DNA from: an uncultured delta proteobacterium
Lineage (GTDB): Bacteria > Desulfobacterota > Syntrophobacteria > Syntrophobacterales > Syntrophobacteraceae
DNA: 64,000 nucleotides
Assembly: GCA_963808625.1 (NCBI GenBank)
Contig: CAWEHK010000029.1
Coordinates: 128,001-192,000 of the forward strand
Direction: 5' to 3'
The translations under genes and the position numbers were made by a program. The notes below the pieces were generated by a model that saw nothing but the letters and a program-made list of their open reading frames with translations, had not been told where the DNA came from and ran no database searches. The first letter of the stretch is position 1. Each line of letters opens with the position of its first letter. Below, in pieces: positions 1 to 64,000 of the stretch.

Positions 1-605
1 TGGGCCTGGATTTCGATACCTTTGCCAATGGTCTGAGAGCAGCGCTTCGGCAGGCGCCGAAGGTCATCCTGGTGGGGGAAATGCGTGACCGGGAGACCGT
101 AGAGATTGGGTTGAGCGCTGCGGAAACCGGCCATCTCGTGCTTACCACTCTGCATACGGTCGATGCCGGCCAGTCCGTCAACCGGGTTGTCGGTATGTTC
201 GAGTTGGAGGAAGAACGCCTGGTCCGCATCAGGCTGGCGGACTCCTTGCGCTGGGTGGTCTGTCAGCGCCTTCTACCGAAAGTTGGCGGTGGTCGCGTAG
301 CGGCTTTTGAGATTATGGGAACCAGCCTCCGCGTCAAGGAAGTCATTCTCAACGGTGAATCTGAAGGCAAGACTTTTTACGATATTCAGGAAAAGGCCAA
401 GCCTTTCGGGTGGACCACGTTTGATAGTTATGTCCTTGAGCTTTACCAAACCGGACTTATTTCTGAAGACACGGCGCTTGCCTACGCTTCCAGGAGGCCG
501 GTGGTAGGACGTGGGATCGACCAAATCAGGGCTATCAAAGGGGATGTGACCACCGATATTGAAGAACTGGGAGTCGACCCGAAATATAGCGCGCCAGTTG
601 GATGA
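1..605 (+). CDS. PilT/PilU-family type IV pilus retraction ATPase, 5'-truncated by window edge
   Basis: Reads ...LRAALRQAPKVILVGEMRDRETVEIGLSAAETGHLVLTTLHT, matching the Walker B and His-box motifs of PilT/PilU. Confidence 0.9.
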   Translation, partial: GLDFDTFANGLRAALRQAPKVILVGEMRDRETVEIGLSAAETGHLVLTTLHTVDAGQSVNRVVGMFELEEERLVRIRLADSLRWVVCQRLLPKVGGGRVAAFEIMGTSLRVKEVILNGESEGKTFYDIQEKAKPFGWTTFDSYVLELYQTGLISEDTALAYASRRPVVGRGIDQIRAIKGDVTTDIEELGVDPKYSAPVG

Positions 606-706
606 CGGTCAGCCGAAAGAATTTGTCCACTGGCTGACTCTGGAGATTGACGACGATTATTCTCCCGACCAAGAAATAATACCATCGCACCGAGGTGACA
701 TCAGTG

Positions 707-1372
707 ATGAAATGGGGTGCAGTCGATTGGACCCTTTACCTGGTTACCGATTCGCGGTTGGTCGGTCACCGTCCACTGTCCGAGGTCGTAGCCGCGGCCA
801 TTCGCGGCGGGGCCGGCGTGGTTCAATACCGGGAAAAGAGCCTCAACACCCGCCTGATGGTGGAATCAGCAGCCATCCTGCAACGGGTTTGCCGACAGTT
901 GGGGGCGGTCTTTTTCGTCAACGACCGACTCGATGTCGCCCTCGCCGTGGATGCTGACGGCGTCCATCTGGGCCAGAATGACATGCCCGTGCGGTTGGCA
1001 AGAAGATTGCTCGGCAGGGAAAAACTCCTGGGGGTCTCCATCCAGGATACCAGGACCATGGATGATGCAGTAAACGAGGGTGCTGATTACCTCTCCCTGT
1101 CTCCCGTTTTTGCCACTCCCACGAAGCCCGACCACGAAGAACCCCTCGGCCTGGAACGGGTGAGGGCGCTCGCGGGACGGTCGCCGCTGCCGGTAGTGGC
1201 CATTGGTGGTATCAATCGCACCAATGTTGCCGCGGTCATGCGCGCGGGGGTGCATGGGGTCTGCGTCATTTCGGCGGTCCTGGGGGCGCCCGACCCCGAA
1301 CAGGCGGCACGGGAGCTGAAGCGGTTGGCGCGGGCGGCGCGGGCAGAAGGGGAGCATGCCGGATGCAGATAA
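707..1372 (+). CDS. thiE: Thiamine-phosphate synthase
   Basis: LYLVTD, VQYREK, NDRLDVALAVDADGVHLGQND, TPTK and PVVAIGGI motifs; GAGGTG RBS before ATG 707. Confidence 0.95.
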   Translation: MKWGAVDWTLYLVTDSRLVGHRPLSEVVAAAIRGGAGVVQYREKSLNTRLMVESAAILQRVCRQLGAVFFVNDRLDVALAVDADGVHLGQNDMPVRLARRLLGREKLLGVSIQDTRTMDDAVNEGADYLSLSPVFATPTKPDHEEPLGLERVRALAGRSPLPVVAIGGINRTNVAAVMRAGVHGVCVISAVLGAPDPEQAARELKRLARAARAEGEHAGCR

Positions 1373-2391
1373 GTCAGCTCGGAGAATTCGGCCTTATCCA
1401 GCGCATCAAGAACGCCTTGCCTCATCCGCCTGCGGAAGTGATTGTGGGGATCGGGGATGATGTGGCGGTGCTGAAGACTTCCGCTGCGGAATACCTTTTG
1501 GCCACCTGCGATGCGCAGGTCGAAAATGTGCATTTTTCTCGCATCGTCATTTCTCCTTATCAACTGGGTCGAAGGATTGCCGCGATCAACGTGAGTGACA
1601 TCGCAGCCATGGCGGGGACCCCTCTGTGGGCTTTGGTGTCGCTGGCGCTGCCTGAGGACCTTGATCCGGGCTTTGTCGACGCGCTTTACGCAGGGATGCA
1701 TGAACAGCTCAGCCTTGCCGGCGCCGTCATTGTCGGAGGAAACCTCAGCCGGATTGAGCGGAACATTGTGGTCGACCTTTGCCTGCTGGGGAAGGTTGCG
1801 CCCGACCACCTGTTGCTGCGCAGCGGAGCTTGCAAAGGAGACCTGATTCTGGTAACCGGCTGGCTGGGTGATTCCAGGGCCGGTCTGGAGCTGATCCGAC
1901 GGCCGGAATTGAACGTCGCGGAAGATACCCGAAAACAACTTGAACAAAGGCATCTGACCCCTCAGCCGCGCCTTCGGGAGGGGCAGGAGTTGGGCAAATC
2001 CGCCCTGGCGCACGCGCTGGTGGATGTCAGCGACGGGCTGCTCAGCGATATCGGGCACATCTGCCGGGCAAGCCGGGTCGGGGCCGAGATCCGACTGGGG
2101 AAGCTGCCGATCAGTGCCGCCGCCAGGGAAGCGGCGCAGGCTGCCGGGCAGGATGTTTCCAGGTGGGCCCTGTCCGGTGGCGAGGACTACGAACTCCTTT
2201 TTACGGCATCACCCGAGTCTGCCGATAAAATCCGGAACATCCTGAAAGAGCGGACAGGGACCGAGTGTCATGTTGTTGGCAGGGTTGTGGACGAAGCCGA
2301 AGGCATCCAACTCTGCCTTGAAGATGGAAGGAAAACGGCGTTGCCTCAAGGACCCGCGGGGTGGGACCATTTCGCCGCTGCGAGCCGCTGA
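1363..2391 (+). CDS. thiL: Thiamine-monophosphate kinase
   Basis: GEFGLI, GIGDD, NVSDIAAM, DVSDGL and GGEDYELLF motifs; overlaps the end of thiE. Confidence 0.95.
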   Translation: MQISQLGEFGLIQRIKNALPHPPAEVIVGIGDDVAVLKTSAAEYLLATCDAQVENVHFSRIVISPYQLGRRIAAINVSDIAAMAGTPLWALVSLALPEDLDPGFVDALYAGMHEQLSLAGAVIVGGNLSRIERNIVVDLCLLGKVAPDHLLLRSGACKGDLILVTGWLGDSRAGLELIRRPELNVAEDTRKQLEQRHLTPQPRLREGQELGKSALAHALVDVSDGLLSDIGHICRASRVGAEIRLGKLPISAAAREAAQAAGQDVSRWALSGGEDYELLFTASPESADKIRNILKERTGTECHVVGRVVDEAEGIQLCLEDGRKTALPQGPAGWDHFAAASR

Positions 2392-2455
2392 AGGCGATTG
2401 CCAATGCCCAATAACTATGCTCTTGAAGGTTTAAATATTTCATTTTTGCGCAGCG

Positions 2456-2518
2456 CCGCAGAGAACGCAGAGACTCCTGCCAGATGCCTTTCTCCGCAAT
2501 CTCCGCGCCTCTTTGCGG
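2456..2518. repeat. Degenerate inverted pair of 9-bp-unit (CGCAGAGAx) repeats
   Basis: ccgcagagaacgcagaga followed by ttctccgcaatctccgcgcctctttgcgg. Confidence 0.5.
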
Positions 2519-2572
2519 ATTTTAGAAGTTAAAGTTCTCATGCTGGTTTCCATCCGGAAATTTACCTGTTGC

Positions 2573-2650
2573 GTAGGGGCGGGCTTTACGCCCGCCCGAA
2601 ATGATCAATAAATCCGGTGCATTTCGGGAGGGGATAAACCCCTCCCCTAC
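2573..2650. repeat. GTAG-type REP-like doublet
   Basis: gtaggggcgggctttacgcccgccc ... gggaggggataaacccctcccctac: two hairpins bounded by GTAG/CTAC. Confidence 0.7.
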
Positions 2651-2702
2651 AGTCCGAACTCAAACATGTGCAGTTTCCGGATGAACACAAGCTAAGCAAG
2701 GA

Positions 2703-2749
2703 TAAACCAAGAGCCAAGAGCCAATAGCTAAGAGCTAACAGCCAATACC
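2703..2749. repeat. Heptamer tandem array, family F1 (AAGAGCC/AAGAGCT/AACAGCC)
   Basis: aagagcc aagagcc aatagct aagagct aacagcc just upstream of thiD. Confidence 0.85.
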
Positions 2750-2770
2750 ATGAGGAGTGACGGAGGCAAA

Positions 2771-3592
2771 ATGCTGAAAATTCCACGGGCGTTGACCATT
2801 GCCGGATCGGATTCGGGTGGGGGAGCGGGCATCCAGGCGGACCTCAAGACCTTTGCTGCCCTCGGTGTTTATGGAATGAGCGCCGTTGCGGCTTTGACCG
2901 CACAGAACACGGTTGGCGTCCGGGGGATTGTGGAAGTTGCTCCGGAGTTTGTTTCCTTGCAGGTCCGAGCGGTTGTCGAAGATATTGGTGTTGATGCGGT
3001 CAAGACGGGCATGCTCGCCAATGCCGCCATTATCTCGCAGGTTGCAAAGGACTTGAAAGAGCTGGGTCTCGAAAGGATTGTCGTCGACCCCGTAATGGTC
3101 GCCAAAGGAGGAGACAGGTTACTGCGCGCGGATGCCGTCGAAGCCATGGCAAAAGAATTGTTGCCGCTGGCCCTGGTGGTTACGCCCAATCTCCATGAGG
3201 CTGCGGCGTTGATCGGTCGGGAGGTGAACGACCTGGAAGCGATGAAAGAGGCGGCCCGCGCGATCAAAGCTTTCGGCCCTCGATATGTCGTGATCAAAGG
3301 AGGGCACCTTCCGGGAACGCCACTCGACCTTCTTTTTGATGGCATCAGGTTCCGCGAATATACCAATCTGCGCTACGACACACCCCATACCCACGGGACG
3401 GGATGTACCTTTGCCTCAGCCATTGCCGCAGGGCTGGCGCGCGGCCTCGGCGTTGAAGATGCGGTGGCGCACGCCAAGATGTATATAACCGCTGCCATCC
3501 GGCACGGAATTGCGATAGGAAAAGGGCACGGTCCGGTACACCATTTCCATGGCCTGTATCGGCTGGCCGGGTGGGAACTGAAAAGCACCTGA
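2771..3592 (+). CDS. thiD: Hydroxymethylpyrimidine/phosphomethylpyrimidine kinase
   Basis: [29 protein letters not shown] and HTHGTGC motifs. Confidence 0.96.
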
Positions 3593-3631
3593 AAAAAGAC
3601 GCACCAACAGCCCAGCGCCATGCGGGAAGCG

Positions 3632-4288
3632 CTACTTGGTGATCAGCCCCTTTTCCATGGCGAAAGCCGTCAAGGCGGAAACGCTGTGCAGATCCAGTTT
3701 CTTCATGAGGTTGGCCCGGTGCTTTTCGACCGTTTTCACGCTGATGCACAAATAGTCGGCAATGTCTTTGTTCTTGTGCCCCTCTGCAACCATCTTAAGA
3801 ACTTCCTGTTCGCGCTGCGTGAGGGTATCCCAGGGAGAGTGTGTCTTTAATGTCTTCCTTCCCTCCAGGTATCCTTCGATGACCTTCTCCGAAATTCCCG
3901 GACTGAGATAACACTTCCCGGACAGTACACAGTCGATGGCAAGCATGAGTTCGCTGTGGGTGGCATCTTTCAACACATATCCATCCGCACCGGCTTTGAG
4001 AGCGGCGAGGATGTATTCTTCGGTGCGGTGCACGGTGAGCACCAGGATCTTGGCTTCGGGGCAATGTCTCTTTATTTCCTTGATCGCGTCCATGCCGCTC
4101 ATCTTGGGCATGGAAAGATCCATCAAAATCAGATGCGGCTTCAGGGATTCAGCGTGGTGTATGGCCTCCAGGCCGTCCTGAGCTTCTCCGGCAACTTCCA
4201 GAGAGGGATTGGAAGCAAGCAGCATCCTTAATCCCTCCCTCAAGATCGTGTGATCCTCGGCGATCAGAACCCGTTTCTTCTCTCTCAT
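3632..4288 (-). CDS. NarL/LuxR-family DNA-binding response regulator
   Basis: REC domain (EDH...MDLSMP...GYVLK) plus LuxR HTH (LTQREQEVL...ISVKTVEKHRANLMKKL). Confidence 0.93.
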   Translation of the reverse strand: MREKKRVLIAEDHTILREGLRMLLASNPSLEVAGEAQDGLEAIHHAESLKPHLILMDLSMPKMSGMDAIKEIKRHCPEAKILVLTVHRTEEYILAALKAGADGYVLKDATHSELMLAIDCVLSGKCYLSPGISEKVIEGYLEGRKTLKTHSPWDTLTQREQEVLKMVAEGHKNKDIADYLCISVKTVEKHRANLMKKLDLHSVSALTAFAMEKGLITK

Positions 4289-4796
4289 AGACTTCCTCAG
4301 ACCCCTGCGATGAAATCCTGTGATCCATTCGGACTGTCATGAAATGACATCCGGCGACTCCCCTTTTAAGATCGCGCGGCAAATGTAGCATATTAGGAAT
4401 CATTTTAGAAACCCAAGACCGCGGTCGTCAACAGCCCGGCATTTGATCACAATTTATCTTATAATAATTGATATATCATATGGTTATACATTACTATACG
4501 AACTGCCATGTTTCGCTGCGCGATATTTTTTGATAATCTTTCCTTGACCGTCGATAAGACGCGCGCGAGTCTTTGTTAAAATTGGAAACCGTTACCGCAA
4601 TGGGAAGCCTGTGAAGGGATGAGGAAGGGATCTTGTCAGACACGGTTTAGGATCTGCAGTAGTTTGGGGCTGAATTCATCCGCACCGGGCAATCTGCCGA
4701 GGGTGTTTGGGGCAGGCGGGCCCATGGGATGGGACGCAATTTCGGCAGCGGGTTGCAGACCATCCTGCGAACAGACTGCAATGCTGAGAGGACCAC

Positions 4797-6356
4797 ATGG
4801 ATCGCGCTGAACTGATCACTCGATTAGAGGCTGAACGGGAAAACTGGGACATCATTATTATCGGCGGCGGCGCCACTGGCATGGGTGCTGCGGTCGATGC
4901 GGCGTCGCGGGGCTATAAGACCCTGCTGCTCGAGCAGCATGATTTTGCCAAAGGCACTTCGAGCCGCAGCACCAAGCTGGTTCACGGCGGGGTGCGGTAC
5001 CTCCGGCAGGGCAATATCTCCCTGGTCCTCGAAGCGCTTCACGAACGAGGCCTGCTGATGCAAAACGCACCGCATCTGGTGATGAACCAGACTTTCCTGG
5101 TGCCGAATTATGAGTGGTGGGACGGGCCGTTCTATGGGGCGGGGTTGAAGGTATATGATCTGCTCGCGGGGAAGTTCGGGCTTGGTCCCTCGGCAAGACT
5201 TTCCAGAGAAGAAACCTTGAAGCGTATCCCTACGCTTAAGGAGGAAGGACTGCGCGGCGGCGTGGTCTATCATGACGGTCAATTTGACGACTCCCGACTC
5301 GCCATCAGTCTGGCTCAGACGGCTGTCGACTTCGGTGCCCTCGTGATCAACTACATGAGGGTTACGGGCCTGATGAAAACGGGGCCCATGATCAACGGCG
5401 TATGCGCAATGGATATGGAAACCGGGAAAGCGTACGAAATCCATGGCAGAGCAGTGATCAATGCGACCGGTGTATTCACCGACAGCGTGCTCCGGATGGA
5501 CGATCCCGACGCCGAGAGAATCATCGCTCCAAGCCAGGGAATACACCTCGTCCTGGACAAGGAATTTCTCCCGGGAGTCACCGCGGTCATGGTCCCCCAG
5601 ACGGTGGACGGCCGGGTCTTATTCGCGGTCCCCTGGCATGGCAAAGTCATCGTTGGCACCACGGACACTCTCGTTCCCGAACCTTCCCTGGAACCGCTTG
5701 CCAAGGAAGAGGAAATCGCGTTTATCTTGAGTCACGCCGCCAAATATTTGACCAAGGTGCCGCAGCGGGAGGATGTGCGAAGTGTCTTTGCCGGCTTGCG
5801 GCCGTTGGTAAATCCCGGCTACAACCAGCCGACGGCATTGATTGCCAGAGATCATGTTCTCCTGGTGTCAAAATCGGGTCTGGTAACCATCACCGGCGGC
5901 AAATGGACCACGTACCGCAAGATGGGTGAAGAAGCGGTCGACCACGCCTTGTTGGTGGGAGGACTCGAAGATCGCCCCTGCCTGACGAAAAATCTGCGCA
6001 TTCACGGTGCCCTCGAGAATATCGACCAAACCGACCCCCTCCATGTCTACGGCTCCGATGCACGCCTCATTCACGGGTTCATCGAAAAGGACCCCGGTCT
6101 CGGGCAAAAACTGCACGAAGCGCTGCCCTACCTGCGAGCTGAGGTCGTTTGGGCCGTTCGGGAGGAGATGGCTCGAACGGTGGAGGATGTGCTGGCTCGC
6201 AGGACCCGCGCCCTGCTGCTGGACGCCAGGGCGAGCATCGAAGCCGCCCCGGCGGTGGCCGGGATCATGGCTGCCGAGCTCGGCTATCCGGAACCATGGC
6301 AAAAGGAGCAAGTGGCCGCATACACCAGCCTTGCCATCGCCTACACGCTGGCCTAG
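4797..6356 (+). CDS. glpD: FAD-dependent glycerol-3-phosphate dehydrogenase
   Basis: IIGGGATG, GTSSRSTKLVHGGVRYL, GLRPL, GGKWTTYR and DVLARRTR motifs. Confidence 0.92.
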   Translation: MDRAELITRLEAERENWDIIIIGGGATGMGAAVDAASRGYKTLLLEQHDFAKGTSSRSTKLVHGGVRYLRQGNISLVLEALHERGLLMQNAPHLVMNQTFLVPNYEWWDGPFYGAGLKVYDLLAGKFGLGPSARLSREETLKRIPTLKEEGLRGGVVYHDGQFDDSRLAISLAQTAVDFGALVINYMRVTGLMKTGPMINGVCAMDMETGKAYEIHGRAVINATGVFTDSVLRMDDPDAERIIAPSQGIHLVLDKEFLPGVTAVMVPQTVDGRVLFAVPWHGKVIVGTTDTLVPEPSLEPLAKEEEIAFILSHAAKYLTKVPQREDVRSVFAGLRPLVNPGYNQPTALIARDHVLLVSKSGLVTITGGKWTTYRKMGEEAVDHALLVGGLEDRPCLTKNLRIHGALENIDQTDPLHVYGSDARLIHGFIEKDPGLGQKLHEALPYLRAEVVWAVREEMARTVEDVLARRTRALLLDARASIEAAPAVAGIMAAELGYPEPWQKEQVAAYTSLAIAYTLA

Positions 6357-6448
6357 CAGGGCGGGCGGCAGCATAGGCATCAAGCCAAGGCGGTTTTCCG
6401 GTCCTTACCCCTTTCTCAGAAGACTGAAGGCATAAGGACTAACCTGAA

Positions 6449-6700
6449 GAATATCGAATATCGAACAAGGAACCGCAGAATATCGAAGGGAAATAGGGAC
6501 TTGATCTTGACAAGGGGTTGATTGGTTTTGTCGTTCAAGTTGTTCGAATGGCAGAAGCTTGGCTCGTTCCCAGGCTCCAGCTTGGGAACGCAAGCAGCCC
6601 AACGAAGCCTGAGCTCGAAGGCCGACGGGTTCCCAAGCCGGAGCTTGGGAACCAGCTCTTACTTCATCATTCGAAATTCCTTGTTCGATATTCGATGTTC
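6449..6700. repeat. Inverted heptamer arms (family F7, AATATCG) enclosing a REP-like doublet at about 6563-6655
   Basis: gaatatcgaatatcgaacaaggaa (6449) is complementary to ttccttgttcgatattcgatgttc (ending 6700); inner cgttcccaggctccagcttgggaacg and gttcccaagccggagcttgggaac hairpins. Confidence 0.8.
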
Positions 6701-6759
6701 GTTTTCTCCATGCAATTTACAGCACCTTGAGTGAAGGCTTTGAAGTCGGAAAAAGAGAT

Positions 6760-7582
6760 TTGAAAGAGCTCGAAGAGATCTTCCGCTCCAAGGTCCTGGC
6801 CATGCTTAAAGGCTGAGGGTAGAATAACCGACGGGTTTATCGAAAAACTCATGGCCTGGCGCCACAGCGGTTTCAGCGTCCATGCCGGAAATCAGATAGC
6901 CAGAGACGACCGGGACGGTCAGAAAGCCCTGGCGGAATACATCCGGCGAAACGCCTTTTCCGAACAGAAGGCTTGTCCCGGACTCCGATCCGGGATTACC
7001 TATATCGAGGATACCGGCAAGGTCGTTTACCGGTCAGCGATAACCCATGGGAGCAACAAGAAAAACTTCCAAATCTTTCACACCGAGGAATTCATCGCCG
7101 CAATCACTCAGCATATTCCCGACAAACATTCCCGAATCGGGGTCCGGGACAAGCTTCAGATGGTAAGGTACTACCGCCGTTGGCACTCAAGTAGAAGCAG
7201 GGGAGAAAGAATCAAGGCCGGGCTCTTCAGGCCCGGTGATGAGCCGGCGTCTTCGGTGGTGAGTCCCGAGGTGACGGTGTTGGATGTTTCCGAGCACCGG
7301 TCGCGGCGAGTGCCGTCTAAAACCTGGCGAGAGCTCATCAAAAAGATCTGGGAAGTTGACCCTCTCAGTTGTCCTCGATGCGGCCATGAGATGAAAGTCG
7401 TCAACTTTATTCATGAACCCGACGTCATAGAACGCATCCTCCGCCACCTGGGGCCTATGGAAGCAGCACCCGGGTCCTCACTGGGGTACAAATCGAAAGC
7501 GCCAGGAGATGGGCCGGTTGTCCTCGATGATTTTGACGACGGCTGGCCCGGATATGAGGAGCCCGGCTTCGTCTACCACTAA
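6760..7582 (+). mobile_element. IS91-family (Y2/HUH) transposase remnant, N-terminally truncated
   Basis: W-x-HSGFSVH, YIRRNAFS, QHIPDK...QMVRYY and C-terminal WxxLIxKIWEVDPLxCPxCGxEM; upstream frame is interrupted by a stop. Confidence 0.8.
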
Positions 7583-7859
7583 ACTCCGTCGCTGGAGGGA
7601 TCCCCCACCGGCTAGCACAGGACAGTTTGCCCTCAAACCGGGGCAAATACCCTCTTGCAAGCCCTCCACAAACAAAGAAATACGTGCCCCGAGGTTCAAT
7701 GTGCGTCGCCCTGCTTATCATTCCGACCACCACGGTGTCACACCGTGGTGGTTCTTGTCATCACACTCACGAAGAAATCGGTACAAAAATGGCCTTGACA
7801 TTATCGACAACACCTGCTACCGAGCAAACCTCGAAAAAGCAATTTCCTATCAGCTCGAG

Positions 7860-8240
7860 CTTGCCGGCGATGCTGCCGAAGGAAGCATCATGCCTTGTAC
7901 GAAACTTATGGTGGTGGATCAACTCCTGGGCAGCGACCCGCAGAACACGGTCATTAAAGACTTTTTGACTCTTTACAAAGACGTGTATCATTATGATCAA
8001 CGATATCCGATCAACACCCACTCGGGGTATGCCCGGGATGCGATCTACCTTCTGGCAAATGCCATGCGCCAGGTCGGTATGGAACCGGAAGCCCTCCGGA
8101 ATGCTATCGAGCAAACCAAGGGCTATGTAGGCGTCAGCGGCATCCATAATCTAACCTCCAAGGATCACAATGGACTGGGGACGGATTCCCTCGTCATGGT
8201 CAAAGTTGAAAATGGCAAGTGGGTGCTGCTGAAACCTTAA
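7860..8240 (+). pseudogene. C-terminal fragment of a branched-chain amino acid ABC substrate-binding protein
   Basis: GYARDAIYLLANA...LRNAIEQTKGYVGVSGIHNLTSKDHNGL...VKVENGKW; no N-terminal part or signal peptide. Confidence 0.7.
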
Positions 8241-8241
8241 G

Positions 8242-9291
8242 ATGAAAGCTTTGGATTCGCAGAACATCAGGAAAATATTCGTTCGCTCGACGAATTGGAT
8301 TGGCGATGCGGTCATGACCACTCCTGCCATGGGCAGAGTGACGACGGCATTTCCTCATGCCGAAATTGTTGTCGTCGCTAACCCGACGGTGGCCGAGCTG
8401 TTGCGCTATCATCCCGATTGCAATCGCTTTCTGGTGTACGACAAAAAGGGAGCGCACCATGGACTCTGAGGTCTCCTCCGCTTCTGTGGAGAAATCCGAA
8501 AAGAACGGTTCGACTTGGCCATCCTTTTTCAGAACGCCATCGCGGCAGCGATCATGACCACCCTTGCAGGGATTTCGCGGCGCGCCGGCTACACCACCGA
8601 TTGCAGGGGTTTTCTTCTGACACACAAGGTGCGAGGCTGGCGAGAGGCGCGCCGGTTCCATCATACGGATTACTATCTCAACATGCTGGACGGTCTGGGG
8701 CTGCAAGGCGGAAACGGATGCCTCCGGTTGCGCTGCACCGAAGAAGAACTGGCCTGGGCCAGGGAGCGGCTTGCCGACTGGAAGTGGGTGACGATTAATC
8801 CTGGAGCACCCGATGGGTCTGCCAAGCGTTGGTTCCCCGAGCGCTTTGCCGTGGTAGCGGATAGCATTGCGGACGAGTTTTCCTTGCGTATCCTCATCAT
8901 CGGGGGACCGGACGAAGGCTTGATTGCCGAGGAGGTTGCAGCGAACATGCGGCAGCGGCCTCTTAACCTTGCGGGAAGAACATCCGCCCGGCAGCTCATG
9001 GCCCTGCTCTCGCAATGCCGCCTTCGGGTGACCAACGATTCAGGGCCGATGCACGTGGCGGCGGCCTTTGGGGTGCCGATCGTCGCCATCTTCGGGTCCA
9101 CGGATCACACCACGACCTCGCCGCTGGCGCCATCATGCCGTATTGTCCGGAAACCAACCGACTGTGCACCATGCCTGAAAACCGAATGCCCCACAGACCA
9201 TCGCTGCATGACCGCCGTTACGGTGGCCGATGTCCTGAGGGCCGCATGGTGTTTGCTTAAGGAAGAAAAACGAGATGACGAGTTGAAATGA
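8242..9291 (+). pseudogene. waaF: LPS heptosyltransferase II (GT9) with in-frame TGA at 8467-8469
   Basis: VRSTNWIGDAVMTTP, INPGA..GSAKRW, TNDSGPMHVAAA and CAPCLKTECP motifs; the two ORF halves share one frame. Confidence 0.8.
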
Positions 9292-9348
9292 GTGGTGATC
9301 ACTCAAGAAAGCTACCTCAGTACAGTCCCGTTTAGGAGTTGAGGAAAA

Positions 9349-10307
9349 GTGAACTGGTTTTCCATAGAACAGCTAAAGCGTAATCCATATCCTAAGCAGA
9401 TTATTATAGATATTCATTCTTATTGTAATGCCAAATGTATAATTTGTCCTTATAATTATCTAAAAACTAAGAATCCCATGGGGATCATGGATGAAAATCT
9501 GTTTATAAAGATTATTGATGATTTTAGTAAAATATCAAGAGCCAATCATTTTAGAGGACATGTCCTTTTCTGTAATATGGGAGAATTATTTGTTCATCCT
9601 AATATAGCTTTAGATAGGATGAAATATGTTATAAACTCAGGCCTTGATTTTGATATTCAAACTAATGCGGCTCTGCTATTTCCAAATGTAATTGAACAGT
9701 TGAAGGATTCGGGATTTAATAGGTCTATTCTAATTAGTTTTCATGGGATTTCACCAAATGTGTATAGCCAAATAATGGGATTAGAAGTATCTAAGACTCT
9801 TAACAATATAGACTATCTATCTCATCATTATCCAAAAGACAAGATTCTAATTCAAAGCATACCATTTCATTGGCCAAAAGGAGAAGCGAAACACATACGG
9901 TCTTATTTTCATAACAAAGGAATAAAGGTTAGGATGCCATTTACCTAACAATAGAGCTGGCCTATTGAATAATATTGTTTCTAATAAGTCACACACATTA
10001 ATTGGTTGTATTCCAAACCGACCATTGGGCGAAAATGGTTATATGTTTTAATGGAGATGTTATTCTTTGCTGTAATGATATGGCACAGCAAGAAATACTC
10101 GGCAATTTAAAACATAATACAATAGAAGATATTTGGAATGGAAATATTTTACTCAAGAAGATAAACCAGATATATTGTGGAGAACCTTCTCCCGAGAACT
10201 TTATCTGTAAACAATGCGAGTTTGCAAGAACTTCCACTTCTTTATTGAATCGATTAGTTAGAAATGTGAAGTATGAAGTCAAGAAGTATTTTTTGACATT
10301 CATGTAG
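9349..10307 (+). pseudogene. Radical SAM protein with C-terminal SPASM/twitch region, two frameshifts (about 9940 and 10013)
   Basis: CNAKCIIC (CxxxCxxC); removing single extra T and A residues in homopolymers restores MPLPNNRAG...GCIP..P.GEMVICFNGDVILCCND...CKQC; strongly AT-rich. Confidence 0.8.
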
Positions 10308-10362
10308 CAGCAGTATTGCGGGAAGGAAAGGCGGATACCGGTGAAATACGCTTCTCCATTGT

Positions 10363-10647
10363 GTGTTGAATTGGGCGTGCCACGCACGCTCTTTCCTGAT
10401 TCTGGGATTCCTCATCTACTATCCGCTTGCCGTGGTCGATGAGGAGCAGAGGCTTGCTGCCAAATACGGACAGGAATTCACCGAATATGTTCGTCGCACG
10501 CTACGATTCATTCCGAACTTCTCCCTCTTCTACGAGAGTGAAACGTACATGGTGGACACCAGGACCTATCATTATGCCTTCTTTGACGCGGTGTGGTTTG
10601 TGTGGGTCTATGCTTTAATCCGAAGTTTTATCAATATGAATGCGTAA
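10363..10647 (+). pseudogene. C-terminal fragment of an isoprenylcysteine carboxyl methyltransferase-family membrane protein
   Basis: EEQRLAAKYGQEFTEYVRRTLRFIP resembles the ICMT/PEMT-family C-terminal motif. Confidence 0.6.
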
Positions 10648-10696
10648 TATAGCGATATGGCTTCCAAATCGAATGTATCGCCAGGGGTGTTCCTGT

Positions 10697-10855
10697 CTAC
10701 GCTACGAGTTTGACCCCGAGCAAATGAAAAGCGCGCTGCTGCACGGCGGTGGGGCGTGCGAGCTTTTTAAAGGTCACGGGGTCCTTGCCGATCCGTTCGA
10801 CCTCCACGGTATTCCTGGTGATGGTAGCCAAATCGGCGAGCAAGGTGCGGAAGCT
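10697..10855 (-). mobile_element. IS1634-family transposase C-terminal remnant
   Basis: My translation, SFRTLLADLATITRNTVEV...ARPTAVQQRAFHLLGVKLVA*, resembles IS1634 C-termini; absent from the ORF track. Confidence 0.7.
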
Positions 10856-11004
10856 GCGCTAAAAACATGCCGGGTATGACGAAAGGAAATCCGGACACTC
10901 ATTTCTGCGACGCTGTACTTAGATCTTGAAAAGAGGTTGATTGGTCCTGGCGACCGATTTGCTCGAAAGACAGAATCCTTCATCGCCCGGCAAGACAACA
11001 GAAA

Positions 11005-11076
11005 ACTTCATCATTCGAAATTCCTTGTTCGATATTCGATATTCATCTTTTCCATGCAATCTAAAGCATCTTGAGC
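11005..11076. repeat. Direct-repeat copy of 6661-6732 (F7 arm plus duplicated protease 3' end)
   Basis: acttcatcattcgaaattccttgttcgatattcgat is identical at 6661 and 11005 and continues imperfectly into ccatgcaatYtaMagcaYcttgag. Confidence 0.85.
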
Positions 11077-11130
11077 TCTGGCGGTGGGAGTGGCGGCCTT
11101 GATCACGGATATTCGTCTTTCCAATGCAAT

Positions 11131-14063
11131 TTACAGCACCTTGAGCGTGGTCAACCAGCCGGGGTCATTGACACTGGACTCATCAAGGGCACTCTGCGGG
11201 CCAAGCACCTTTACAATGCCCTGACTCCTGACTCGGTCCAGCACTTCAGCAAAGGCTTTGAAGTCGGCAGCGGTGGTGGCAAGGACCTCTTCGCGCATTC
11301 TCTGGCGATCCTCTTCAGGGTCACCCATGAGATAGCGCAGCAGGGAAACAAAGCCTTTAGCGTCAGGAAGGAGATAGGCATCGAGATGGCCGATGGCGCC
11401 GATGATCGCCTTGGTGAGCTCATTATCGCTGAGATCGCCGTTGCGGAGAAAATCAACGGACCGGTCAAAATTATCCAGCGTGCTGAGCAGATTAGGGTCC
11501 CGGTAGGAGACGAAGGTCAGGGTCCCCGAAAAACGGTCAAACATGGAAAAGGCACCATAGGCTCCTCCCTGAACACGAATTCGTTCCCACAGCCAGGAGG
11601 TGCGAAGGTAGCCGGAAATGACCTGGGCGGAGCCGTGGAAGTTGATAACCCAGGTCATAAAGGTTAGCGCCCTTCCCGACGTAATTGACCTGGGCCGGGA
11701 TGACCATGCCTTCAAAACGGGACGGATATGTGGCGACCACCATTGCCTCTCGGCCGGCGCCGAGGGCAGTCCGCCCAGGAAGGCGGCCACCTTTGATTCG
11801 GCTTGACGCCCAGCCGGCTTCATCCACGGTAACATTGAGGAGCATGTTTTCTCGTCTGACCAGAAGCCGGCGGACCTCTTCGAGGATGGCAAGCACCCCC
11901 GGCCAATCTTCCTCGACCCTGCGGGCGAGCTCGCGCAGGAACAAGAGAAAGCTCACTCCGCCCATTTGCTCGGCAGCCCAGTCGGCCTCGCTGAAATGCG
12001 ACCTCAGCCGCAGGTTGACGATCTGATGTCCGCCTGGGACCAGCTTCTCTTCCTGCCTCGCCTTTTCTTCGAGCACCATCTGGCGGAAGCGTTCGCGATT
12101 GTCCAGGCGCACCGTGAGCAGGACATCATGCAGGATCCCAAGGAGGTCCTCCACTTGCGGCAGCATGCTCTTGCCCCGCAAAAACAACCACAACGTCTGC
12201 TTCTCATCGGTCTTCGATGCCGAGGTAAAAACTTCCGGACGGATACCTCCGGTTTTTCGGCTGATTCGCTGCGTGAGGGCGACAAAATCCTCCTTCTCCG
12301 TGCCAATTTCAACGAGAGCCCGGCCAAAAAGCGGCACAAAAGGTAAGTGCTCCTGCTTGAGGCACTGGAGGTTGAACCCCACATCCAGGTAGACGATCCC
12401 GTTGGTGAAGAGGTCATGATAGAGAGTCCGGACGCCCTCTTTTTCCAGAAGCTCGAGCGGGATGGATTTATTGGTTCGATCCAGGTCGGCGATGTTTAGT
12501 GTCGGGATCGCGGCGAGGGCTTCGGGTGGGTCCGGCAGTTCCTGCAACCGTTTGAGCTCCCGGGTATTGGCGATGACTTCCTGCAGCTGAGCCGGTTGCA
12601 GGGACTCTCTGACAGCCTTCAGGCGCTCCCGTTCCGCTCCTTCTTCCTTGCTCGCGAGCTCGGGATCAGGCTCCAGAATAAGGGTGGTGCGATGACGGTT
12701 TTCGAGGAAGAAGCGAGCGATCATGTTTTCAAAGCATCGGGAGTTCGAAGCCAGGCGTGATTTCAGCGCTTCGAAGGGTGCTTCAAAAGCCAGCAGGGCC
12801 AGCGGGTCGGAGTCATACAGCCAGGTGGTCAAGGCCCGCAGCATGAGGTTGAGCCCGCGAGGGAAGCTCCCGGTATTGTTTTCACGGAGGCGAAATTCGA
12901 TGGTGTTCATCGCGGCTTCCGTGGTTTGCGGATCGATGCCCTGGGTGGCGAGGTTTTCCAGGGTTTTCAGGATGAGCTCCTCGATGCGGTCGGCATCCTC
13001 TGGCTGGATGCCTTTCAAACCGGTGGAGAAGTAGATCTGGCGCAATTCGCTCTCCAACCCGACCCCGGCGAGGTCATCGCCAAGGCCGGAGTCGATAAGT
13101 GCCTTGCGCAAGGGGGAGCCCGGCATGCCGAGCAGGATGTACTGCAGCACCTGAAGGGCAAAGTTCAGCTCGGGGTCAGTGGTTTCGGGGAGGAGCCAGT
13201 TCACGGTGAGCATGCCGCGGCGAACCGCCCGGCCCTCGCCGCTCGTCCGTATCCGCTGAGGCGTACGGGCGGATGATGCGCCGTGGGGCGGTAAGGGGCG
13301 GCTGCAAGACAACCGCTGAGTCAACGGGCAGGCGCTCGAAATCCTTGAGGTACTCATTCGCCAGCCGCAAGCGCCGCTCGGGATCGTCATTGCCGCAGAA
13401 ATAGAGGCGCGCATTGGACGGATGGTAATATTTTTGGTGAAAGGCTTGGAATTGCTCGAAGGTCAGCTCGATGATGTGCTTCGGGTTGCCTCCCGAATCC
13501 AGACCATAGGTGGTATCGGGAAACAGCGACTGCTGGGAGTATTCGGTGAGCACATTGTCGGGAGAAGAGTAGGCGCCTTTCATTTCGTTAAAAACCACGC
13601 CCTTGTAGATAAGGGTCCCTGCCGGGTCGTCCAGTTCCAGGTGCCAGCCTTCCTGCTGAAAGATGAATGGGGAAATCCGGGGGTAGAAGACCGCATCGAG
13701 ATAAACATCAATGAGATTGTAGAAGTCCTGGGCGTTCTGACTGGCTACCGGATAGCAGGTCTTGTCGGGATAGGTGAAAGCATTGAGAAAGGTCTTGAGG
13801 GAGCCCTTCAGGAGTTCGACGAAAGGTTCTTTAACCGGGTATTTACGGGAACCGCAGAGGACCGAGTGCTCCAGAATGTGCGCCACTCCGGTGGAATCCT
13901 TGGGCGGTGTTCGGAAGGTAATCCCGAAAACCTTGTTGTCGTCGTCGTTGATGAGGGACAGCAGTTCCGCGCCGGTCTTCACATGCCGAAAGAGCTGCGC
14001 CTGCGTTCTTAACTCACGAATATCCTGAGTCCGAAGCCGTTCAAAGCCCTCGATGATCGTCAT
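11131..14063 (-). CDS. Insulinase-family M16C (presequence protease PreP-like) metallopeptidase; frameshifts near 13240 and 11800
   Basis: HILEHSVLCGSRKYP (HxxEH), LNAFTYPDKT, GVVFNEMKG, RVQGGAYGA and SYRDP spread over three frames; GGAGGA RBS. Confidence 0.9.
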
Positions 14064-14335
14064 CTGTTCCTCCAATGGTTTTCCGGTGTCATCATGCCAT
14101 GGCCGCCTTGAAAGCCGGCCGGCGGCAATGAGGAGTTTGTGCATCGGAGAGTCGTTTACCACCTCCGGCGATTTTTCTCAATCCCTCAAGAAGTCCCGGC
14201 GGATTAATCGGCGTTATCCGTTATTGCTCTCCGGAACGGATCATCGTATCATTGAAGGGTCTTTGCGCGGTGGGGTGGCCTGGTACAGCCGGGTGGAAGT
14301 TTCTGGTCAGTTCGGCCACCATTCAACCGGATCGT

Positions 14336-14363
14336 GTAGGGGCGACAGGCCTGTCGCCCCTAC
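14336..14363. repeat. GTAG-type REP-like palindrome
   Basis: gtaggggcgacaggcctgtcgcccctac is a perfect palindrome. Confidence 0.75.
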
Positions 14364-14431
14364 CAGCCGAAACCAATTCGTGACTTCCTGGTGCTTGCGA
14401 GGGCTGTCGGGGGAAACAGGGGAGAGAGCCA

Positions 14432-15196
14432 ATGAAAGTAGTCTTCCTGGGTGTGGGCGAAGCCTGTGACGAAAGGCTGCCGAATACCTCCGTGTGGGTC
14501 CAAACGGAGGTGGCCGGCGAGCGAAAATCGGTGATGCTGGACTGTGGTTTTACCGTGCCCTCGCTTTACTGGCAGCAGACAAGCAACCAGGAAGACCTGG
14601 ACGCGCTCTGGATTTCCCATTATCATGGCGACCATTTTTTCGGGGTACCGGCCCTGCTCCTGAGGCTGTGGGAGATGAAACGCATCAAACCCCTGGCGAT
14701 CGTGAGCCAAACCGGTATCGACAGGATCGTAACCCAGGCCATGGAATTGGCCTACCCCGGTTTTTTCCAAAAGCTCACCTACCCGGTCGTATTTCACGAA
14801 ATCGAGCCGGGGCGGAGGGGGCGTGTCGTCGGGCTTGAGTGGAGCGTTGAACAGAGCATTCATGGGCAGCGAAACCTGGCCGTCCGCATTGAAGATGGCA
14901 AGCATGCCATTTTTTACAGTGGCGATGGACTCTTTAACCCGGAAACGCTCTCCCTGGCCCGCGCCTGCACCCTGGTGGTCCATGAGGCCTTTCGGCTGGA
15001 CCCTCTTACGCCGGGTCATGGTACGGTGCGTCAATGCCTCGATTTTGCACGGGAAGCAGGCGCCGGTATGCTGGCCCTCGTGCATGTGCAGCGGGATGAG
15101 CGAAGAGAGCGCTGTCAGGAGATTCTGAAGCTGCTCGAACGATGCGATGATCTTAACGTGATCCTTCCGGAACCCGGGGATCACGTGGAGATCTGA
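14432..15196 (+). CDS. MBL-fold metallohydrolase, RNase Z/BN-like
   Basis: FLGVG, LDCG, SHYHGDH (HxHxDH), YSGD, HEA and LVH motifs. Confidence 0.85.
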   Translation: MKVVFLGVGEACDERLPNTSVWVQTEVAGERKSVMLDCGFTVPSLYWQQTSNQEDLDALWISHYHGDHFFGVPALLLRLWEMKRIKPLAIVSQTGIDRIVTQAMELAYPGFFQKLTYPVVFHEIEPGRRGRVVGLEWSVEQSIHGQRNLAVRIEDGKHAIFYSGDGLFNPETLSLARACTLVVHEAFRLDPLTPGHGTVRQCLDFAREAGAGMLALVHVQRDERRERCQEILKLLERCDDLNVILPEPGDHVEI

Positions 15197-15235
15197 TGTT
15201 GTTGTCAGGTAAACAAATCGATCAAGGAGGAAGGC

Positions 15236-15598
15236 ATGCAGAAGCTGTTGTTTATTTTGTCGAAGGGTTTTGAGAAGGCGGGTGGTGCTACGAGGGCCAT
15301 GCAGTTTGCGGCGATCGCTGCGGAACAGGGACACCATACGGAAATTTTTCTGATCGATGACGCCATTCATTGGGCCCAGATGGGCATGGCCGAGGGAATC
15401 CGGTCCACCACCGGGGAGCACATGAAGGACATGTTGGATAAGCTGGTTGCGCAAAAATGCCTCATTCACGTGTGCAAAGCCTGCGCTGATAAGCGTCTCG
15501 TTTCACCTGAAGAATTGATTCAAGGGGCCAGGATTTCTACGGCTACCGAGCTGGTGACCATGATGGCAAGTCCCGACTACAAAGTGTTTACATTCTAG
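15236..15598 (+). CDS. DsrE-family protein
   Basis: 120 aa with IFLIDDA and VCKACA (CxxC) patterns typical of DsrE/DsrF-like proteins. Confidence 0.8.
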   Translation: MQKLLFILSKGFEKAGGATRAMQFAAIAAEQGHHTEIFLIDDAIHWAQMGMAEGIRSTTGEHMKDMLDKLVAQKCLIHVCKACADKRLVSPEELIQGARISTATELVTMMASPDYKVFTF

Positions 15599-16157
15599 TC
15601 CGATCAACGTTTATGCTATGTGCCTCCCGGCGTTGCGAGAGCTCGTCTTTTATCTTTGAAACCAATTGCTCGGGGAGCGCAGCGTCGGTTTCCAGCGTAA
15701 TATGGGCGGTTTCCTGATAAAGGCCTGCGCGTTCGGTGAGGATTTTTCGGATTTCCTCCCGTATCGGCAGCGAGGTAAAGGCGGGACGGTTTGTTTCCGT
15801 ATTGGGGTCCCCGCGCATGCGCGCATGGGTTGTTTCGGGTGAGGCTTTGAGCCAGATGACGAGGAAATGGTCTTTGAGGATCTTGCGATTATCGGCGCTC
15901 AATACCACTCCGCCACCGGTTGCGACAATAAGACCCTGCTCCCGGACAAGCTCTTTCAGGAGTTCGGATTCCGCCTTGCGAAAGGATTCCCAGCCCTGAT
16001 CCTGAACCCATTGGTCAATACTTCTGCCGGATGCGGCGACCAATCGTTCGTCCATGTCGACGTAGGAAAGGTTCAACTCCTGGGCGAGGAGCTTCCCCAC
16101 CAGGCTCTTGCCTGAGGCGCGAAAACCGATGAGCGCGATACGGGTTTTTTCTTTCAC
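15588..16157 (-). CDS. aroK: Shikimate kinase
   Basis: LIGFRASGKS P-loop, GWESFRKAE, ATGGG, RP lid and ERAGLY; GTG start. Confidence 0.9.
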   Translation of the reverse strand: MKEKTRIALIGFRASGKSLVGKLLAQELNLSYVDMDERLVAASGRSIDQWVQDQGWESFRKAESELLKELVREQGLIVATGGGVVLSADNRKILKDHFLVIWLKASPETTHARMRGDPNTETNRPAFTSLPIREEIRKILTERAGLYQETAHITLETDAALPEQLVSKIKDELSQRREAHSINVDRTRM

Positions 16158-16218
16158 AACAAGTCCCTTCCGGGATATTGTCAACTGCCTGTAATAGTTG
16201 GATTGCGAGAAAAAGCAG

Positions 16219-16978
16219 ATGAATAACAACCCAGATCCTCAGCATGCGTTGCACCCGGACCGGCTTCCCTTCGTCCCCCCGCTCGCTGCCGCCCTGTTCC
16301 GGCTGCATTTTCGTACCTGCAAGTTTACCATCGTTGGCAGGGAACATGAAGAGTTTGCTCTGCGCCATGGCGATCCGGTGTTGATAACTTGCTGGCATTT
16401 TGCTTTTCCGACGGTGGTCTATCGTTTCCGAGGCCACAGCGCTCTGGTCATGGTGAGCCGCAGCCGCGACGGGGAATGGGCGGCGCGTGTCGTTCAGAAG
16501 CTCGGATATCGGTGTTTCCGGGGTTCTCCCGGCAAGGGCGGGAGCACCGCCCTGAAGCAGTTGATTTCTCACATCAAAGGTACTCCCGGAGGCGGCTTCA
16601 TTGCCGACGGCTCCCAGGGGCCGCCGCGCATCGCCCAGACGAGGCATCCTCCTGCTCGCGCGCTATTCGGGGGCGCCTTTGATGCCGGTCAGCATGGCCG
16701 CCGATCCGTGTTGGCGCTTCCATAGTTGGGATCGCACCGTACTCGCGAAACCCTTTTCGCAAATCGTCATGGCTTTCGGGTCCCCCATGAGGATCGCGAG
16801 AGACATCTCCGCGGCTCAGCTCGAAGCCGCGCGTCTCGATCTCGAAACGCGCCTCAATCAGCTGACCGACGCGGCCGAGGAAACTATCAAAGGCCTGGCC
16901 AAGAATAGAATATCGTCTCTCACCACGGAACACACGGAACACACGGAATACACGGAGTACACGGAATACCGGAGCTGA
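16219..16978 (+). CDS. DUF374 lysophospholipid-acyltransferase-family protein; frameshift near 16640
   Basis: WH...MVSRSRDGE...RGS..KGG..ADGSQGP, then in the next frame SWDRTVLAKPFS. Confidence 0.8.
16921..16970. repeat. 9-bp tandem array (CACGGAAYA) forming the DUF374 C-terminus
   Basis: caccacggaacacacggaacacacggaatacacggagtacacggaatacc encodes TTEHTEHTEYTEYTEY. Confidence 0.85.
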
Positions 16979-17219
16979 TTCTTTCCTGCCTTACCATGGA
17001 ATATCCGGATTACCAGGGGGTTTCCGTATTTTTTCGGGTGTTTCGTGGTTTGAAAAAGGCGCATGCGGTCGCAGAAATCATACAAGTACCATTCAAACCT
17101 TGCAAACTCACCCCAGCTTTGTTATGTGCTCCATTGACTGAAGGCCGGGAATAGTTTCTGTTTACTCCAGGCTGCACCATGTATCTGATGATGATATGCG
17201 GAATTTCAGTGAGGGATTT

Positions 17220-17592
<373 letters not shown>

Positions 17593-17635
17593 AAATTCCT
17601 TCTTTCTTCTCTTTTTTACTCGGGGTCGTTTCATC

Positions 17636-18520
17636 ATGCCCAAAACCTGCGCCATCATTCCCGCTGCCGGGCGCGGCCTGCGGATGGGGGTGGCCAAGCC
17701 AAAGCAATTTCTGGAAATTGCCGGAAAGCCCATCCTCTTGCACACCCTTGAAACGCTGGCGAGGGCACGCTTCCTTTCGGGAGTGCTGGTGGCGGTCCCA
17801 GAGGATTTTTTGACCGCCACGGAAAATCTTCTCCGCGACTACTGCAGCAGCGATCCCGACCGATTTGTTTACTTGTCGAGAGAGCACCTGCCGGATGGCG
17901 GAGAAATCCTTCCGGACGGGGTTCTTGCCCATGAGTCAGCCGTGCAGCCGGGCGGAAGTCTCCGCATGTTCGTTACCGCGATTATTGGCGGGAGGGAACG
18001 TCAGGACAGCGTCTTCAATGCCCTGCAGGAGTTGCCGCCGGATTGCAGGTGGGTCCTTATTCATGACGGGGTGAGGCCCTTCGTCTCCCTCGCGCTCATC
18101 GAAAATACCTGGAAGGCTGCACAGAAGGCGGCGGCAGCCATTGCCGCTTTGCCGGCCACGGATACCCTGAAGCGCGTGCGCGATGAGGTGGTGCTGGAGA
18201 CGCTGCTGCGGGAGGAAATCTGGTGCGTTCAGACGCCGCAGGTGTTTCGCCGGGATATTATCCTGACCGCCTACCAGGAAGCGCGAAGGGTGGGCTGCTC
18301 GGGCACCGATGATGCGTTTTTTGTGGAACGCCTCGGCTTGCCGGTCGCGGTGGTGCCCGGGGAGCGGTCGAATATCAAAGTCACCACCCCGGAGGACCTC
18401 GCCTGGGGGGGGTGGTTTTTGAGCCGGGCCAGTCGGCAGGGTGCCTCCGTGCAGGCTTCTCAAGCCGATCACCTTTCCGACAGTCGAGCAGCCGATTTTG
18501 GAAGTGAACGATGCGAATAG
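17636..18520 (+). CDS. ispD: 2-C-methyl-D-erythritol 4-phosphate cytidylyltransferase
   Basis: [37 protein letters not shown] and NIKVTTPED motifs. Confidence 0.93.
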
Positions 18521-19035
18521 GATTCGGGTACGACGTTCATGCCTTTGATGAAAATCGCCCCTTGATTTTGGGCGGTGTGGAGATTCCCCATACCCATGGG
18601 CTGCTTGGACATTCGGACGCGGATGTGCTCCTGCATGCGATCTCTGACGCGCTTCTGGGAGCGGCGGCACTGGGGGACATCGGGCGCCATTTCCCGGATT
18701 CCAACGCCGCGTACAAAGGCATCTCGAGCCTCATCCTGCTCCAGCGAACCGTCTTTCTGGTCAGGGAACGTGGCTTTGAAATCGAAAATATCGACTCGAC
18801 GCTGGTGCTGCAAAAGCCCCGCCTCGCCCCGCATATTCCGCGAATGGTGGAAAACATCGCCAACACCAGCAATATTTCCCCGTCATGCGTTAACGTTAAA
18901 GCGACAACCACGGAGCGACTGGGATTCACCGGGAGGGAAGAGGGGATTGCGGCTTATGCGGTGGTGCTCCTGAGGGACATGAGTGCTCACCGCAGAGACG
19001 CAGAGGTCGCAGAGAAAACAAGAAGTGGTGGTTGA
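18511..19035 (+). CDS. ispF: 2-C-methyl-D-erythritol 2,4-cyclodiphosphate synthase
   Basis: [20 protein letters not shown] and [18 protein letters not shown] motifs. Confidence 0.96.
18986..19021. repeat. 9-bp-unit repeat arm inside the ispF 3' end
   Basis: ctcaccgcagagacgcagaggtcgcagagaaaacaa, near-identical to 29381-29417. Confidence 0.8.
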
Positions 19036-19155
19036 ACTGGGCACTTGATGCTTAACGCCTGATGGTGGATACTGTAGCGGCAATCGAATGGCTGGGATCC
19101 GTCGGCGGGACTGACATCTGCAATAATCATCGAACACATGAGGAGACCCTAACTC

Positions 19156-20652
19156 ATGGGATTGCGTGTTTATAATACTCTGACCAGAGGGAAAGAGGAT
19201 TTCATCCCCCTCGATCCGGGAAAGGTCAGGTTCTATGTGTGCGGCATCACGGTGTATGATTACTGTCATATCGGTCATGCGCGATCCGCCATCGTTTTTG
19301 ACGTCATCTACCGATACCTCCTCCATCTTGGCTATGAGGTGACTTACGTCAGAAATTTCACCGACATCGACGACAAAATCATTCGTCGTGCCAACGAAGT
19401 GGGCGCCGATTATCGCACCATTGCCGATCGTTTCATTGCCGCCTTCTATGAGGATATGGATGCGCTGGATATCTTGCGCCCGACGATGGAGCCGCTGGCA
19501 ACCGACCATATCCCGACCATGATCGCGATCATCGAAAAGCTGATGGAAAAAGGGATTGCCTACCAGTCCGGCGCCGACGTCTATTTTGAAGTGGAGCGTT
19601 TCAACGGATATGGGAAATTGTCCGGGCGTTCGCTCGAAGAGATGATGGCGGGAGCGCGGGTTGAGGTCGATGTCAACAAGCGCAATCCGCTGGACTTTGT
19701 GCTCTGGAAAGGCAGCAAGCCGGGGGAACCGGTCTGGGACAGTCCCTGGGGCCCCGGACGGCCCGGGTGGCACATTGAATGTTCTGCTATGGGCCGGCGT
19801 TACCTGGGAGAGACTTTCGACATCCACGGCGGCGGCAAGGACCTCATCTTCCCGCATCATGAGAATGAGATCGCTCAGAGCGAGGCGGCTTTCGAGGTCC
19901 CCTTTGTCCGCTACTGGCTGCATAATGGCTTCGTCAACATCAACAATCAAAAAATGTCGAAATCTCTTGGGAATTTTTTGGTTATCCGGGACTTTCTCAA
20001 AGAGGTCCATCCCGAGGTGCTGCGCCTGTTCGTGCTCAGCAAGCATTATCGCAGTCCGGTGGATTTCAACGACGAAAATGTTGCCGAGGCCGAGCGGGGG
20101 GTGGAGAAGCTTTATGGGACGCTGGCCGCAGTCAAGGAACGTGCTCCCGCGACGGCAGAGACGCCGATGGCTGACGCCGCACTGCAGAAGCAGGACCCAG
20201 AGCTTTACGACCTCGTTCTGGGGCTCCCCGGAGCATTTGAAGATGCGATGAACAATGATTTCAATACGGCGCTGGCACTCGGCCATTGCTTCACGTTGCA
20301 GCGGCGTCTGCAACGGTTCCTCGACCAGTTCGGGCAGAAGAAGCTCAAGGGTGCCAATGCCATGTTGGCGCAAAGAGCAGCCGCAACGCTGCCGGAATAT
20401 GCGAAGGTCCTGGGCCTCCTCACCAGGGATCCCGAGGCCTTTTTCGAGGAACAACGGAGACTCAAAATCACCTCGACCGGTATGACCGAAGAGGAAGTGG
20501 GCCGTCTTATCGAGCTTCGCCATCAGGCAAGACTGGAAAGGAATTTTGCCGAGAGTGATCGGATCAGAGACGAGTTGGAAAAGAAGCGGGTCCTGCTTGA
20601 GGATACCCCCCACGGAACCCGCTGGCGCGTTGGCACTGCAAGTGAGTCGTGA
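19156..20652 (+). CDS. cysS: Cysteine--tRNA ligase
   Basis: YVCGITVY, HIGH, GRPGWHIEC, HGGGKDLIFPHHENE and KMSKS motifs. Confidence 0.98.
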   Translation: MGLRVYNTLTRGKEDFIPLDPGKVRFYVCGITVYDYCHIGHARSAIVFDVIYRYLLHLGYEVTYVRNFTDIDDKIIRRANEVGADYRTIADRFIAAFYEDMDALDILRPTMEPLATDHIPTMIAIIEKLMEKGIAYQSGADVYFEVERFNGYGKLSGRSLEEMMAGARVEVDVNKRNPLDFVLWKGSKPGEPVWDSPWGPGRPGWHIECSAMGRRYLGETFDIHGGGKDLIFPHHENEIAQSEAAFEVPFVRYWLHNGFVNINNQKMSKSLGNFLVIRDFLKEVHPEVLRLFVLSKHYRSPVDFNDENVAEAERGVEKLYGTLAAVKERAPATAETPMADAALQKQDPELYDLVLGLPGAFEDAMNNDFNTALALGHCFTLQRRLQRFLDQFGQKKLKGANAMLAQRAAATLPEYAKVLGLLTRDPEAFFEEQRRLKITSTGMTEEEVGRLIELRHQARLERNFAESDRIRDELEKKRVLLEDTPHGTRWRVGTASES

Positions 20653-20889
20653 CGCTTGTGGCAACCGGATGCTCGCGCGAGGAACAAGGGCTCGCTTTCC
20701 GGTCTCTTCCCCTTTTCCCAGGCCTGGCCCCAAAGCCTGCTTTTCTGCCGCCCGGGGAGGCATTTCTTTCCTTCAGCAGCCGGGCCACAGGATTCACGAT
20801 AGGGTTGAAAGTGCTGACTTCTTGAAAAAGTGCCTTAAATTACATTGCGTGGGTGTAGGATAGATCCGGTAAATCTACAGGAGGCGAAG

Positions 20890-21345
20890 ATGAACGCAAA
20901 GGATTTTGTGGAAATCAAGGAGGTCTTTATCAAGACCGACCGTATTCAAGGCAATATGGTGATCTTGAAGGAGTCCGAAGACGATTCTCAGTACTTCCTG
21001 ATGTTAGTCGGGGATGCGGAGATCACGGCAATCGCCAAGGAAAAAGGGCTTGTGGAGCCGAAGCGACCCCTGACTCATGATCTCTATCTTTCCATACTCA
21101 ATCATGCAGGGGTGGTTTTTGACCGCATCGAAATTCATGAAATGCAGGAAAATACTTATTACGCAAAAGTCTACGCCGGCATTCAGGGAAAGGAGATCAT
21201 TTTCGATAGTCGCCCCAGTGATGCGGTAGCCTTGGCGCTCCACCAGAAATGCCCCATTCTGGTCAACCGCAAACTGCTCCGCCGCGAGATGACGCCGGAA
21301 GAGATTCAGGAATATGAAATGATTGTCAGAACGGTGAAGTTTTGA
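20890..21345 (+). CDS. Bifunctional nuclease family (DUF151) protein
   Basis: RPLTHDL and DSRPSDAVALAL motifs. Confidence 0.88.
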   Translation: MNAKDFVEIKEVFIKTDRIQGNMVILKESEDDSQYFLMLVGDAEITAIAKEKGLVEPKRPLTHDLYLSILNHAGVVFDRIEIHEMQENTYYAKVYAGIQGKEIIFDSRPSDAVALALHQKCPILVNRKLLRREMTPEEIQEYEMIVRTVKF

Positions 21346-21441
21346 GCGACGGTGGGGAGCTGAGAAGAGGTTTTATCGTTGAAAAGTATTCTTATTTCGT
21401 CATGAACGGATGATCAAAGGATTATCAAAGGAGTGTATCTT

Positions 21442-21583
21442 ATGGCTAAACACAAAAAGACCGAGAGAAGTAAGGAATTGGATCGCCGCCGCCGCCGGAA
21501 AGGAAAAGAGGAAGAAGCTGCTGCGCAAGGAGGAGCAGTCGCGCATGCATCCCGCCAAACGGGCGAAAGCAACTGCGCATTAG
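21442..21583 (+). CDS. Small highly basic protein (DUF6800-like), apparent 1-nt frameshift near 21498
   Basis: AAGGAG RBS; MAKHKKTERSKELDRRRRR then, after removing one A, KEKRKKLLRKEEQSRMHPAKRAKATAH*. Confidence 0.55.
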
Positions 21584-21632
21584 ATACATTTAACTAACAC
21601 CTACATCTGAGCGATCTTGCTACCAACTTAGC

Positions 21633-21702
21633 GTCATTCCGGCGAAAGCCGGAATCCAGTAAGAAGGGCACAGACTGGATACCGGCTTGCGCCGGTATGA
21701 CG
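21633..21702. repeat. GTCATTCC-type REP-like cruciform
   Basis: gtcattccggcgaaagccggaatccagt ... actggataccggcttgcgccggtatgac; relatives at 23002, 33436, 57035 and 59894. Confidence 0.8.
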
Positions 21703-21758
21703 GGAGTAGGCCTTCTGAAAGGAATCGCTCAATTTAGATAACAGAAGGGTGAGTTTTC

Positions 21759-22931
21759 ATGGGGATTCAGTCTGCTTCGGCAACCTTTGTTCGATTTCAT
21801 GTGCCCGATGTGGGCGGTGGGGATTTTTGGGGCTACATCGATGAAAACCTGCGCGCGGGAAGTTTCAAAGACCTCGAAGACGGCCAGGAGCAAGCGCTGG
21901 GATTTGTGTCCTGGGACGATCTCTTTGATGCGTCCTTTGCCGATGGTTCCTACCACAGGGGTGAGTACCTCGCCTTCCAATTTCGTGTTGACCAGCGAAG
22001 CGTCCCGGCGATCATAAGAAAGCAGTACATCAGGCGAAGGATCGATGACTATCGCAGCAAGAACAACGGCCGGTGGCCCTCCCGGCAGGAGCGGCAGGAA
22101 ATCCAGGAAAATGTGCAAAACTGGCTGATGAACCAGATGATGCCCAAACCCTCCGGCTGTGAAGTGGTTTGGAACCCGGTCGCCAAATGGATGTTCGTGG
22201 GCGCCACCGGGACCAAGATGCTCGAGGCTTTCCTGACTCATTTTGAGAAGCATTTCCGCACCTATCCCATCCCCCTCTATCATGTTCACTGGGCGCTCCA
22301 CCTCGTGCCGCTGGACGGGCGCCGGAAGGATGCGCTGGCTTCCATGGTTTCCGTCCGCTCTCCCCAGGCGATGTATGAGGGCCGCCCCCTGGGATATGAA
22401 TTCTTGACGTGGCTCTGGTTCCTCACCGAAAATGCCAATGGTGCCATCGATCTTGGCGAAGGTCGCCAGGCTGAAGTCAGCCTCGGCGAACGCCTCGTCC
22501 TTACCCTCCCGGCAGACGGCAAAGAGCGGGTGATTTGCACCACCCAGGCCAACGCGCTCCACGAAGCACGGACCGCCCTGCAGCAGGGAAAGCTCGTTGA
22601 CGAACTGCAATTGTTTTTGAGAATCGGGGACAACGAATACTTTCTGACCCTGGACAGTTTTCTCTGGGCGGTGAAGGGCCTCAAGACCCCCAAGCAGCTT
22701 CCTGATTTCGCTGAAGAAGACGCTGAAGGAAAATTCCTGGAAAAAATGTACTTCCTCGAAGAAGTGTCCTCGGCCCTGAACACACTCTACGGACTATTCC
22801 TCGATAACCGTTTGAGTCCTGCCTGGGACACGGACACCCTGCCGCGCCTTCGGGGATGGATGGAAGGAAGCCTGCCGGAGCAAGCCGGTCACGTCGCCGG
22901 CGAAAGAGGAGGGCCGACTGTCCCATTTTGA
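21759..22931 (+). CDS. RdgC-like recombination-associated protein (two-module form)
   Basis: N-half GFVSWDD...FQFRVDQRSVP...EVVWN; C-half GYEFLTWLWF...EARTALQQGK resembles deltaproteobacterial RdgC-family pairs. Confidence 0.6.
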   Translation: MGIQSASATFVRFHVPDVGGGDFWGYIDENLRAGSFKDLEDGQEQALGFVSWDDLFDASFADGSYHRGEYLAFQFRVDQRSVPAIIRKQYIRRRIDDYRSKNNGRWPSRQERQEIQENVQNWLMNQMMPKPSGCEVVWNPVAKWMFVGATGTKMLEAFLTHFEKHFRTYPIPLYHVHWALHLVPLDGRRKDALASMVSVRSPQAMYEGRPLGYEFLTWLWFLTENANGAIDLGEGRQAEVSLGERLVLTLPADGKERVICTTQANALHEARTALQQGKLVDELQLFLRIGDNEYFLTLDSFLWAVKGLKTPKQLPDFAEEDAEGKFLEKMYFLEEVSSALNTLYGLFLDNRLSPAWDTDTLPRLRGWMEGSLPEQAGHVAGERGGPTVPF

Positions 22932-23085
22932 CCGGTTTCACCCTGGGCACAGGCAACCTCTCAATGACCACAGGCAAAACCAAACCGTCATATTTTCAGC
23001 TCGTCATTCCCGCATGCTTCTGGCGGGAATCCAGGGGTTGCCGAAGCACTCGAGTCTCTACAATCCTTGAGAAAGCACGAGGGCA

Positions 23086-24141
23086 GTGACGGACACCCAT
23101 CTGGAATGGCGAACTTTTGCCAGTTTCCTTCAGGAACACTGGCTCAGTGCTTTCTTCCTCCTTGCCACGCTGGTCACGCTGGTGGTTCTTTTCACCGTGC
23201 GCTGGTGGCTCAGGCGAAGATGGACGCAGCTTCTGGAAACGGAATACGATGTTGAAGCCGATCTGGATGTCCTCCCACCATATGATGAAAAGGACCAGCA
23301 GGTCCTGGAGCTCATCCGGAGCTTCCGGAGCGAGGTCTGGCAGCTTCCCGATGCGGAGCTGCTGCTGAGCATTGAAGCGCTCAGCCAGCGTGCCGTTCGC
23401 ATCGTCACCTCCGTCGCTGCGGTTTACCATCCTGACGCCGAGGTCCCCCAGTATCAGGCTTCCCTGACGGAGCTGCTCCACTTGGTTCGCCGTGTGACCG
23501 CCCGTTTGAGCCGGCTGGGGACGGTGGTCCCTTTCAGATACCTGGGCAATCGCAAGCTCAGCGACTATCAGCGATACTACCAGCTCTATCGGAAGATCAA
23601 CGACCATCCCGTACTGCAGCTCTTGAAGAGAAATCCGCATCTGTACCGGCTTGCCCGATGGGCGCTCAATCTCAAGAATCTCGCCAATCCTTTGTACTGG
23701 GCGGGAAAGGAGATCAGCCGAGAAAGCTATTTCTATCTTCTTCGCTGGTTCTATCTTGCCTTCACCAGCCAGGTGGGAAGAGAGGCCATGAGGATCTACA
23801 GTGGCCGTCAATTCCAGACGGAAGAGGAGCGCGAAGCGGCTCTCGCGTGTTACCGTCTTTTTGCCCTGGCCCAGCAGTGGGGCGGTCCTTCCGCCCCGGA
23901 ATGGTCAGCCCTGGTCGACTTCGTAACCAGCCATCCCGGTATGGAACTGGAGGTCAAACTGCAGGTGCTCTCAAGATGTTCCAGGAGCCGTCTCCCGAAA
24001 GATCTTGAAGAACAAAAACTCAAAACCAAGAACGGTCTCAAGGTCTATCGCCAGGGTTTGAAACGGCTGCAGGAAGCTGACCCCGAACGGTCTCCGATCA
24101 GGACGGAGCTGATCCAGAGCGAACTGGCGGCGGAGGAATGA
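23086..24141 (+). CDS. Hypothetical protein with an N-terminal membrane anchor
   Basis: 351-aa ORF with GAGGG RBS and one hydrophobic helix near the N-terminus. Confidence 0.7.
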   Translation: MTDTHLEWRTFASFLQEHWLSAFFLLATLVTLVVLFTVRWWLRRRWTQLLETEYDVEADLDVLPPYDEKDQQVLELIRSFRSEVWQLPDAELLLSIEALSQRAVRIVTSVAAVYHPDAEVPQYQASLTELLHLVRRVTARLSRLGTVVPFRYLGNRKLSDYQRYYQLYRKINDHPVLQLLKRNPHLYRLARWALNLKNLANPLYWAGKEISRESYFYLLRWFYLAFTSQVGREAMRIYSGRQFQTEEEREAALACYRLFALAQQWGGPSAPEWSALVDFVTSHPGMELEVKLQVLSRCSRSRLPKDLEEQKLKTKNGLKVYRQGLKRLQEADPERSPIRTELIQSELAAEE

Positions 24142-24475
24142 TTGCTTTTTCGCCGCCGGCATTACACTGCAGCGTTGGACCGCAATGTGCAGAGGAAATT
24201 TGGATTACAGATCAAAAGCGAATAGATCGAACTGTTAGTCTGTTATATCAATGCCTTATAAGAAAAATGGCAAAAGCATTTGATTTTCAATTGCTTTTTT
24301 AGATTCAGCGGCTATACTTGCATAATGCTAGTTGAGTACGATATTTTGGGTTCTGCAGGAAATCGGTCTTTCGCCAAGGCAAAGGGTGCGGTTCCGGAGC
24401 AGCTCCGAATAGCGCACCAAAAGAGCAGTGGAAAAAATACAATATCGATTGAATTTGAAAAAAAGGATGTAAGAA

Positions 24476-24676
24476 ATGGCGGAAGGCAAAGTAAAATGGT
24501 TTAATGACAGCAAGGGCTTTGGCTTTATCGAAACTGACACGGGGCATGATGTGTTCGTTCATCACACAGCCATCCAGGGTGAAGGTTTCAAATCCCTGAG
24601 CGAAGGTGAGCGGGTGAGTTTTGTGGAGGAGAAAGGCGCTAAAGGGCCTCAAGCGACGATGGTGAGAAAGCTTTAG
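24476..24676 (+). CDS. Cold-shock protein
   Basis: [14 protein letters not shown] (RNP1) and DVFVH (RNP2). Confidence 0.97.
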
Positions 24677-24712
24677 CCGAAGCATAGCCCTAGGGTTTCA
24701 ACAATGGGCATC

Positions 24713-24744
24713 AGCCGGAGTGATAAAACGCTCCGGCTTTTTTA
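24713..24744 (+). terminator. Rho-independent terminator after the csp gene
   Basis: agccggag-tgataaaacg-ctccggct followed by a T-run. Confidence 0.75.
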
Positions 24745-24863
24745 TTCCAATGATCTCTCCTTGCCAGTCTATGCAAACACAAAGGATGTGAAAATTCTTC
24801 GGTTTGCACACCCTGCGTCATCTCTTTGGAAAACTCGAAGGGGTTGGGCATGCAACTCCCACC

Positions 24864-25046
24864 CTAATTCTTGCCTTTCAAAAAATCCCGCACTGCATCA
24901 GCCGATGTGCCGACCGCTCGGACTGCATGTTTTAGCTGCATGTCGGTGCACGTCAACTTTTGACACCAGTATTTGACTTCATTCGGTTCATGAGGATTGA
25001 CTCGGTGATTGCCGTAAGGGCCTCGCTTGATTTTATCATAAGGCAT
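24864..25046 (-). CDS. DUF3606-family small protein
   Basis: RVNPHEPNEVKYWCQKL...QLKHAVRAVG pattern; AAGGAG RBS. Confidence 0.8.
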   Translation of the reverse strand: MPYDKIKRGPYGNHRVNPHEPNEVKYWCQKLTCTDMQLKHAVRAVGTSADAVRDFLKGKN

Positions 25047-25297
25047 GGTTTCTCTCCTTTATTGGGCTTGACTCTCTAAAGATCTTACCAATGCAGCATA
25101 TCACTTCGCAGGACTAAAGGATATGGGCAGGGCCGATTTCAAACAAAGATGCTTTAATTTCTTCCCAACCTATCGAAAGCATTGATGAATATCAGCACGT
25201 TGAACTTCAGGTGACCGCCCCTTGAATTTCATGATGAAACATCGGTTTGCGGGATTGTTGCACCTGTTATACGATCAGTGAAAAGGAATCAGAGATT

Positions 25298-25507
25298 ATG
25301 GTTGAGAAGTTCAAGCTGGAAGATGAATACATCGAGTTGATTAAACTCCTGAAGGTTACAGGTCTGTGTAGCAGTGGAGGAATGGCTAAAGTCATCACGA
25401 GCGAAGGACGTGTGAAGGTGGACGGGGTTGTGGAGCTTCGCAAAAGATGTAAAATCCGGAAGGGGCAAACGGTGGAGTTGCAAGGCAACCATATTGAGCT
25501 TGAATAG
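25298..25507 (+). CDS. S4-domain RNA-binding protein (YaaA/YbcJ-like)
   Basis: YIELIKLLK..G...SGGMAK..I.EG.VKVDG.VELRKRCKI. Confidence 0.9.
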   Translation: MVEKFKLEDEYIELIKLLKVTGLCSSGGMAKVITSEGRVKVDGVVELRKRCKIRKGQTVELQGNHIELE

Positions 25508-25599
25508 TCCGCTTGGAACTCAATACCCGATGATTTTGTGCCTTTTAGCGGAGGCATGCGGCGATAACATCATTCGTTTTAGCCGATTCAGGAGATATT

Positions 25600-26091
25600 A
25601 TGGATAGTTCGGCGGAGCCAAAGAGCAAATCACAGGTCAAGAGAGAAATGCACGCCTTGCAGTCACTTGGCGAGCATCTTGTGGATTTGTCGCCGGATCA
25701 GATCAGCAAAATAGAAATGCCGCAGGATCTGCGGGAAGCCGTGCTCTTTGCCAGGACCCTCAAGAAAAGTGAGGCCTGGCGCAGGCAGATGCAATACATC
25801 GGGACCCTGATGCGCGATGCCGATCCGGAACCCATCCGCGAGGCGGTGGCTGAAATCAGCCGGGGCCGAGGTGTTGATGCTCAATCATTACGAGAACTTG
25901 AGCAGTGGCGGAGGGGGCTTGTTGATGGCGATGACGAGTTCTTGGAGGATGCGGTGAATCGTTTTCCGGGTGCCGACCGCAAGCGTCTGCGCCGCCTGGC
26001 GCTCGATGCTCGAAAGGAAAGAGAAGGGAATAAGCCTCCCAAAGCTTCACGAGCTCTATTTCGGTATCTGAGAGAGCTTTCCAAGACTTGA
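25600..26091 (+). CDS. yjgA: Ribosome biogenesis factor YjgA/DarP (DUF615)
   Basis: KSKSQVKREMHALQSLGE, RRQMQYIG.LMR, LEQWR and RALFRYL. Confidence 0.9.
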   Translation: MDSSAEPKSKSQVKREMHALQSLGEHLVDLSPDQISKIEMPQDLREAVLFARTLKKSEAWRRQMQYIGTLMRDADPEPIREAVAEISRGRGVDAQSLRELEQWRRGLVDGDDEFLEDAVNRFPGADRKRLRRLALDARKEREGNKPPKASRALFRYLRELSKT

Positions 26092-26560
26092 TCCTGTGGC
26101 ACCAGGCAAGGTTTCTTTGTCCCTGCAGAGAGAATTTTGGCAGCACCCCGGGATGATCCTTCGATTAACCTCGACGCTTACTCCTTGCTTTCAGGGACCC
26201 TCTTGGATTAGGCTTAAGGTGCACGGCTGGGGGCGTCTAAAAATAAAAGGCCTTCTTCTACCACGAAGGACACGAAGTGATTTCTTCGCGCTCTGAGCTT
26301 GTGGTCAAGAAAGGGTTGAAATGGGTGCAAGTTATTTCTGGACGGTTTCTTGGCCACAATCGGCCGGCGTGGGTTTTACCCGCGCCCAATCCGCGACCGC
26401 TTTGATGACAGGTGTAACTCTGGGGATTTGGTTTTTACCCATAACCAGGTAATGCCTCAAAATGGCTATTTCCGGTGAAATCTCCCTCCGGGGTTCCGGC
26501 TGAGCATGCCTGTCGGGCTCGCTTACCGGCGTTTATTTTCCAAGGAAGATAAGGATTGGT

Positions 26561-27043
26561 ATGAACATCTTTGTGGGGAATCTATCATTCAAGACCACCG
26601 AGCAGGAATTGCAGAGGGAATTTGAGGCATTTGGCGAAGTGGGTTCGGTCAAAATCATCATCGATCACAACACCCTCAAATCTCGGGGGTTTGCATTTGT
26701 CGAAATGGAAGACCGGGATCAAGCCTTGGCAGCAATTGCCGGGATCAACGGCAAAGAGCTTGCCGGTCAAATTCTCAAGGTAAATGAAGCAAAGCCGCGA
26801 GAAGCTCGTGGGCCTCAAAGCCGTGAGCGAAGTGGAGGTGGCTTCAGCTCAGGTGTTCGATCGAGCGGGAGTGGCTTCGGCAACAGAGATCGAAGTAGCG
26901 GGGGCTACGACAGCAAAGATGCAGACGGTAGTATCTACGACAGCAAAGGTCGAAGCGGGGGCGGCTTCGGCAACAGAGGTCGAGGTGGGCGTACCTCCGG
27001 CTCAGGGGGGCGATCAGGCAGGGGCAAGCGTCCTCCCCGCTGA
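26561..27043 (+). CDS. RRM RNA-binding protein with Gly/Arg/Ser-rich tail
   Basis: IFVGNL (RNP2), RGFAFVEM (RNP1) and VNEAKPR. Confidence 0.95.
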   Translation: MNIFVGNLSFKTTEQELQREFEAFGEVGSVKIIIDHNTLKSRGFAFVEMEDRDQALAAIAGINGKELAGQILKVNEAKPREARGPQSRERSGGGFSSGVRSSGSGFGNRDRSSGGYDSKDADGSIYDSKGRSGGGFGNRGRGGRTSGSGGRSGRGKRPPR

Positions 27044-27084
27044 CTTCCATGACCCGGCGGGTTGCAACGAAAGATGAAAACGGA

Positions 27085-29272
27085 TCACCAGCCACGTTCT
27101 GAGGACAACAGCCTCAAGCCATTGAAGATCACCAGCAGGGATGCGCCCATATCGGCGGCGATGGCGCCCCAGAGGGTGGCGATGCCGGCGAAGGCCAGGG
27201 CGATAAATGATCCCTTCACGACCAGCGAAAAAATGATGTTCTGTTTGATGATGCGAAGCGTTCTGCGAGCATGACGGATCAGCCAGGGAAGTTTGGAAAG
27301 ATCGTCGGACATGAGGGCGATGTCAGCGGTTTCGATTGCTGCGTCGGAACCCATCGCCCCCATGGCGATGCTGACGCTGGCCGACGCCATCGCGGGCGCG
27401 TCGTTTACGCCGTCGCCAACCATGGCCATGCCTCCAAGGGCTTCTTTCATTTCCGCTACCACTTTCACTTTGTCTTCCGGCAGCAATTCGGCGTAGTATT
27501 CGTCAATCCCCACCAGCCCGGCGACCTGTTCCGCGGTGCGCTGATTATCACCGGTAAGCATTACGATTCTTTCGATTCCCAGGCCTTTCAGAGACGCGAT
27601 CGCCGCGCGGGCTTCCGAGCGGACGCTGTCCGCGATGCTCATCAAGCCACACACATGATCCTGACACCACATGATCACCAGCGAGTGCCCCGCGTCTTCG
27701 AGCGAAGTCGCGGTAGCGTGGACTTCCGCGCTTTCGTGGTTCCATTGCTCCAACAAACGATGACTGCCAACCCAGTAAGTTTTGTTCTCGATGACGCCAA
27801 GCGCACCTTGCCCGGGCAGGAGGGTGAAATTGTCCGCGGGGACAACTTCAAGCCCTCGTGACTCGGCCGCTGACAAAATAGCCCGGGCAAAGGGGTGGGT
27901 GCTGTGAGACTCGAGAGACGCCGCCCGGGCCAGCAGTTTCTCCTCGGTATGATTATCCATGGGGATAATGTTCTGGACCGATGGGTGGCCGTGGGTGAGG
28001 GTCCCCGTCTTGTCGAAGGCGATGCCTCGGAGGCGAGCAGGAGCTTCGAGATAGGCCCCGCCCTTAACGAGGATGCCGTGGCGGGCCGCCAGAGGTGAGT
28101 CCGGCAACAATGCTGACCGGTGTTGAAATCACCAGCGAACAGGGGCAGGCGATGACCAGCATGACGAGCCCCCGATAGAGCCAGGATGCCCACGCCTCCC
28201 CCCAAATGACGGGCGGGACTACGGCCACCAGCAAGGAGAGCATCATCATGGCCGGGGTGTAATATCGGGCAAAAAGATCCACCCACTGTTCCACGGGAGC
28301 GCGCCGGGACTGGGCTTCTTCGACCATCTGGATGATGCGGGCCAGGGTGGTGTCGGTGGCCGGCTTTGTGGTGCGAAATTCAAACGCTCCTTCACCATTG
28401 ATCGTGCCCGCGTACACCTCATCCCCAACCTGCTTGGAGACGGGCAAAGATTCCCCGGTGATCGGCGCTTGATCAATGGAAGTAGCGCCCCTGGTCACGA
28501 TACCGTCCAAAGGCACCTTTTCTCCCGGGCGAACCAGGACCGTGACGCCAACGGGCACCTCCGCAATGGGCTTTTCTTCCAGGTCGCCATCGGTGGGACA
28601 AATAAACCTGGCGGTGGTGGGAGAGATATCAACCAAGGCTTTGATCGCCGAACGGGCGCGCCCGACGCTCCAGGATTCAAGCAGCAGGGCAAGGGCAAAA
28701 AGGCAGGTTACCGATGCGGCTTCGAGCCACTGGCCGAGCCCCATGGCTCCGAGGGCGGCAATCACCATGAGCAGGTTCATGTCCGGTCTGAGCGTTCGCA
28801 GCGCAAATAAAGCCCGGGGAAAAATGAACCAGCCCCCGGCAATGATCGCACTCAGATAGATCAGAACGACTTCCGGGGAGGGGCCGGGTCCTTCTTCAAA
28901 ACCTGGAACAAGGGCTTCGATGAAACTGCCCCGATGGTAAGCGTCAACCAGAAACCCGAGCAGAATCAGGAAGGCGCTCGCGACACAGGCAATCAGCCTG
29001 CCGTAACTCTGCCACCAGCGCTCTTGCACCGGGCAAGTTCCGGCGCACCAGGCATCATCCCGGGACACGGCTTCCATACCGGTGCCGGCAACTGCCGCTT
29101 TGATCGCCTCCTCGTCAGCCCCATCGAGTGACACCAAAACCGTCATCTTGCCGCTCAAGAGGTCAAACGCGAGGTTCGATTCACCGCCGACAAGCGGACC
29201 GACCACGCTCTTCAGCAGTGCCATCTCCTCGCTGCAGCACATTCCCTTTATGCGAAAACTCGTCCTGTCCAT
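27085..29272 (-). CDS. Heavy-metal P1B-type ATPase (CadA/ZntA-like); frameshift near 28085
   Basis: GMCC metal-binding motif, TGES, CPC, DKTGT, MLTGD, GDGVNDAP and ADMG. Confidence 0.92.
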
Positions 29273-29380
29273 TTGTGTCCACTCTTCAGATTACCCATCT
29301 AAGATAATGCATGAGGCCCGCTTTGTGGGCGAAATTTCCTCCGATTTGCGATGAGATCCTTGCTTTCACGGGATTAAGAA

Positions 29381-29559
29381 CTCACCGCAGAGACGCAGAT
29401 GGTCGCAGAGAAAACAATGACTTAGTACAGCTCAGCAGATAAAGTGTCCATTACCCTGGATCTGCAAAATTGTGACAGAGTTTAAAGAAATCGCAGGTTA
29501 GCAGTGCGGAGCATTCCTATTCATGGTGCTTCTCTGCGTCCTCTGCGTCTCTGCGGTGA
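29381..29559. repeat. Inverted 9-bp-unit arms enclosing a MITE-end fragment
   Basis: tcaccgcagagacgcaga... / ...tctgcgtctctgcggtga; interior cttagtacagctcagcagataaagtgtccattacc matches the end of the 59854-60016 element. Confidence 0.8.
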
Positions 29560-29607
29560 AAAAAGGACTTCACTCTTTCAAGGGTACAATGATCTTCCTT
29601 TGCTCTG

Positions 29608-32600
29608 CTATTGGAGGGGCTGCATCAGCGTGAAGGGAAGCTGAAAAACTCGTTTCATGGTGCCGAGCAATCCAGAGCCGACTGCTGAAGGGGAGAGCGG
29701 GATGACGGTGGGATTGCTGAGGTCGCCGGTAACCCTAACCGGGATCGAGACCAAAGTCCCGCCCAGGATGTTGCCTATCAGTGGAATGTTGCGGACCACC
29801 GTATCCACGGTCTTGAGCGGCGACACCAGGATGGTGAAATTCAACTTTTGGCTTGTCAGGTCGATTTCTCCCGTCCAGACCATCTTGGCACACCGGCCAT
29901 CGAAGATGGCATCTTCAACCATGATCTTACTGTTTTTTAAGGCTGCTCTGACTCTGATCGAGTCGTAGGCGCATCCTTCATTGGCCAGGTCGGGGAGCCG
30001 CCCTCGGTAAATCTCGGTGAAATTGAGCAGGTCGAAAATCTTGGCCAAAATGGTTGAACGATAAACCCTGCCATCGCGGGCGAAGAGGTTCAGACTGCCC
30101 TGAAAGGTTTCACTCATGGTCTGGGGCTGCATCCTTTGCGGTTATCTCCCCTCGCAGATCGAAAGCGCCGGTGATGATGCCCTTCTTTTCCCAGAGGCAC
30201 GCAAGGGTGGAATCCAAATCCAGGTTTCGGGCATCCAGGTTGATCAAAAGAATGGGGCCCTGATCTGACGGTATAATCGACGCCGGAGTTGGAATGGTGC
30301 AAAGCCCGGCTTCTGTCACCTCAAGACGGATCCCATCCCGGGCAAATACGAGATTCGCCCGCAGCGGCTTCCACGTGTAGTGATCAAGAGTGAAGTGGCC
30401 GGCATGCACTCTCACCGTACCCCGGACCGGCAGTTCCTGGAGACTCACACCGCGCTTGGTGGCATTGCCCGCGTCCTCCCCTCCCAGCGTTTTGAGGGGA
30501 GAGAATTCCTGCAGGTGGTCCCAGTCGATTCCGTCGGCAAAAAGGTCCAGATCGAGTTGCACCTGGTCTGCGATAATGCCGGCTTTTCCCCTCAGCTCTA
30601 TTACTGAATTCAACACCCGGAACGAGGCTGTTTTAACCTCCAGCGAGTTTCCCTTTGCTTCGATGGCGGCATCCTGGAGAGTTAGCAATTCTCCTTGTGC
30701 CGGGGCGTACCAGAGGTCCTTGACGGTCAGGGTCCCGTCAGCCGTTGAGTCTTGCATTCGGGCTGGAATCAGGCGAGTGGTCAGATCTCCAGTCATCGAT
30801 CCGCCGAACAACTGGTTTCCTGCAAAAAGCCGGTCAAGGGTGCCACCGGCCAAATTCCCTTTGAACCCGAAGGCAAACTCGCCTTCCTTAAGACTGACGG
30901 CGAGTGAGGCGTTCGATTCCTGGTCCGTAATGACCAGAGGGTTTATGGAGAGTTCCTGTGCTCCAAGACTCAAGTCCATCGCAACTTCCGGTCCTCCGCT
31001 GACGCCGAAAACACTGGAGAGGCTGGTAGGAGCCCCTTTTGCCCAGATCAGACGGGTCCGCGAAGTAGACACAGGTGCGCGCAGGCGGAGGTCGCGGGGC
31101 AGGTGGATGAGATCTGAAATCCATTCCCCGGCTTGCGGGCCGATCTTGCCCTGAAAGGTGAAATCAGCGGCTTGCAGGTCTCCCATATACCCGGTAAATT
31201 TGCCGGACGCCGTTAACGATGCATCGAGGCCGGTTGCGGTGCAGTTGGCAGCCTGCAGGCTTTGCGGGGTGGCAACGATGGTTCCGCTCTTCACGCGTAA
31301 AGTGTCCGGGAGCAGGTCGGAACGGGAGATGAGCTCTTCCACCCGACCTTGCGCCAGAAAATTCCAGTCATCAGGACGGGACAGGAGTCCCTTGAAAGTC
31401 AATGAGTCGATCCAGAGGGTCCCTCCCAGGGAGCGGAGGTTCCACCGGTTGTTGCTCACGCTAGGAAACGTCATCAACCAGGGAAAAATTTCGTCCAGCG
31501 AGACTCGCGCTCTGGCGGCAGCGGCGAGTTCCAGTCTGGGGCCCCGGCTCCAATCAAAAGATCCTGAAACATCAAGCAACTCCGATTTGCCTGCGCGGCC
31601 CTGGAGCGACTTGACGGCGACCGTGGACCCTTCATAGGAAAACGAGCCGGCCTTGAGCTCCAGAGGAGAGGGAAAGCGTTGGTAGAGCCCCCTTAGATTC
31701 CAGTCGTTGACCTCGACTCGGGTTGCGATCCTCTTCAGACTGTCACCCAGAACCAGTCTTCCCGTGGCCCTGCCGGAGAGCACTCGCACGAGCGCCAGCT
31801 CGCTCAAGAAGGCCTCATCGGTCACTACCCGCGCCAGGATGGGAGGAAGTTGTGCCAGGTCCCCATCAATCTCGAGATCCAGATGAAAAGGACCATCCTT
31901 TTCGGTCAGGGCCACGGTCAGTGATCCGTTGCGGCCCGTAGAAGCATCCGCCCTGCCTCGAAGGTTCTTACCCTCCAGGATGCCGTGAGCGATGAGAACG
32001 TCCCCATAAACGTTGCTTACCCTCAGGTCGATCTCGGGAATGTAGACCACACCGTTTTGAAGGCTGCCGGTTACCCGGAGCCTGTCGGCCTTCTGCAAAT
32101 CTGCGAGGGAAGGGCCTTGCGCCTCAAAAATTACGCGGGGGACCATGCCACCTCTTATGATTTCAAAGACATCCTGCACGTCCTCGTTTTCCCCCACGAG
32201 CGCCAGCGCTACGTCGCGGACCGACGCGGCATCGGTGTTCAGGCATTCAAAGTAATAGCGGGCCTCGGGGGTTTTCGGGTCGTTTAGAAACTGTCCCGAG
32301 AGGCTGAGTTGCGGATTTTCAACCGTGAGCCTGGAGATGCCGACTTCGAATCGGCCTTCCGCCATGTGCAGCGAGCCTTCCAAAAACAGATTGTTTATGG
32401 GGGATTTTTCGCGCCCCATTTGGAGCGTCAGGGCCGGGCTGGAGCCTTGAAAAGCAGCGCTGAAGACCTCGGGACCTTCACTTGCGAACGAGAGATCAAG
32501 GTGAATCGGTGAGTCCTCCACTGGTTTGAGCATGGAGGCCGGGAGATAGGCGCCAAGCTCCTGCGATTGGAAATGGTCTACGATGAGGTGGGCCTTGCTG

Positions 32601-33359
32601 CGCGAATCTCCGGGATCGAACCAGCCGTCCACGGCAAGCTTTTCCCAGAGGTTGGACTTACACTCGAGATTCACGGTGAGGTTGCGCGGCGGCAGTGAAA
32701 TGGCGGCGGAAAGCTCCCGCAGTGAGATCAGCGGGGCCGTTTTATGAATGATATCGATGTGTCCGTGTTCAATTCGGAGGTGCAGTCCAGGCACCTTTTC
32801 GGACAGTGCTTCCAAAACCGCAAGCGCGCTTGCCCCAATGCGCGACAGGAAGGATGGTCGGTCCTGCCATGCGCTGGTCGCGGGAGGCTTCTGAGTGCCG
32901 AGTTCCCGGCCCTGCGCAGAGGTATTGTTTCCCCCGAACCAGTCTCCACTCATTGCCGGGGGCGCCCCGGGAGGTTGATCGGTGTCATCAGCATCGGGTA
33001 TGGTGACTTCCATTTGGGGCGAGGTGAGCTGCAGTTGCGTCAATTCAACGCGACCGGCAAGGAGCGGCAGGATTCTGGGAAACAAGGCTCAAGGACTTTA
33101 CGGTCGCGGAAAGCATTCCGGGAACAGCGATCCGCAGGTTGGAGGCAACCGCATGCGGCGTCGGAAAGAGGACGATGTCAAGTTTGTCAAAATCGGCCTC
33201 GCATGCAGTGTTCTGGCAGAGTTTCGCGAGCAGCTTTTCCTTCAGAGGTTCGAGAGGGTTGGTTCGGATAAGGAAAGCGCCAACAGACAACAGCAGGATC
33301 AGCAAAACTGCGATAAGTGCGGCGAGTCCCAAGACTATTTTTCTTCCCCTGGTCATCAC
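29608..33359 (-). CDS. Large AsmA-like/YhdP-like envelope protein; frameshifts near 33080 and 30120
   Basis: N-terminal TM helix, long beta-rich body and AsmA_2-type C-terminus (G.IDL....VSPLKTVD....IPLIG.IL...V.GDL..P). Confidence 0.75.
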
Positions 33360-33402
33360 TCCTGGACCTTTCCTCCTCGCGGACCCCGACTCATAGCCCT
33401 AA

Positions 33403-33533
33403 CAGACTTTTGAAAAGTGTCGCAAAGGCCCTGCCCGTCATTCCGGTGAAAACCGGAATCCAGGCTCTGCAAGGCTCTCTGGACCCCGGCTTCCGCCGGG
33501 GTGACGTTGGTAGAGGGTTTTTCAACACCCGGC
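33403..33533. mobile_element. MITE-like element with a central GTCATTCC REP-like cruciform
   Basis: Imperfect inverted ends (cagacttttgaaaa / tttttcaacacccgg) around cgtcattccggtgaaaaccggaatccag...ctggaccccggcttccgccggggtgacg. Confidence 0.5.
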
Positions 33534-33911
33534 CAAGGCATTTTTGCTGATTTTCGCACCCCTCTTAACCCCTGAGCTTTCCATTTTTCACATCCCCTTT
33601 AATCGCTGCGCATTCCGTCAGGGGATTGACTTCGGAAAATAGCAGGACAACTCGCGATGCGCAAGGCGGCTGCGGATGTGCAGTGGGACTTTCCTATTTT
33701 TTCGCTTCTGAAAGGCGACTCGAACTACTGAAAGTGCACCCAGACTACCCGCCACCTCCTTTGGACTGACCAGCCACCGGCCTTTTGAGACTGACACGAG
33801 CCAAGCGAAGTCTGTAAAAGAAGGCCTTATTGGTACCCTTAGGAGCGACCATGCAGCAAGGCAACATCTCGCCTCCGGACCCCAATCGGCCGGTGATGGT
33901 GGTTGGGGTGG

Positions 33912-33939
33912 TTGACTATGGGAGGCAATGGGCTATAAT
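33912..33939 (+). promoter_or_regulatory. Sigma70 promoter for ssrA
   Basis: TTGACT-N16-TATAAT, 30 nt upstream of the tmRNA. Confidence 0.7.
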
Positions 33940-33969
33940 TGATTCCGTACAGACTGACACAACAGAAAA

Positions 33970-34323
33970 GGGGGCGAAACGGGTTCGACGGGGGTAAAGA
34001 AGCTTAGGTTGCATGCCGAGGTCCTGCCTGCTCGTTAAACGGACAGGGTCTAAAGACAAACGCAGACGATTACGCGTACGCCGCAGCCGCATAGGCGGCT
34101 GCCGTCCTTTTAGTCACTTCTCACGGGGCTAACGGGGCGTCGACTTAGTGAGATGGTTCCCGGTCAGGCGCCTGTGCGACCGGGGATGAAATTAAGCAGG
34201 CTAATCCTGGCGGGATCCTGCCCGTGGGAGCCTTTCAGGGTGAAAATCAAAATACGGGATAAGCATGTAGGAACCTAAGTGGAATGCTTTCGGACGCGGG
34301 TTCAACTCCCGCCGCCTCCACCA
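33970..34323 (+). ncRNA. ssrA: tmRNA; tag ADDYAYAAAA at 34062-34094
   Basis: GGGGGCG...GGTTCGAC 5' end, GCGGGTTCAACTCCCGCCGCCTCCACCA 3' end and internal tag ORF. Confidence 0.97.
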
Positions 34324-34827
34324 ACTGTTTGAGAGGGGTAGTATCTTGCCTGAGGTGGGGAATTCACTTTAAAGAAAGATCTGGGGCAGGAAATAGTTGT
34401 CTTGCATGGAGGTATCCCCCCTGTAACCGAGTTCATAAGCAAGCAGAAGCTCCTCGGTTTTGTTGATTTGGTAAATGATCCGTATTTGCCTGTCCTCATC
34501 CTCAAAGAAACCCTTCCACTCGCCCTCTAATCAATTGTTTGACCGGAAGCTTACCCTTTGCTCTCTCCTTTGAATCATGGCTCAGCGAAGGGGCCGCTCG
34601 AATAAGGGTCTGAGGACCAGGGACGACGTTATATCGTCGCTCAAATCCCCCTTTGACAAACTTTCACCGAACTTTCGCCAGGGCTGACAACATGGCGAAG
34701 AGGGAGCTGCCGGCTTTTTTGGCTCCAAGGCTTTCACCTTGACCTGATCCCACCCTTTTCTTACCATGACCATGAAACCGCGTCACCGGTTCTGAGTGAG
34801 ACGAAAGATATTCGGCGAAGGAGTCAT

Positions 34828-35748
34828 ATGAAAAACTCGGATTTATTGCAATCCCCTGGTCCACTCGTTGCCAACTCGGCAAGAAGAATATTCACTTTGG
34901 ACTCGTGGAAGCGCCTGTCCTTCAATTTGCTCCTGCTCACCACCGGGGCCTGCGTGTTTGCCGTTGGCTTGAATGGGATCCTGATTCCAAAGCAATTCCT
35001 CAGCGGCGGGGTTATCGGTGTTGCGCTTATTGCCCACTATCTCATGCCGACGCTGAACACCGGTTTCATCTATTTCCTTCTCAATATCCCGTTGATTGTT
35101 GTTGGCTGGTTCTGCGTCAGCAGGAAATTCATTCTCTACACGGCGTACGGGATGATCGCTTACTCTTTGGCTGCAGCCTTCCTTGTTCCCCACCTCCCGC
35201 CGATAGAGAACCCCATTCTTGCAGCGGTATTGGGGGGTATCGTCTGCGGTCTTGGAGTGGGAATCACGCTCCGGTCCCAGGGCTCCGGGGGAGGCCTCGA
35301 TATCCCGGCGGTCTATCTCCACAAGAAACTGCAACTCAGAATGGGATGGACTTCATCCCTTGGCAATACGCTGGTCCTTGCGGTGGGCGCCTACTTCTTT
35401 GGGCTGGAACCGGCCCTTTATTCGTTTCTCTATGTCTACACCAGCGGCAAAGTTGTGGACTCGGTAATCACCGGCTTTAATCAGCGCAAGTCCATCATGA
35501 TTATCTCGGACTTTTCGCAAGCCATTGCCGAGCACATTATGGCCGAACTGAACCGGGGTGTGACGTTTCTGAATGGCACGGGGGCCTACACGGGACAGCA
35601 CAAAGAAGTGATTTTCAGCATCATCACGTTGACCGAGCTGGCCAAGATGAAGGAGATGGTGTTTGACATCGATCCAAACGCGTTCATGGTCGTAAACGAT
35701 ACCCTGGAAGTCCTTGGAAAGAGGCACGGAACGCGAAGAGTCTACTGA
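34828..35748 (+). CDS. YitT-family membrane protein
   Basis: SGG.IG, LNIPL, G.G......GS.GGLD, RGVT...G.GAYTG and DPNAF motifs. Confidence 0.9.
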   Translation: MKNSDLLQSPGPLVANSARRIFTLDSWKRLSFNLLLLTTGACVFAVGLNGILIPKQFLSGGVIGVALIAHYLMPTLNTGFIYFLLNIPLIVVGWFCVSRKFILYTAYGMIAYSLAAAFLVPHLPPIENPILAAVLGGIVCGLGVGITLRSQGSGGGLDIPAVYLHKKLQLRMGWTSSLGNTLVLAVGAYFFGLEPALYSFLYVYTSGKVVDSVITGFNQRKSIMIISDFSQAIAEHIMAELNRGVTFLNGTGAYTGQHKEVIFSIITLTELAKMKEMVFDIDPNAFMVVNDTLEVLGKRHGTRRVY

Positions 35749-35993
35749 TCATAGTGTTGACCGCAACCGGTCGTTATTTCAGTCTTGAATGGCGCGTGGC
35801 GGCGCGTGCTCCATTGCCGAAAAAGGAAAGTTTTGTTATTCTCACAAACCGCGGCTTCCACCTGACATCAGGCATAAGGCGTGGAGCATGGCATAGACGG
35901 TGCGGTTCATGCTCGTGGATGGCAACGAACTTTCATGTGCCTTCGGTGCAACCGACATCATGAAAAGATCCAGAGGAAGAGAAAGGAAAAATA

Positions 35994-36191
35994 ATGCCGA
36001 AAGTCGGATTGAACCATTGGGATATTCTAAAGGAAGGAGGATTTACCGCCCTGTGCGTTGATTGGAATGCGGATGGCAGCGAGGAGATCTGCGATTTGAT
36101 GATTGACCCGGGTTTTGGTGCGCCCGAATGCCTTGCCTGCCGGCAAGCCTACCGCAAGGATGAAGAAGGAAACATCGAATATTTCCGGTAG
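35994..36191 (+). CDS. Small Cys-containing hypothetical protein
   Basis: 65 aa, AAGGA RBS, four Cys including CLAC; ends 8 nt before typA. Confidence 0.55.
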
Positions 36192-36199
36192 GGAGTGCC

Positions 36200-38032
36200 A
36201 TGCTCGGTCATACACGGCAGGATTTGCGCAATTTAGCCATTATTGCCCATGTTGATCATGGCAAGACCACACTTGTGGACGCCATGCTCTGGCAGAGCGG
36301 GGTTTTTCGGGACAACGCCCAGGTTGCCGAACGGGTCATGGACAGCCTTGATCTTGAACGGGAAAAAGGCATCACCATCATGGCGAAGAACACCGCCATC
36401 GTCTACAAAGGGGTAAAAATCAACATTGTGGATACCCCGGGCCATGCCGATTTCGGCGGTGAGGTCGAGCGCACGCTTAACATGGTTGACGGCGTCATGC
36501 TCCTGGTTGATGCCACCGAAGGCCCGCTTCCGCAGACCCGGTTCGTGCTCGGCAAAGCGCTGGCGCGAGGGCTGCCACCCATCGTGGTGATCAACAAGAT
36601 CGACCGGCCGGACCGTCGCATCCAGGAGGTCCTGGACGAAGTCTACGATCTCTTTATCGATCTCGATGCCACGGAAGATCAGCTCGACTTTCCGGTGCTC
36701 TACACCAATGCCAAGGCCGGCATCGCTCTGGACGATCCGGATGGCCGGGGACGAGACCTGGTCCCGCTGTTCGAGGCCATCCTCGCCGCCATCCCCGCAC
36801 CCTCGTACGATCCTGAAGCGCCGCTTCAGTTCTTGGTCACCAACTTGCAGCACAGTGACTACGTTGGCAGAATCGCCGTCGGCAAGGTCGTCAATGGGGC
36901 GTTGCGCTATAACCAGGCGGTGGCGTTGCTCAAGGCGGAGAGCCCGCCGCGCCGCGCCTCTCTCAGTGTGGTGTACACCTATGAAGGGCTCGAGCGGGTG
37001 GAACGGGACGAGGTGCGTGCCGGCGATATTGCCGCAGTGGCCGGCGTGGAGGACATTTTTATCGGCGATACCCTGGGCGACCTGGCTGATCCGCGGGCTT
37101 TGCCCGTCATCACCGTGGAAGAGCCGACCATGTCGATGGTCTTCTCCGTCAACACCTCTTCCCTCGCGGGCAAGGACGGCGGGCGGTTTTTGACCTCGCG
37201 ACACATCAAGGAGCGCCTGGACAAGGAGCTCCTCTACAACGTGAGCCTCCGGGTCGAGCAGGCGGAAAATCGCGATTCCTACCGGGTGAGCGCCAGAGGG
37301 GAGCTGCAACTGGCGGTGCTGGTGGAGACGATGCGGCGGGAGGGCTTTGAAGTGTCCCTTTCGAATCCGAGGATCATCACCCGGGAGGTAGACGGTAAAA
37401 CGTGCGAACCCATGGAACTCGCCGTGATTGATGTACCTGAGAAGTTTGTCGGGATTGTCACGGAAATGCTGAGCTCCCGCCGGGGCCAGATGACGAAGAT
37501 GATCAACAACGGCTTCGGACGGGTACGCCTGGAATTCGAAATCACGTCCCGGGGTCTGATTGGTTTTCGCAGCCAGTTTCTGACCGACACGCGCGGCACC
37601 GGGATCTTGAACACCATCCTCATTGGCCACATGCCGCATGCCGGGGAGATCGCCGGCCGGCCAAACGGCGTCATGGTCTCCGACCGCGACGGGCGGGCCG
37701 TGGCCTACGCCATATTTCATCTCCAGCCGCGCGGCACGATCTTCGTCAACCCCGGTGATCCGGTCTATACCGGGATGATCGTCGGCGAGAACTCCCGGTC
37801 GGAAGACCTCTGGGTGAACATTACCAAGGAAAAGAAGCTCACCAACATCCGCGCCTCCGGCACCGACGAAGCCCTGCGCCTCATCCCGCCCCGCCAATTC
37901 ACCCTCGAACAGGCCATGGAATACATCAGCGACGATGAACTGGTGGAAGTGACGCCGAAATCCATCCGGCTTCGCAAAGAAGGGGCGATAGTTCGTGAGA
38001 TGCGATGCCCTCCTTGCCCAGGATGCGGTTGA
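36200..38032 (+). CDS. typA: Translational GTPase TypA/BipA
   Basis: [32 protein letters not shown] and [11 protein letters not shown]. Confidence 0.97.
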
Positions 38033-38094
38033 GCTTGCCTCTGTCAAGCCGGACCCGTCCGACGTCGCCAGCCAACCATAACGATTGGCTGGAG

Positions 38095-38521
38095 TCAAGA
38101 CCAGTTGCCAAGCCAGACTACGTTGGGGAAGGCCGCTCGAATCGAGTTCACCAGTCTTTCGTCTGCGGTTACAAATCGGCATCGCTCTCTGGTACTTAAC
38201 GCCAGATAGAGGGCGTCGTACACGGTCCGCTGGTGGCTACGGCCAGGCGATAGGCTTCATTCAGCAGCAGGGCGGTTGACGTAAGTTCGAATGTCAGCAT
38301 CCGAAAAGCATCGATAATGAGTTGCGCATCAGTGGCTGTCAAACCCTGGAACATCTGCTTTTTCCATATGATATTGCCCACCTCCGCATTGATCAAATCA
38401 GGAGCAAGAAAGTTGAGCACACCTGTCCGGTAGCCATTCAGGAGGAGATGTGCTGGGGGCTGTACGGTTCCACCACAAACCACTTCACCGCCACGCTGCT
38501 GTCAACAACGAGCTTCTCCAT
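38095..38521 (-). pseudogene. vapC: VapC PIN-domain toxin, two frameshifts (about 38455 and 38235)
   Basis: Reconstructed MEKLVVDSSVAVKW...APDLINAEVGN...TVYDALYLAL...FVTADERL. Confidence 0.75.
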
Positions 38522-38524
38522 TTC

Positions 38525-38761
38525 TTAGCGCGCCCGATCTTCACGTACTAGCGCGGTGCTGTCCGCCATCTCACCATAGACTGTAAAAAGGTGTTCACGT
38601 AAGGCATCGATCTGGTGGACAGCCTCTTCACGGCGGCGCAACTCGGCTTCTTCGGACTGCCAAACATCGAGCAGTTGCTCGATGCTGTCAAAGCCACGCG
38701 CTCTCGCGACAACTTGCAAGCGAGCGTACAGTGCATTAGAAATCCTGAGAGTTCGTGCCAT
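38525..38761 (-). CDS. Putative VapB-type antitoxin (RHH-like)
   Basis: 78 aa, RTLRIS..LY.RL N-terminus and DST.LVREDR C-terminus; 3 nt upstream of vapC. Confidence 0.7.
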   Translation of the reverse strand: MARTLRISNALYARLQVVARARGFDSIEQLLDVWQSEEAELRRREEAVHQIDALREHLFTVYGEMADSTALVREDRAR

Positions 38762-38904
38762 CGGGGGACTCCTTTCTGCTCGTGAGTATGCACAACATCG
38801 AGGATGCCGATTGAGCTTGTTTTTGTCAAGCCGAACCGCTCGTCAGTTTTTGTCGAATCAGAGTTGTCACCTGATTCGAAGGAAAAACTTCTACAAAAAG
38901 GAGC

Positions 38905-38932
38905 TTGCCATTTGGGATTGTGGCGCTATAAT
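38905..38932 (+). promoter_or_regulatory. Sigma70 promoter upstream of the DEAD-box helicase
   Basis: TTGCCA-N16-TATAAT. Confidence 0.6.
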
Positions 38933-39308
38933 GCAGCACTAATTGTTTGAGACCTTGGTAGGAATGGTTTTACGGATCGCTTTCGTTTTTCCCTGCCATC
39001 AGGCATCATCGATCACTGACCCCATAAGCCAGCTTTTCTTTTGCGGCAGCACATCAGGTTGGCGACGATGTTTCAGGCCAGTCGTCTCATATGTGCTGCA
39101 GTCGCAAGCGCCCTCGCGGTGCGCTGTTTCCTCCTGCAGTCCGATAGTTTCAACCTTTAACGGCGTTTCTGGTCCGGGCCGCCCGTTGCTGCGCCTTTTG
39201 GGGCGGGGTTCGGGCGTGCGCGCGGTTTTATGCCGGCATCGAGAATGGTCTCGTGATCCGCTGAAGTCGCCCGGTTCGGATTCGGAAACGATAAGGATTT
39301 CACTTTAT

Positions 39309-40715
39309 ATGTCTTTTGAAGAACTGCAATTGCTTCCACCCATTCTCAAGGCCCTTGCGCAATGCGGCCACCACAAGCCAACACAGGTCCAGGCCGAGGC
39401 CATTCCCAAGGTCCTTGCCGGACGCGACGTCATCGCCTCCGCGCAGACCGGGACCGGAAAGACCGCCGCGTTCGTGCTGCCCGCGCTTCAGCGTTTATCG
39501 GCAGATCCCTCCGGGCGCAGACGCGGTCCGCGCGTGCTGGTGCTCACTCCCACCCGCGAACTGGCCGACCAGATCACCCAGGCCACCCGCATCTACGGCA
39601 AATATCTGCGTGTCAAGAGTGTCGCCATTTTCGGCGGCATGCCCTTTGGTGAACAGATCAGGGCACTTTCCCAGTCGCCGGAAATGATCATCGCGACGCC
39701 CGGAAGGTTGCTCGACCACATGGGGCGCAGACTGATCGATCTGTCCCACGTGGAGATGTTCGTCCTGGATGAAGCCGACCGCATGCTCGATATGGGCTTC
39801 ATCGACGATGTTGAGCGGATTTCCGACGCGGTTCCGGAGGGTTGCCAGACGCTCTTGTTTGCGGCGACCATGGGGGATGCCACGACCAAACTGGCGCAGC
39901 GGCTGATGAAGGACCCGGAGCGGATCCGGGTGGCGCCCGGCACGATCACTCATGATACCATCGAACAGCGCTTGCACGTGGCCGACAACATTCAGCACAA
40001 AAACCGGCTGCTTCAGCACCTCTGTGCAGAGAATGCGGTGACCAAAGCGATCATCTTTTCCGCTACCAGACGCGACGCGGACAGCCTCGCCCGCGATCTC
40101 AACAGGCAGGGACACGCTGCGGCAGCCCTCCATGGGGACATGACGCAAAACGCTCGCAACCGTACGATGGTGAACATGCACCGCGGCAAAATCAGGCTCC
40201 TGGTGGCTACGGACGTTGCTGCGCGCGGCCTTGACATCATGGGAATCAGCCACGTCATCAATTTTGACCTGCCGCGCTCCGCCGAAGATTACGTCAACCG
40301 CATCGGGCGGACCGGCCGGAACGGTGAGTCAGGGGTGGCGATCTCCTTTGCCTCCCAGGGCGAGCTCGCTTATCTCGACCGTATTGAACGCTACATCGGG
40401 AAGGCCCTGACCATGCACGTCATTCCCGGCCTGGAACCGAACTATCCGTTACACCGGCTGAGCAGCGGGCATAGCGGCAAGAGCAGCAGCCTGGCGGCGT
40501 TCGCGGCGGCAAACACCGGCCCCCGCAACAATGGCAGGTCTACCCGCCGCTCCTTCGGCTACAAAGAAACCGGAGGCGCCAGCAGCTATTCCGGAAACGG
40601 CAGACGGAGGGCACCCAAAAGGGATACGGACGTGACCGTCGAATATCGCAACGGAAGATCGGGCGAAGCAGGTCACGCGGAGGGTCGAAGACCGGGGAAG
40701 AAAGGTTTCTTCTAG
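39309..40715 (+). CDS. DEAD-box RNA helicase (RhlE-like)
   Basis: AQTGTGKT, PTRELA, TPGRLLD, DEADRMLDMGF, ATDVAARGLD and RIGRTGR; basic C-terminal tail. Confidence 0.95.
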   Translation: MSFEELQLLPPILKALAQCGHHKPTQVQAEAIPKVLAGRDVIASAQTGTGKTAAFVLPALQRLSADPSGRRRGPRVLVLTPTRELADQITQATRIYGKYLRVKSVAIFGGMPFGEQIRALSQSPEMIIATPGRLLDHMGRRLIDLSHVEMFVLDEADRMLDMGFIDDVERISDAVPEGCQTLLFAATMGDATTKLAQRLMKDPERIRVAPGTITHDTIEQRLHVADNIQHKNRLLQHLCAENAVTKAIIFSATRRDADSLARDLNRQGHAAAALHGDMTQNARNRTMVNMHRGKIRLLVATDVAARGLDIMGISHVINFDLPRSAEDYVNRIGRTGRNGESGVAISFASQGELAYLDRIERYIGKALTMHVIPGLEPNYPLHRLSSGHSGKSSSLAAFAAANTGPRNNGRSTRRSFGYKETGGASSYSGNGRRRAPKRDTDVTVEYRNGRSGEAGHAEGRRPGKKGFF

Positions 40716-40828
40716 AGAAACACCGTGGAGAGCGCAGAGAAAGATTCCTGGGAAGGAACTCTGCGCCCTCTGCCAAAACAAGCCGTAGCAAACAGCCTGC
40801 CCATAAACAAGGAAATCAGGCTGACCTG

Positions 40829-43636
40829 TCAGTCGCTCACGCCAATGGTGAAATTATCGTCGCTCGCATCGCTCACGTCTTTGCCGGTAGTTATAGAAAT
40901 TCTGTAATTTTCTGCCGGTACTCTGGATAACGGAACTTTCCAGCTATAGGAGCCGGTCCCACCAGTACCGATGGGGCTGGAGGCGCTGAGGGTGCTCACC
41001 GCCGCCCCGCCCATAAGCAACTCGATTCGCACGACGGACCCCGGGCTTCCCTGATACGACCACTTGATCGTCTGGGTGGTCCCCTGAGGCCAGATCTCAC
41101 CGCCGTTTGGTGCAACCACACTGATGGCGGGCAGAGTCTCTACGGTAATGTAGTCTGTCCTGACTTTGGTACTACTTCCGCCAGGACCGCTAACGGTCAG
41201 GGAAACGGCGTATTTGCCAGGGTTGGCATAGGCGTGGGTGAGGCTTTTTTTGGAGGAGGTCTGGCCGTCCCCAAAATCCCACTGCCAGGTGGAGATGTCT
41301 CCCTTCGAGGCGTTGGCGAACTTGACAGCCAGTGGCGCTACACCCCGCAACGGTTTTGCGGAAAAATCGGCAACCGCTGGAACAAAGTTGGTGTTATTGA
41401 GCTTGGTCACAAACGCATCCCATTCCCCGGCTTTTGTCGGTTGGAGTGCCGCTGGCGTGACCAGAAAGTCATCGGAATGTGTCCATCCGGTGACGTAAGC
41501 ATAGCCGCTTGCGTCCACGGCAATGGCTCGAGCGTAATCGTCTTTGGAACCACCCAGATAACTGGAATAGACCAAGGTGTTCCCAGCAGCCTCAAGCTTG
41601 GCCACAAAAGCGTCCCATACTCCCACTTGTTGGCTCTGAAATGCTTTTACCAGGGGGAAATCAACCGAGGTGGTGTACCCTGACACGTAAACGTTGAACG
41701 CTGCGTCGACCGCAATACCGGAACCATAGTCGGTGGCCTTTCCCCCAAGATAGGTGGAGTAGGCGAGAGCGCTGCCGGCCGGGGTCAACTTCGTTACAAA
41801 AGCGTCGTAATAGCCGGCATTCTGGCCGTGATTCGGAATCGGATTCATAACGGGAAAGTCCTGCGAGCGGGTGGCCCCCGTGACATAGGCGCTACCGGTA
41901 ACATCGACCGCAATCCCTTTGCCCTCATCCAGGTCGGTTCCGCCGAGATAGGTTGAATATACCAGCGCGTCCCCCAGCGGGTTCATTTTCAGGACAAAAG
42001 CGTCCTCGATGCCCTGCCGGTCATTCTGGAAAGGATTTTCGAGAAGGAAGTTCGCCGACCGGGTCACCCCTGTTATGTAAGCATTTCCGGAAGAATCCAC
42101 AGCGATAGCGGTGCCTCCATCGAGGTCGCTTCCCCCGAGGTAGGACGAATAAATGAGCGGCTTTCCACTGACATCGAGCTTGGCAACAAAGGCATCGGAT
42201 TCGCCACCGGCGAAAACGGCCTGAAAAGGTTTCATCAGGGGAAAGTTCTTCGAGCTCGTTCTCCCGGTTATGAAAGCGTTGCCGGCAGAGTCAACAGCGA
42301 TGGAGGTAGCGCCATCTCTCGCACTGCCTCCGAGGTAGGTTGAATAGACCAGAGCATTTCCGGCGGGACCAAGTTTCGTCACAAACGCATCATAGTCGCC
42401 GCCCCTGGCTTTCTGGATGGCATTCTTCCTGGGGAAGTTGGTGGAAGTGGTATAACCCGCTACGTAGGCGCTGCCCGTTGCATCCAGGGCTATTCCATAC
42501 CCGTAGTTACGGCCGTTCCCGCCAAGGTAGGTTGAATAAACCAGGGCCGTTCCTGCGGCATCCAGTTTAGTGATGAAAACCTTGGCATAGGCGCTGGTAT
42601 AAGGCCCATGGAACGGCTCCTTGGTCGGGAAATCAACGGAGAGGGTACAACCCGTCAGATAGACATTGCTGGCAGCATCCACAGCCAAAGCATAGCCGTA
42701 ATCGCTGCCGGTCCCTCCGAGGTAGCTGGAATAAATCAGAATAGGGTCGATAATTAGGGGATATTTCTTGTCGTAAGAAGCCACTTCAAAGCCGACGACA
42801 TAAGGTTGATCGTCTCCTTTTGAAGGGCTTGATCGGACAGCTTCCGGGCGCCCTTCACACCCCGATAGGGAGATGGAGCTTGAAGGAGCATCGTTGGTGC
42901 GACTCTTGAGACAGAAATTGCCCGCCAGATCGACACGCTTTCCGTCGATCACCTGGTAGACCACGGGCGCCCTTTGGGCCATCACCAGCCCTTCACGCAC
43001 CTGGATCGTCAGGTCTCCCTTGTCGGTGATTTGAAGGTGATCAATCCCGGTGTACTGCAGCTTGACCTGCGAAAGGTCACCACCGGGCTTGACGATGATA
43101 TCGTACTCGAGATGCCTATTATTTCCGTAGAATTTAAAATCAACACCGGGATAGGCTTCCCCGTAAAGCACGGAACGATATGTCGGAATATCCCTACGCC
43201 ACTTTTCAGGCACGTCCCCGATGAAATAATTGACTCTGCCGGTTTGCGGCTCGTCGGCTGAGATCAATACATCGCGCCTCATGCCAAGGGGAGTGAGTTT
43301 GACGAGGTGCGAATTGGCCGCCTGTGGCTGTGGTTCTTCCTCTCGGAAGCTGGAAGGTCCTTGAAGCAATTCCTGGTCAGGGGCGGTAATGGCGAAAACG
43401 ATCCCATCATTGGTAAAAAATGTTTCATGCCCTCCCGAACTCTCATAGAACTTTACTCTGGGGTCCGTCTGTCCCTCATTGGGGACAAAAGAAAGCGGGA
43501 TTTTTCCGTACTCTTCCAAAAGATGTGATGCTTTTCCCCCGTTAACATTCGCTGTTGCAGGCTTGGAGAAGACCAGCATGGAGATGAGAACCGCAGCGAA
43601 GACAAAATCTCTCGACAGAAGATAACGCGCTTTCAT
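40829..43636 (-). CDS. Secreted SBBP beta-propeller repeat protein with PKD and C-terminal Ig-like domains
   Basis: Signal peptide; repeated YSTYLGG...IAVD..GN.YVTG.T.S.DFP...DAFVTK units; WDFGDG PKD motif; PNGGE.W..G motif. Confidence 0.88.
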   Translation of the reverse strand: MKARYLLSRDFVFAAVLISMLVFSKPATANVNGGKASHLLEEYGKIPLSFVPNEGQTDPRVKFYESSGGHETFFTNDGIVFAITAPDQELLQGPSSFREEEPQPQAANSHLVKLTPLGMRRDVLISADEPQTGRVNYFIGDVPEKWRRDIPTYRSVLYGEAYPGVDFKFYGNNRHLEYDIIVKPGGDLSQVKLQYTGIDHLQITDKGDLTIQVREGLVMAQRAPVVYQVIDGKRVDLAGNFCLKSRTNDAPSSSISLSGCEGRPEAVRSSPSKGDDQPYVVGFEVASYDKKYPLIIDPILIYSSYLGGTGSDYGYALAVDAASNVYLTGCTLSVDFPTKEPFHGPYTSAYAKVFITKLDAAGTALVYSTYLGGNGRNYGYGIALDATGSAYVAGYTTSTNFPRKNAIQKARGGDYDAFVTKLGPAGNALVYSTYLGGSARDGATSIAVDSAGNAFITGRTSSKNFPLMKPFQAVFAGGESDAFVAKLDVSGKPLIYSSYLGGSDLDGGTAIAVDSSGNAYITGVTRSANFLLENPFQNDRQGIEDAFVLKMNPLGDALVYSTYLGGTDLDEGKGIAVDVTGSAYVTGATRSQDFPVMNPIPNHGQNAGYYDAFVTKLTPAGSALAYSTYLGGKATDYGSGIAVDAAFNVYVSGYTTSVDFPLVKAFQSQQVGVWDAFVAKLEAAGNTLVYSSYLGGSKDDYARAIAVDASGYAYVTGWTHSDDFLVTPAALQPTKAGEWDAFVTKLNNTNFVPAVADFSAKPLRGVAPLAVKFANASKGDISTWQWDFGDGQTSSKKSLTHAYANPGKYAVSLTVSGPGGSSTKVRTDYITVETLPAISVVAPNGGEIWPQGTTQTIKWSYQGSPGSVVRIELLMGGAAVSTLSASSPIGTGGTGSYSWKVPLSRVPAENYRISITTGKDVSDASDDNFTIGVSD

Positions 43637-43786
43637 AATTCCTTCCTTTTGTTTCTTCGATACACACCACTCGACTCATCGAACCGGTTCCGGATCTTAT
43701 ACTTGATCGCTCGGGCACAGGGAAGAGTTTTCTTGCCGTGGCTCGTGACGACCACCTTTTGGTTCATGGTTTTCGGGCCTTGAGCG

Positions 43787-44290
43787 CTACTCTGCAAGTC
43801 TTGCGATGATCCAGCGATGTTCGGGGTAACTCTCGCTCAAGGATTCTCGGTCGGCCAATTCGAAGTCGTCGTAGTCGAAGCCGGGAGACACGGTGCACCC
43901 AACCAGGGAATACGATTGCGGATCATCGACCAGGGCCCCAAACCAGCATCCCGCTTCTATGGCAATTTGAAAGGTCTCGCCTCGTTCGGGGTTCCCTCCC
44001 AGCTTCCTCTGCGTGAGCGATCCCGATTGGTCGATAACATAGAGGGTTAGGGCGCTGCCGGCATAAAAATGCCATACCTCATCAGCTTTCAGTCGATGAA
44101 ATTTCGAGACTTCATCTCCCGGCAAGAGATAGAAAATGGCTGTCGAAAACGCCCGTGCGCCTTGGAATCTCTCGGGGAGGTGCTCCTCCTCGAGGCCTTC
44201 CTTTGACCGGAAAGTCCGCCTGAAATAGCCCCCCTCGGGATGCCTCGAGAGCCCTAATTGCTCGATCCAGTATAGAGCGTCTTTGGTCAT
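43787..44290 (-). CDS. Cupin_5 (DUF985) family protein
   Basis: HPEGGYF, TAIFYLL, HRL..DEVWHFY.G and VGCTVSPGFDY.DFE. Confidence 0.92.
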   Translation of the reverse strand: MTKDALYWIEQLGLSRHPEGGYFRRTFRSKEGLEEEHLPERFQGARAFSTAIFYLLPGDEVSKFHRLKADEVWHFYAGSALTLYVIDQSGSLTQRKLGGNPERGETFQIAIEAGCWFGALVDDPQSYSLVGCTVSPGFDYDDFELADRESLSESYPEHRWIIARLAE

Positions 44291-44294
44291 GGGC

Positions 44295-46806
44295 TTAATT
44301 GTTTGAAGGCCCGCTCTGCCCTGGTTCGCCCGTCTGACCCCCTTTCGCCGGCTTCTGTGGCTTGACGTGAGGACCTTGATCCCCCGCTTGCCCAGGCGGT
44401 CTGACCTGGGGCGGCCGCAAGTCCGGTTGAGGGGCGGTCGGTCGCACCCGTGGGGTGTCATTAAGCGATGGCCTCGCCTGTCCTGCGGCGCCGGGTTGCA
44501 TGCCCCCCTCGGGTCGCGAAGGCTTCACGCGCTGCCCTTGATCGCCCGGTTGTGCCGGCAGTCCGACCTGGGGCGGCCGCACGTCCGGTTGGGGGGCGGT
44601 CGGTCGCACCCTCGGCGTGTCATTGAGCGATGGTCTTGCCTGTCCCGCGGCGCCGGGTTGTATGCCCCCCTCGGGTCGCGAAGGCTTCACGCGCTGCCCT
44701 TGATCGCCCGGTTGTGCCGGCAGTCCGACCTGGGGCGGCCGCCCGTCCGGTTGGGGGGCGGTCGGTCGCACCCGTGGCGTGTCATTGAGCGAAGGTCTTG
44801 CCTGTCCCGCGGCGCCGGGTTGCATGCCCCCCTCGGGTCGCGAAGGCTTCACGCGCTGCCCTTGATCCCCCGGTTGTGCCGGCAGTCCGACCTGGGGCGG
44901 CCGCACGTCCTGATATGGTGCGGGTGGCCTGACCCTCCGTGGATCACGGTCACCGGGTCTTACCTGACCAGGTTCAGCCGGCTGCACCTCACCACCGACC
45001 GCCGGCGGCCTCTCTCCCTGGCCATCCTGGCCCAATAGTGGAGAAGGTCCGGTTCCCGGCGCTCGGCATTTCCCGGCCAGGTTTCACGGGCCTTGGCTTC
45101 GTTCCTTCACCGGTTAGCGTTCGGTCTCGATCCGGTTCGCCAGGCCGAGCTTCCGGGCGGACCCTGTCGGGTTGGCCCTCAAATTCTTGACTTGGCCCGG
45201 TTGCAATCGCTGATGGAGGTTTGGACCTCCCCTTCAATTCCCGTTGCTGGAGCTGCAGTTCGGTCTGCGGCCTGCTTGCTTCGCTTCCTCTGACGAGTTT
45301 GTCGGTTACTTTTGGCGCTTCTATCTTTACATCCTGCACCGGTTTCGCATACCTAATGGCGGCCACATCCCGCTGGATGAGGTTGGCGTTGAGGCCTCCT
45401 GCTTCTCTTGCAAGCCGCTCATTGTGGGCAATTCTGCTCAGGACGACATCATGGGGCTTATGTTCCGCTCTCATGTCGGTGAAATCGTATCTCTCGCGGA
45501 TATGGTCGTAATTGTGAATAACTTTGTCGTTGATGACCGGAGCAGCACGGTAGTTCTTGATGATGGTATTCCTGTTGATATTGGCAATCCTCAGGTTCTG
45601 GTAGTTGTTCACATTGTAGAAGTTGTTTTGGTTAATCACTACCGCATGGTTAACATATTGATATTGATTGATATTGATGTTAATGACGTTAATGTTGTTG
45701 ACAACCATGGTCCTTGGTCCCCACCAATGGCGGCAGTAATAGGGTTCGGTGGGGCCCAGAGGAATCCAGCCAATATGGGGACCCGAGTAAATCCAACCCA
45801 CTCTTCCCGGATACCACCCGAACGGAATGGCAAGAAACGGACCGAAACTCACGCCGACATTCACCACCGGCGGGGCCCAGTACCAGCAATTGGCGCTGCT
45901 CACGAACACCCAGTTGCCATAATGGTGGGTTACATAACCGAAAGGTTCATAGGGAATCCAGCAGTTGTCCCCGTAATAAACCGTCCATCTCCCCACCGTG
46001 AAGGGCGCCCAGCCGACCGAGACATTGATCGGGCGCCAAAAGTAACGGTAATTCCCTTCGTAATAAACGCGTTCCCATCGGCCATGTTCATCGAGCGCAT
46101 AGGACTCATCGTGCAGGGCGGGAGGGAGGTAGCGCACCGAGTCTCCCTGGACTTGCGTCCGCTGTGACCAGATCCGGTCCCGTTCCACATTCCAGTCATC
46201 CCAGTCCGCGTCGACATTTCCTTGCCCGGAGGTCACCTGGCGGCCGTCAGAAACAACCGAAGAGGAGCCCGCGATCACGTCATACCGGTTTTGGTCAAGA
46301 TTGGGGATGAAATCGACCTTTCCTTTGAGGGAAATCACCTCCAGAGACTGATCACCCACATATAAATCGAATATGGTTCCTGCCGGCGCCACGACATACC
46401 CGAAAGGGCTGGTCGCCTTGATCACACCGCTGGTGCTCCGGTTGTACAGCCTTGCCATGCCGGAGGCGACGTCGACCTCGGTTACCTCCAACTGAAGCGT
46501 GATAAGCTGGATCTGGGTGTTGCCCCCGATCCTGGCCCGGGTGCCATTGGGCATGACCAATTCCGCTTTGGCCTTTGCCTCTGAATAAAGGGAGTCATCC
46601 AGGCCAAAGGGGGCATCCCTGACCGTGGCCACCCAGTCCTTCGCTTCCGGCACATACCGCAGCAATTGGCCTTCGATATGCGCAATACGCCCGACCAGGA
46701 CCCCTTCTCCGGATGCTCCGGGGTCGCGGGCCTGAGCCCAGCCGAACGAGGTCATCAAAAGCATTACAATGAACCCTGGAAGGAGGCACTTCCTGATCTT
46801 TCCCAT
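44295..46806 (-). CDS. Exported FecR-like/DUF6600-type protein with a Pro-rich repeat tail; frameshift near 45035
   Basis: Signal peptide; L..HG.W, W.P...GW.PF..GRW, PFGY...HYGNW and GWIPLGP.E motifs; Asn/Ile-rich linker. Confidence 0.75.
44375..44910. repeat. 162-bp (54-aa) coding tandem repeat, three full copies plus partial
   Basis: gtccgacctggggcggccgc recurs at 44561, 44723 and 44885. Confidence 0.95.
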
Positions 46807-46937
46807 CTTGGTTCTCCCGTTTCGGAAAAATATTTCAGACCTTGATCACACGACCGTAGAAATTGGTCTGAAGCCATTGCGCCGGACTGCTCCGGGTGTG
46901 AACCGCAATTTGTATTATGGCTCCGCAGAGCACCTAA

Positions 46938-46954
46938 AGCAATATGCGTTCCAG
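46938..46954 (-). promoter_or_regulatory. Putative sigma54 promoter
   Basis: Minus strand CTGGAACGCATATTGCT (GG-N10-GC), about 130 nt upstream of 46806. Confidence 0.55.
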
Positions 46955-47065
46955 CCTGCTATGTTGTTGAAATACAGTTCTTTTCAAGAGACGGCAAGGG
47001 ACGATGGGAAATTTGTCGGGCGTCCCGGTTACGAATTGTGCACGTCCTGTTACCTAATTTTGCCC

Positions 47066-47115
47066 AAAAGAAAACCCGACTCTTGCCGGCATGCTGACCG
47101 GCAAGGGTCGGGTTC
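47066..47115 (-). terminator. Rho-independent terminator
   Basis: aacccgactcttgccgg / ccggcaagggtcgggtt stem with an A-rich run on the + strand. Confidence 0.65.
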
Positions 47116-47153
47116 GATGCGGGAGGCTTGCTGCCGTCGTTTGATGCTGACGG

Positions 47154-47975
47154 CTAGAAAGCGGCGGCGATGCGCACCCCACCAAAGACGTGGTTGGCCT
47201 GCGTATCCCAGGAGACGAGCGTGATCACTTCGTTAGCCTTGTGACTTAGCGGAAAAGCGAAACCAATCCTGGGGGAGACGGTGATAAATTTCCAAACCGG
47301 GATGTTCAGAGCAGCAAAGATCTGCCCGGAGAGAAACCCGGAAAAAGCTTGATCGGGATTGCTCGGGTCAGGGTAAGCGGTGTTATCATCTGAGTTCTGG
47401 TAGACAAAGGTCATCCCCAAATCGGTGCTCATGTCGTACCAGGGCAGCTTGAAGTTCCGTGAAGCGTCAAATTGAACCCACCAGCCGGGATAATGGGACA
47501 CTTCGCGGTAGCCTGTGACCGCGAAGGTTAGCCAGGGAAACGCATAGGAAAGCCCGCCGAAGATTTCAAAGGAATCATCGGTGCTGTCCAGGGCGTAGTA
47601 GATCCCGCCAACCGTCCCGCTCAATTCTCCGTAGATCTGGTGAGAATAGGAAAAGGTCAAGTCCGTCTCATTCCATGTGGCGCCACTGTATGGAGGCGGG
47701 TTCCCGGGAGGGTGGGCATTCGTGTCAAAATTCCCCCAGAGATTGAGGGAAAAACCCTTATAGCCGGCGGTCATCGATGGCTGGATGACCACGCTGTCTT
47801 TGCTGAGGGCATAACCTCGCCAAACGTACTTGCTGAGCACGTCGGTGTAAAGACTGGCGGTCGGCTTGTCCTCTTCTCCTTCGGCCAGGGCGGAGGCGCT
47901 GGAAATCATTACCAGCGATAGTGCAGCCAAAACACCAATGAATAGTTTCGTTCTCCTGAAAAGCAACGCTCTCAT
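47154..47975 (-). CDS. Outer-membrane beta-barrel protein (TIGR02001-like)
   Basis: Signal peptide, SKYVWRG...VIQPS, ETD..FSY and terminal Phe. Confidence 0.75.
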   Translation of the reverse strand: MRALLFRRTKLFIGVLAALSLVMISSASALAEGEEDKPTASLYTDVLSKYVWRGYALSKDSVVIQPSMTAGYKGFSLNLWGNFDTNAHPPGNPPPYSGATWNETDLTFSYSHQIYGELSGTVGGIYYALDSTDDSFEIFGGLSYAFPWLTFAVTGYREVSHYPGWWVQFDASRNFKLPWYDMSTDLGMTFVYQNSDDNTAYPDPSNPDQAFSGFLSGQIFAALNIPVWKFITVSPRIGFAFPLSHKANEVITLVSWDTQANHVFGGVRIAAAF

Positions 47976-48146
47976 GTCGATAGCCCCTTTTTATTGTGTC
48001 AGTCGGTCCCGTCATGCGGGATCAGTAGGCGGAGATCAGAAAACAATGTCGATCATCGCTTTCCGCTGTGTTCTGCCCGATATTCCTGTTGCTGCACCGG
48101 TTCCATCACCTCCTCGTCAGCTAAACTCTTTCCGCCCATGAATGAT

Positions 48147-48163
48147 GGCAGGAAGCGTGCCAA
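48147..48163 (-). promoter_or_regulatory. Putative sigma54 promoter
   Basis: Minus strand TTGGCACGCTTCCTGCC (GG-N10-GC) upstream of the OMP gene. Confidence 0.6.
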
Positions 48164-48357
48164 GCGGCGGCTCGCCCGTAAACGAATGCGGGGAAGGAGG
48201 CTATCTTCTCGACATCGTGATAATTTTCAATCTATAATGAGCTTGCGTGCGGACTTGAAAAGAGTTGAGATATGTAACAAATTTGTTTATTATTTGCTGA
48301 AATGCCGACTTGTTCCAACAAATGTGAAACGCGGAAACCATTTTTTTCAGGGAGAGT

Positions 48358-48759
48358 ATGGTGGACGAAAACGTCTTGGAAGAAAAACTGGCAGAGGCAT
48401 TGCTTGCGGAATGGCAGGTCATCCCCACGGGCAGCGGTTTTTTGGTGACAACAGGCTGGCGCTGGCCTAATGACGAAAAAATTGAAATATATGTCAGGAG
48501 CGTTGCTGAGCGGGATGACCTCTATCTGGTAACCGATGGGGGCGAGCTGTTCAATTTCCTCTTCGCCCGAGGCGTCGATCTGCGCCAGGATGATCGCAAC
48601 ATGGAAATGTTAGAAAACATTGCCGCACGGTCCGGCGCCAAAATCGTCGACTACCAGATCGTCCAGGGGGCAAACAACGAGGACCTTCCCCGGAGCATCC
48701 TGCTGCTTCTGGAGGCTGTAAAAGAGGGTGCCTTCCTATTCTGGCAACGGCTCGTCTAA
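48358..48759 (+). CDS. DUF1828-like hypothetical protein
   Basis: T.W..PND.KIEIYV......LVTDGGE pattern; GGGAG RBS. Confidence 0.65.
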   Translation: MVDENVLEEKLAEALLAEWQVIPTGSGFLVTTGWRWPNDEKIEIYVRSVAERDDLYLVTDGGELFNFLFARGVDLRQDDRNMEMLENIAARSGAKIVDYQIVQGANNEDLPRSILLLLEAVKEGAFLFWQRLV

Positions 48760-49205
48760 GAGGTCTGTCTGAAAATCATTTTACCAAAAACCGAAGGATG
48801 TCTCACCAAAAAAGCATGAGGAAGGGGAAGTGATCGCTCGTTGCCAAGTCAGCTTGGGAATGCAGGCAAAAGCTTCACGCCTTTCCATGTGTTGCGTTTC
48901 GAAAGCTCAACGCAACCTACGCTAGATCGTGGTGGGCGGATGCTTAGCCGGAGCCCTGGTGACACAGCTAGGGCGTAATTTTCGGGCATGTTTCCGAGTG
49001 TGTCAAAAAGACCTGCCCACTCCTACCGAACCTGGGGACACTGTGGGGTGGGCACAGCAGGACACCTGGATGCCCGCTCAGAGCATGCGGATACTCAATT
49101 GCAAGCGCCATGTGGCAACCACCTCATCGGCGTTTTTAGCCTCGGGAATGCACATCCGAGAACTGTCCCCAAAGCAGCATGAGGAACTAAGTGACCAGTC
49201 GCCAG

Positions 49206-49230
49206 CCACTGACCACTGCCACTAGCCACT
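49206..49230. repeat. Heptamer array, family F3 (CCACTGA/CCACTAG), overlapping the gltX stop
   Basis: ccactgaccactgccactagccact. Confidence 0.7.
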
Positions 49231-50619
49231 CATATACGCTACAGCCTTCCGCAGTCGCCCCAGCACGGCTTCCTTCCCGAGGACGTCAATGATTTCAAAA
49301 AGGCCAGGACTGACGGTCGTTCCGGTCAGGGCGACCCTGACGGGTTGGGCAACCTTGCCGAGTTTCAGGTCCGCTTCCGCACACACCCCCTGAAAGGCGC
49401 TCTCAAGATTTACTTCATTGAAGACTTCCAGACCCTCCAGGGAAGCAATCAATTTCGTGAAGGGTCCAACCAGGTTCGGGGTCAGAAACTTCTTTGCGGC
49501 AGCCGGGTCGTAGGCGATTTCCGGCACCATGTAGAACGCCATGGCGTCGGCCATCTCCACGAGATCATGGGTGCGCGGCTGCAGCGTTCGGATGGCTTTC
49601 GCAAGGTAATCGGCAGGTTTTTGGAGGTATCCGCGCGCCGCCAGAAAGGGTTCGAGCAAGGGCACGAGGGATTCGGCGCTCCGCGCTCTGAGGTAATGAG
49701 CATTGAGCCAGAGAAATTTTTCCGGATCGAAGACACTCGGAGATTTCCCGACATTTTCCAGGCTGAATTGTTGAATGAGCTCTTCGCGGCTGAAGATTTC
49801 CTGGTCGCCGTGGGACCATCCGAGGCGAACGAGGTAATTGATCAGGGCTTCGGGCAGGTATCCCATGTCCTTGTAGGCCATCACGGAGGTGGCGCCGTGG
49901 CGCTTGGAGAGCTTTGCCCGGTCCTGGCCGAGGATCATGGGGACGTGGGCGAAGCTCGGCAGAGGCACCTCGAGTGCCTGGTAGATGAGCATCTGGCGCG
50001 GCGTGTTGGGGACGTGGTCGTCACCCCGGATCACGTGGGTGATGTTCATGGTGATGTCGTCGATGACCACGGCAAAATTATAGGTGGGGATGCCGTCACT
50101 GCGTTCGAGCACGAGGTCATCCAGTTCGGCATTGTCGAACTGGATCGGCCCCTTGATGAGATCGTTCAGCACGGTGGTGCCCACCTGGGGACAGCGAAAA
50201 CGGATTACCCGGTTGGGGCCAGGCCCCAGTCCGCGGTCCCGGCAGCGACCGTCATACTTGGGTTTGCGGCCTTCGGCAAGGGCTGCCCGGCGCCGCTCTT
50301 CCAGAGCTTCCGGCGTGCACTCGCAGTAGTAGGCATGGCCTCTTTGCAGGAGCTTGCCCAGGTATTCGCGGTAGACTTCGAGACGCTGCGTTTGAAAATA
50401 GGGGCCCTCGTCCCATTCCAGGCCCAGCCATTCCATGGCATCGAGGATGGCCTTGATGGCGTCTTCCGTGGATCGGACGACATCCGTGTCTTCAATCCGC
50501 AGGATGAATTTGCCACCGTGGTGCCGCGTGAACAGCCAGTTGAAGAGAGCCGTGCGGGCGCCGCCGATATGGAGGAAGCCGGTGGGGCTTGGAGGAAAGC
50601 GCGTGATAATCGGTTGCAT
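49222..50619 (-). CDS. gltX: Glutamate--tRNA ligase
   Basis: RFPPSPTG.LHIGG, LRIEDTD, IRGDDH and KLSKRHG. Confidence 0.98.
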   Translation of the reverse strand: MQPIITRFPPSPTGFLHIGGARTALFNWLFTRHHGGKFILRIEDTDVVRSTEDAIKAILDAMEWLGLEWDEGPYFQTQRLEVYREYLGKLLQRGHAYYCECTPEALEERRRAALAEGRKPKYDGRCRDRGLGPGPNRVIRFRCPQVGTTVLNDLIKGPIQFDNAELDDLVLERSDGIPTYNFAVVIDDITMNITHVIRGDDHVPNTPRQMLIYQALEVPLPSFAHVPMILGQDRAKLSKRHGATSVMAYKDMGYLPEALINYLVRLGWSHGDQEIFSREELIQQFSLENVGKSPSVFDPEKFLWLNAHYLRARSAESLVPLLEPFLAARGYLQKPADYLAKAIRTLQPRTHDLVEMADAMAFYMVPEIAYDPAAAKKFLTPNLVGPFTKLIASLEGLEVFNEVNLESAFQGVCAEADLKLGKVAQPVRVALTGTTVSPGLFEIIDVLGKEAVLGRLRKAVAYMSG

Positions 50620-50834
50620 GAATTCTTGAGCTCCTTTTTTGATCATTTCGAAATGATGAGCAACGGGTTTTACGCATAACACAGTCGCCAGGCGAACTCA
50701 AGAAAGAGGGCATCCCTGTCTCTTCAATGCCTGGTGGTGACTGTCCGGACCTGGAAGGATCCCCCGGGAGAAAATATCTCCGCATAAAACTCCTAACTTG
50801 CCCAATTTCCCATCATCTGGCAGTATGAAGAAAA

Positions 50835-50860
50835 AGTGCTGAGTGCTGAGTGCTGAGTGC
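50835..50860. repeat. Heptamer array, family F2 (AGTGCTG)
   Basis: agtgctgagtgctgagtgctgagtgc. Confidence 0.85.
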
Positions 50861-50994
50861 GGGTGGGGGCGTTGTCGGGATGGGTTCCCCTTGCATGATC
50901 TGATGGTGCGACACAGGGCATGACGTCTGACACGATGCGGGTGGTACGGGACGGTTGAAACGCGGCTGCTATTTTTGGAAGAGGCAAAATCGAG

Positions 50995-51504
50995 ATGATG
51001 AAGAACAAGATTTTTTCCTGCTTTGCGTTGATCGTAATGGTAGCTGCCCTGGGGGGATGCGGTAGAAATCGTCCGGAACTGCCGCCGCCAACGGTTGACC
51101 CGGTTGTTTCGAATATCAAGATCCGAGTCGTGGATGTCTCGAACGATACCCGGGAATTGTATGATGTGGATATGATCGGGATGATGTGGACGGGCCTGGA
51201 GGACTCCCTGAAGAAGCGAGGCATGCTGTGGAAGCCGGAGGATCCCGGTCTGCCGCTGATTCTCGAGGCTCATGTGGTGAAGTACCAGGAGGGGAACGTC
51301 TTCCTTCGTCCGATTTTACCCATGTGGGGAAAGACGGTGCTCACGGCGAAGGGTGACCTGAAAAGAGAGGGCCAGGTCGTCGCCTCGGCGGAAGCCAACC
51401 GGTCGATTACCCTTGGGAATGAAACCTTTACTCTCCATGCGTGGCGGAAAATTTTTGCAGGCGTTGCCGAAGATATGGTCAACCAGCTCACGCGGGGATT
51501 GTAA
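50995..51504 (+). CDS. Lipoprotein (DUF4410-like)
   Basis: Lipobox LGGC; VVKYQEGN...R motif. Confidence 0.7.
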   Translation: MMKNKIFSCFALIVMVAALGGCGRNRPELPPPTVDPVVSNIKIRVVDVSNDTRELYDVDMIGMMWTGLEDSLKKRGMLWKPEDPGLPLILEAHVVKYQEGNVFLRPILPMWGKTVLTAKGDLKREGQVVASAEANRSITLGNETFTLHAWRKIFAGVAEDMVNQLTRGL

Positions 51505-51537
51505 TCCGCACGAGATAAGGCCTCTTTTTTCCAGTCC

Positions 51538-51603
51538 AACTATCACCCATCAACCATCAACCATCAACTCATCAACCATCAACCATCAACCATCAACCAT
51601 CAA
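51538..51603. repeat. Heptamer array, family F4 (AACCATC)
   Basis: About 8-9 imperfect copies of aaccatc. Confidence 0.9.
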
Positions 51604-51753
51604 ATCACCAGTGAGACAAGGCGTCTCTTTTCCAGGACGGGTTGAGCGGGAAATGCCCGTTCCAGAAAAGGCTTGACTTTTCTCGGCTCATTTATTAGAT
51701 AAAGGCTCCCGCTTGGAAATAAAGGGTTGCCTGCCCCGGGGTTGGGGTGAGAA

Positions 51754-51829
51754 GGGCGGATAGCTCAGCCGGGAGAGCATCGGCCTTACAAGCCGGGGGT
51801 CACAGGTTCGAACCCTGTTCCGCCCACCA
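51754..51829 (+). tRNA. tRNA-Val(TAC)
   Basis: GGGCGGA acceptor, TAGCTCAG D-arm, CT-TAC-AA loop, GGTTCGAA and CCA. Confidence 0.97.
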
Positions 51830-51842
51830 AGGAATACAGTTC

Positions 51843-51919
<77 letters not shown>

Positions 51920-51926
51920 GTTAAAG

Positions 51927-51960
51927 AAAAGGAGCTGACCTCAGTGGTTGGCTCCTTTTT
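51927..51960 (+). terminator. Terminator after the tRNA pair (possibly bidirectional)
   Basis: aaaaggagctgacc-tcagt-ggttggctccttttt. Confidence 0.8.
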
Positions 51961-51990
51961 CGTTTATGGGAGACAAGTGTTTGGGTTTCA

Positions 51991-52194
51991 TCATTCCTCC
52001 GTCTCGGGAATCACTCGGACCTCCTTCGATGGCTGGGTGAGATCGAATGTCCACCAATAAGTCCCATCGATTTGATCCGCAGTGACTCTCCCCGACGCCA
52101 GGCAGTCGGCAAGCGATATCTGCCGTTCATCGTAGAGATCGCGAGGGTCCATTTCGATCCAGTATCCGGGGTAAACTTCGACTTCGAGTCTCAT
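51991..52194 (-). CDS. Small acidic hypothetical protein
   Basis: 67-aa ORF with AGGAG RBS, converging on the tRNA terminator. Confidence 0.55.
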   Translation of the reverse strand: MRLEVEVYPGYWIEMDPRDLYDERQISLADCLASGRVTADQIDGTYWWTFDLTQPSKEVRVIPETEE

Positions 52195-52423
52195 TTCTTA
52201 TGTGCTCTCCTGATGCCTGGTCCCGCCTGCAAGGGACCTCGGATAGCCGATTTTTCGATTTCCGCCGCCCGGAAGGCGGCAGTTGGCCTTTCGACACCGC
52301 CCACTTTACAGGAAACCAGCGGCCTTGTGAATCCTTGTTGCAGGACAAATTCGTTTTATGGTATCGAAAGGCCCTTGGATCAACCCAGGTTCTTTGCTCT
52401 TACGAAAACAAAGGAGATGAGCT

Positions 52424-52810
52424 TTGAAAGTGTCTTGGAAACCATTTCTTGCGGTCCTGCTTCTGGGAGTAATGCTGTTCCCCGCATTCACTCTTGCCGG
52501 TTCCTACTACAGCAGTGGGTCCATTGACACGGACCTGCAGTTCGAAGACTTCAGGATAGGCAATGACGGGTATTTAACCGGGTTCATCGTCAATTCCTCC
52601 AAGCGCACTCGCCCGGCCGTCAAGCTTGACATATGGACCACCAATACCCAGGAGACCCAGATCTATTGGAGAAAAACCCTGAATCTTGGCGATCTGGCGC
52701 CGGGGGCAAGGGTTCCGGTAAAAGAACCCTATAAAGTCGATCGGGAAGATCCTGAGAAGACCAAATTCATGTTTCGAGTGCCCGCTCCCGCCAACTTCAG
52801 AAACAAATAG
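52424..52810 (+). CDS. Small exported hypothetical protein
   Basis: AAGGAG RBS, TTG start, signal peptide and beta-rich body. Confidence 0.7.
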   Translation: MKVSWKPFLAVLLLGVMLFPAFTLAGSYYSSGSIDTDLQFEDFRIGNDGYLTGFIVNSSKRTRPAVKLDIWTTNTQETQIYWRKTLNLGDLAPGARVPVKEPYKVDREDPEKTKFMFRVPAPANFRNK

Positions 52811-53035
52811 GAGTGGTGCATTTCTGATCGTCAGGCTAGGGTCAAACCCGCCCCATGACAGAGATAAGGGTTATATTCGTCCAGCTGAATTTCAGAAACA
52901 CAGCAGGAGAGGTGCACCGCTGATCATCAGAACCAACTCTCTGCGTTCTCGCGGGTTGCCGTTAGGGATGAAGCTCTTCAGGAGTGGAGATTCTTAACCC
53001 TAACCCTAACAAGTCTAATATCGCACGCCAGATGC

Positions 53036-53848
53036 TCAGCCCAAGAGCTGAATGTATTTTCGGATCGTCGGCAGGTTTCGGATGAATCGGTGAGCAGCCA
53101 GTTCGCTGCGGAGGCGGTCGACAGGATAGCTGATCCGAAACAGGGTGACCGTTCCGGCATCGCGATCATAGAGGACGGTGTTGGCGACGGGGACCCCATC
53201 GCGGTAAGGTCCGCCGATGCTCCCCGCCTTTATCCAATAGCGCGCCGTGGGATCGATTGTTACGCTCAGCATTTGATCGGCCGCCGGCCGATGGATGCGC
53301 ACGTCCTCGATCTGCGGTGACTCGATTTCCCCGGGAAGTTCATATACTGCGGGCACATGATCGTGGCCGCTGAAAATGAGGAGTTTGGGATAATCTTGCC
53401 AGGCTTTCAGACTCGCCGCGAGCGCCGCTTCATCGAGGTAATCGAAGCCGTCGATGGTCGTCGGGGCGCCCGGTTGGGGAAGATGGAAGGGGCTGTGGTG
53501 CACCGCCACAAAATCGTCCTGCTCGAGCATGAGCGGCAGGTTCGACAGGTATTCAAGGGCCCCCGGCAGGGTGCTGAGCCGGCCGGCATTATAAGCGGTG
53601 GCCTGCAGGCGATCCAACTGTTCCGGGTGGTCGGTCAGAAGTCCCGCAACGAGGAGGTCGTGGTTTCCGGCCACCGTTGGAAAGCCAAGGGTGCGCATCC
53701 GCCTCAGGGTGCGGTCACCAAAGGGCAGCCATCCCACGAGGTCTCCCAGGCAGTAAACGGCGTCCGCATCGACTTTGGTCAAATGCCGGAGGCAGGCTTC
53801 CAGCGCGTAGGCATTGCCGTGGATGTCGCCAAAGAAGGAGATGCGCAT
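53036..53848 (-). CDS. Metallophosphoesterase (calcineurin-like)
   Basis: DIHGN, GDLVG, GNHD, GHDH and GSIG motifs. Confidence 0.9.
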   Translation of the reverse strand: MRISFFGDIHGNAYALEACLRHLTKVDADAVYCLGDLVGWLPFGDRTLRRMRTLGFPTVAGNHDLLVAGLLTDHPEQLDRLQATAYNAGRLSTLPGALEYLSNLPLMLEQDDFVAVHHSPFHLPQPGAPTTIDGFDYLDEAALAASLKAWQDYPKLLIFSGHDHVPAVYELPGEIESPQIEDVRIHRPAADQMLSVTIDPTARYWIKAGSIGGPYRDGVPVANTVLYDRDAGTVTLFRISYPVDRLRSELAAHRFIRNLPTIRKYIQLLG

Positions 53849-53856
53849 GGTTTGTC

Positions 53857-54051
53857 CTATTCTTCCACCGTTTCAAAGGTACCATCGTCTTTCTGGATGA
53901 TTTTCATGTTCCGCCCGCTGGGGTCGGTGAATCGTATCGCCCCGCCGTAAGTTCTCGGCCCAACCGGTTCGCGCGTGCTGCGCCGCTTGACCACAAAAAT
54001 GAGCAGAGCCAAAATCGCAATTGCCAATATCGTTGACACCACAAATCCCAT
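53857..54051 (-). CDS. Small single-pass membrane protein
   Basis: GGAGG RBS, hydrophobic N-terminus; ends 8 nt before the phosphoesterase. Confidence 0.6.
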   Translation of the reverse strand: MGFVVSTILAIAILALLIFVVKRRSTREPVGPRTYGGAIRFTDPSGRNMKIIQKDDGTFETVEE

Positions 54052-54163
54052 GGTTATCCTCCAAAGTCATAAAAACAACCGGGTGAAATCCTGCATTCTC
54101 AAACGCGGGCAGGAATGCCCGCGCTCCCAAAATGCAAACCCCCGGGGGCAAAATCTCTCATTT

Positions 54164-54232
54164 AACCAAGAGCCAGGAGCCAAAAGCCAAGAGCCAAGAG
54201 CCAAGAGCCAGGAGCCAGGAGCTAAAAGCCAA
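54164..54232. repeat. Heptamer array, family F1, just after the nudC stop
   Basis: aagagcc/aggagcc/aaaagcc, about 9 units. Confidence 0.9.
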
Positions 54233-54239
54233 AAACGTC

Positions 54240-55244
54240 TCACGATTTCGCCAGAGTCAGATGCTGGTATCCTGGAATGGAATCCAGGAATGTTCTGAGC
54301 GGTGTCAAGCCGGGGGTGTCGTACCAGTCCTCGATCAACCGGAAGGCGATGGAAAAATTCGAAGGGAGGCGGAGCTCACCCGCCTCGAGACGGTCCTGGA
54401 AATCCTTTCGCGAGAACCAGCGGGCATCCTCCAGTTCCTGGTCCATGAGCTGAATGGTTTCGCCACGCGCCACGGCGCTGAAGCCAAGCATGATCGAGCC
54501 TGGAAACGGCCAGGGTTGAGATGAGTGATATTGCACTTCGGCCACCCGGATGCCGGTCTCTTCATGAATTTCGCGAACGACAGCGTCTTCGAGGCTCTCT
54601 CCCGGTTCGACAAATCCGGCAATGGCTGAAAAAAAGCCCTGAGGCCAAACCGACTGGCGCCCTAACAGGCAGCGCTCGCCCGACCGCACCACGGTGATGA
54701 TTGCCGGGTCGGTCCGCGGGAAATGCTGTTCACCGCACTGCGGGTTGGTGCAAACCCGGCGATGGCCGCCATCGACGCTGGCCGTGGGACTGCCGCAGTC
54801 GCCGCAGAACCGATGGCGGCGATGCCAGTGAGTCAGGGCTCGCGCATAAGCGAGCAGCGCCGCCTGGGGAGCCTCGAGCAGGGCCCCGAAGCGTTTTAGA
54901 TCGTGAAACCGACCGAGGCTCGCCAGGCGGTCGGCAGGGGCCGTTGTACCCCGCGGCAAGTCCACTGCAAAATAGGTCTTCGTCGCGTTTCTACCAAGGA
55001 AAACGACGGCTTCAGCCGCTCCCAACAGGTCGCCCACTTGCGCGCGGGAAAGCATCACCGGGCGCGGAGCGGATTCCTCCGCGAAGAGCTGTTTCGAGTC
55101 CCACACCGGGAGGAAGAAGGTGTTGGGGTCCTCGATTTGTTCCGCCAGCCATTGCTCGTCCCGGCGTTTGGGTGTCAGACGATCGACCGGGTTTGCGGCA
55201 TAGTAGTTGCGGGCGGAGCGCCGGTAATGATCCATTGGGACCAT
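54240..55244 (-). CDS. nudC: NAD(+) diphosphatase
   Basis: FCGDCG...C..C zinc finger, FPRTDPA, Nudix box GFVEPGESLEDAVVREIHEETG and SQPWPFP. Confidence 0.95.
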   Translation of the reverse strand: MVPMDHYRRSARNYYAANPVDRLTPKRRDEQWLAEQIEDPNTFFLPVWDSKQLFAEESAPRPVMLSRAQVGDLLGAAEAVVFLGRNATKTYFAVDLPRGTTAPADRLASLGRFHDLKRFGALLEAPQAALLAYARALTHWHRRHRFCGDCGSPTASVDGGHRRVCTNPQCGEQHFPRTDPAIITVVRSGERCLLGRQSVWPQGFFSAIAGFVEPGESLEDAVVREIHEETGIRVAEVQYHSSQPWPFPGSIMLGFSAVARGETIQLMDQELEDARWFSRKDFQDRLEAGELRLPSNFSIAFRLIEDWYDTPGLTPLRTFLDSIPGYQHLTLAKS

Positions 55245-55245
55245 T

Positions 55246-56868
55246 TCAAGGTCCCTTATATTTCTGCATGTCTTTCGGTACCCACCACTGACGCGGCGTC
55301 AACCCCATGGGATAGACAACCACATTGTGAAAACGCCGGGCCACCGCCACCAGGGCATCGGTAGTGAAGAGAAAGGTGTAGGGCTGCTCGTCATAGAGGA
55401 TCTTGCTGAAGCGGCGATACATTTCGCGCCGTTTCTGGGGATCGAACTCCTTCCGGGCGGCCTCGATGAGCCGGTCGGCTTCTTCGTTGTGGAACCCCAC
55501 GAAGTTGGACCCCTTGTTGTCGGCCTGCGAGGAGTGCCAGAGCTGGTAAGGGTCCGTGTCCCAACCGAGACTCCACCCCATGGTGCAGGCATCGAAGTTG
55601 TGCTCCTCGATTCTCTGCACGAACACCGCCCACTCCAGCTTGCGAATGTCCATCTTGATCCCCACTCCCTTCAGATTTTCCTGAAGGATGGTCGCGATTT
55701 GTTCGCCAAATTTGGAGCCGGCGGAAATGAGGAATTCAAAAGCAAACGGCGTCCCTTCGCGGTCCAGCACCCCGTCGCCGTCGTGGTCCTCCCACCCGGC
55801 AGCCTTGAGCAGGGCGGCGGCTGCCTTGGGATCGTAGGGATGGGGTTTCAGGTTGTGATCGTATTCCGGGCTGTTGATATAGAAGGTGCCGTTGACCACG
55901 GTCCCGAGACCGAAGAGGACCTTCTCGAGGATCATTTCACGGTCCATCAAAAGTGTCATCGCCAGCCGTACCGTGCGGTCGGCGAACAAGGGCCGGCGCA
56001 TATTCCAGCCGATGTAGGAGTAGCTCGGCAGGGGGTACTTCAGCTTCTGGAAATTCTCCTCAAACCGCGCTGTCTGAGTCTGCCTCACCCATTGAATCGG
56101 GCGCAGCCCCATAAAATCCAGTCCGCCCTGCTTCAAAACCTGGAGCGCCACCGTCGAATCGGTGATGATCTTGAAGACGATCCGGTTCAGATAGGGCTTT
56201 TCTCCCCAGTATGCTTCATTACGAATGAGGACGATCTCTTTGCCCGTTTCCCAGTGAAGCAGCCGGTACGGTCCGGTGCCGACGGGCTGGCGGCCGATGG
56301 GATGTTGATTGAAATTGTCGCCATCCTTAAAGAGATGAGCCGGAAGGATCGGAATGCCGCCGCAGAACTCCAGGGCCTTGAAGTAAGGGATCCGGTAGTG
56401 ATAGCGCACCGTATGGTCGTCGATGACTTCCAGTCGTTCGATGTCCTGGTAGTAATTGCGCAAATGCGCCGCATCCACTTTGGGGTCCTTGATGCGCTCG
56501 AAGGAGAAGAGGATGTCCCGGGCCGTGAAGGGTTGACCGTCCTGCCAGCGGATATTCTTCTTCAAATGGAAGGTGTATTGGAGGTGGTCCGCCGAGATTT
56601 CCCAGGATTCCGCCAGCACCGGCACCAGTTGCATGGTCTTCTCGTCGCGCTTCAGGAGAGATTCGTAAACGTAGTCATCGATGTTTTGAGCGTAGACGTC
56701 GGTGGCCGTAATCGGATTCAGGGTTGCCGGCTCGGAGCCGAGGTGACTGATCAGCCAGTCGCCGGCAACCGGCGCCTCTTCTGCCGCCGTCGCAGGGATT
56801 GGACCTGCGAGGAGGCAGCAAACCGACAGGATGAGCAGGCTCAGTCGGAATAATAAACGCATGGACAT
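55246..56868 (-). CDS. Peptide ABC transporter substrate-binding protein (family 5, AppA-like)
   Basis: EPATLNP, LAESW, WQDG.PFTA.D and PVGTGPY motifs; signal peptide. Confidence 0.92.
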   Translation of the reverse strand: MSMRLLFRLSLLILSVCCLLAGPIPATAAEEAPVAGDWLISHLGSEPATLNPITATDVYAQNIDDYVYESLLKRDEKTMQLVPVLAESWEISADHLQYTFHLKKNIRWQDGQPFTARDILFSFERIKDPKVDAAHLRNYYQDIERLEVIDDHTVRYHYRIPYFKALEFCGGIPILPAHLFKDGDNFNQHPIGRQPVGTGPYRLLHWETGKEIVLIRNEAYWGEKPYLNRIVFKIITDSTVALQVLKQGGLDFMGLRPIQWVRQTQTARFEENFQKLKYPLPSYSYIGWNMRRPLFADRTVRLAMTLLMDREMILEKVLFGLGTVVNGTFYINSPEYDHNLKPHPYDPKAAAALLKAAGWEDHDGDGVLDREGTPFAFEFLISAGSKFGEQIATILQENLKGVGIKMDIRKLEWAVFVQRIEEHNFDACTMGWSLGWDTDPYQLWHSSQADNKGSNFVGFHNEEADRLIEAARKEFDPQKRREMYRRFSKILYDEQPYTFLFTTDALVAVARRFHNVVVYPMGLTPRQWWVPKDMQKYKGP

Positions 56869-56891
56869 TGATTTGCGGCCTCTCGAAAGCG

Positions 56892-56927
56892 GTGCTGAGT
56901 GCTGGGTGCTGAGTGCTGAGTGCTGAG
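56892..56927. repeat. Heptamer array, family F2 (GTGCTGA)
   Basis: gtgctgagtgctgggtgctgagtgctgagtgctgag. Confidence 0.9.
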
Positions 56928-56997
56928 GAAAAACCATTCGCCCCCATGGTATATCTTCAGCGTTCAAATAGAAAACGGTGCTGACTGCTGGGCGCCG

Positions 56998-57152
56998 AGT
57001 ACACCTCCACAGAAATGAGTGTCCGAATTCGATTCGTCATTGCCGCAAGCTTCTGGCGGGAATCCACGCTCTGCAAATTCTCTGGATTCCCGCTGAGAGC
57101 ATGCGGGAATGACGCCCTGAGATTAAGGGCACTTTATTCTGCTGTGCTGTAC
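56998..57152. mobile_element. MITE-like element, copy 1
   Basis: Aligns end to end with 59854-60016; imperfect terminal inverted repeats of about 25 bp; central REP-like cruciform. Confidence 0.7.
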
Positions 57153-57273
57153 CAAAAAAACCGTCTGCCTCCATGGCACATCTTCAGGGTTCGAAGGTGC
57201 TGCCCCGGATTGGCAATTTGCATACCATTGCAGCAGAGCCGAGCCGTTTGGAGGATAGCACGAGAGAGGGCAT

Positions 57274-57313
57274 AAAAAAACCCCTTCTCGCCGCTACCCT
57301 GAAAAGGGGTTTT
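57274..57313 (-). terminator. Rho-independent terminator for the 57354-57587 ORF
   Basis: aaaaaaacccctt...aaggggtttt stem. Confidence 0.6.
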
Positions 57314-57353
57314 GGGATTCCACAATCCCTTGAGCAGATCACGCGTCGATGCT

Positions 57354-57587
57354 TTACAATTTGGCTATGTCAATATTCCGGATAAAGGTTTTGATGTCAC
57401 TCATCCATGCTTCCAACTGCTGCTCCCGGTCCTGGCTCCCCGGATCTTTTTCGGCGGTTTTCGCCTCAACGTTTTCATAAGGCTGCGGCGTCGCGAGATC
57501 TTCCATGGCACCGGCGTTCTCGATCCCCGAAAACTCATTATTTCTATAGTACTCAAACTGACCGACACTGTACTCAATGGCTTTCAT
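57354..57587 (-). CDS. Small hypothetical protein
   Basis: 77 aa, AGGAGG RBS and downstream terminator. Confidence 0.6.
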   Translation of the reverse strand: MKAIEYSVGQFEYYRNNEFSGIENAGAMEDLATPQPYENVEAKTAEKDPGSQDREQQLEAWMSDIKTFIRNIDIAKL

Positions 57588-57670
57588 CTTGGCCTCCTTG
57601 ATTGCACTTTCATGTCACCATCAGGCCTGAAATTAATCACCATTCCTGTATTGTAAAGTGGCCGTGGAAT

Positions 57671-57744
57671 AGCTCTTGGCTCTTAGCTCTTAGCTCTTAG
57701 CTCTTGGCACTTGGCTGTTGGCTCTCGGCTCCTGGCTTCCAGCT
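57671..57744. repeat. Heptamer array, family F1 in reverse orientation (GCTCTTG/GCTCTTA)
   Basis: agctcttggctcttagctcttagctcttagctcttggcacttggctgttggctctcggctcctggct. Confidence 0.9.
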
Positions 57745-57763
57745 TGACCTCCCTCATTCCTTC

Positions 57764-57809
57764 CACTCAGCACCCAGCACTCAGCACTCTCATCGTCACT
57801 CAGCACTCA
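57764..57809. repeat. Heptamer array, family F2 (CTCAGCA), containing the DUF62 stop codon
   Basis: cactcagcacccagcactcagcactc...cactcagcactca. Confidence 0.85.
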
Positions 57810-58647
57810 TTACTCCGATCATCTTTCGAACAATCCTCACCGGATCACCATCCCCATCACCTTTTCGAACAATCCTCACCGAATCACCGCGGCACAGACC
57901 GCAGCGTGTAGCCGCATTTCCCTGGTTGACCGCAATCTCCAGGCGTCCGCTGCTGCCGATGAGGGCTACTATCGTGCCGGGAGCCTGGTCGCCGTAAGTG
58001 TCAACGATTGCTGACACACTAAAGGCGCCAACCCTGACAGACAGCCGGGTCTTCGGGGCAAAGCGCGCGAGCACTTTGCCGCTTACATTAGTCACCGCAT
58101 TGCCAAAATGGTCGATATGAATGATCTCACCCAGAAGCTCATCCCCTGTCTGTGCGGCGTCGGCCCACGATGCGACGAGCGGCGCACAGGGAGAGCCCAG
58201 AGCGTGGGCAGGAAGGCCTTTTGCGAGATGGGCCGCGATGGGAGCGAAAATGTCACGACCATGAAAAGTCCTGCTTACGGTGGGGCGCCAGTGGGCAGTA
58301 TTTTCGATGCTGTAAGCTTTCCATGCGGAGGCCTCTTGCACGACCCACGAGAATAGACCATTATCCGGTCCCACAAAAAGGTAATGGTCCGCCTCCAGCA
58401 CCAATCCCCGCCGGTCCGTTCCCACCCCCGGATCAATCACGGCCAGATGAACCGTGCCCGAGGGGAAGTCACGGCAGACGGAAGCGAGCAAAAACGCCCC
58501 GGCCCGGATATCCTGGGGCGGTGCCAGATGGGTGATATCAATGAGGCGGGCTTCGGGACAAACCCCCAGGATCACCCCTTTCATGCTCGCCACGTAGGTG
58601 TCTTCAAGCCCGAAATCGGTAAGCAGGGTAATGATTGGCGCCGGCAT
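57796..58647 (-). CDS. SAM hydroxide adenosyltransferase / chlorinase-fluorinase family (DUF62)
   Basis: ITLLTDFG, VIDPGVGT, GPDNG, TFHGRDIF, IDHFGN and LEIAVNQG motifs. Confidence 0.93.
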   Translation of the reverse strand: MPAPIITLLTDFGLEDTYVASMKGVILGVCPEARLIDITHLAPPQDIRAGAFLLASVCRDFPSGTVHLAVIDPGVGTDRRGLVLEADHYLFVGPDNGLFSWVVQEASAWKAYSIENTAHWRPTVSRTFHGRDIFAPIAAHLAKGLPAHALGSPCAPLVASWADAAQTGDELLGEIIHIDHFGNAVTNVSGKVLARFAPKTRLSVRVGAFSVSAIVDTYGDQAPGTIVALIGSSGRLEIAVNQGNAATRCGLCRGDSVRIVRKGDGDGDPVRIVRKMIGVMSAE

Positions 58648-58658
58648 AGTCGTAAAAC

Positions 58659-58711
58659 AGTGATCAGTGGTCAGTGACTAGTGGCTAGTGGCTAGTGGTC
58701 AGTGGTCAGTA
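58659..58711. repeat. Heptamer array, family F3 (AGTGGTC/AGTGGCT)
   Basis: agtgatcagtggtcagtgactagtggctagtggctagtggtcagtggtcagt. Confidence 0.9.
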
Positions 58712-58776
58712 GCCGGTAAGGCAGCCACGGTTCAGGTTGATGCCGATTTGAACAAAGGCCACAGGCAAATGCAAAA

Positions 58777-58856
58777 AGCTAACCGCCAACCGCCAACCGC
58801 CAAGAGCCAGGAGCCAGGAGCCAAGAGCCAAGAGCCAACCGCCAACAGCTAAGAGC
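58777..58856. repeat. Heptamer array, family F1, overlapping the EamA stop
   Basis: aaccgcc x3, aagagcc/aggagcc x5, aaccgcc aacagct aagagct. Confidence 0.9.
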
Positions 58857-59832
58857 TCTCCCCCCCGGCTGATTCCCGGCGGTGCCGGATCATGGCCGGG
58901 GTCCCGTAGTCATATTCATGGCGGAGCTGCAGGATGATCACGGAACCTATGACCAGGACCATTCCCAGGAGTTGAAGCGGCTCCAGGGATTCACCGAGAA
59001 AAAAGTATGAGATGATGCCCGCAGATATGGGTTCGAGAGTCGCGGTGATGCTGGCTCGCGTGGAACGGATCAGGTTGATGGCGTCGAAATAGAGACCGAA
59101 AGGCACGATCGTGCCGAGAATGGCAATATATAGAATGAAGCCCCAGGCCGTGGCGGAGTAGGTTCCGGTGAAGGCCTCGAGAGGGAGAGGAGCGGCTTCC
59201 CAAAACAGGTGGGCACTGTTCCAAAAAATCGCCGCGAAGAGGACGGCATAAAAGAGCACCGTCCAGGGATGGTAGCGGTGCATCCCCTTTTCTCCATAAA
59301 GGGAATACCAGGCAAAGGCGACCGCGCAAAGAAGACCGCAAAGAACGCCCTCCCGGTTCAACGAAAGCAGGTCAAAATTGTAAGCCCCGACGACCAGGTA
59401 GCAGCCGAAGGTGGCGCAGACAACCGCAAGCATGGTTGCCCGCGTCAGCGTGTCCCGCGCAAACAGCAGGGAATATAGAGCGATCAGCACGGGTGCCAGG
59501 TATTCAAGCAAAATCGCCACCGCCACCTTGATCTTACTGATGGCAAGAAGATAGGTGAACTGCACCATGGCCATTCCGGTAGTACCCAGGAGGGCAAAGT
59601 AGAGGATGTCCCGACGGGCGATCCGGAGCAATGCCGGCCGATGCGCCAGGAGCCATACAAAAAGCAGCGCAAGGCCAATCGTCAGGCGCAGCTGCACGAG
59701 TTGGAAAGGACTTATTCCCTGGTTGAAGAGGTACTTCGCCGATGATCCGGACACTGCCCACATGAGGGCTGCCGTCGCCACATAGAGATAACCACGCCGG
59801 GGAATGGGAGTCGGTGATGAGATATTGTTCAT
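58849..59832 (-). CDS. EamA/DMT-family transporter
   Basis: About 10 TM helices in two repeats; A..LEY.APV and AS....LEP....I motifs. Confidence 0.9.
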   Translation of the reverse strand: MNNISSPTPIPRRGYLYVATAALMWAVSGSSAKYLFNQGISPFQLVQLRLTIGLALLFVWLLAHRPALLRIARRDILYFALLGTTGMAMVQFTYLLAISKIKVAVAILLEYLAPVLIALYSLLFARDTLTRATMLAVVCATFGCYLVVGAYNFDLLSLNREGVLCGLLCAVAFAWYSLYGEKGMHRYHPWTVLFYAVLFAAIFWNSAHLFWEAAPLPLEAFTGTYSATAWGFILYIAILGTIVPFGLYFDAINLIRSTRASITATLEPISAGIISYFFLGESLEPLQLLGMVLVIGSVIILQLRHEYDYGTPAMIRHRRESAGGESS

Positions 59833-59853
59833 AGTCTCCACTGGGTGCAGATT

Positions 59854-60016
59854 CTTAGTGCGCCCCCGCATAAATGGGTGTCCGAATGCCACTCGTCATT
59901 CCCGCGTGTTTCTGGCGGGAATCCAGGCTGTGCAAATTCCCTGGATTCCCGCTAAGAGCATGCGGGAATGACGACCGGGTGGTAATGGACACTTTATTCT
60001 GCTGTGCTGTACTAAG
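59854..60016. mobile_element. MITE-like element, copy 2
   Basis: Termini cttagtgc / gtactaag; central cgtcattcccgc...gcgggaatgacg. Confidence 0.7.
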
Positions 60017-60254
60017 TGGACGCTTGTGGGCTTCCACCGGAATGACCATCGGGGATTATGGTCATCCCATTATCTGAGCCTATGCGCGACAGCAGGTCAA
60101 TCGTCTTTCCCATAAGAGTTTACCACAGGACCGCTCGTGCCCGCTCATTATTTCAGTCTGCCTCACCTGTCAGGATGCAGTGCGCGAATACGCTCGAAGA
60201 TCATTTCCTCGTTTTTCGATTTGCGATGGACGCGCGCTTTGCTAACATAGGTAG

Positions 60255-60367
60255 CGGAGAGATTCATGAGGGTGATGTGGTTGATGGTTGATAGTTGATG
60301 GTTGATGGTTGAGTGGTTGATGTGAGGTAGGGTTGGCATGGGCTGCCGGAGAGATTCACGAGGGTGA
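60255..60367. repeat. Heptamer array F4 (GGTTGAT, 60279-60322) between two 21-bp direct repeats
   Basis: cggagagattcaYgagggtga at 60255-60275 and 60347-60367. Confidence 0.85.
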
Positions 60368-60445
60368 ATCCAGACCCTGGTAGGAACCGAATAACTGAGG
60401 AAATGATGGTATTGATTCTTATGAGGAGATTTGAAAGGAGGGCGA

Positions 60446-61246
60446 ATGGTTCAGTTCGAAAGTCCCGGTATTGAGGATTTGACCCGGTTTGCGAGCGATG
60501 TGCTGCGTCACGCTGGGGATGAGGCACTGCGCTACTACGGCAAAGGGGACCCCCTGGTGAAATTTGACTCCGATTTGGTCACAGAAGCCGAGCTTCATCT
60601 GATCGATTTCTTTCGGAACCAACTCCAGGCTCAGTTCCCCGAGCATGGCATCTTTGGGGATGAGCTGCCGAAGCAGGACTACGTCCATGGCGAAAAAAGA
60701 TATCTCTGGATTTACGATGCCCTGGACGGGGTTGCCAATTTTCAAGCCGGTATTCCCATCTGGGGGACTTCCCTCGCGCTCCTCGAAAACTTCTGGCCAA
60801 TTTTTGGGGCCTTTTACATGCCGGTTACGGGGGATTTGTTCCATGCTCAAGCCGGTCAAAAAGCCTGGTGGGGCGATGCTGAAATCACGATTCCCGACCA
60901 TGGTGAAATCAGCAACGAAAGCGTGCTCCTGACCTACTCGAGGTTTCACAATCATTACCGCTCCTCCTTCCCCGGCAAAATTCGCAACCTCGGCTGCACC
61001 GCCGCCCATCTCTGCTACGTCGCCAGAGGGTGCGCCGAAGGAGCTCTGCTGGCCAATGTTTCCTATCAAGACCTGGCGGCGGCACAAATCATCCTCACCG
61101 CAGCAGGCGGTAAGATCTGCAAGCTCGATGGCCAGGAATTTCACCTCAGTGATTATCTGGATGGAGAGCGGATCGAGGAGCACCTGCTTGCCGCCCCCGA
61201 AGGCTCGCATGCGGCCATTGCGATGTATCTGAGCGAGGCGGAGTGA
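60446..61246 (+). CDS. Inositol monophosphatase-family protein with divergent motifs
   Basis: VTEAE, FPEHGIFGDE, WIYDALDGVANF, RNLG.TA..LCYVARG and DLAAA. Confidence 0.85.
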   Translation: MVQFESPGIEDLTRFASDVLRHAGDEALRYYGKGDPLVKFDSDLVTEAELHLIDFFRNQLQAQFPEHGIFGDELPKQDYVHGEKRYLWIYDALDGVANFQAGIPIWGTSLALLENFWPIFGAFYMPVTGDLFHAQAGQKAWWGDAEITIPDHGEISNESVLLTYSRFHNHYRSSFPGKIRNLGCTAAHLCYVARGCAEGALLANVSYQDLAAAQIILTAAGGKICKLDGQEFHLSDYLDGERIEEHLLAAPEGSHAAIAMYLSEAE

Positions 61247-61360
61247 GTAGGGAGTAGGAGTAAGGAGTAGGAGTAGGGAGTAGGAAGTAGGGAGTAAGGA
61301 GGGGCAGGTAAGAGGAGTAGGGAGTAAGGAGTAGGAGTAAGGAGTAGAGGGATTAGGGAG
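61245..61360. repeat. Left arm: heptamer array F5 (GGAGTAG/GGAGTAA)
   Basis: gagtagggagtaggagtaaggagtaggagtagggagtaggaagtagggagtaagg... Confidence 0.95.
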
Positions 61361-61368
61361 GAGCGATT

Positions 61369-61749
61369 GTGGGGAGAGAAGGGTATGCCGGATACCGGGA
61401 TTTGAAGGTATTTAAGCTTGCGTACCAGCTTGCCCTTGAAATTCACGAACTAACGAAGTCCTTTCCTAAAGAAGAGAAGTATGCTCTGGTCGACCAAATT
61501 AGACGGTCATCCAGGAGCATTGCGACGAACATTGCTGAGGCCTGGAAGAAAAGGCGCTACGAAAAGGCATTCATCAGCAAGCTGGTTGATTGTTCGGGAG
61601 AAGCCGGTGAAACAGAAGTCTGGCTGGATTTCTGCCTTGACCTTACGTATATCAAAGCCGATCAGCATCAATATTTTCTGAGTAGATATCAGGAAGTAAG
61701 CCGCATGCTTTATGGTATGATAGAAAAAGCCGGAAGGTTTTCCACATGA
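61369..61749 (+). CDS. Four helix bundle protein (TIGR02436 / 23S rRNA IVS-protein family)
   Basis: [36 protein letters not shown]....GE..ET..WL; GGAGGAG RBS and GTG start. Confidence 0.95.
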
Positions 61750-61800
61750 TCACCTCCCTGACTTTTACTGGACCTTCGGCCTCTCGCTCGTTCTCCCCGC

Positions 61801-61930
61801 TTCCTACTGCCTGCTCCCTACTTCTGACTCCCCGCGTCCCGCTCCCTACTCGCTCTACTCCCTACTCCCTACTCCCTACTCCCTACTCGCCTACTGCTTA
61901 CTCCCTACTCCCTACTGCTTACTGCCTACT
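61801..61930. repeat. Right arm: heptamer array F5 reverse complement (CTACTCC)
   Basis: ctactccctactccctactccctactccctactcgcctactgcttactccctactccctactgcttactgcctact. Confidence 0.95.
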
Positions 61931-61950
61931 TTAAACGGAGATTGACGCCC

Positions 61951-63184
61951 ATGATAACGGTGCCCAAGAGTGAGGTTGCCAATCGGCTCGTTGCATTGCA
62001 GTCCCTGCTGCAGAGGGAGGAAGTCGAGGCGGCGATCATCCGCCAAAATGCGGACCTGTTCTACTTTACCGGCACGGTGCAGGACGCTTACCTGATTGTG
62101 CCGGCGTCGGGAGCGCCGGTCTTCCTGGTCCGGCGGGATGTGGACCGGGCCGGGGAGCAGTCTCCGATCCGCCCGATCCGTTGCGCTCAAGAGCGTCAAG
62201 GAAGTCTCCCAGGCGGTCTTTGATGCCTGTGGCAGCGCCCCCCCGAAACGGGTCGGTCTGGAACTGGACGTCCTCCCTGCCAACACTTTTTTCTTTTTTG
62301 ATGAAAAGCTTTTTCCGAAGCAGCAGATTGTTGATATCAGCGGCCTCATCCGCCAGGTGCGCATGGTGAAATCCCCCTGGGAGCTTGACATGATGCGCCG
62401 TGCCGGGGGGGTCTCCCGGGCGGTTGCCGAGGCGGTGCCGCAACTGCTGCGGGAAGGGATAAGCGAGTTGGAGTTGAGCATCGGGCTCGAGGCTGTCGCC
62501 CGAAGAGCCGGTCACCTGGGGCTGATCCGCCTGCGCGGCTTCAACATGGACATGTATTTCGGGCACATCCTCTCGGGCCCTGAGGCGGCCATTCCCGCTT
62601 ACGGCGATGCGCCGACAGGCGGTCTCGGAGTGAGCGCCGCTTTCGGCCAGGGGGCCAGTGAACGCCGCATCAGGGCGGGCGAGATGGTGAGCGTTGACAT
62701 CATGATGAACTGCCAGGGGTACCTGAGTGACCAGACGCGAAACTTCTCCATCGGCCCGCCTCCTTCCAGGCTGGAGGAGGCGTACCGGTTCGTCCAGGAA
62801 ATCCACCGGCGCTTCCGCGAGGCGGCAAGACCGGGGGCCGTCACCGGTGAGCTCTATGAGCTGGTCTGGCATTGGGTCACGGAAGCCGGATGGGATGAAT
62901 GGTTTATGGGCTACGGCGCCGGGCGGGTAGCATTTATCGGCCATGGGCTGGGGATCGAAGTGGACGAGTTTCCGTTCATTGCGCAGGGGCAGAAACTGGT
63001 TCTGCAGGAGGGGATGACGTTTGCCTTCGAGCCCAAGTTCATCATGCCCGGCCTGGGTATCACCGGCCTTGAAAACACCTATGCGGTCACTTCCGGTGGT
63101 CTGGAATCGTTGAACACCGCGACCGAAGAGCTTGTCATCATCCAGCATGCCGAAGATCAATTTCTTGCCGATTTTCATGCCTGA
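61951..63184 (+). CDS. Xaa-Pro aminopeptidase family (M24B); frameshift near 62180
   Basis: DLFYFTG, RMVKSPWE, D....GYLSDQTR, GHGLG.EVDE.P, EPK and G.EN motifs. Confidence 0.88.
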
Positions 63185-63212
63185 CGATAGAACGGGTAAC
63201 ATTGGGATGTCA

Positions 63213-63261
63213 TTCTGACTTCTGACTTCTGACTTCTGACTCCTGACTGCTGTCTTCTGCC
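63213..63261. repeat. Heptamer array, family F6 (TTCTGAC)
   Basis: ttctgac x4, tcctgac, tgctgtc, ttctgcc. Confidence 0.9.
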
Positions 63262-63280
63262 ATAAAGAAAGAGGTTGTTT

Positions 63281-64000
63281 TTGCACATTTTCCTCCAAAT
63301 CATCCTGCTGACGCTGTTCATCTTCGCCTCGCTCTCTTACGGCGCGGTCCACTCCTGGGCATATTCGATTGTCTTTGGCGTTACCTTCCTGTTGTGTGCG
63401 GTGGTGTTTTTGCAATCCGGCCTCGCTGTGCTGAGGGGAGGACGGCGTGGAGAAAGTGAACACACAGCGTTATTTTCACCGCTTCGAGGGCCATTTGTAA
63501 TTTTTCTTGCCGCCTTCATTTGTTACATCCTGTTGCAGCTTACGCCGTTGCCCGGTTCGCTCCTGAAGGGCCTGTCGCCTTGCACCGCTTATCTTTATGG
63601 CCAGGTCCACGAGCTCACTGCCGCGGGGGTTGGAGGCATAGAACCGGGCCGTCTGGGTGGCGGTTATCTCAGCCTCGACCGGGATAAAACCATCAAGAGC
63701 CTCCTCGCCTTCGCCGCTTACCTGGGATTTGCCTTCCTCGTCACGCGGGCGGTTCGGGGGTCTCGTGATGCGAATCGCTTCGCCCTGGTCATCATCATTT
63801 TTTCCGCCGGGCTCTCTCTTTACGGGCTGCTCAGCCTCTTTTATGCCTCCCCCAAGATTGCCGGATGGAAGAATCCTTTCAGCACCGGGAGCAGGGTGTC
63901 GGCGACCCTGGTCAATGCCGATCATTTTGGCAGCTTCCTGCTCATGGCGATTTATCTCACGCTTGGCTATCTGGCCGCCTTCCTCAAGAAGTTGCCGCCA
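63281..64000 (+). CDS. O-antigen ligase-family membrane protein, 3'-truncated by window edge
   Basis: My translation from TTG 63281 (GAGG RBS) is open to the window end: YGAVHSWA, LQLTPLP..LL..LSP, ATLVNADHFGSFL; several TM helices. Confidence 0.75.
   Translation, partial: MHIFLQIILLTLFIFASLSYGAVHSWAYSIVFGVTFLLCAVVFLQSGLAVLRGGRRGESEHTALFSPLRGPFVIFLAAFICYILLQLTPLPGSLLKGLSPCTAYLYGQVHELTAAGVGGIEPGRLGGGYLSLDRDKTIKSLLAFAAYLGFAFLVTRAVRGSRDANRFALVIIIFSAGLSLYGLLSLFYASPKIAGWKNPFSTGSRVSATLVNADHFGSFLLMAIYLTLGYLAAFLKKLPP

Follow-up and report, generated by a model that had tools for sequence, protein, structure and literature searches.

Inverted heptamer arrays around TIGR02436 four-helix-bundle genes: a probable family of mobile cassettes without their own transposase

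In the REPtron (RAYT-REP-REPIN) system, a small HUH/Y1 transposase gene is flanked by inverted cognate palindromic REPs, and is accompanied by dispersed non-coding derivatives and by paralog-specific repeat classes. Among the heptameric tandem repeats of bacteria, the cyanobacterial STRRs form a further class. The systems closest to the locus described here are the ORF-bearing intervening sequences (IVSs) of 23S rRNA genes, known from Leptospira and Coxiella. According to the available part of PMC4990558, heptamer repeats are found at the 5' stem of one Coxiella IVS, where RNase III cleaves, and earlier proposals of IVS mobility are cited in the same source. Heptamer arrays have also been described in Xanthomonas (GGGAATC) and Nostoc (GGGGA(C/T)T), located at stops and starts, and in Beggiatoaceae (TAACTGA), with the same polarity that is reported below (PMC4692102 and PMC4679880, as far as available). 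The terms 'four helix' and 'intervening' are absent from the main texts of both papers, in the form available, and the accessible part of the work on heptameric repeats by Rehm et al. reports no association with mobile elements. Avd, the accessory protein of diversity-generating retroelements (DGRs), resembles S23 proteins, according to the part of bioRxiv 10.1101/2023.10.23.563531 that was available.

The locus analyzed here carries a gene of the IVS-encoded family, enclosed by two inverted heptamer arrays and located between two protein-coding genes rather than within a 23S rRNA gene. No link between this family and heptamer arms outside rRNA was found in the literature covered, which was thin for subscription journals, supplements and curated database comments. 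Taken as a unit, the gene and its two arms probably constitute a mobile cassette with cognate arms.

The window cassette and its protein

The window is the whole stretch of 64,000 nucleotides that was analyzed, belonging to the genome labelled G000; the cassette and its two neighbouring genes are on its forward strand. The cassette lies between a gene of the inositol monophosphatase (IMPase) family (60431..61246; PF00459), whose orthologs within the genus show 85-91% identity, and an M24 peptidase gene (61951..63184). The IMPase stop codon, a TGA at 61244-61246, is located inside the start of the left arm (61245..61360), a G-rich, degenerate heptamer array (GGGAGTA/AGGAGTA), which carries stops in all three frames as well as Shine-Dalgarno-like words. 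A Shine-Dalgarno-like GGAGGAG (61357..61363) is found 5 nt before the GTG start codon and would serve the 126-aa gene (61369..61749). An internal 3' spacer (61750..61802), which can be aligned in part with the corresponding stretch of its nearest relative among the cassettes (L051), separates the gene from the right arm (61803..61930), a C-rich heptamer array which is the reverse complement of the left one, is stop-free in every frame and is degenerate from about 61793. The peptidase ATG, at 61951, follows 20 nt past the right arm and is preceded, outside the cassette, by its own putative Shine-Dalgarno element, GGAGA (61937..61941). In both arms Tandem Repeats Finder detected a period of 7, with 16.4 copies and 74% matches on the left, 17.9 copies and 77% matches on the right. 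The units are degenerate variants of R-G-S-A-G-T-A, and the arms form 33 inverted pairs in multiple registers. A first-pass annotation had described a 126-aa TIGR02436-type ORF between reverse-complementary heptamer arms, extending from the IMPase stop to about 20 nt before the peptidase ATG; HMM search, repeat detection and coordinates bear out this description.

Neither a transposase nor an integrase was found inside the cassette, and promoter-like and terminator-like matches were present at chance level only, in agreement with the reported absence of a transposase, an integrase and an evident promoter. The cassette gave no Rfam match, and none of the PADLOC defence models matched the gene (0 families). 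Elsewhere in the window, a 21-nt direct repeat (60255-60275 and 60347-60367) brackets a heptamer array upstream of the IMPase gene, and a 162-bp tandem repeat is found at 44374-44910 (3.3 copies, 93% matches).

The M24 peptidase gene is intact in the congeners G007 and G002, and in the window is frameshifted near 62180 by one extra base (62178-62185), relative to G007. Frameshifts are also found in the PglX gene of G000 and in one of its family paralogs, which suggests indel errors in the assembly; the extra base may itself be an error of this kind, and indels of that sort could also shift the arms out of register. An origin of the cassette pattern as an artefact of this assembly was rejected, since the pattern is seen again across many unrelated genomes as well as on closed plasmids.

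The encoded protein is a member of both TIGR02436 (111.6 bits, cut-off 24) and PF05635 (116.4 bits, cut-off 33.8). It is marginal for Pfam bAvd (40.1 bits, against a cut-off of 40) and falls below the cut-off of the DGR Avd model NF033474 (42.3 bits, cut-off 80). The structure model is a confident, all-helical four-helix bundle (pLDDT 95.5), and its best structural matches are XCC0516 and BT_0352, followed by Avd; the TM score is 0.84 to 2GSC. Against Avd and the DGR RT-Avd-RNA complex (PDB 4DWL, 8UB7), TM scores range between 0.72 and 0.77 at 14-16% identity, in line with the structural kinship of the family with Avd stated at first pass. No known catalytic site was recognized in the predicted fold, which is most similar to structures of the family itself and to Avd. 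Across the family, Q43, E57 and E81 are invariant, while R45, R46, S50 and N54 are nearly so. The gene is under purifying selection, with a dN/dS of 0.06-0.20 in 13 pairs. The family structures 2GSC and 2RLD contain five chains each and, by analogy with them, the window protein is predicted to be a homopentamer.

Inverted arms, cognate units and dispersed arrays

A genome-wide survey of G000 identified 8 family matches, six of them strong, including one with a C-terminal frameshift. Inverted arms are present around all six strong paralogs, each with a different heptamer, as expected by the first-pass annotation if arms are a trait of TIGR02436 genes. A stop-containing family remnant retains a short downstream array only. 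The weakest match, on contig C43, is a true DGR Avd located beside a reverse transcriptase (RT), and has no heptamer arms. The region (L187:3238-5575) likely corresponds to a DGR: its Avd passes the cut-off, and an RT and a candidate target gene are close by, with a transposase-like ORF between them.

The same arrangement was searched for in a wider sample, composed of homologs from relatives and 80 GTDB loci, with at least 200 nt on each side and one locus counted twice. Under a strict test, tandem 7-mers were found on both sides of 74 of 148 homologs, as compared to 3 of 3000 random controls; all 74 positives showed an inverted match, and 13 of them a direct match as well. When periods of 6-10 were allowed, 107 of 147 homologs scored positive, against 42 of 1000 controls, and units of 8 nt became apparent in some clades. 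Depending on the test, about a quarter to a half of the homologs therefore fail. An independent metagenome set, assembled for the C50 paralog of G000, gave 36/64 positives under the strict and 43/64 under the lax test, after 16 of 80 loci had been dropped for short flanks. Among ten plasmid loci, taken out of 48 matching records and inspected by eye, seven carry inverted arms, one direct arms (L310) and two a right arm only (L308, L309). In two cyanobacterial plasmids (L304 and L310) the family gene lies between cas6 and cas4, with inverted arms in one case and direct arms in the other. Other local arrangements were observed: repeated tandem copies of the 3' half of the gene plus the right arm (L035 and G023 C18:333-341 kb), and one left arm with more than 40 perfect units (L060).

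A parallel type of cassette exists for GxxExxY (TIGR04256) genes: the four intact genes of this kind in G000 (C24:66097, C8:266487, C37:23000 and C19:104064) are all surrounded by inverted 9-mer arms, starting just after a stop codon. Arrays of 9-mers are also found in the window, at 16924-16975 and 18991-19015.

Across phyla, the repeat unit goes with the protein subfamily and not with the host. The window clade was defined as the 49 loci whose proteins share 57% identity or more with the window protein; it spans 30 flank contexts and, judged by record titles, about ten phyla. A quick tree of the homologs (107 columns) was used descriptively only. The window unit class is exact in 31 of the 44 scorable loci, and within one mismatch in 38 of them; the corresponding figures for other homologs are 3/69 and 15/69. 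In the clade of the C50 paralog, 40 of 63 loci carry exactly the C50 unit class, and none the window class. When loci were compared pairwise, the unit match rose from 0.02 at 20-30% protein identity to 0.57 at 60-80%. Many of these loci are vertical orthologs, and the counts thus overstate their independence. Units are not unique to a clade, as the window class is also found beside distant proteins (L031, L305, L298).

Most heptamer arrays do not enclose a family gene. In G000, 402 arrays were identified, at a ratio to intact cassettes of about 60:1; the exact unit of one of the six paralogs is found in 178 of them, and a unit within one mismatch in 284, while random heptamers would be expected to match in 0.5% and 11% of the cases, respectively. 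At least a dozen of the 402, of other classes, are located in the window between 2707 and 63259; examples are those at 51537-51603, 54166-54232, 56892-56927, 57672-57809, 58658-58856, 60278-60322 and 63213-63259. Polarity was scored with a home-made gene caller: among the 346 arrays that could be scored, 168 start next to a stop codon on their own strand and 51 next to a start codon on the other strand, so that 219 show the polarity of cassette arms, whose G-rich member abuts a stop codon and whose C-rich member abuts a start codon; only 4 show the reverse, and 123 are more than 40 nt away from a called gene end. Within 3 kb, 36 inverted array pairs were found, 30 of them with the G-rich arm first. 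In 13 short pairs no family gene is present, and arm pairs also surround ordinary genes or REP-like filler.

At the level of genomes, the gene and its cognate arrays co-occur only weakly. Triplets of the window class are found in 20 of 301 genomes of the phylum and, with the query used, a close subfamily gene in only 2 of these 20; exact window-class triplets are missing from one of three gene-bearing genomes. The 18 array-bearing genomes with no close gene indicate that arrays either survive loss of the gene or stem from other clades. Among viral-contig loci with triplets of the TAACTGA or GGGAATC type, none of 114 has a family gene in the flank, a result of low power, since only about 3% of the G000 arrays flank an intact gene.

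Occupied, partial and empty sites

Among the 19 relative loci listed, adjacency of the IMPase and peptidase genes was found in G007 and G002. The first-pass annotation had proposed to look for empty sites at this junction; the alternative allele turned out to be a partial one, in which 50-60 nt of the left arm are kept, while gene and right arm are absent. One metagenome contig, with about 96% identity towards the peptidase, shows this one-arm form too; the gene is covered by other contigs. For the arm only this contig (X1, with a 117-nt side) was used, as arm-to-arm joints with short sides probably derive from other loci. Parsimony on the genus tree points to a gain of the cassette in the lineage of G000; since losses are frequent at other sites, however, gain and loss are not polarised here.

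Clean empty alleles are found elsewhere. The C39 site is filled in G000 and G004 and cleanly empty in G007 and G002, with a scrap of the right arm in G001. At the C37 site three genomes are filled, G006 is empty, G004 retains the right arm only, and in G002 the outer ends of both arms are fused. Between carB and purF, G000 carries the cassette and four congeners only the right arm, within the purF leader; translation of a right arm as part of the N-terminal leader of purF is observed in five congeners (L182:2030-2170, L205, L207, L211, L212).

The closest relative of the window gene (77% DNA identity) belongs to G002 and occupies a different site, which in G000 holds arms only, and six pairs of loci at 80-87% DNA identity have the cassette alone in common. 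Whole cassettes that are nearly identical within different flanks were not seen; the two members of a 99% identical pair (L159/L161) do not share the left arm. At one site, compared between two genomes with flanks 97-98% identical (L038 and L059), units differ and the genes are only 60% identical, which amounts to a cassette replacement. On contigs C50 and C13 of G000 (L181 and L185), two segments have their flanking genes in common and match at 91-94% identity: the gene lies between the arms in one of them, REP-like filler in the other. No target-site duplication accompanies the clean empty alleles, and among 70 cassettes a shared word of at least 6 letters was found outside the arms in 5, compared to 4.5 in shuffled pairings. 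In G038 (L050), about 45 bp from the start of a gene are present as two diverged direct copies, one on each side of a cassette.

Cassettes also occupy positions other than gene junctions. In the congener G002, a family cassette constitutes an IVS in two copies of the 23S rRNA gene (L165, L167), with a stem built in 7-nt steps. In G006, a cassette is found within the BREX-1 gene PglX (L141:2017-6534), where the host frame, of 1505 aa, stays open across both arms and the gene; in G000 and G037 this position holds no more than a loop of about 20 aa. A second PglX position is occupied, again with the host frame open, in four viral-contig loci (L295, L296, L297, L301), two of which are identical over the stretch shown. 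The alternative (+2) frame is open in these embedded copies, against 3 of the 159 genes otherwise scored; given this rarity, the read-through looks selected. As a trait of the family, an open alternative frame was rejected, being closed in the window gene. One insertion is antisense (L305). Close relatives of the window protein were not found in viral contigs, and a phage collection searched with a different family member gave no family match.

Taken together, armed homologs, clean empty alleles at other sites, unrelated flanks and the 23S IVS of a congener sustain the earlier proposal of an insertable unit that lacks a transposase.

Proposed mechanism, alternatives and known systems

The chances are close to even that the cassette is a selfish element at the DNA level, whose protein recognises the unit, and which is moved by host or other in-trans machinery. 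Recognition by the predicted pentamer would take place on folded-back arms and be specific to its own heptamer. Such binding of the cognate unit by the protein would account for the conservation, at 60-70% protein identity, of a repeat that is prone to slippage. The cassette, having no promoter, would be expressed from the host transcript, and its insertion would be tolerated wherever the stops of the left arm and the open frames of the right arm spare the neighbours: at gene ends, in helix 45 of 23S rRNA and, if the host frame stays open, in protein loops. Inverted arms would make the interior prone to deletion, leaving behind hundreds of solo and paired arrays, and cognate arms already in place may be invaded again through recombination, which is suggested by the window and carB-purF sites.

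Movement through RNA is the less likely course. This scheme comes nearest to what the first-pass annotation had envisaged. Pairing of the arms in the host transcript would allow RNase III to free the loop, as in 23S rRNA IVSs; the Avd-like pentamer would bind the freed RNA and, together with an RT acting in trans, lead to a cDNA that recombines into cognate arms. The fold, which matches both Avd and the DGR RT-Avd-RNA complex, is in favour of it, Avd being a required RNA-binding partner of the RT in the available part of bioRxiv 10.1101/2023.10.23.563531. So are the stem of the G002 IVS, with its 7-nt steps, and the cleavage of the Coxiella IVS stem by RNase III at the first heptamer repeat (PMC4990558, available part). 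When a 716-nt RNA was folded, the arms paired around the ORF, at -307.6 kcal/mol (z -7.98, 20 shuffles), as anticipated by the first-pass annotation, which had envisaged a sliding duplex looping out the ORF. About 102 of 147 genes are sense to the upstream frame, by a crude test whose 34 'divergent' calls may be antisense shadows. RNase III is encoded by all 40 relatives, and was not found in the window's own assembly, which is 85% complete. RT matches occur in 19 of the 28 relatives that have the gene and in 4 of the 13 that lack it, a weak association, confounded by kinship and genome size. No RT is located beside the window cassette, its neighbours being the IMPase and M24 peptidase genes, and the RT matches of the genome are on other contigs. 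Against transposition through RNA, the single-contig genome G050 carries 9 family matches and no RT match at E<=1e-8; according to the available part of PMC4990558, excised IVS RNA is quickly degraded and S23p was undetected in vivo. Arm duplexes are, moreover, equally stable in sense and antisense (34 vs 29 of 63), with no bias of G-U wobbles to the sense strand. These symmetric energies, the RT-less G050, the antisense copy and the read-through insertions inside PglX favour a route through DNA. Precise splicing of the cassette from mRNA, with re-ligation, is disfavoured, since it would make an open host frame in PglX unneeded. Cutting of the mRNA hairpin by RNase III may well occur as a side effect, by analogy with the IVS, and be tolerated at gene junctions.

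Two further explanations do not involve a self-propagating cassette, and both appear improbable. The proteins could be post-transcriptional regulators of the host that bind heptamers, with the arrays at junctions as selected sites and the genes' own arms as autoregulatory ones. Arrays at stops and starts with a fixed polarity, as in Xanthomonas and Nostoc (PMC4692102, available part) and as proposed for Beggiatoaceae (PMC4679880, available part), would fit a regulatory role; so would purifying selection on the protein and units that follow the paralogs. However, congeners show turnover of both arrays and genes, a given site can have its unit replaced, 18 of the 20 array-bearing genomes have no close gene, 13 of 41 relatives have no family match, and the insertions in rRNA and inside PglX are left unexplained. 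Slightly less probable still, arrays may have spread on their own by slippage and recombination, the gene having been captured between arms a single time and kept ever since, with an unrelated benefit to the host. The great excess of arrays over intact cassettes, the arm pairs around ordinary genes or REP-like filler and the persistence of arrays where the gene is absent all speak for such a passive passenger. It is difficult to reconcile with units that differ by protein clade, are conserved across phyla at near-saturated synonymous divergence, and are kept distinct by six paralogs within one genome.

Beyond the DNA-level cassette outlined above, a wider reading can be put forward tentatively. 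TIGR02436 would be an unrecognised class of mobile elements, devoid of transposase, integrase or RT of their own, in which an Avd-like pentamer reads a subfamily-specific 7-nt code in its own arms and drives insertion, stealthy in-frame entry into genes included, and from which both the enigmatic heptamer repeats and the ORF-bearing 23S rRNA IVSs would derive. The family would possibly be the ancestor or a sister of DGR Avd, with a bearing on the origin of the latter, and GxxExxY genes with their 9-mer arms would form a parallel class. Already under the likely reading as a selfish mobile cassette, three loose ends would be joined: what the large protein family misnamed 'S23 ribosomal protein' does, where ORF-bearing 23S rRNA IVSs come from, and why 7-nt repeats show such excess and polarity, many of these repeats, long puzzling in bacteria, being explained as decayed cassette ends. 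If a short tandem code is indeed read and DNA is moved by none of the known transposases, a new chemistry of mobility and a programmable nucleic-acid binder would be at hand. The pairing of protein subfamily and unit offers a direct swap test for recognition.

Several known systems resemble the cassette in part. DGR Avd shares the fold of the window protein, which remains below the Avd cut-off; membership of the cassette in a DGR was rejected, as no RT, template repeat (TR) or variable repeat (VR) lies beside it and the real Avd of the same genome is unarmed. MITEs and ISs have terminal inverted repeats, remnants similar to the non-autonomous ones seen here, and filled and empty alleles as at the C39 and C37 sites; the cassette, by contrast, lacks a transposase, shows target-site duplications no more often than chance, and ends in tandem arrays of variable length instead of fixed termini. 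Like a REPtron, the cassette combines one type of gene with inverted cognate repeats and with dispersed non-coding copies at gene ends, but its product is a four-helix bundle and not a HUH/Y1 transposase, and its repeats are tandem 7-mers (8-mers in some clades) instead of palindromic REPs; Y1 matches in G000 are located elsewhere in the genome. The heptameric tandem repeats of Xanthomonas, Nostoc and Beggiatoaceae are likewise G-rich after a stop, or antisense before a start, and frequently form inverted pairs, whereas here arrays are tied to a cognate gene. The 23S rRNA IVSs of Leptospira and Coxiella (PMC4990558, available part) share the protein family, the inverted-repeat stem around the ORF and the heptamers in the stem. 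The window copy differs from them by its position at an mRNA gene junction and by arms of about 120 nt, against a stem of 28 bp; most family copies are outside rRNA, while the heptamers of that paper, in the part available, are a strain-variable feature of one IVS. The feature extends the known ORF-bearing IVS to a genome-wide family of cassettes with a protein-repeat code.
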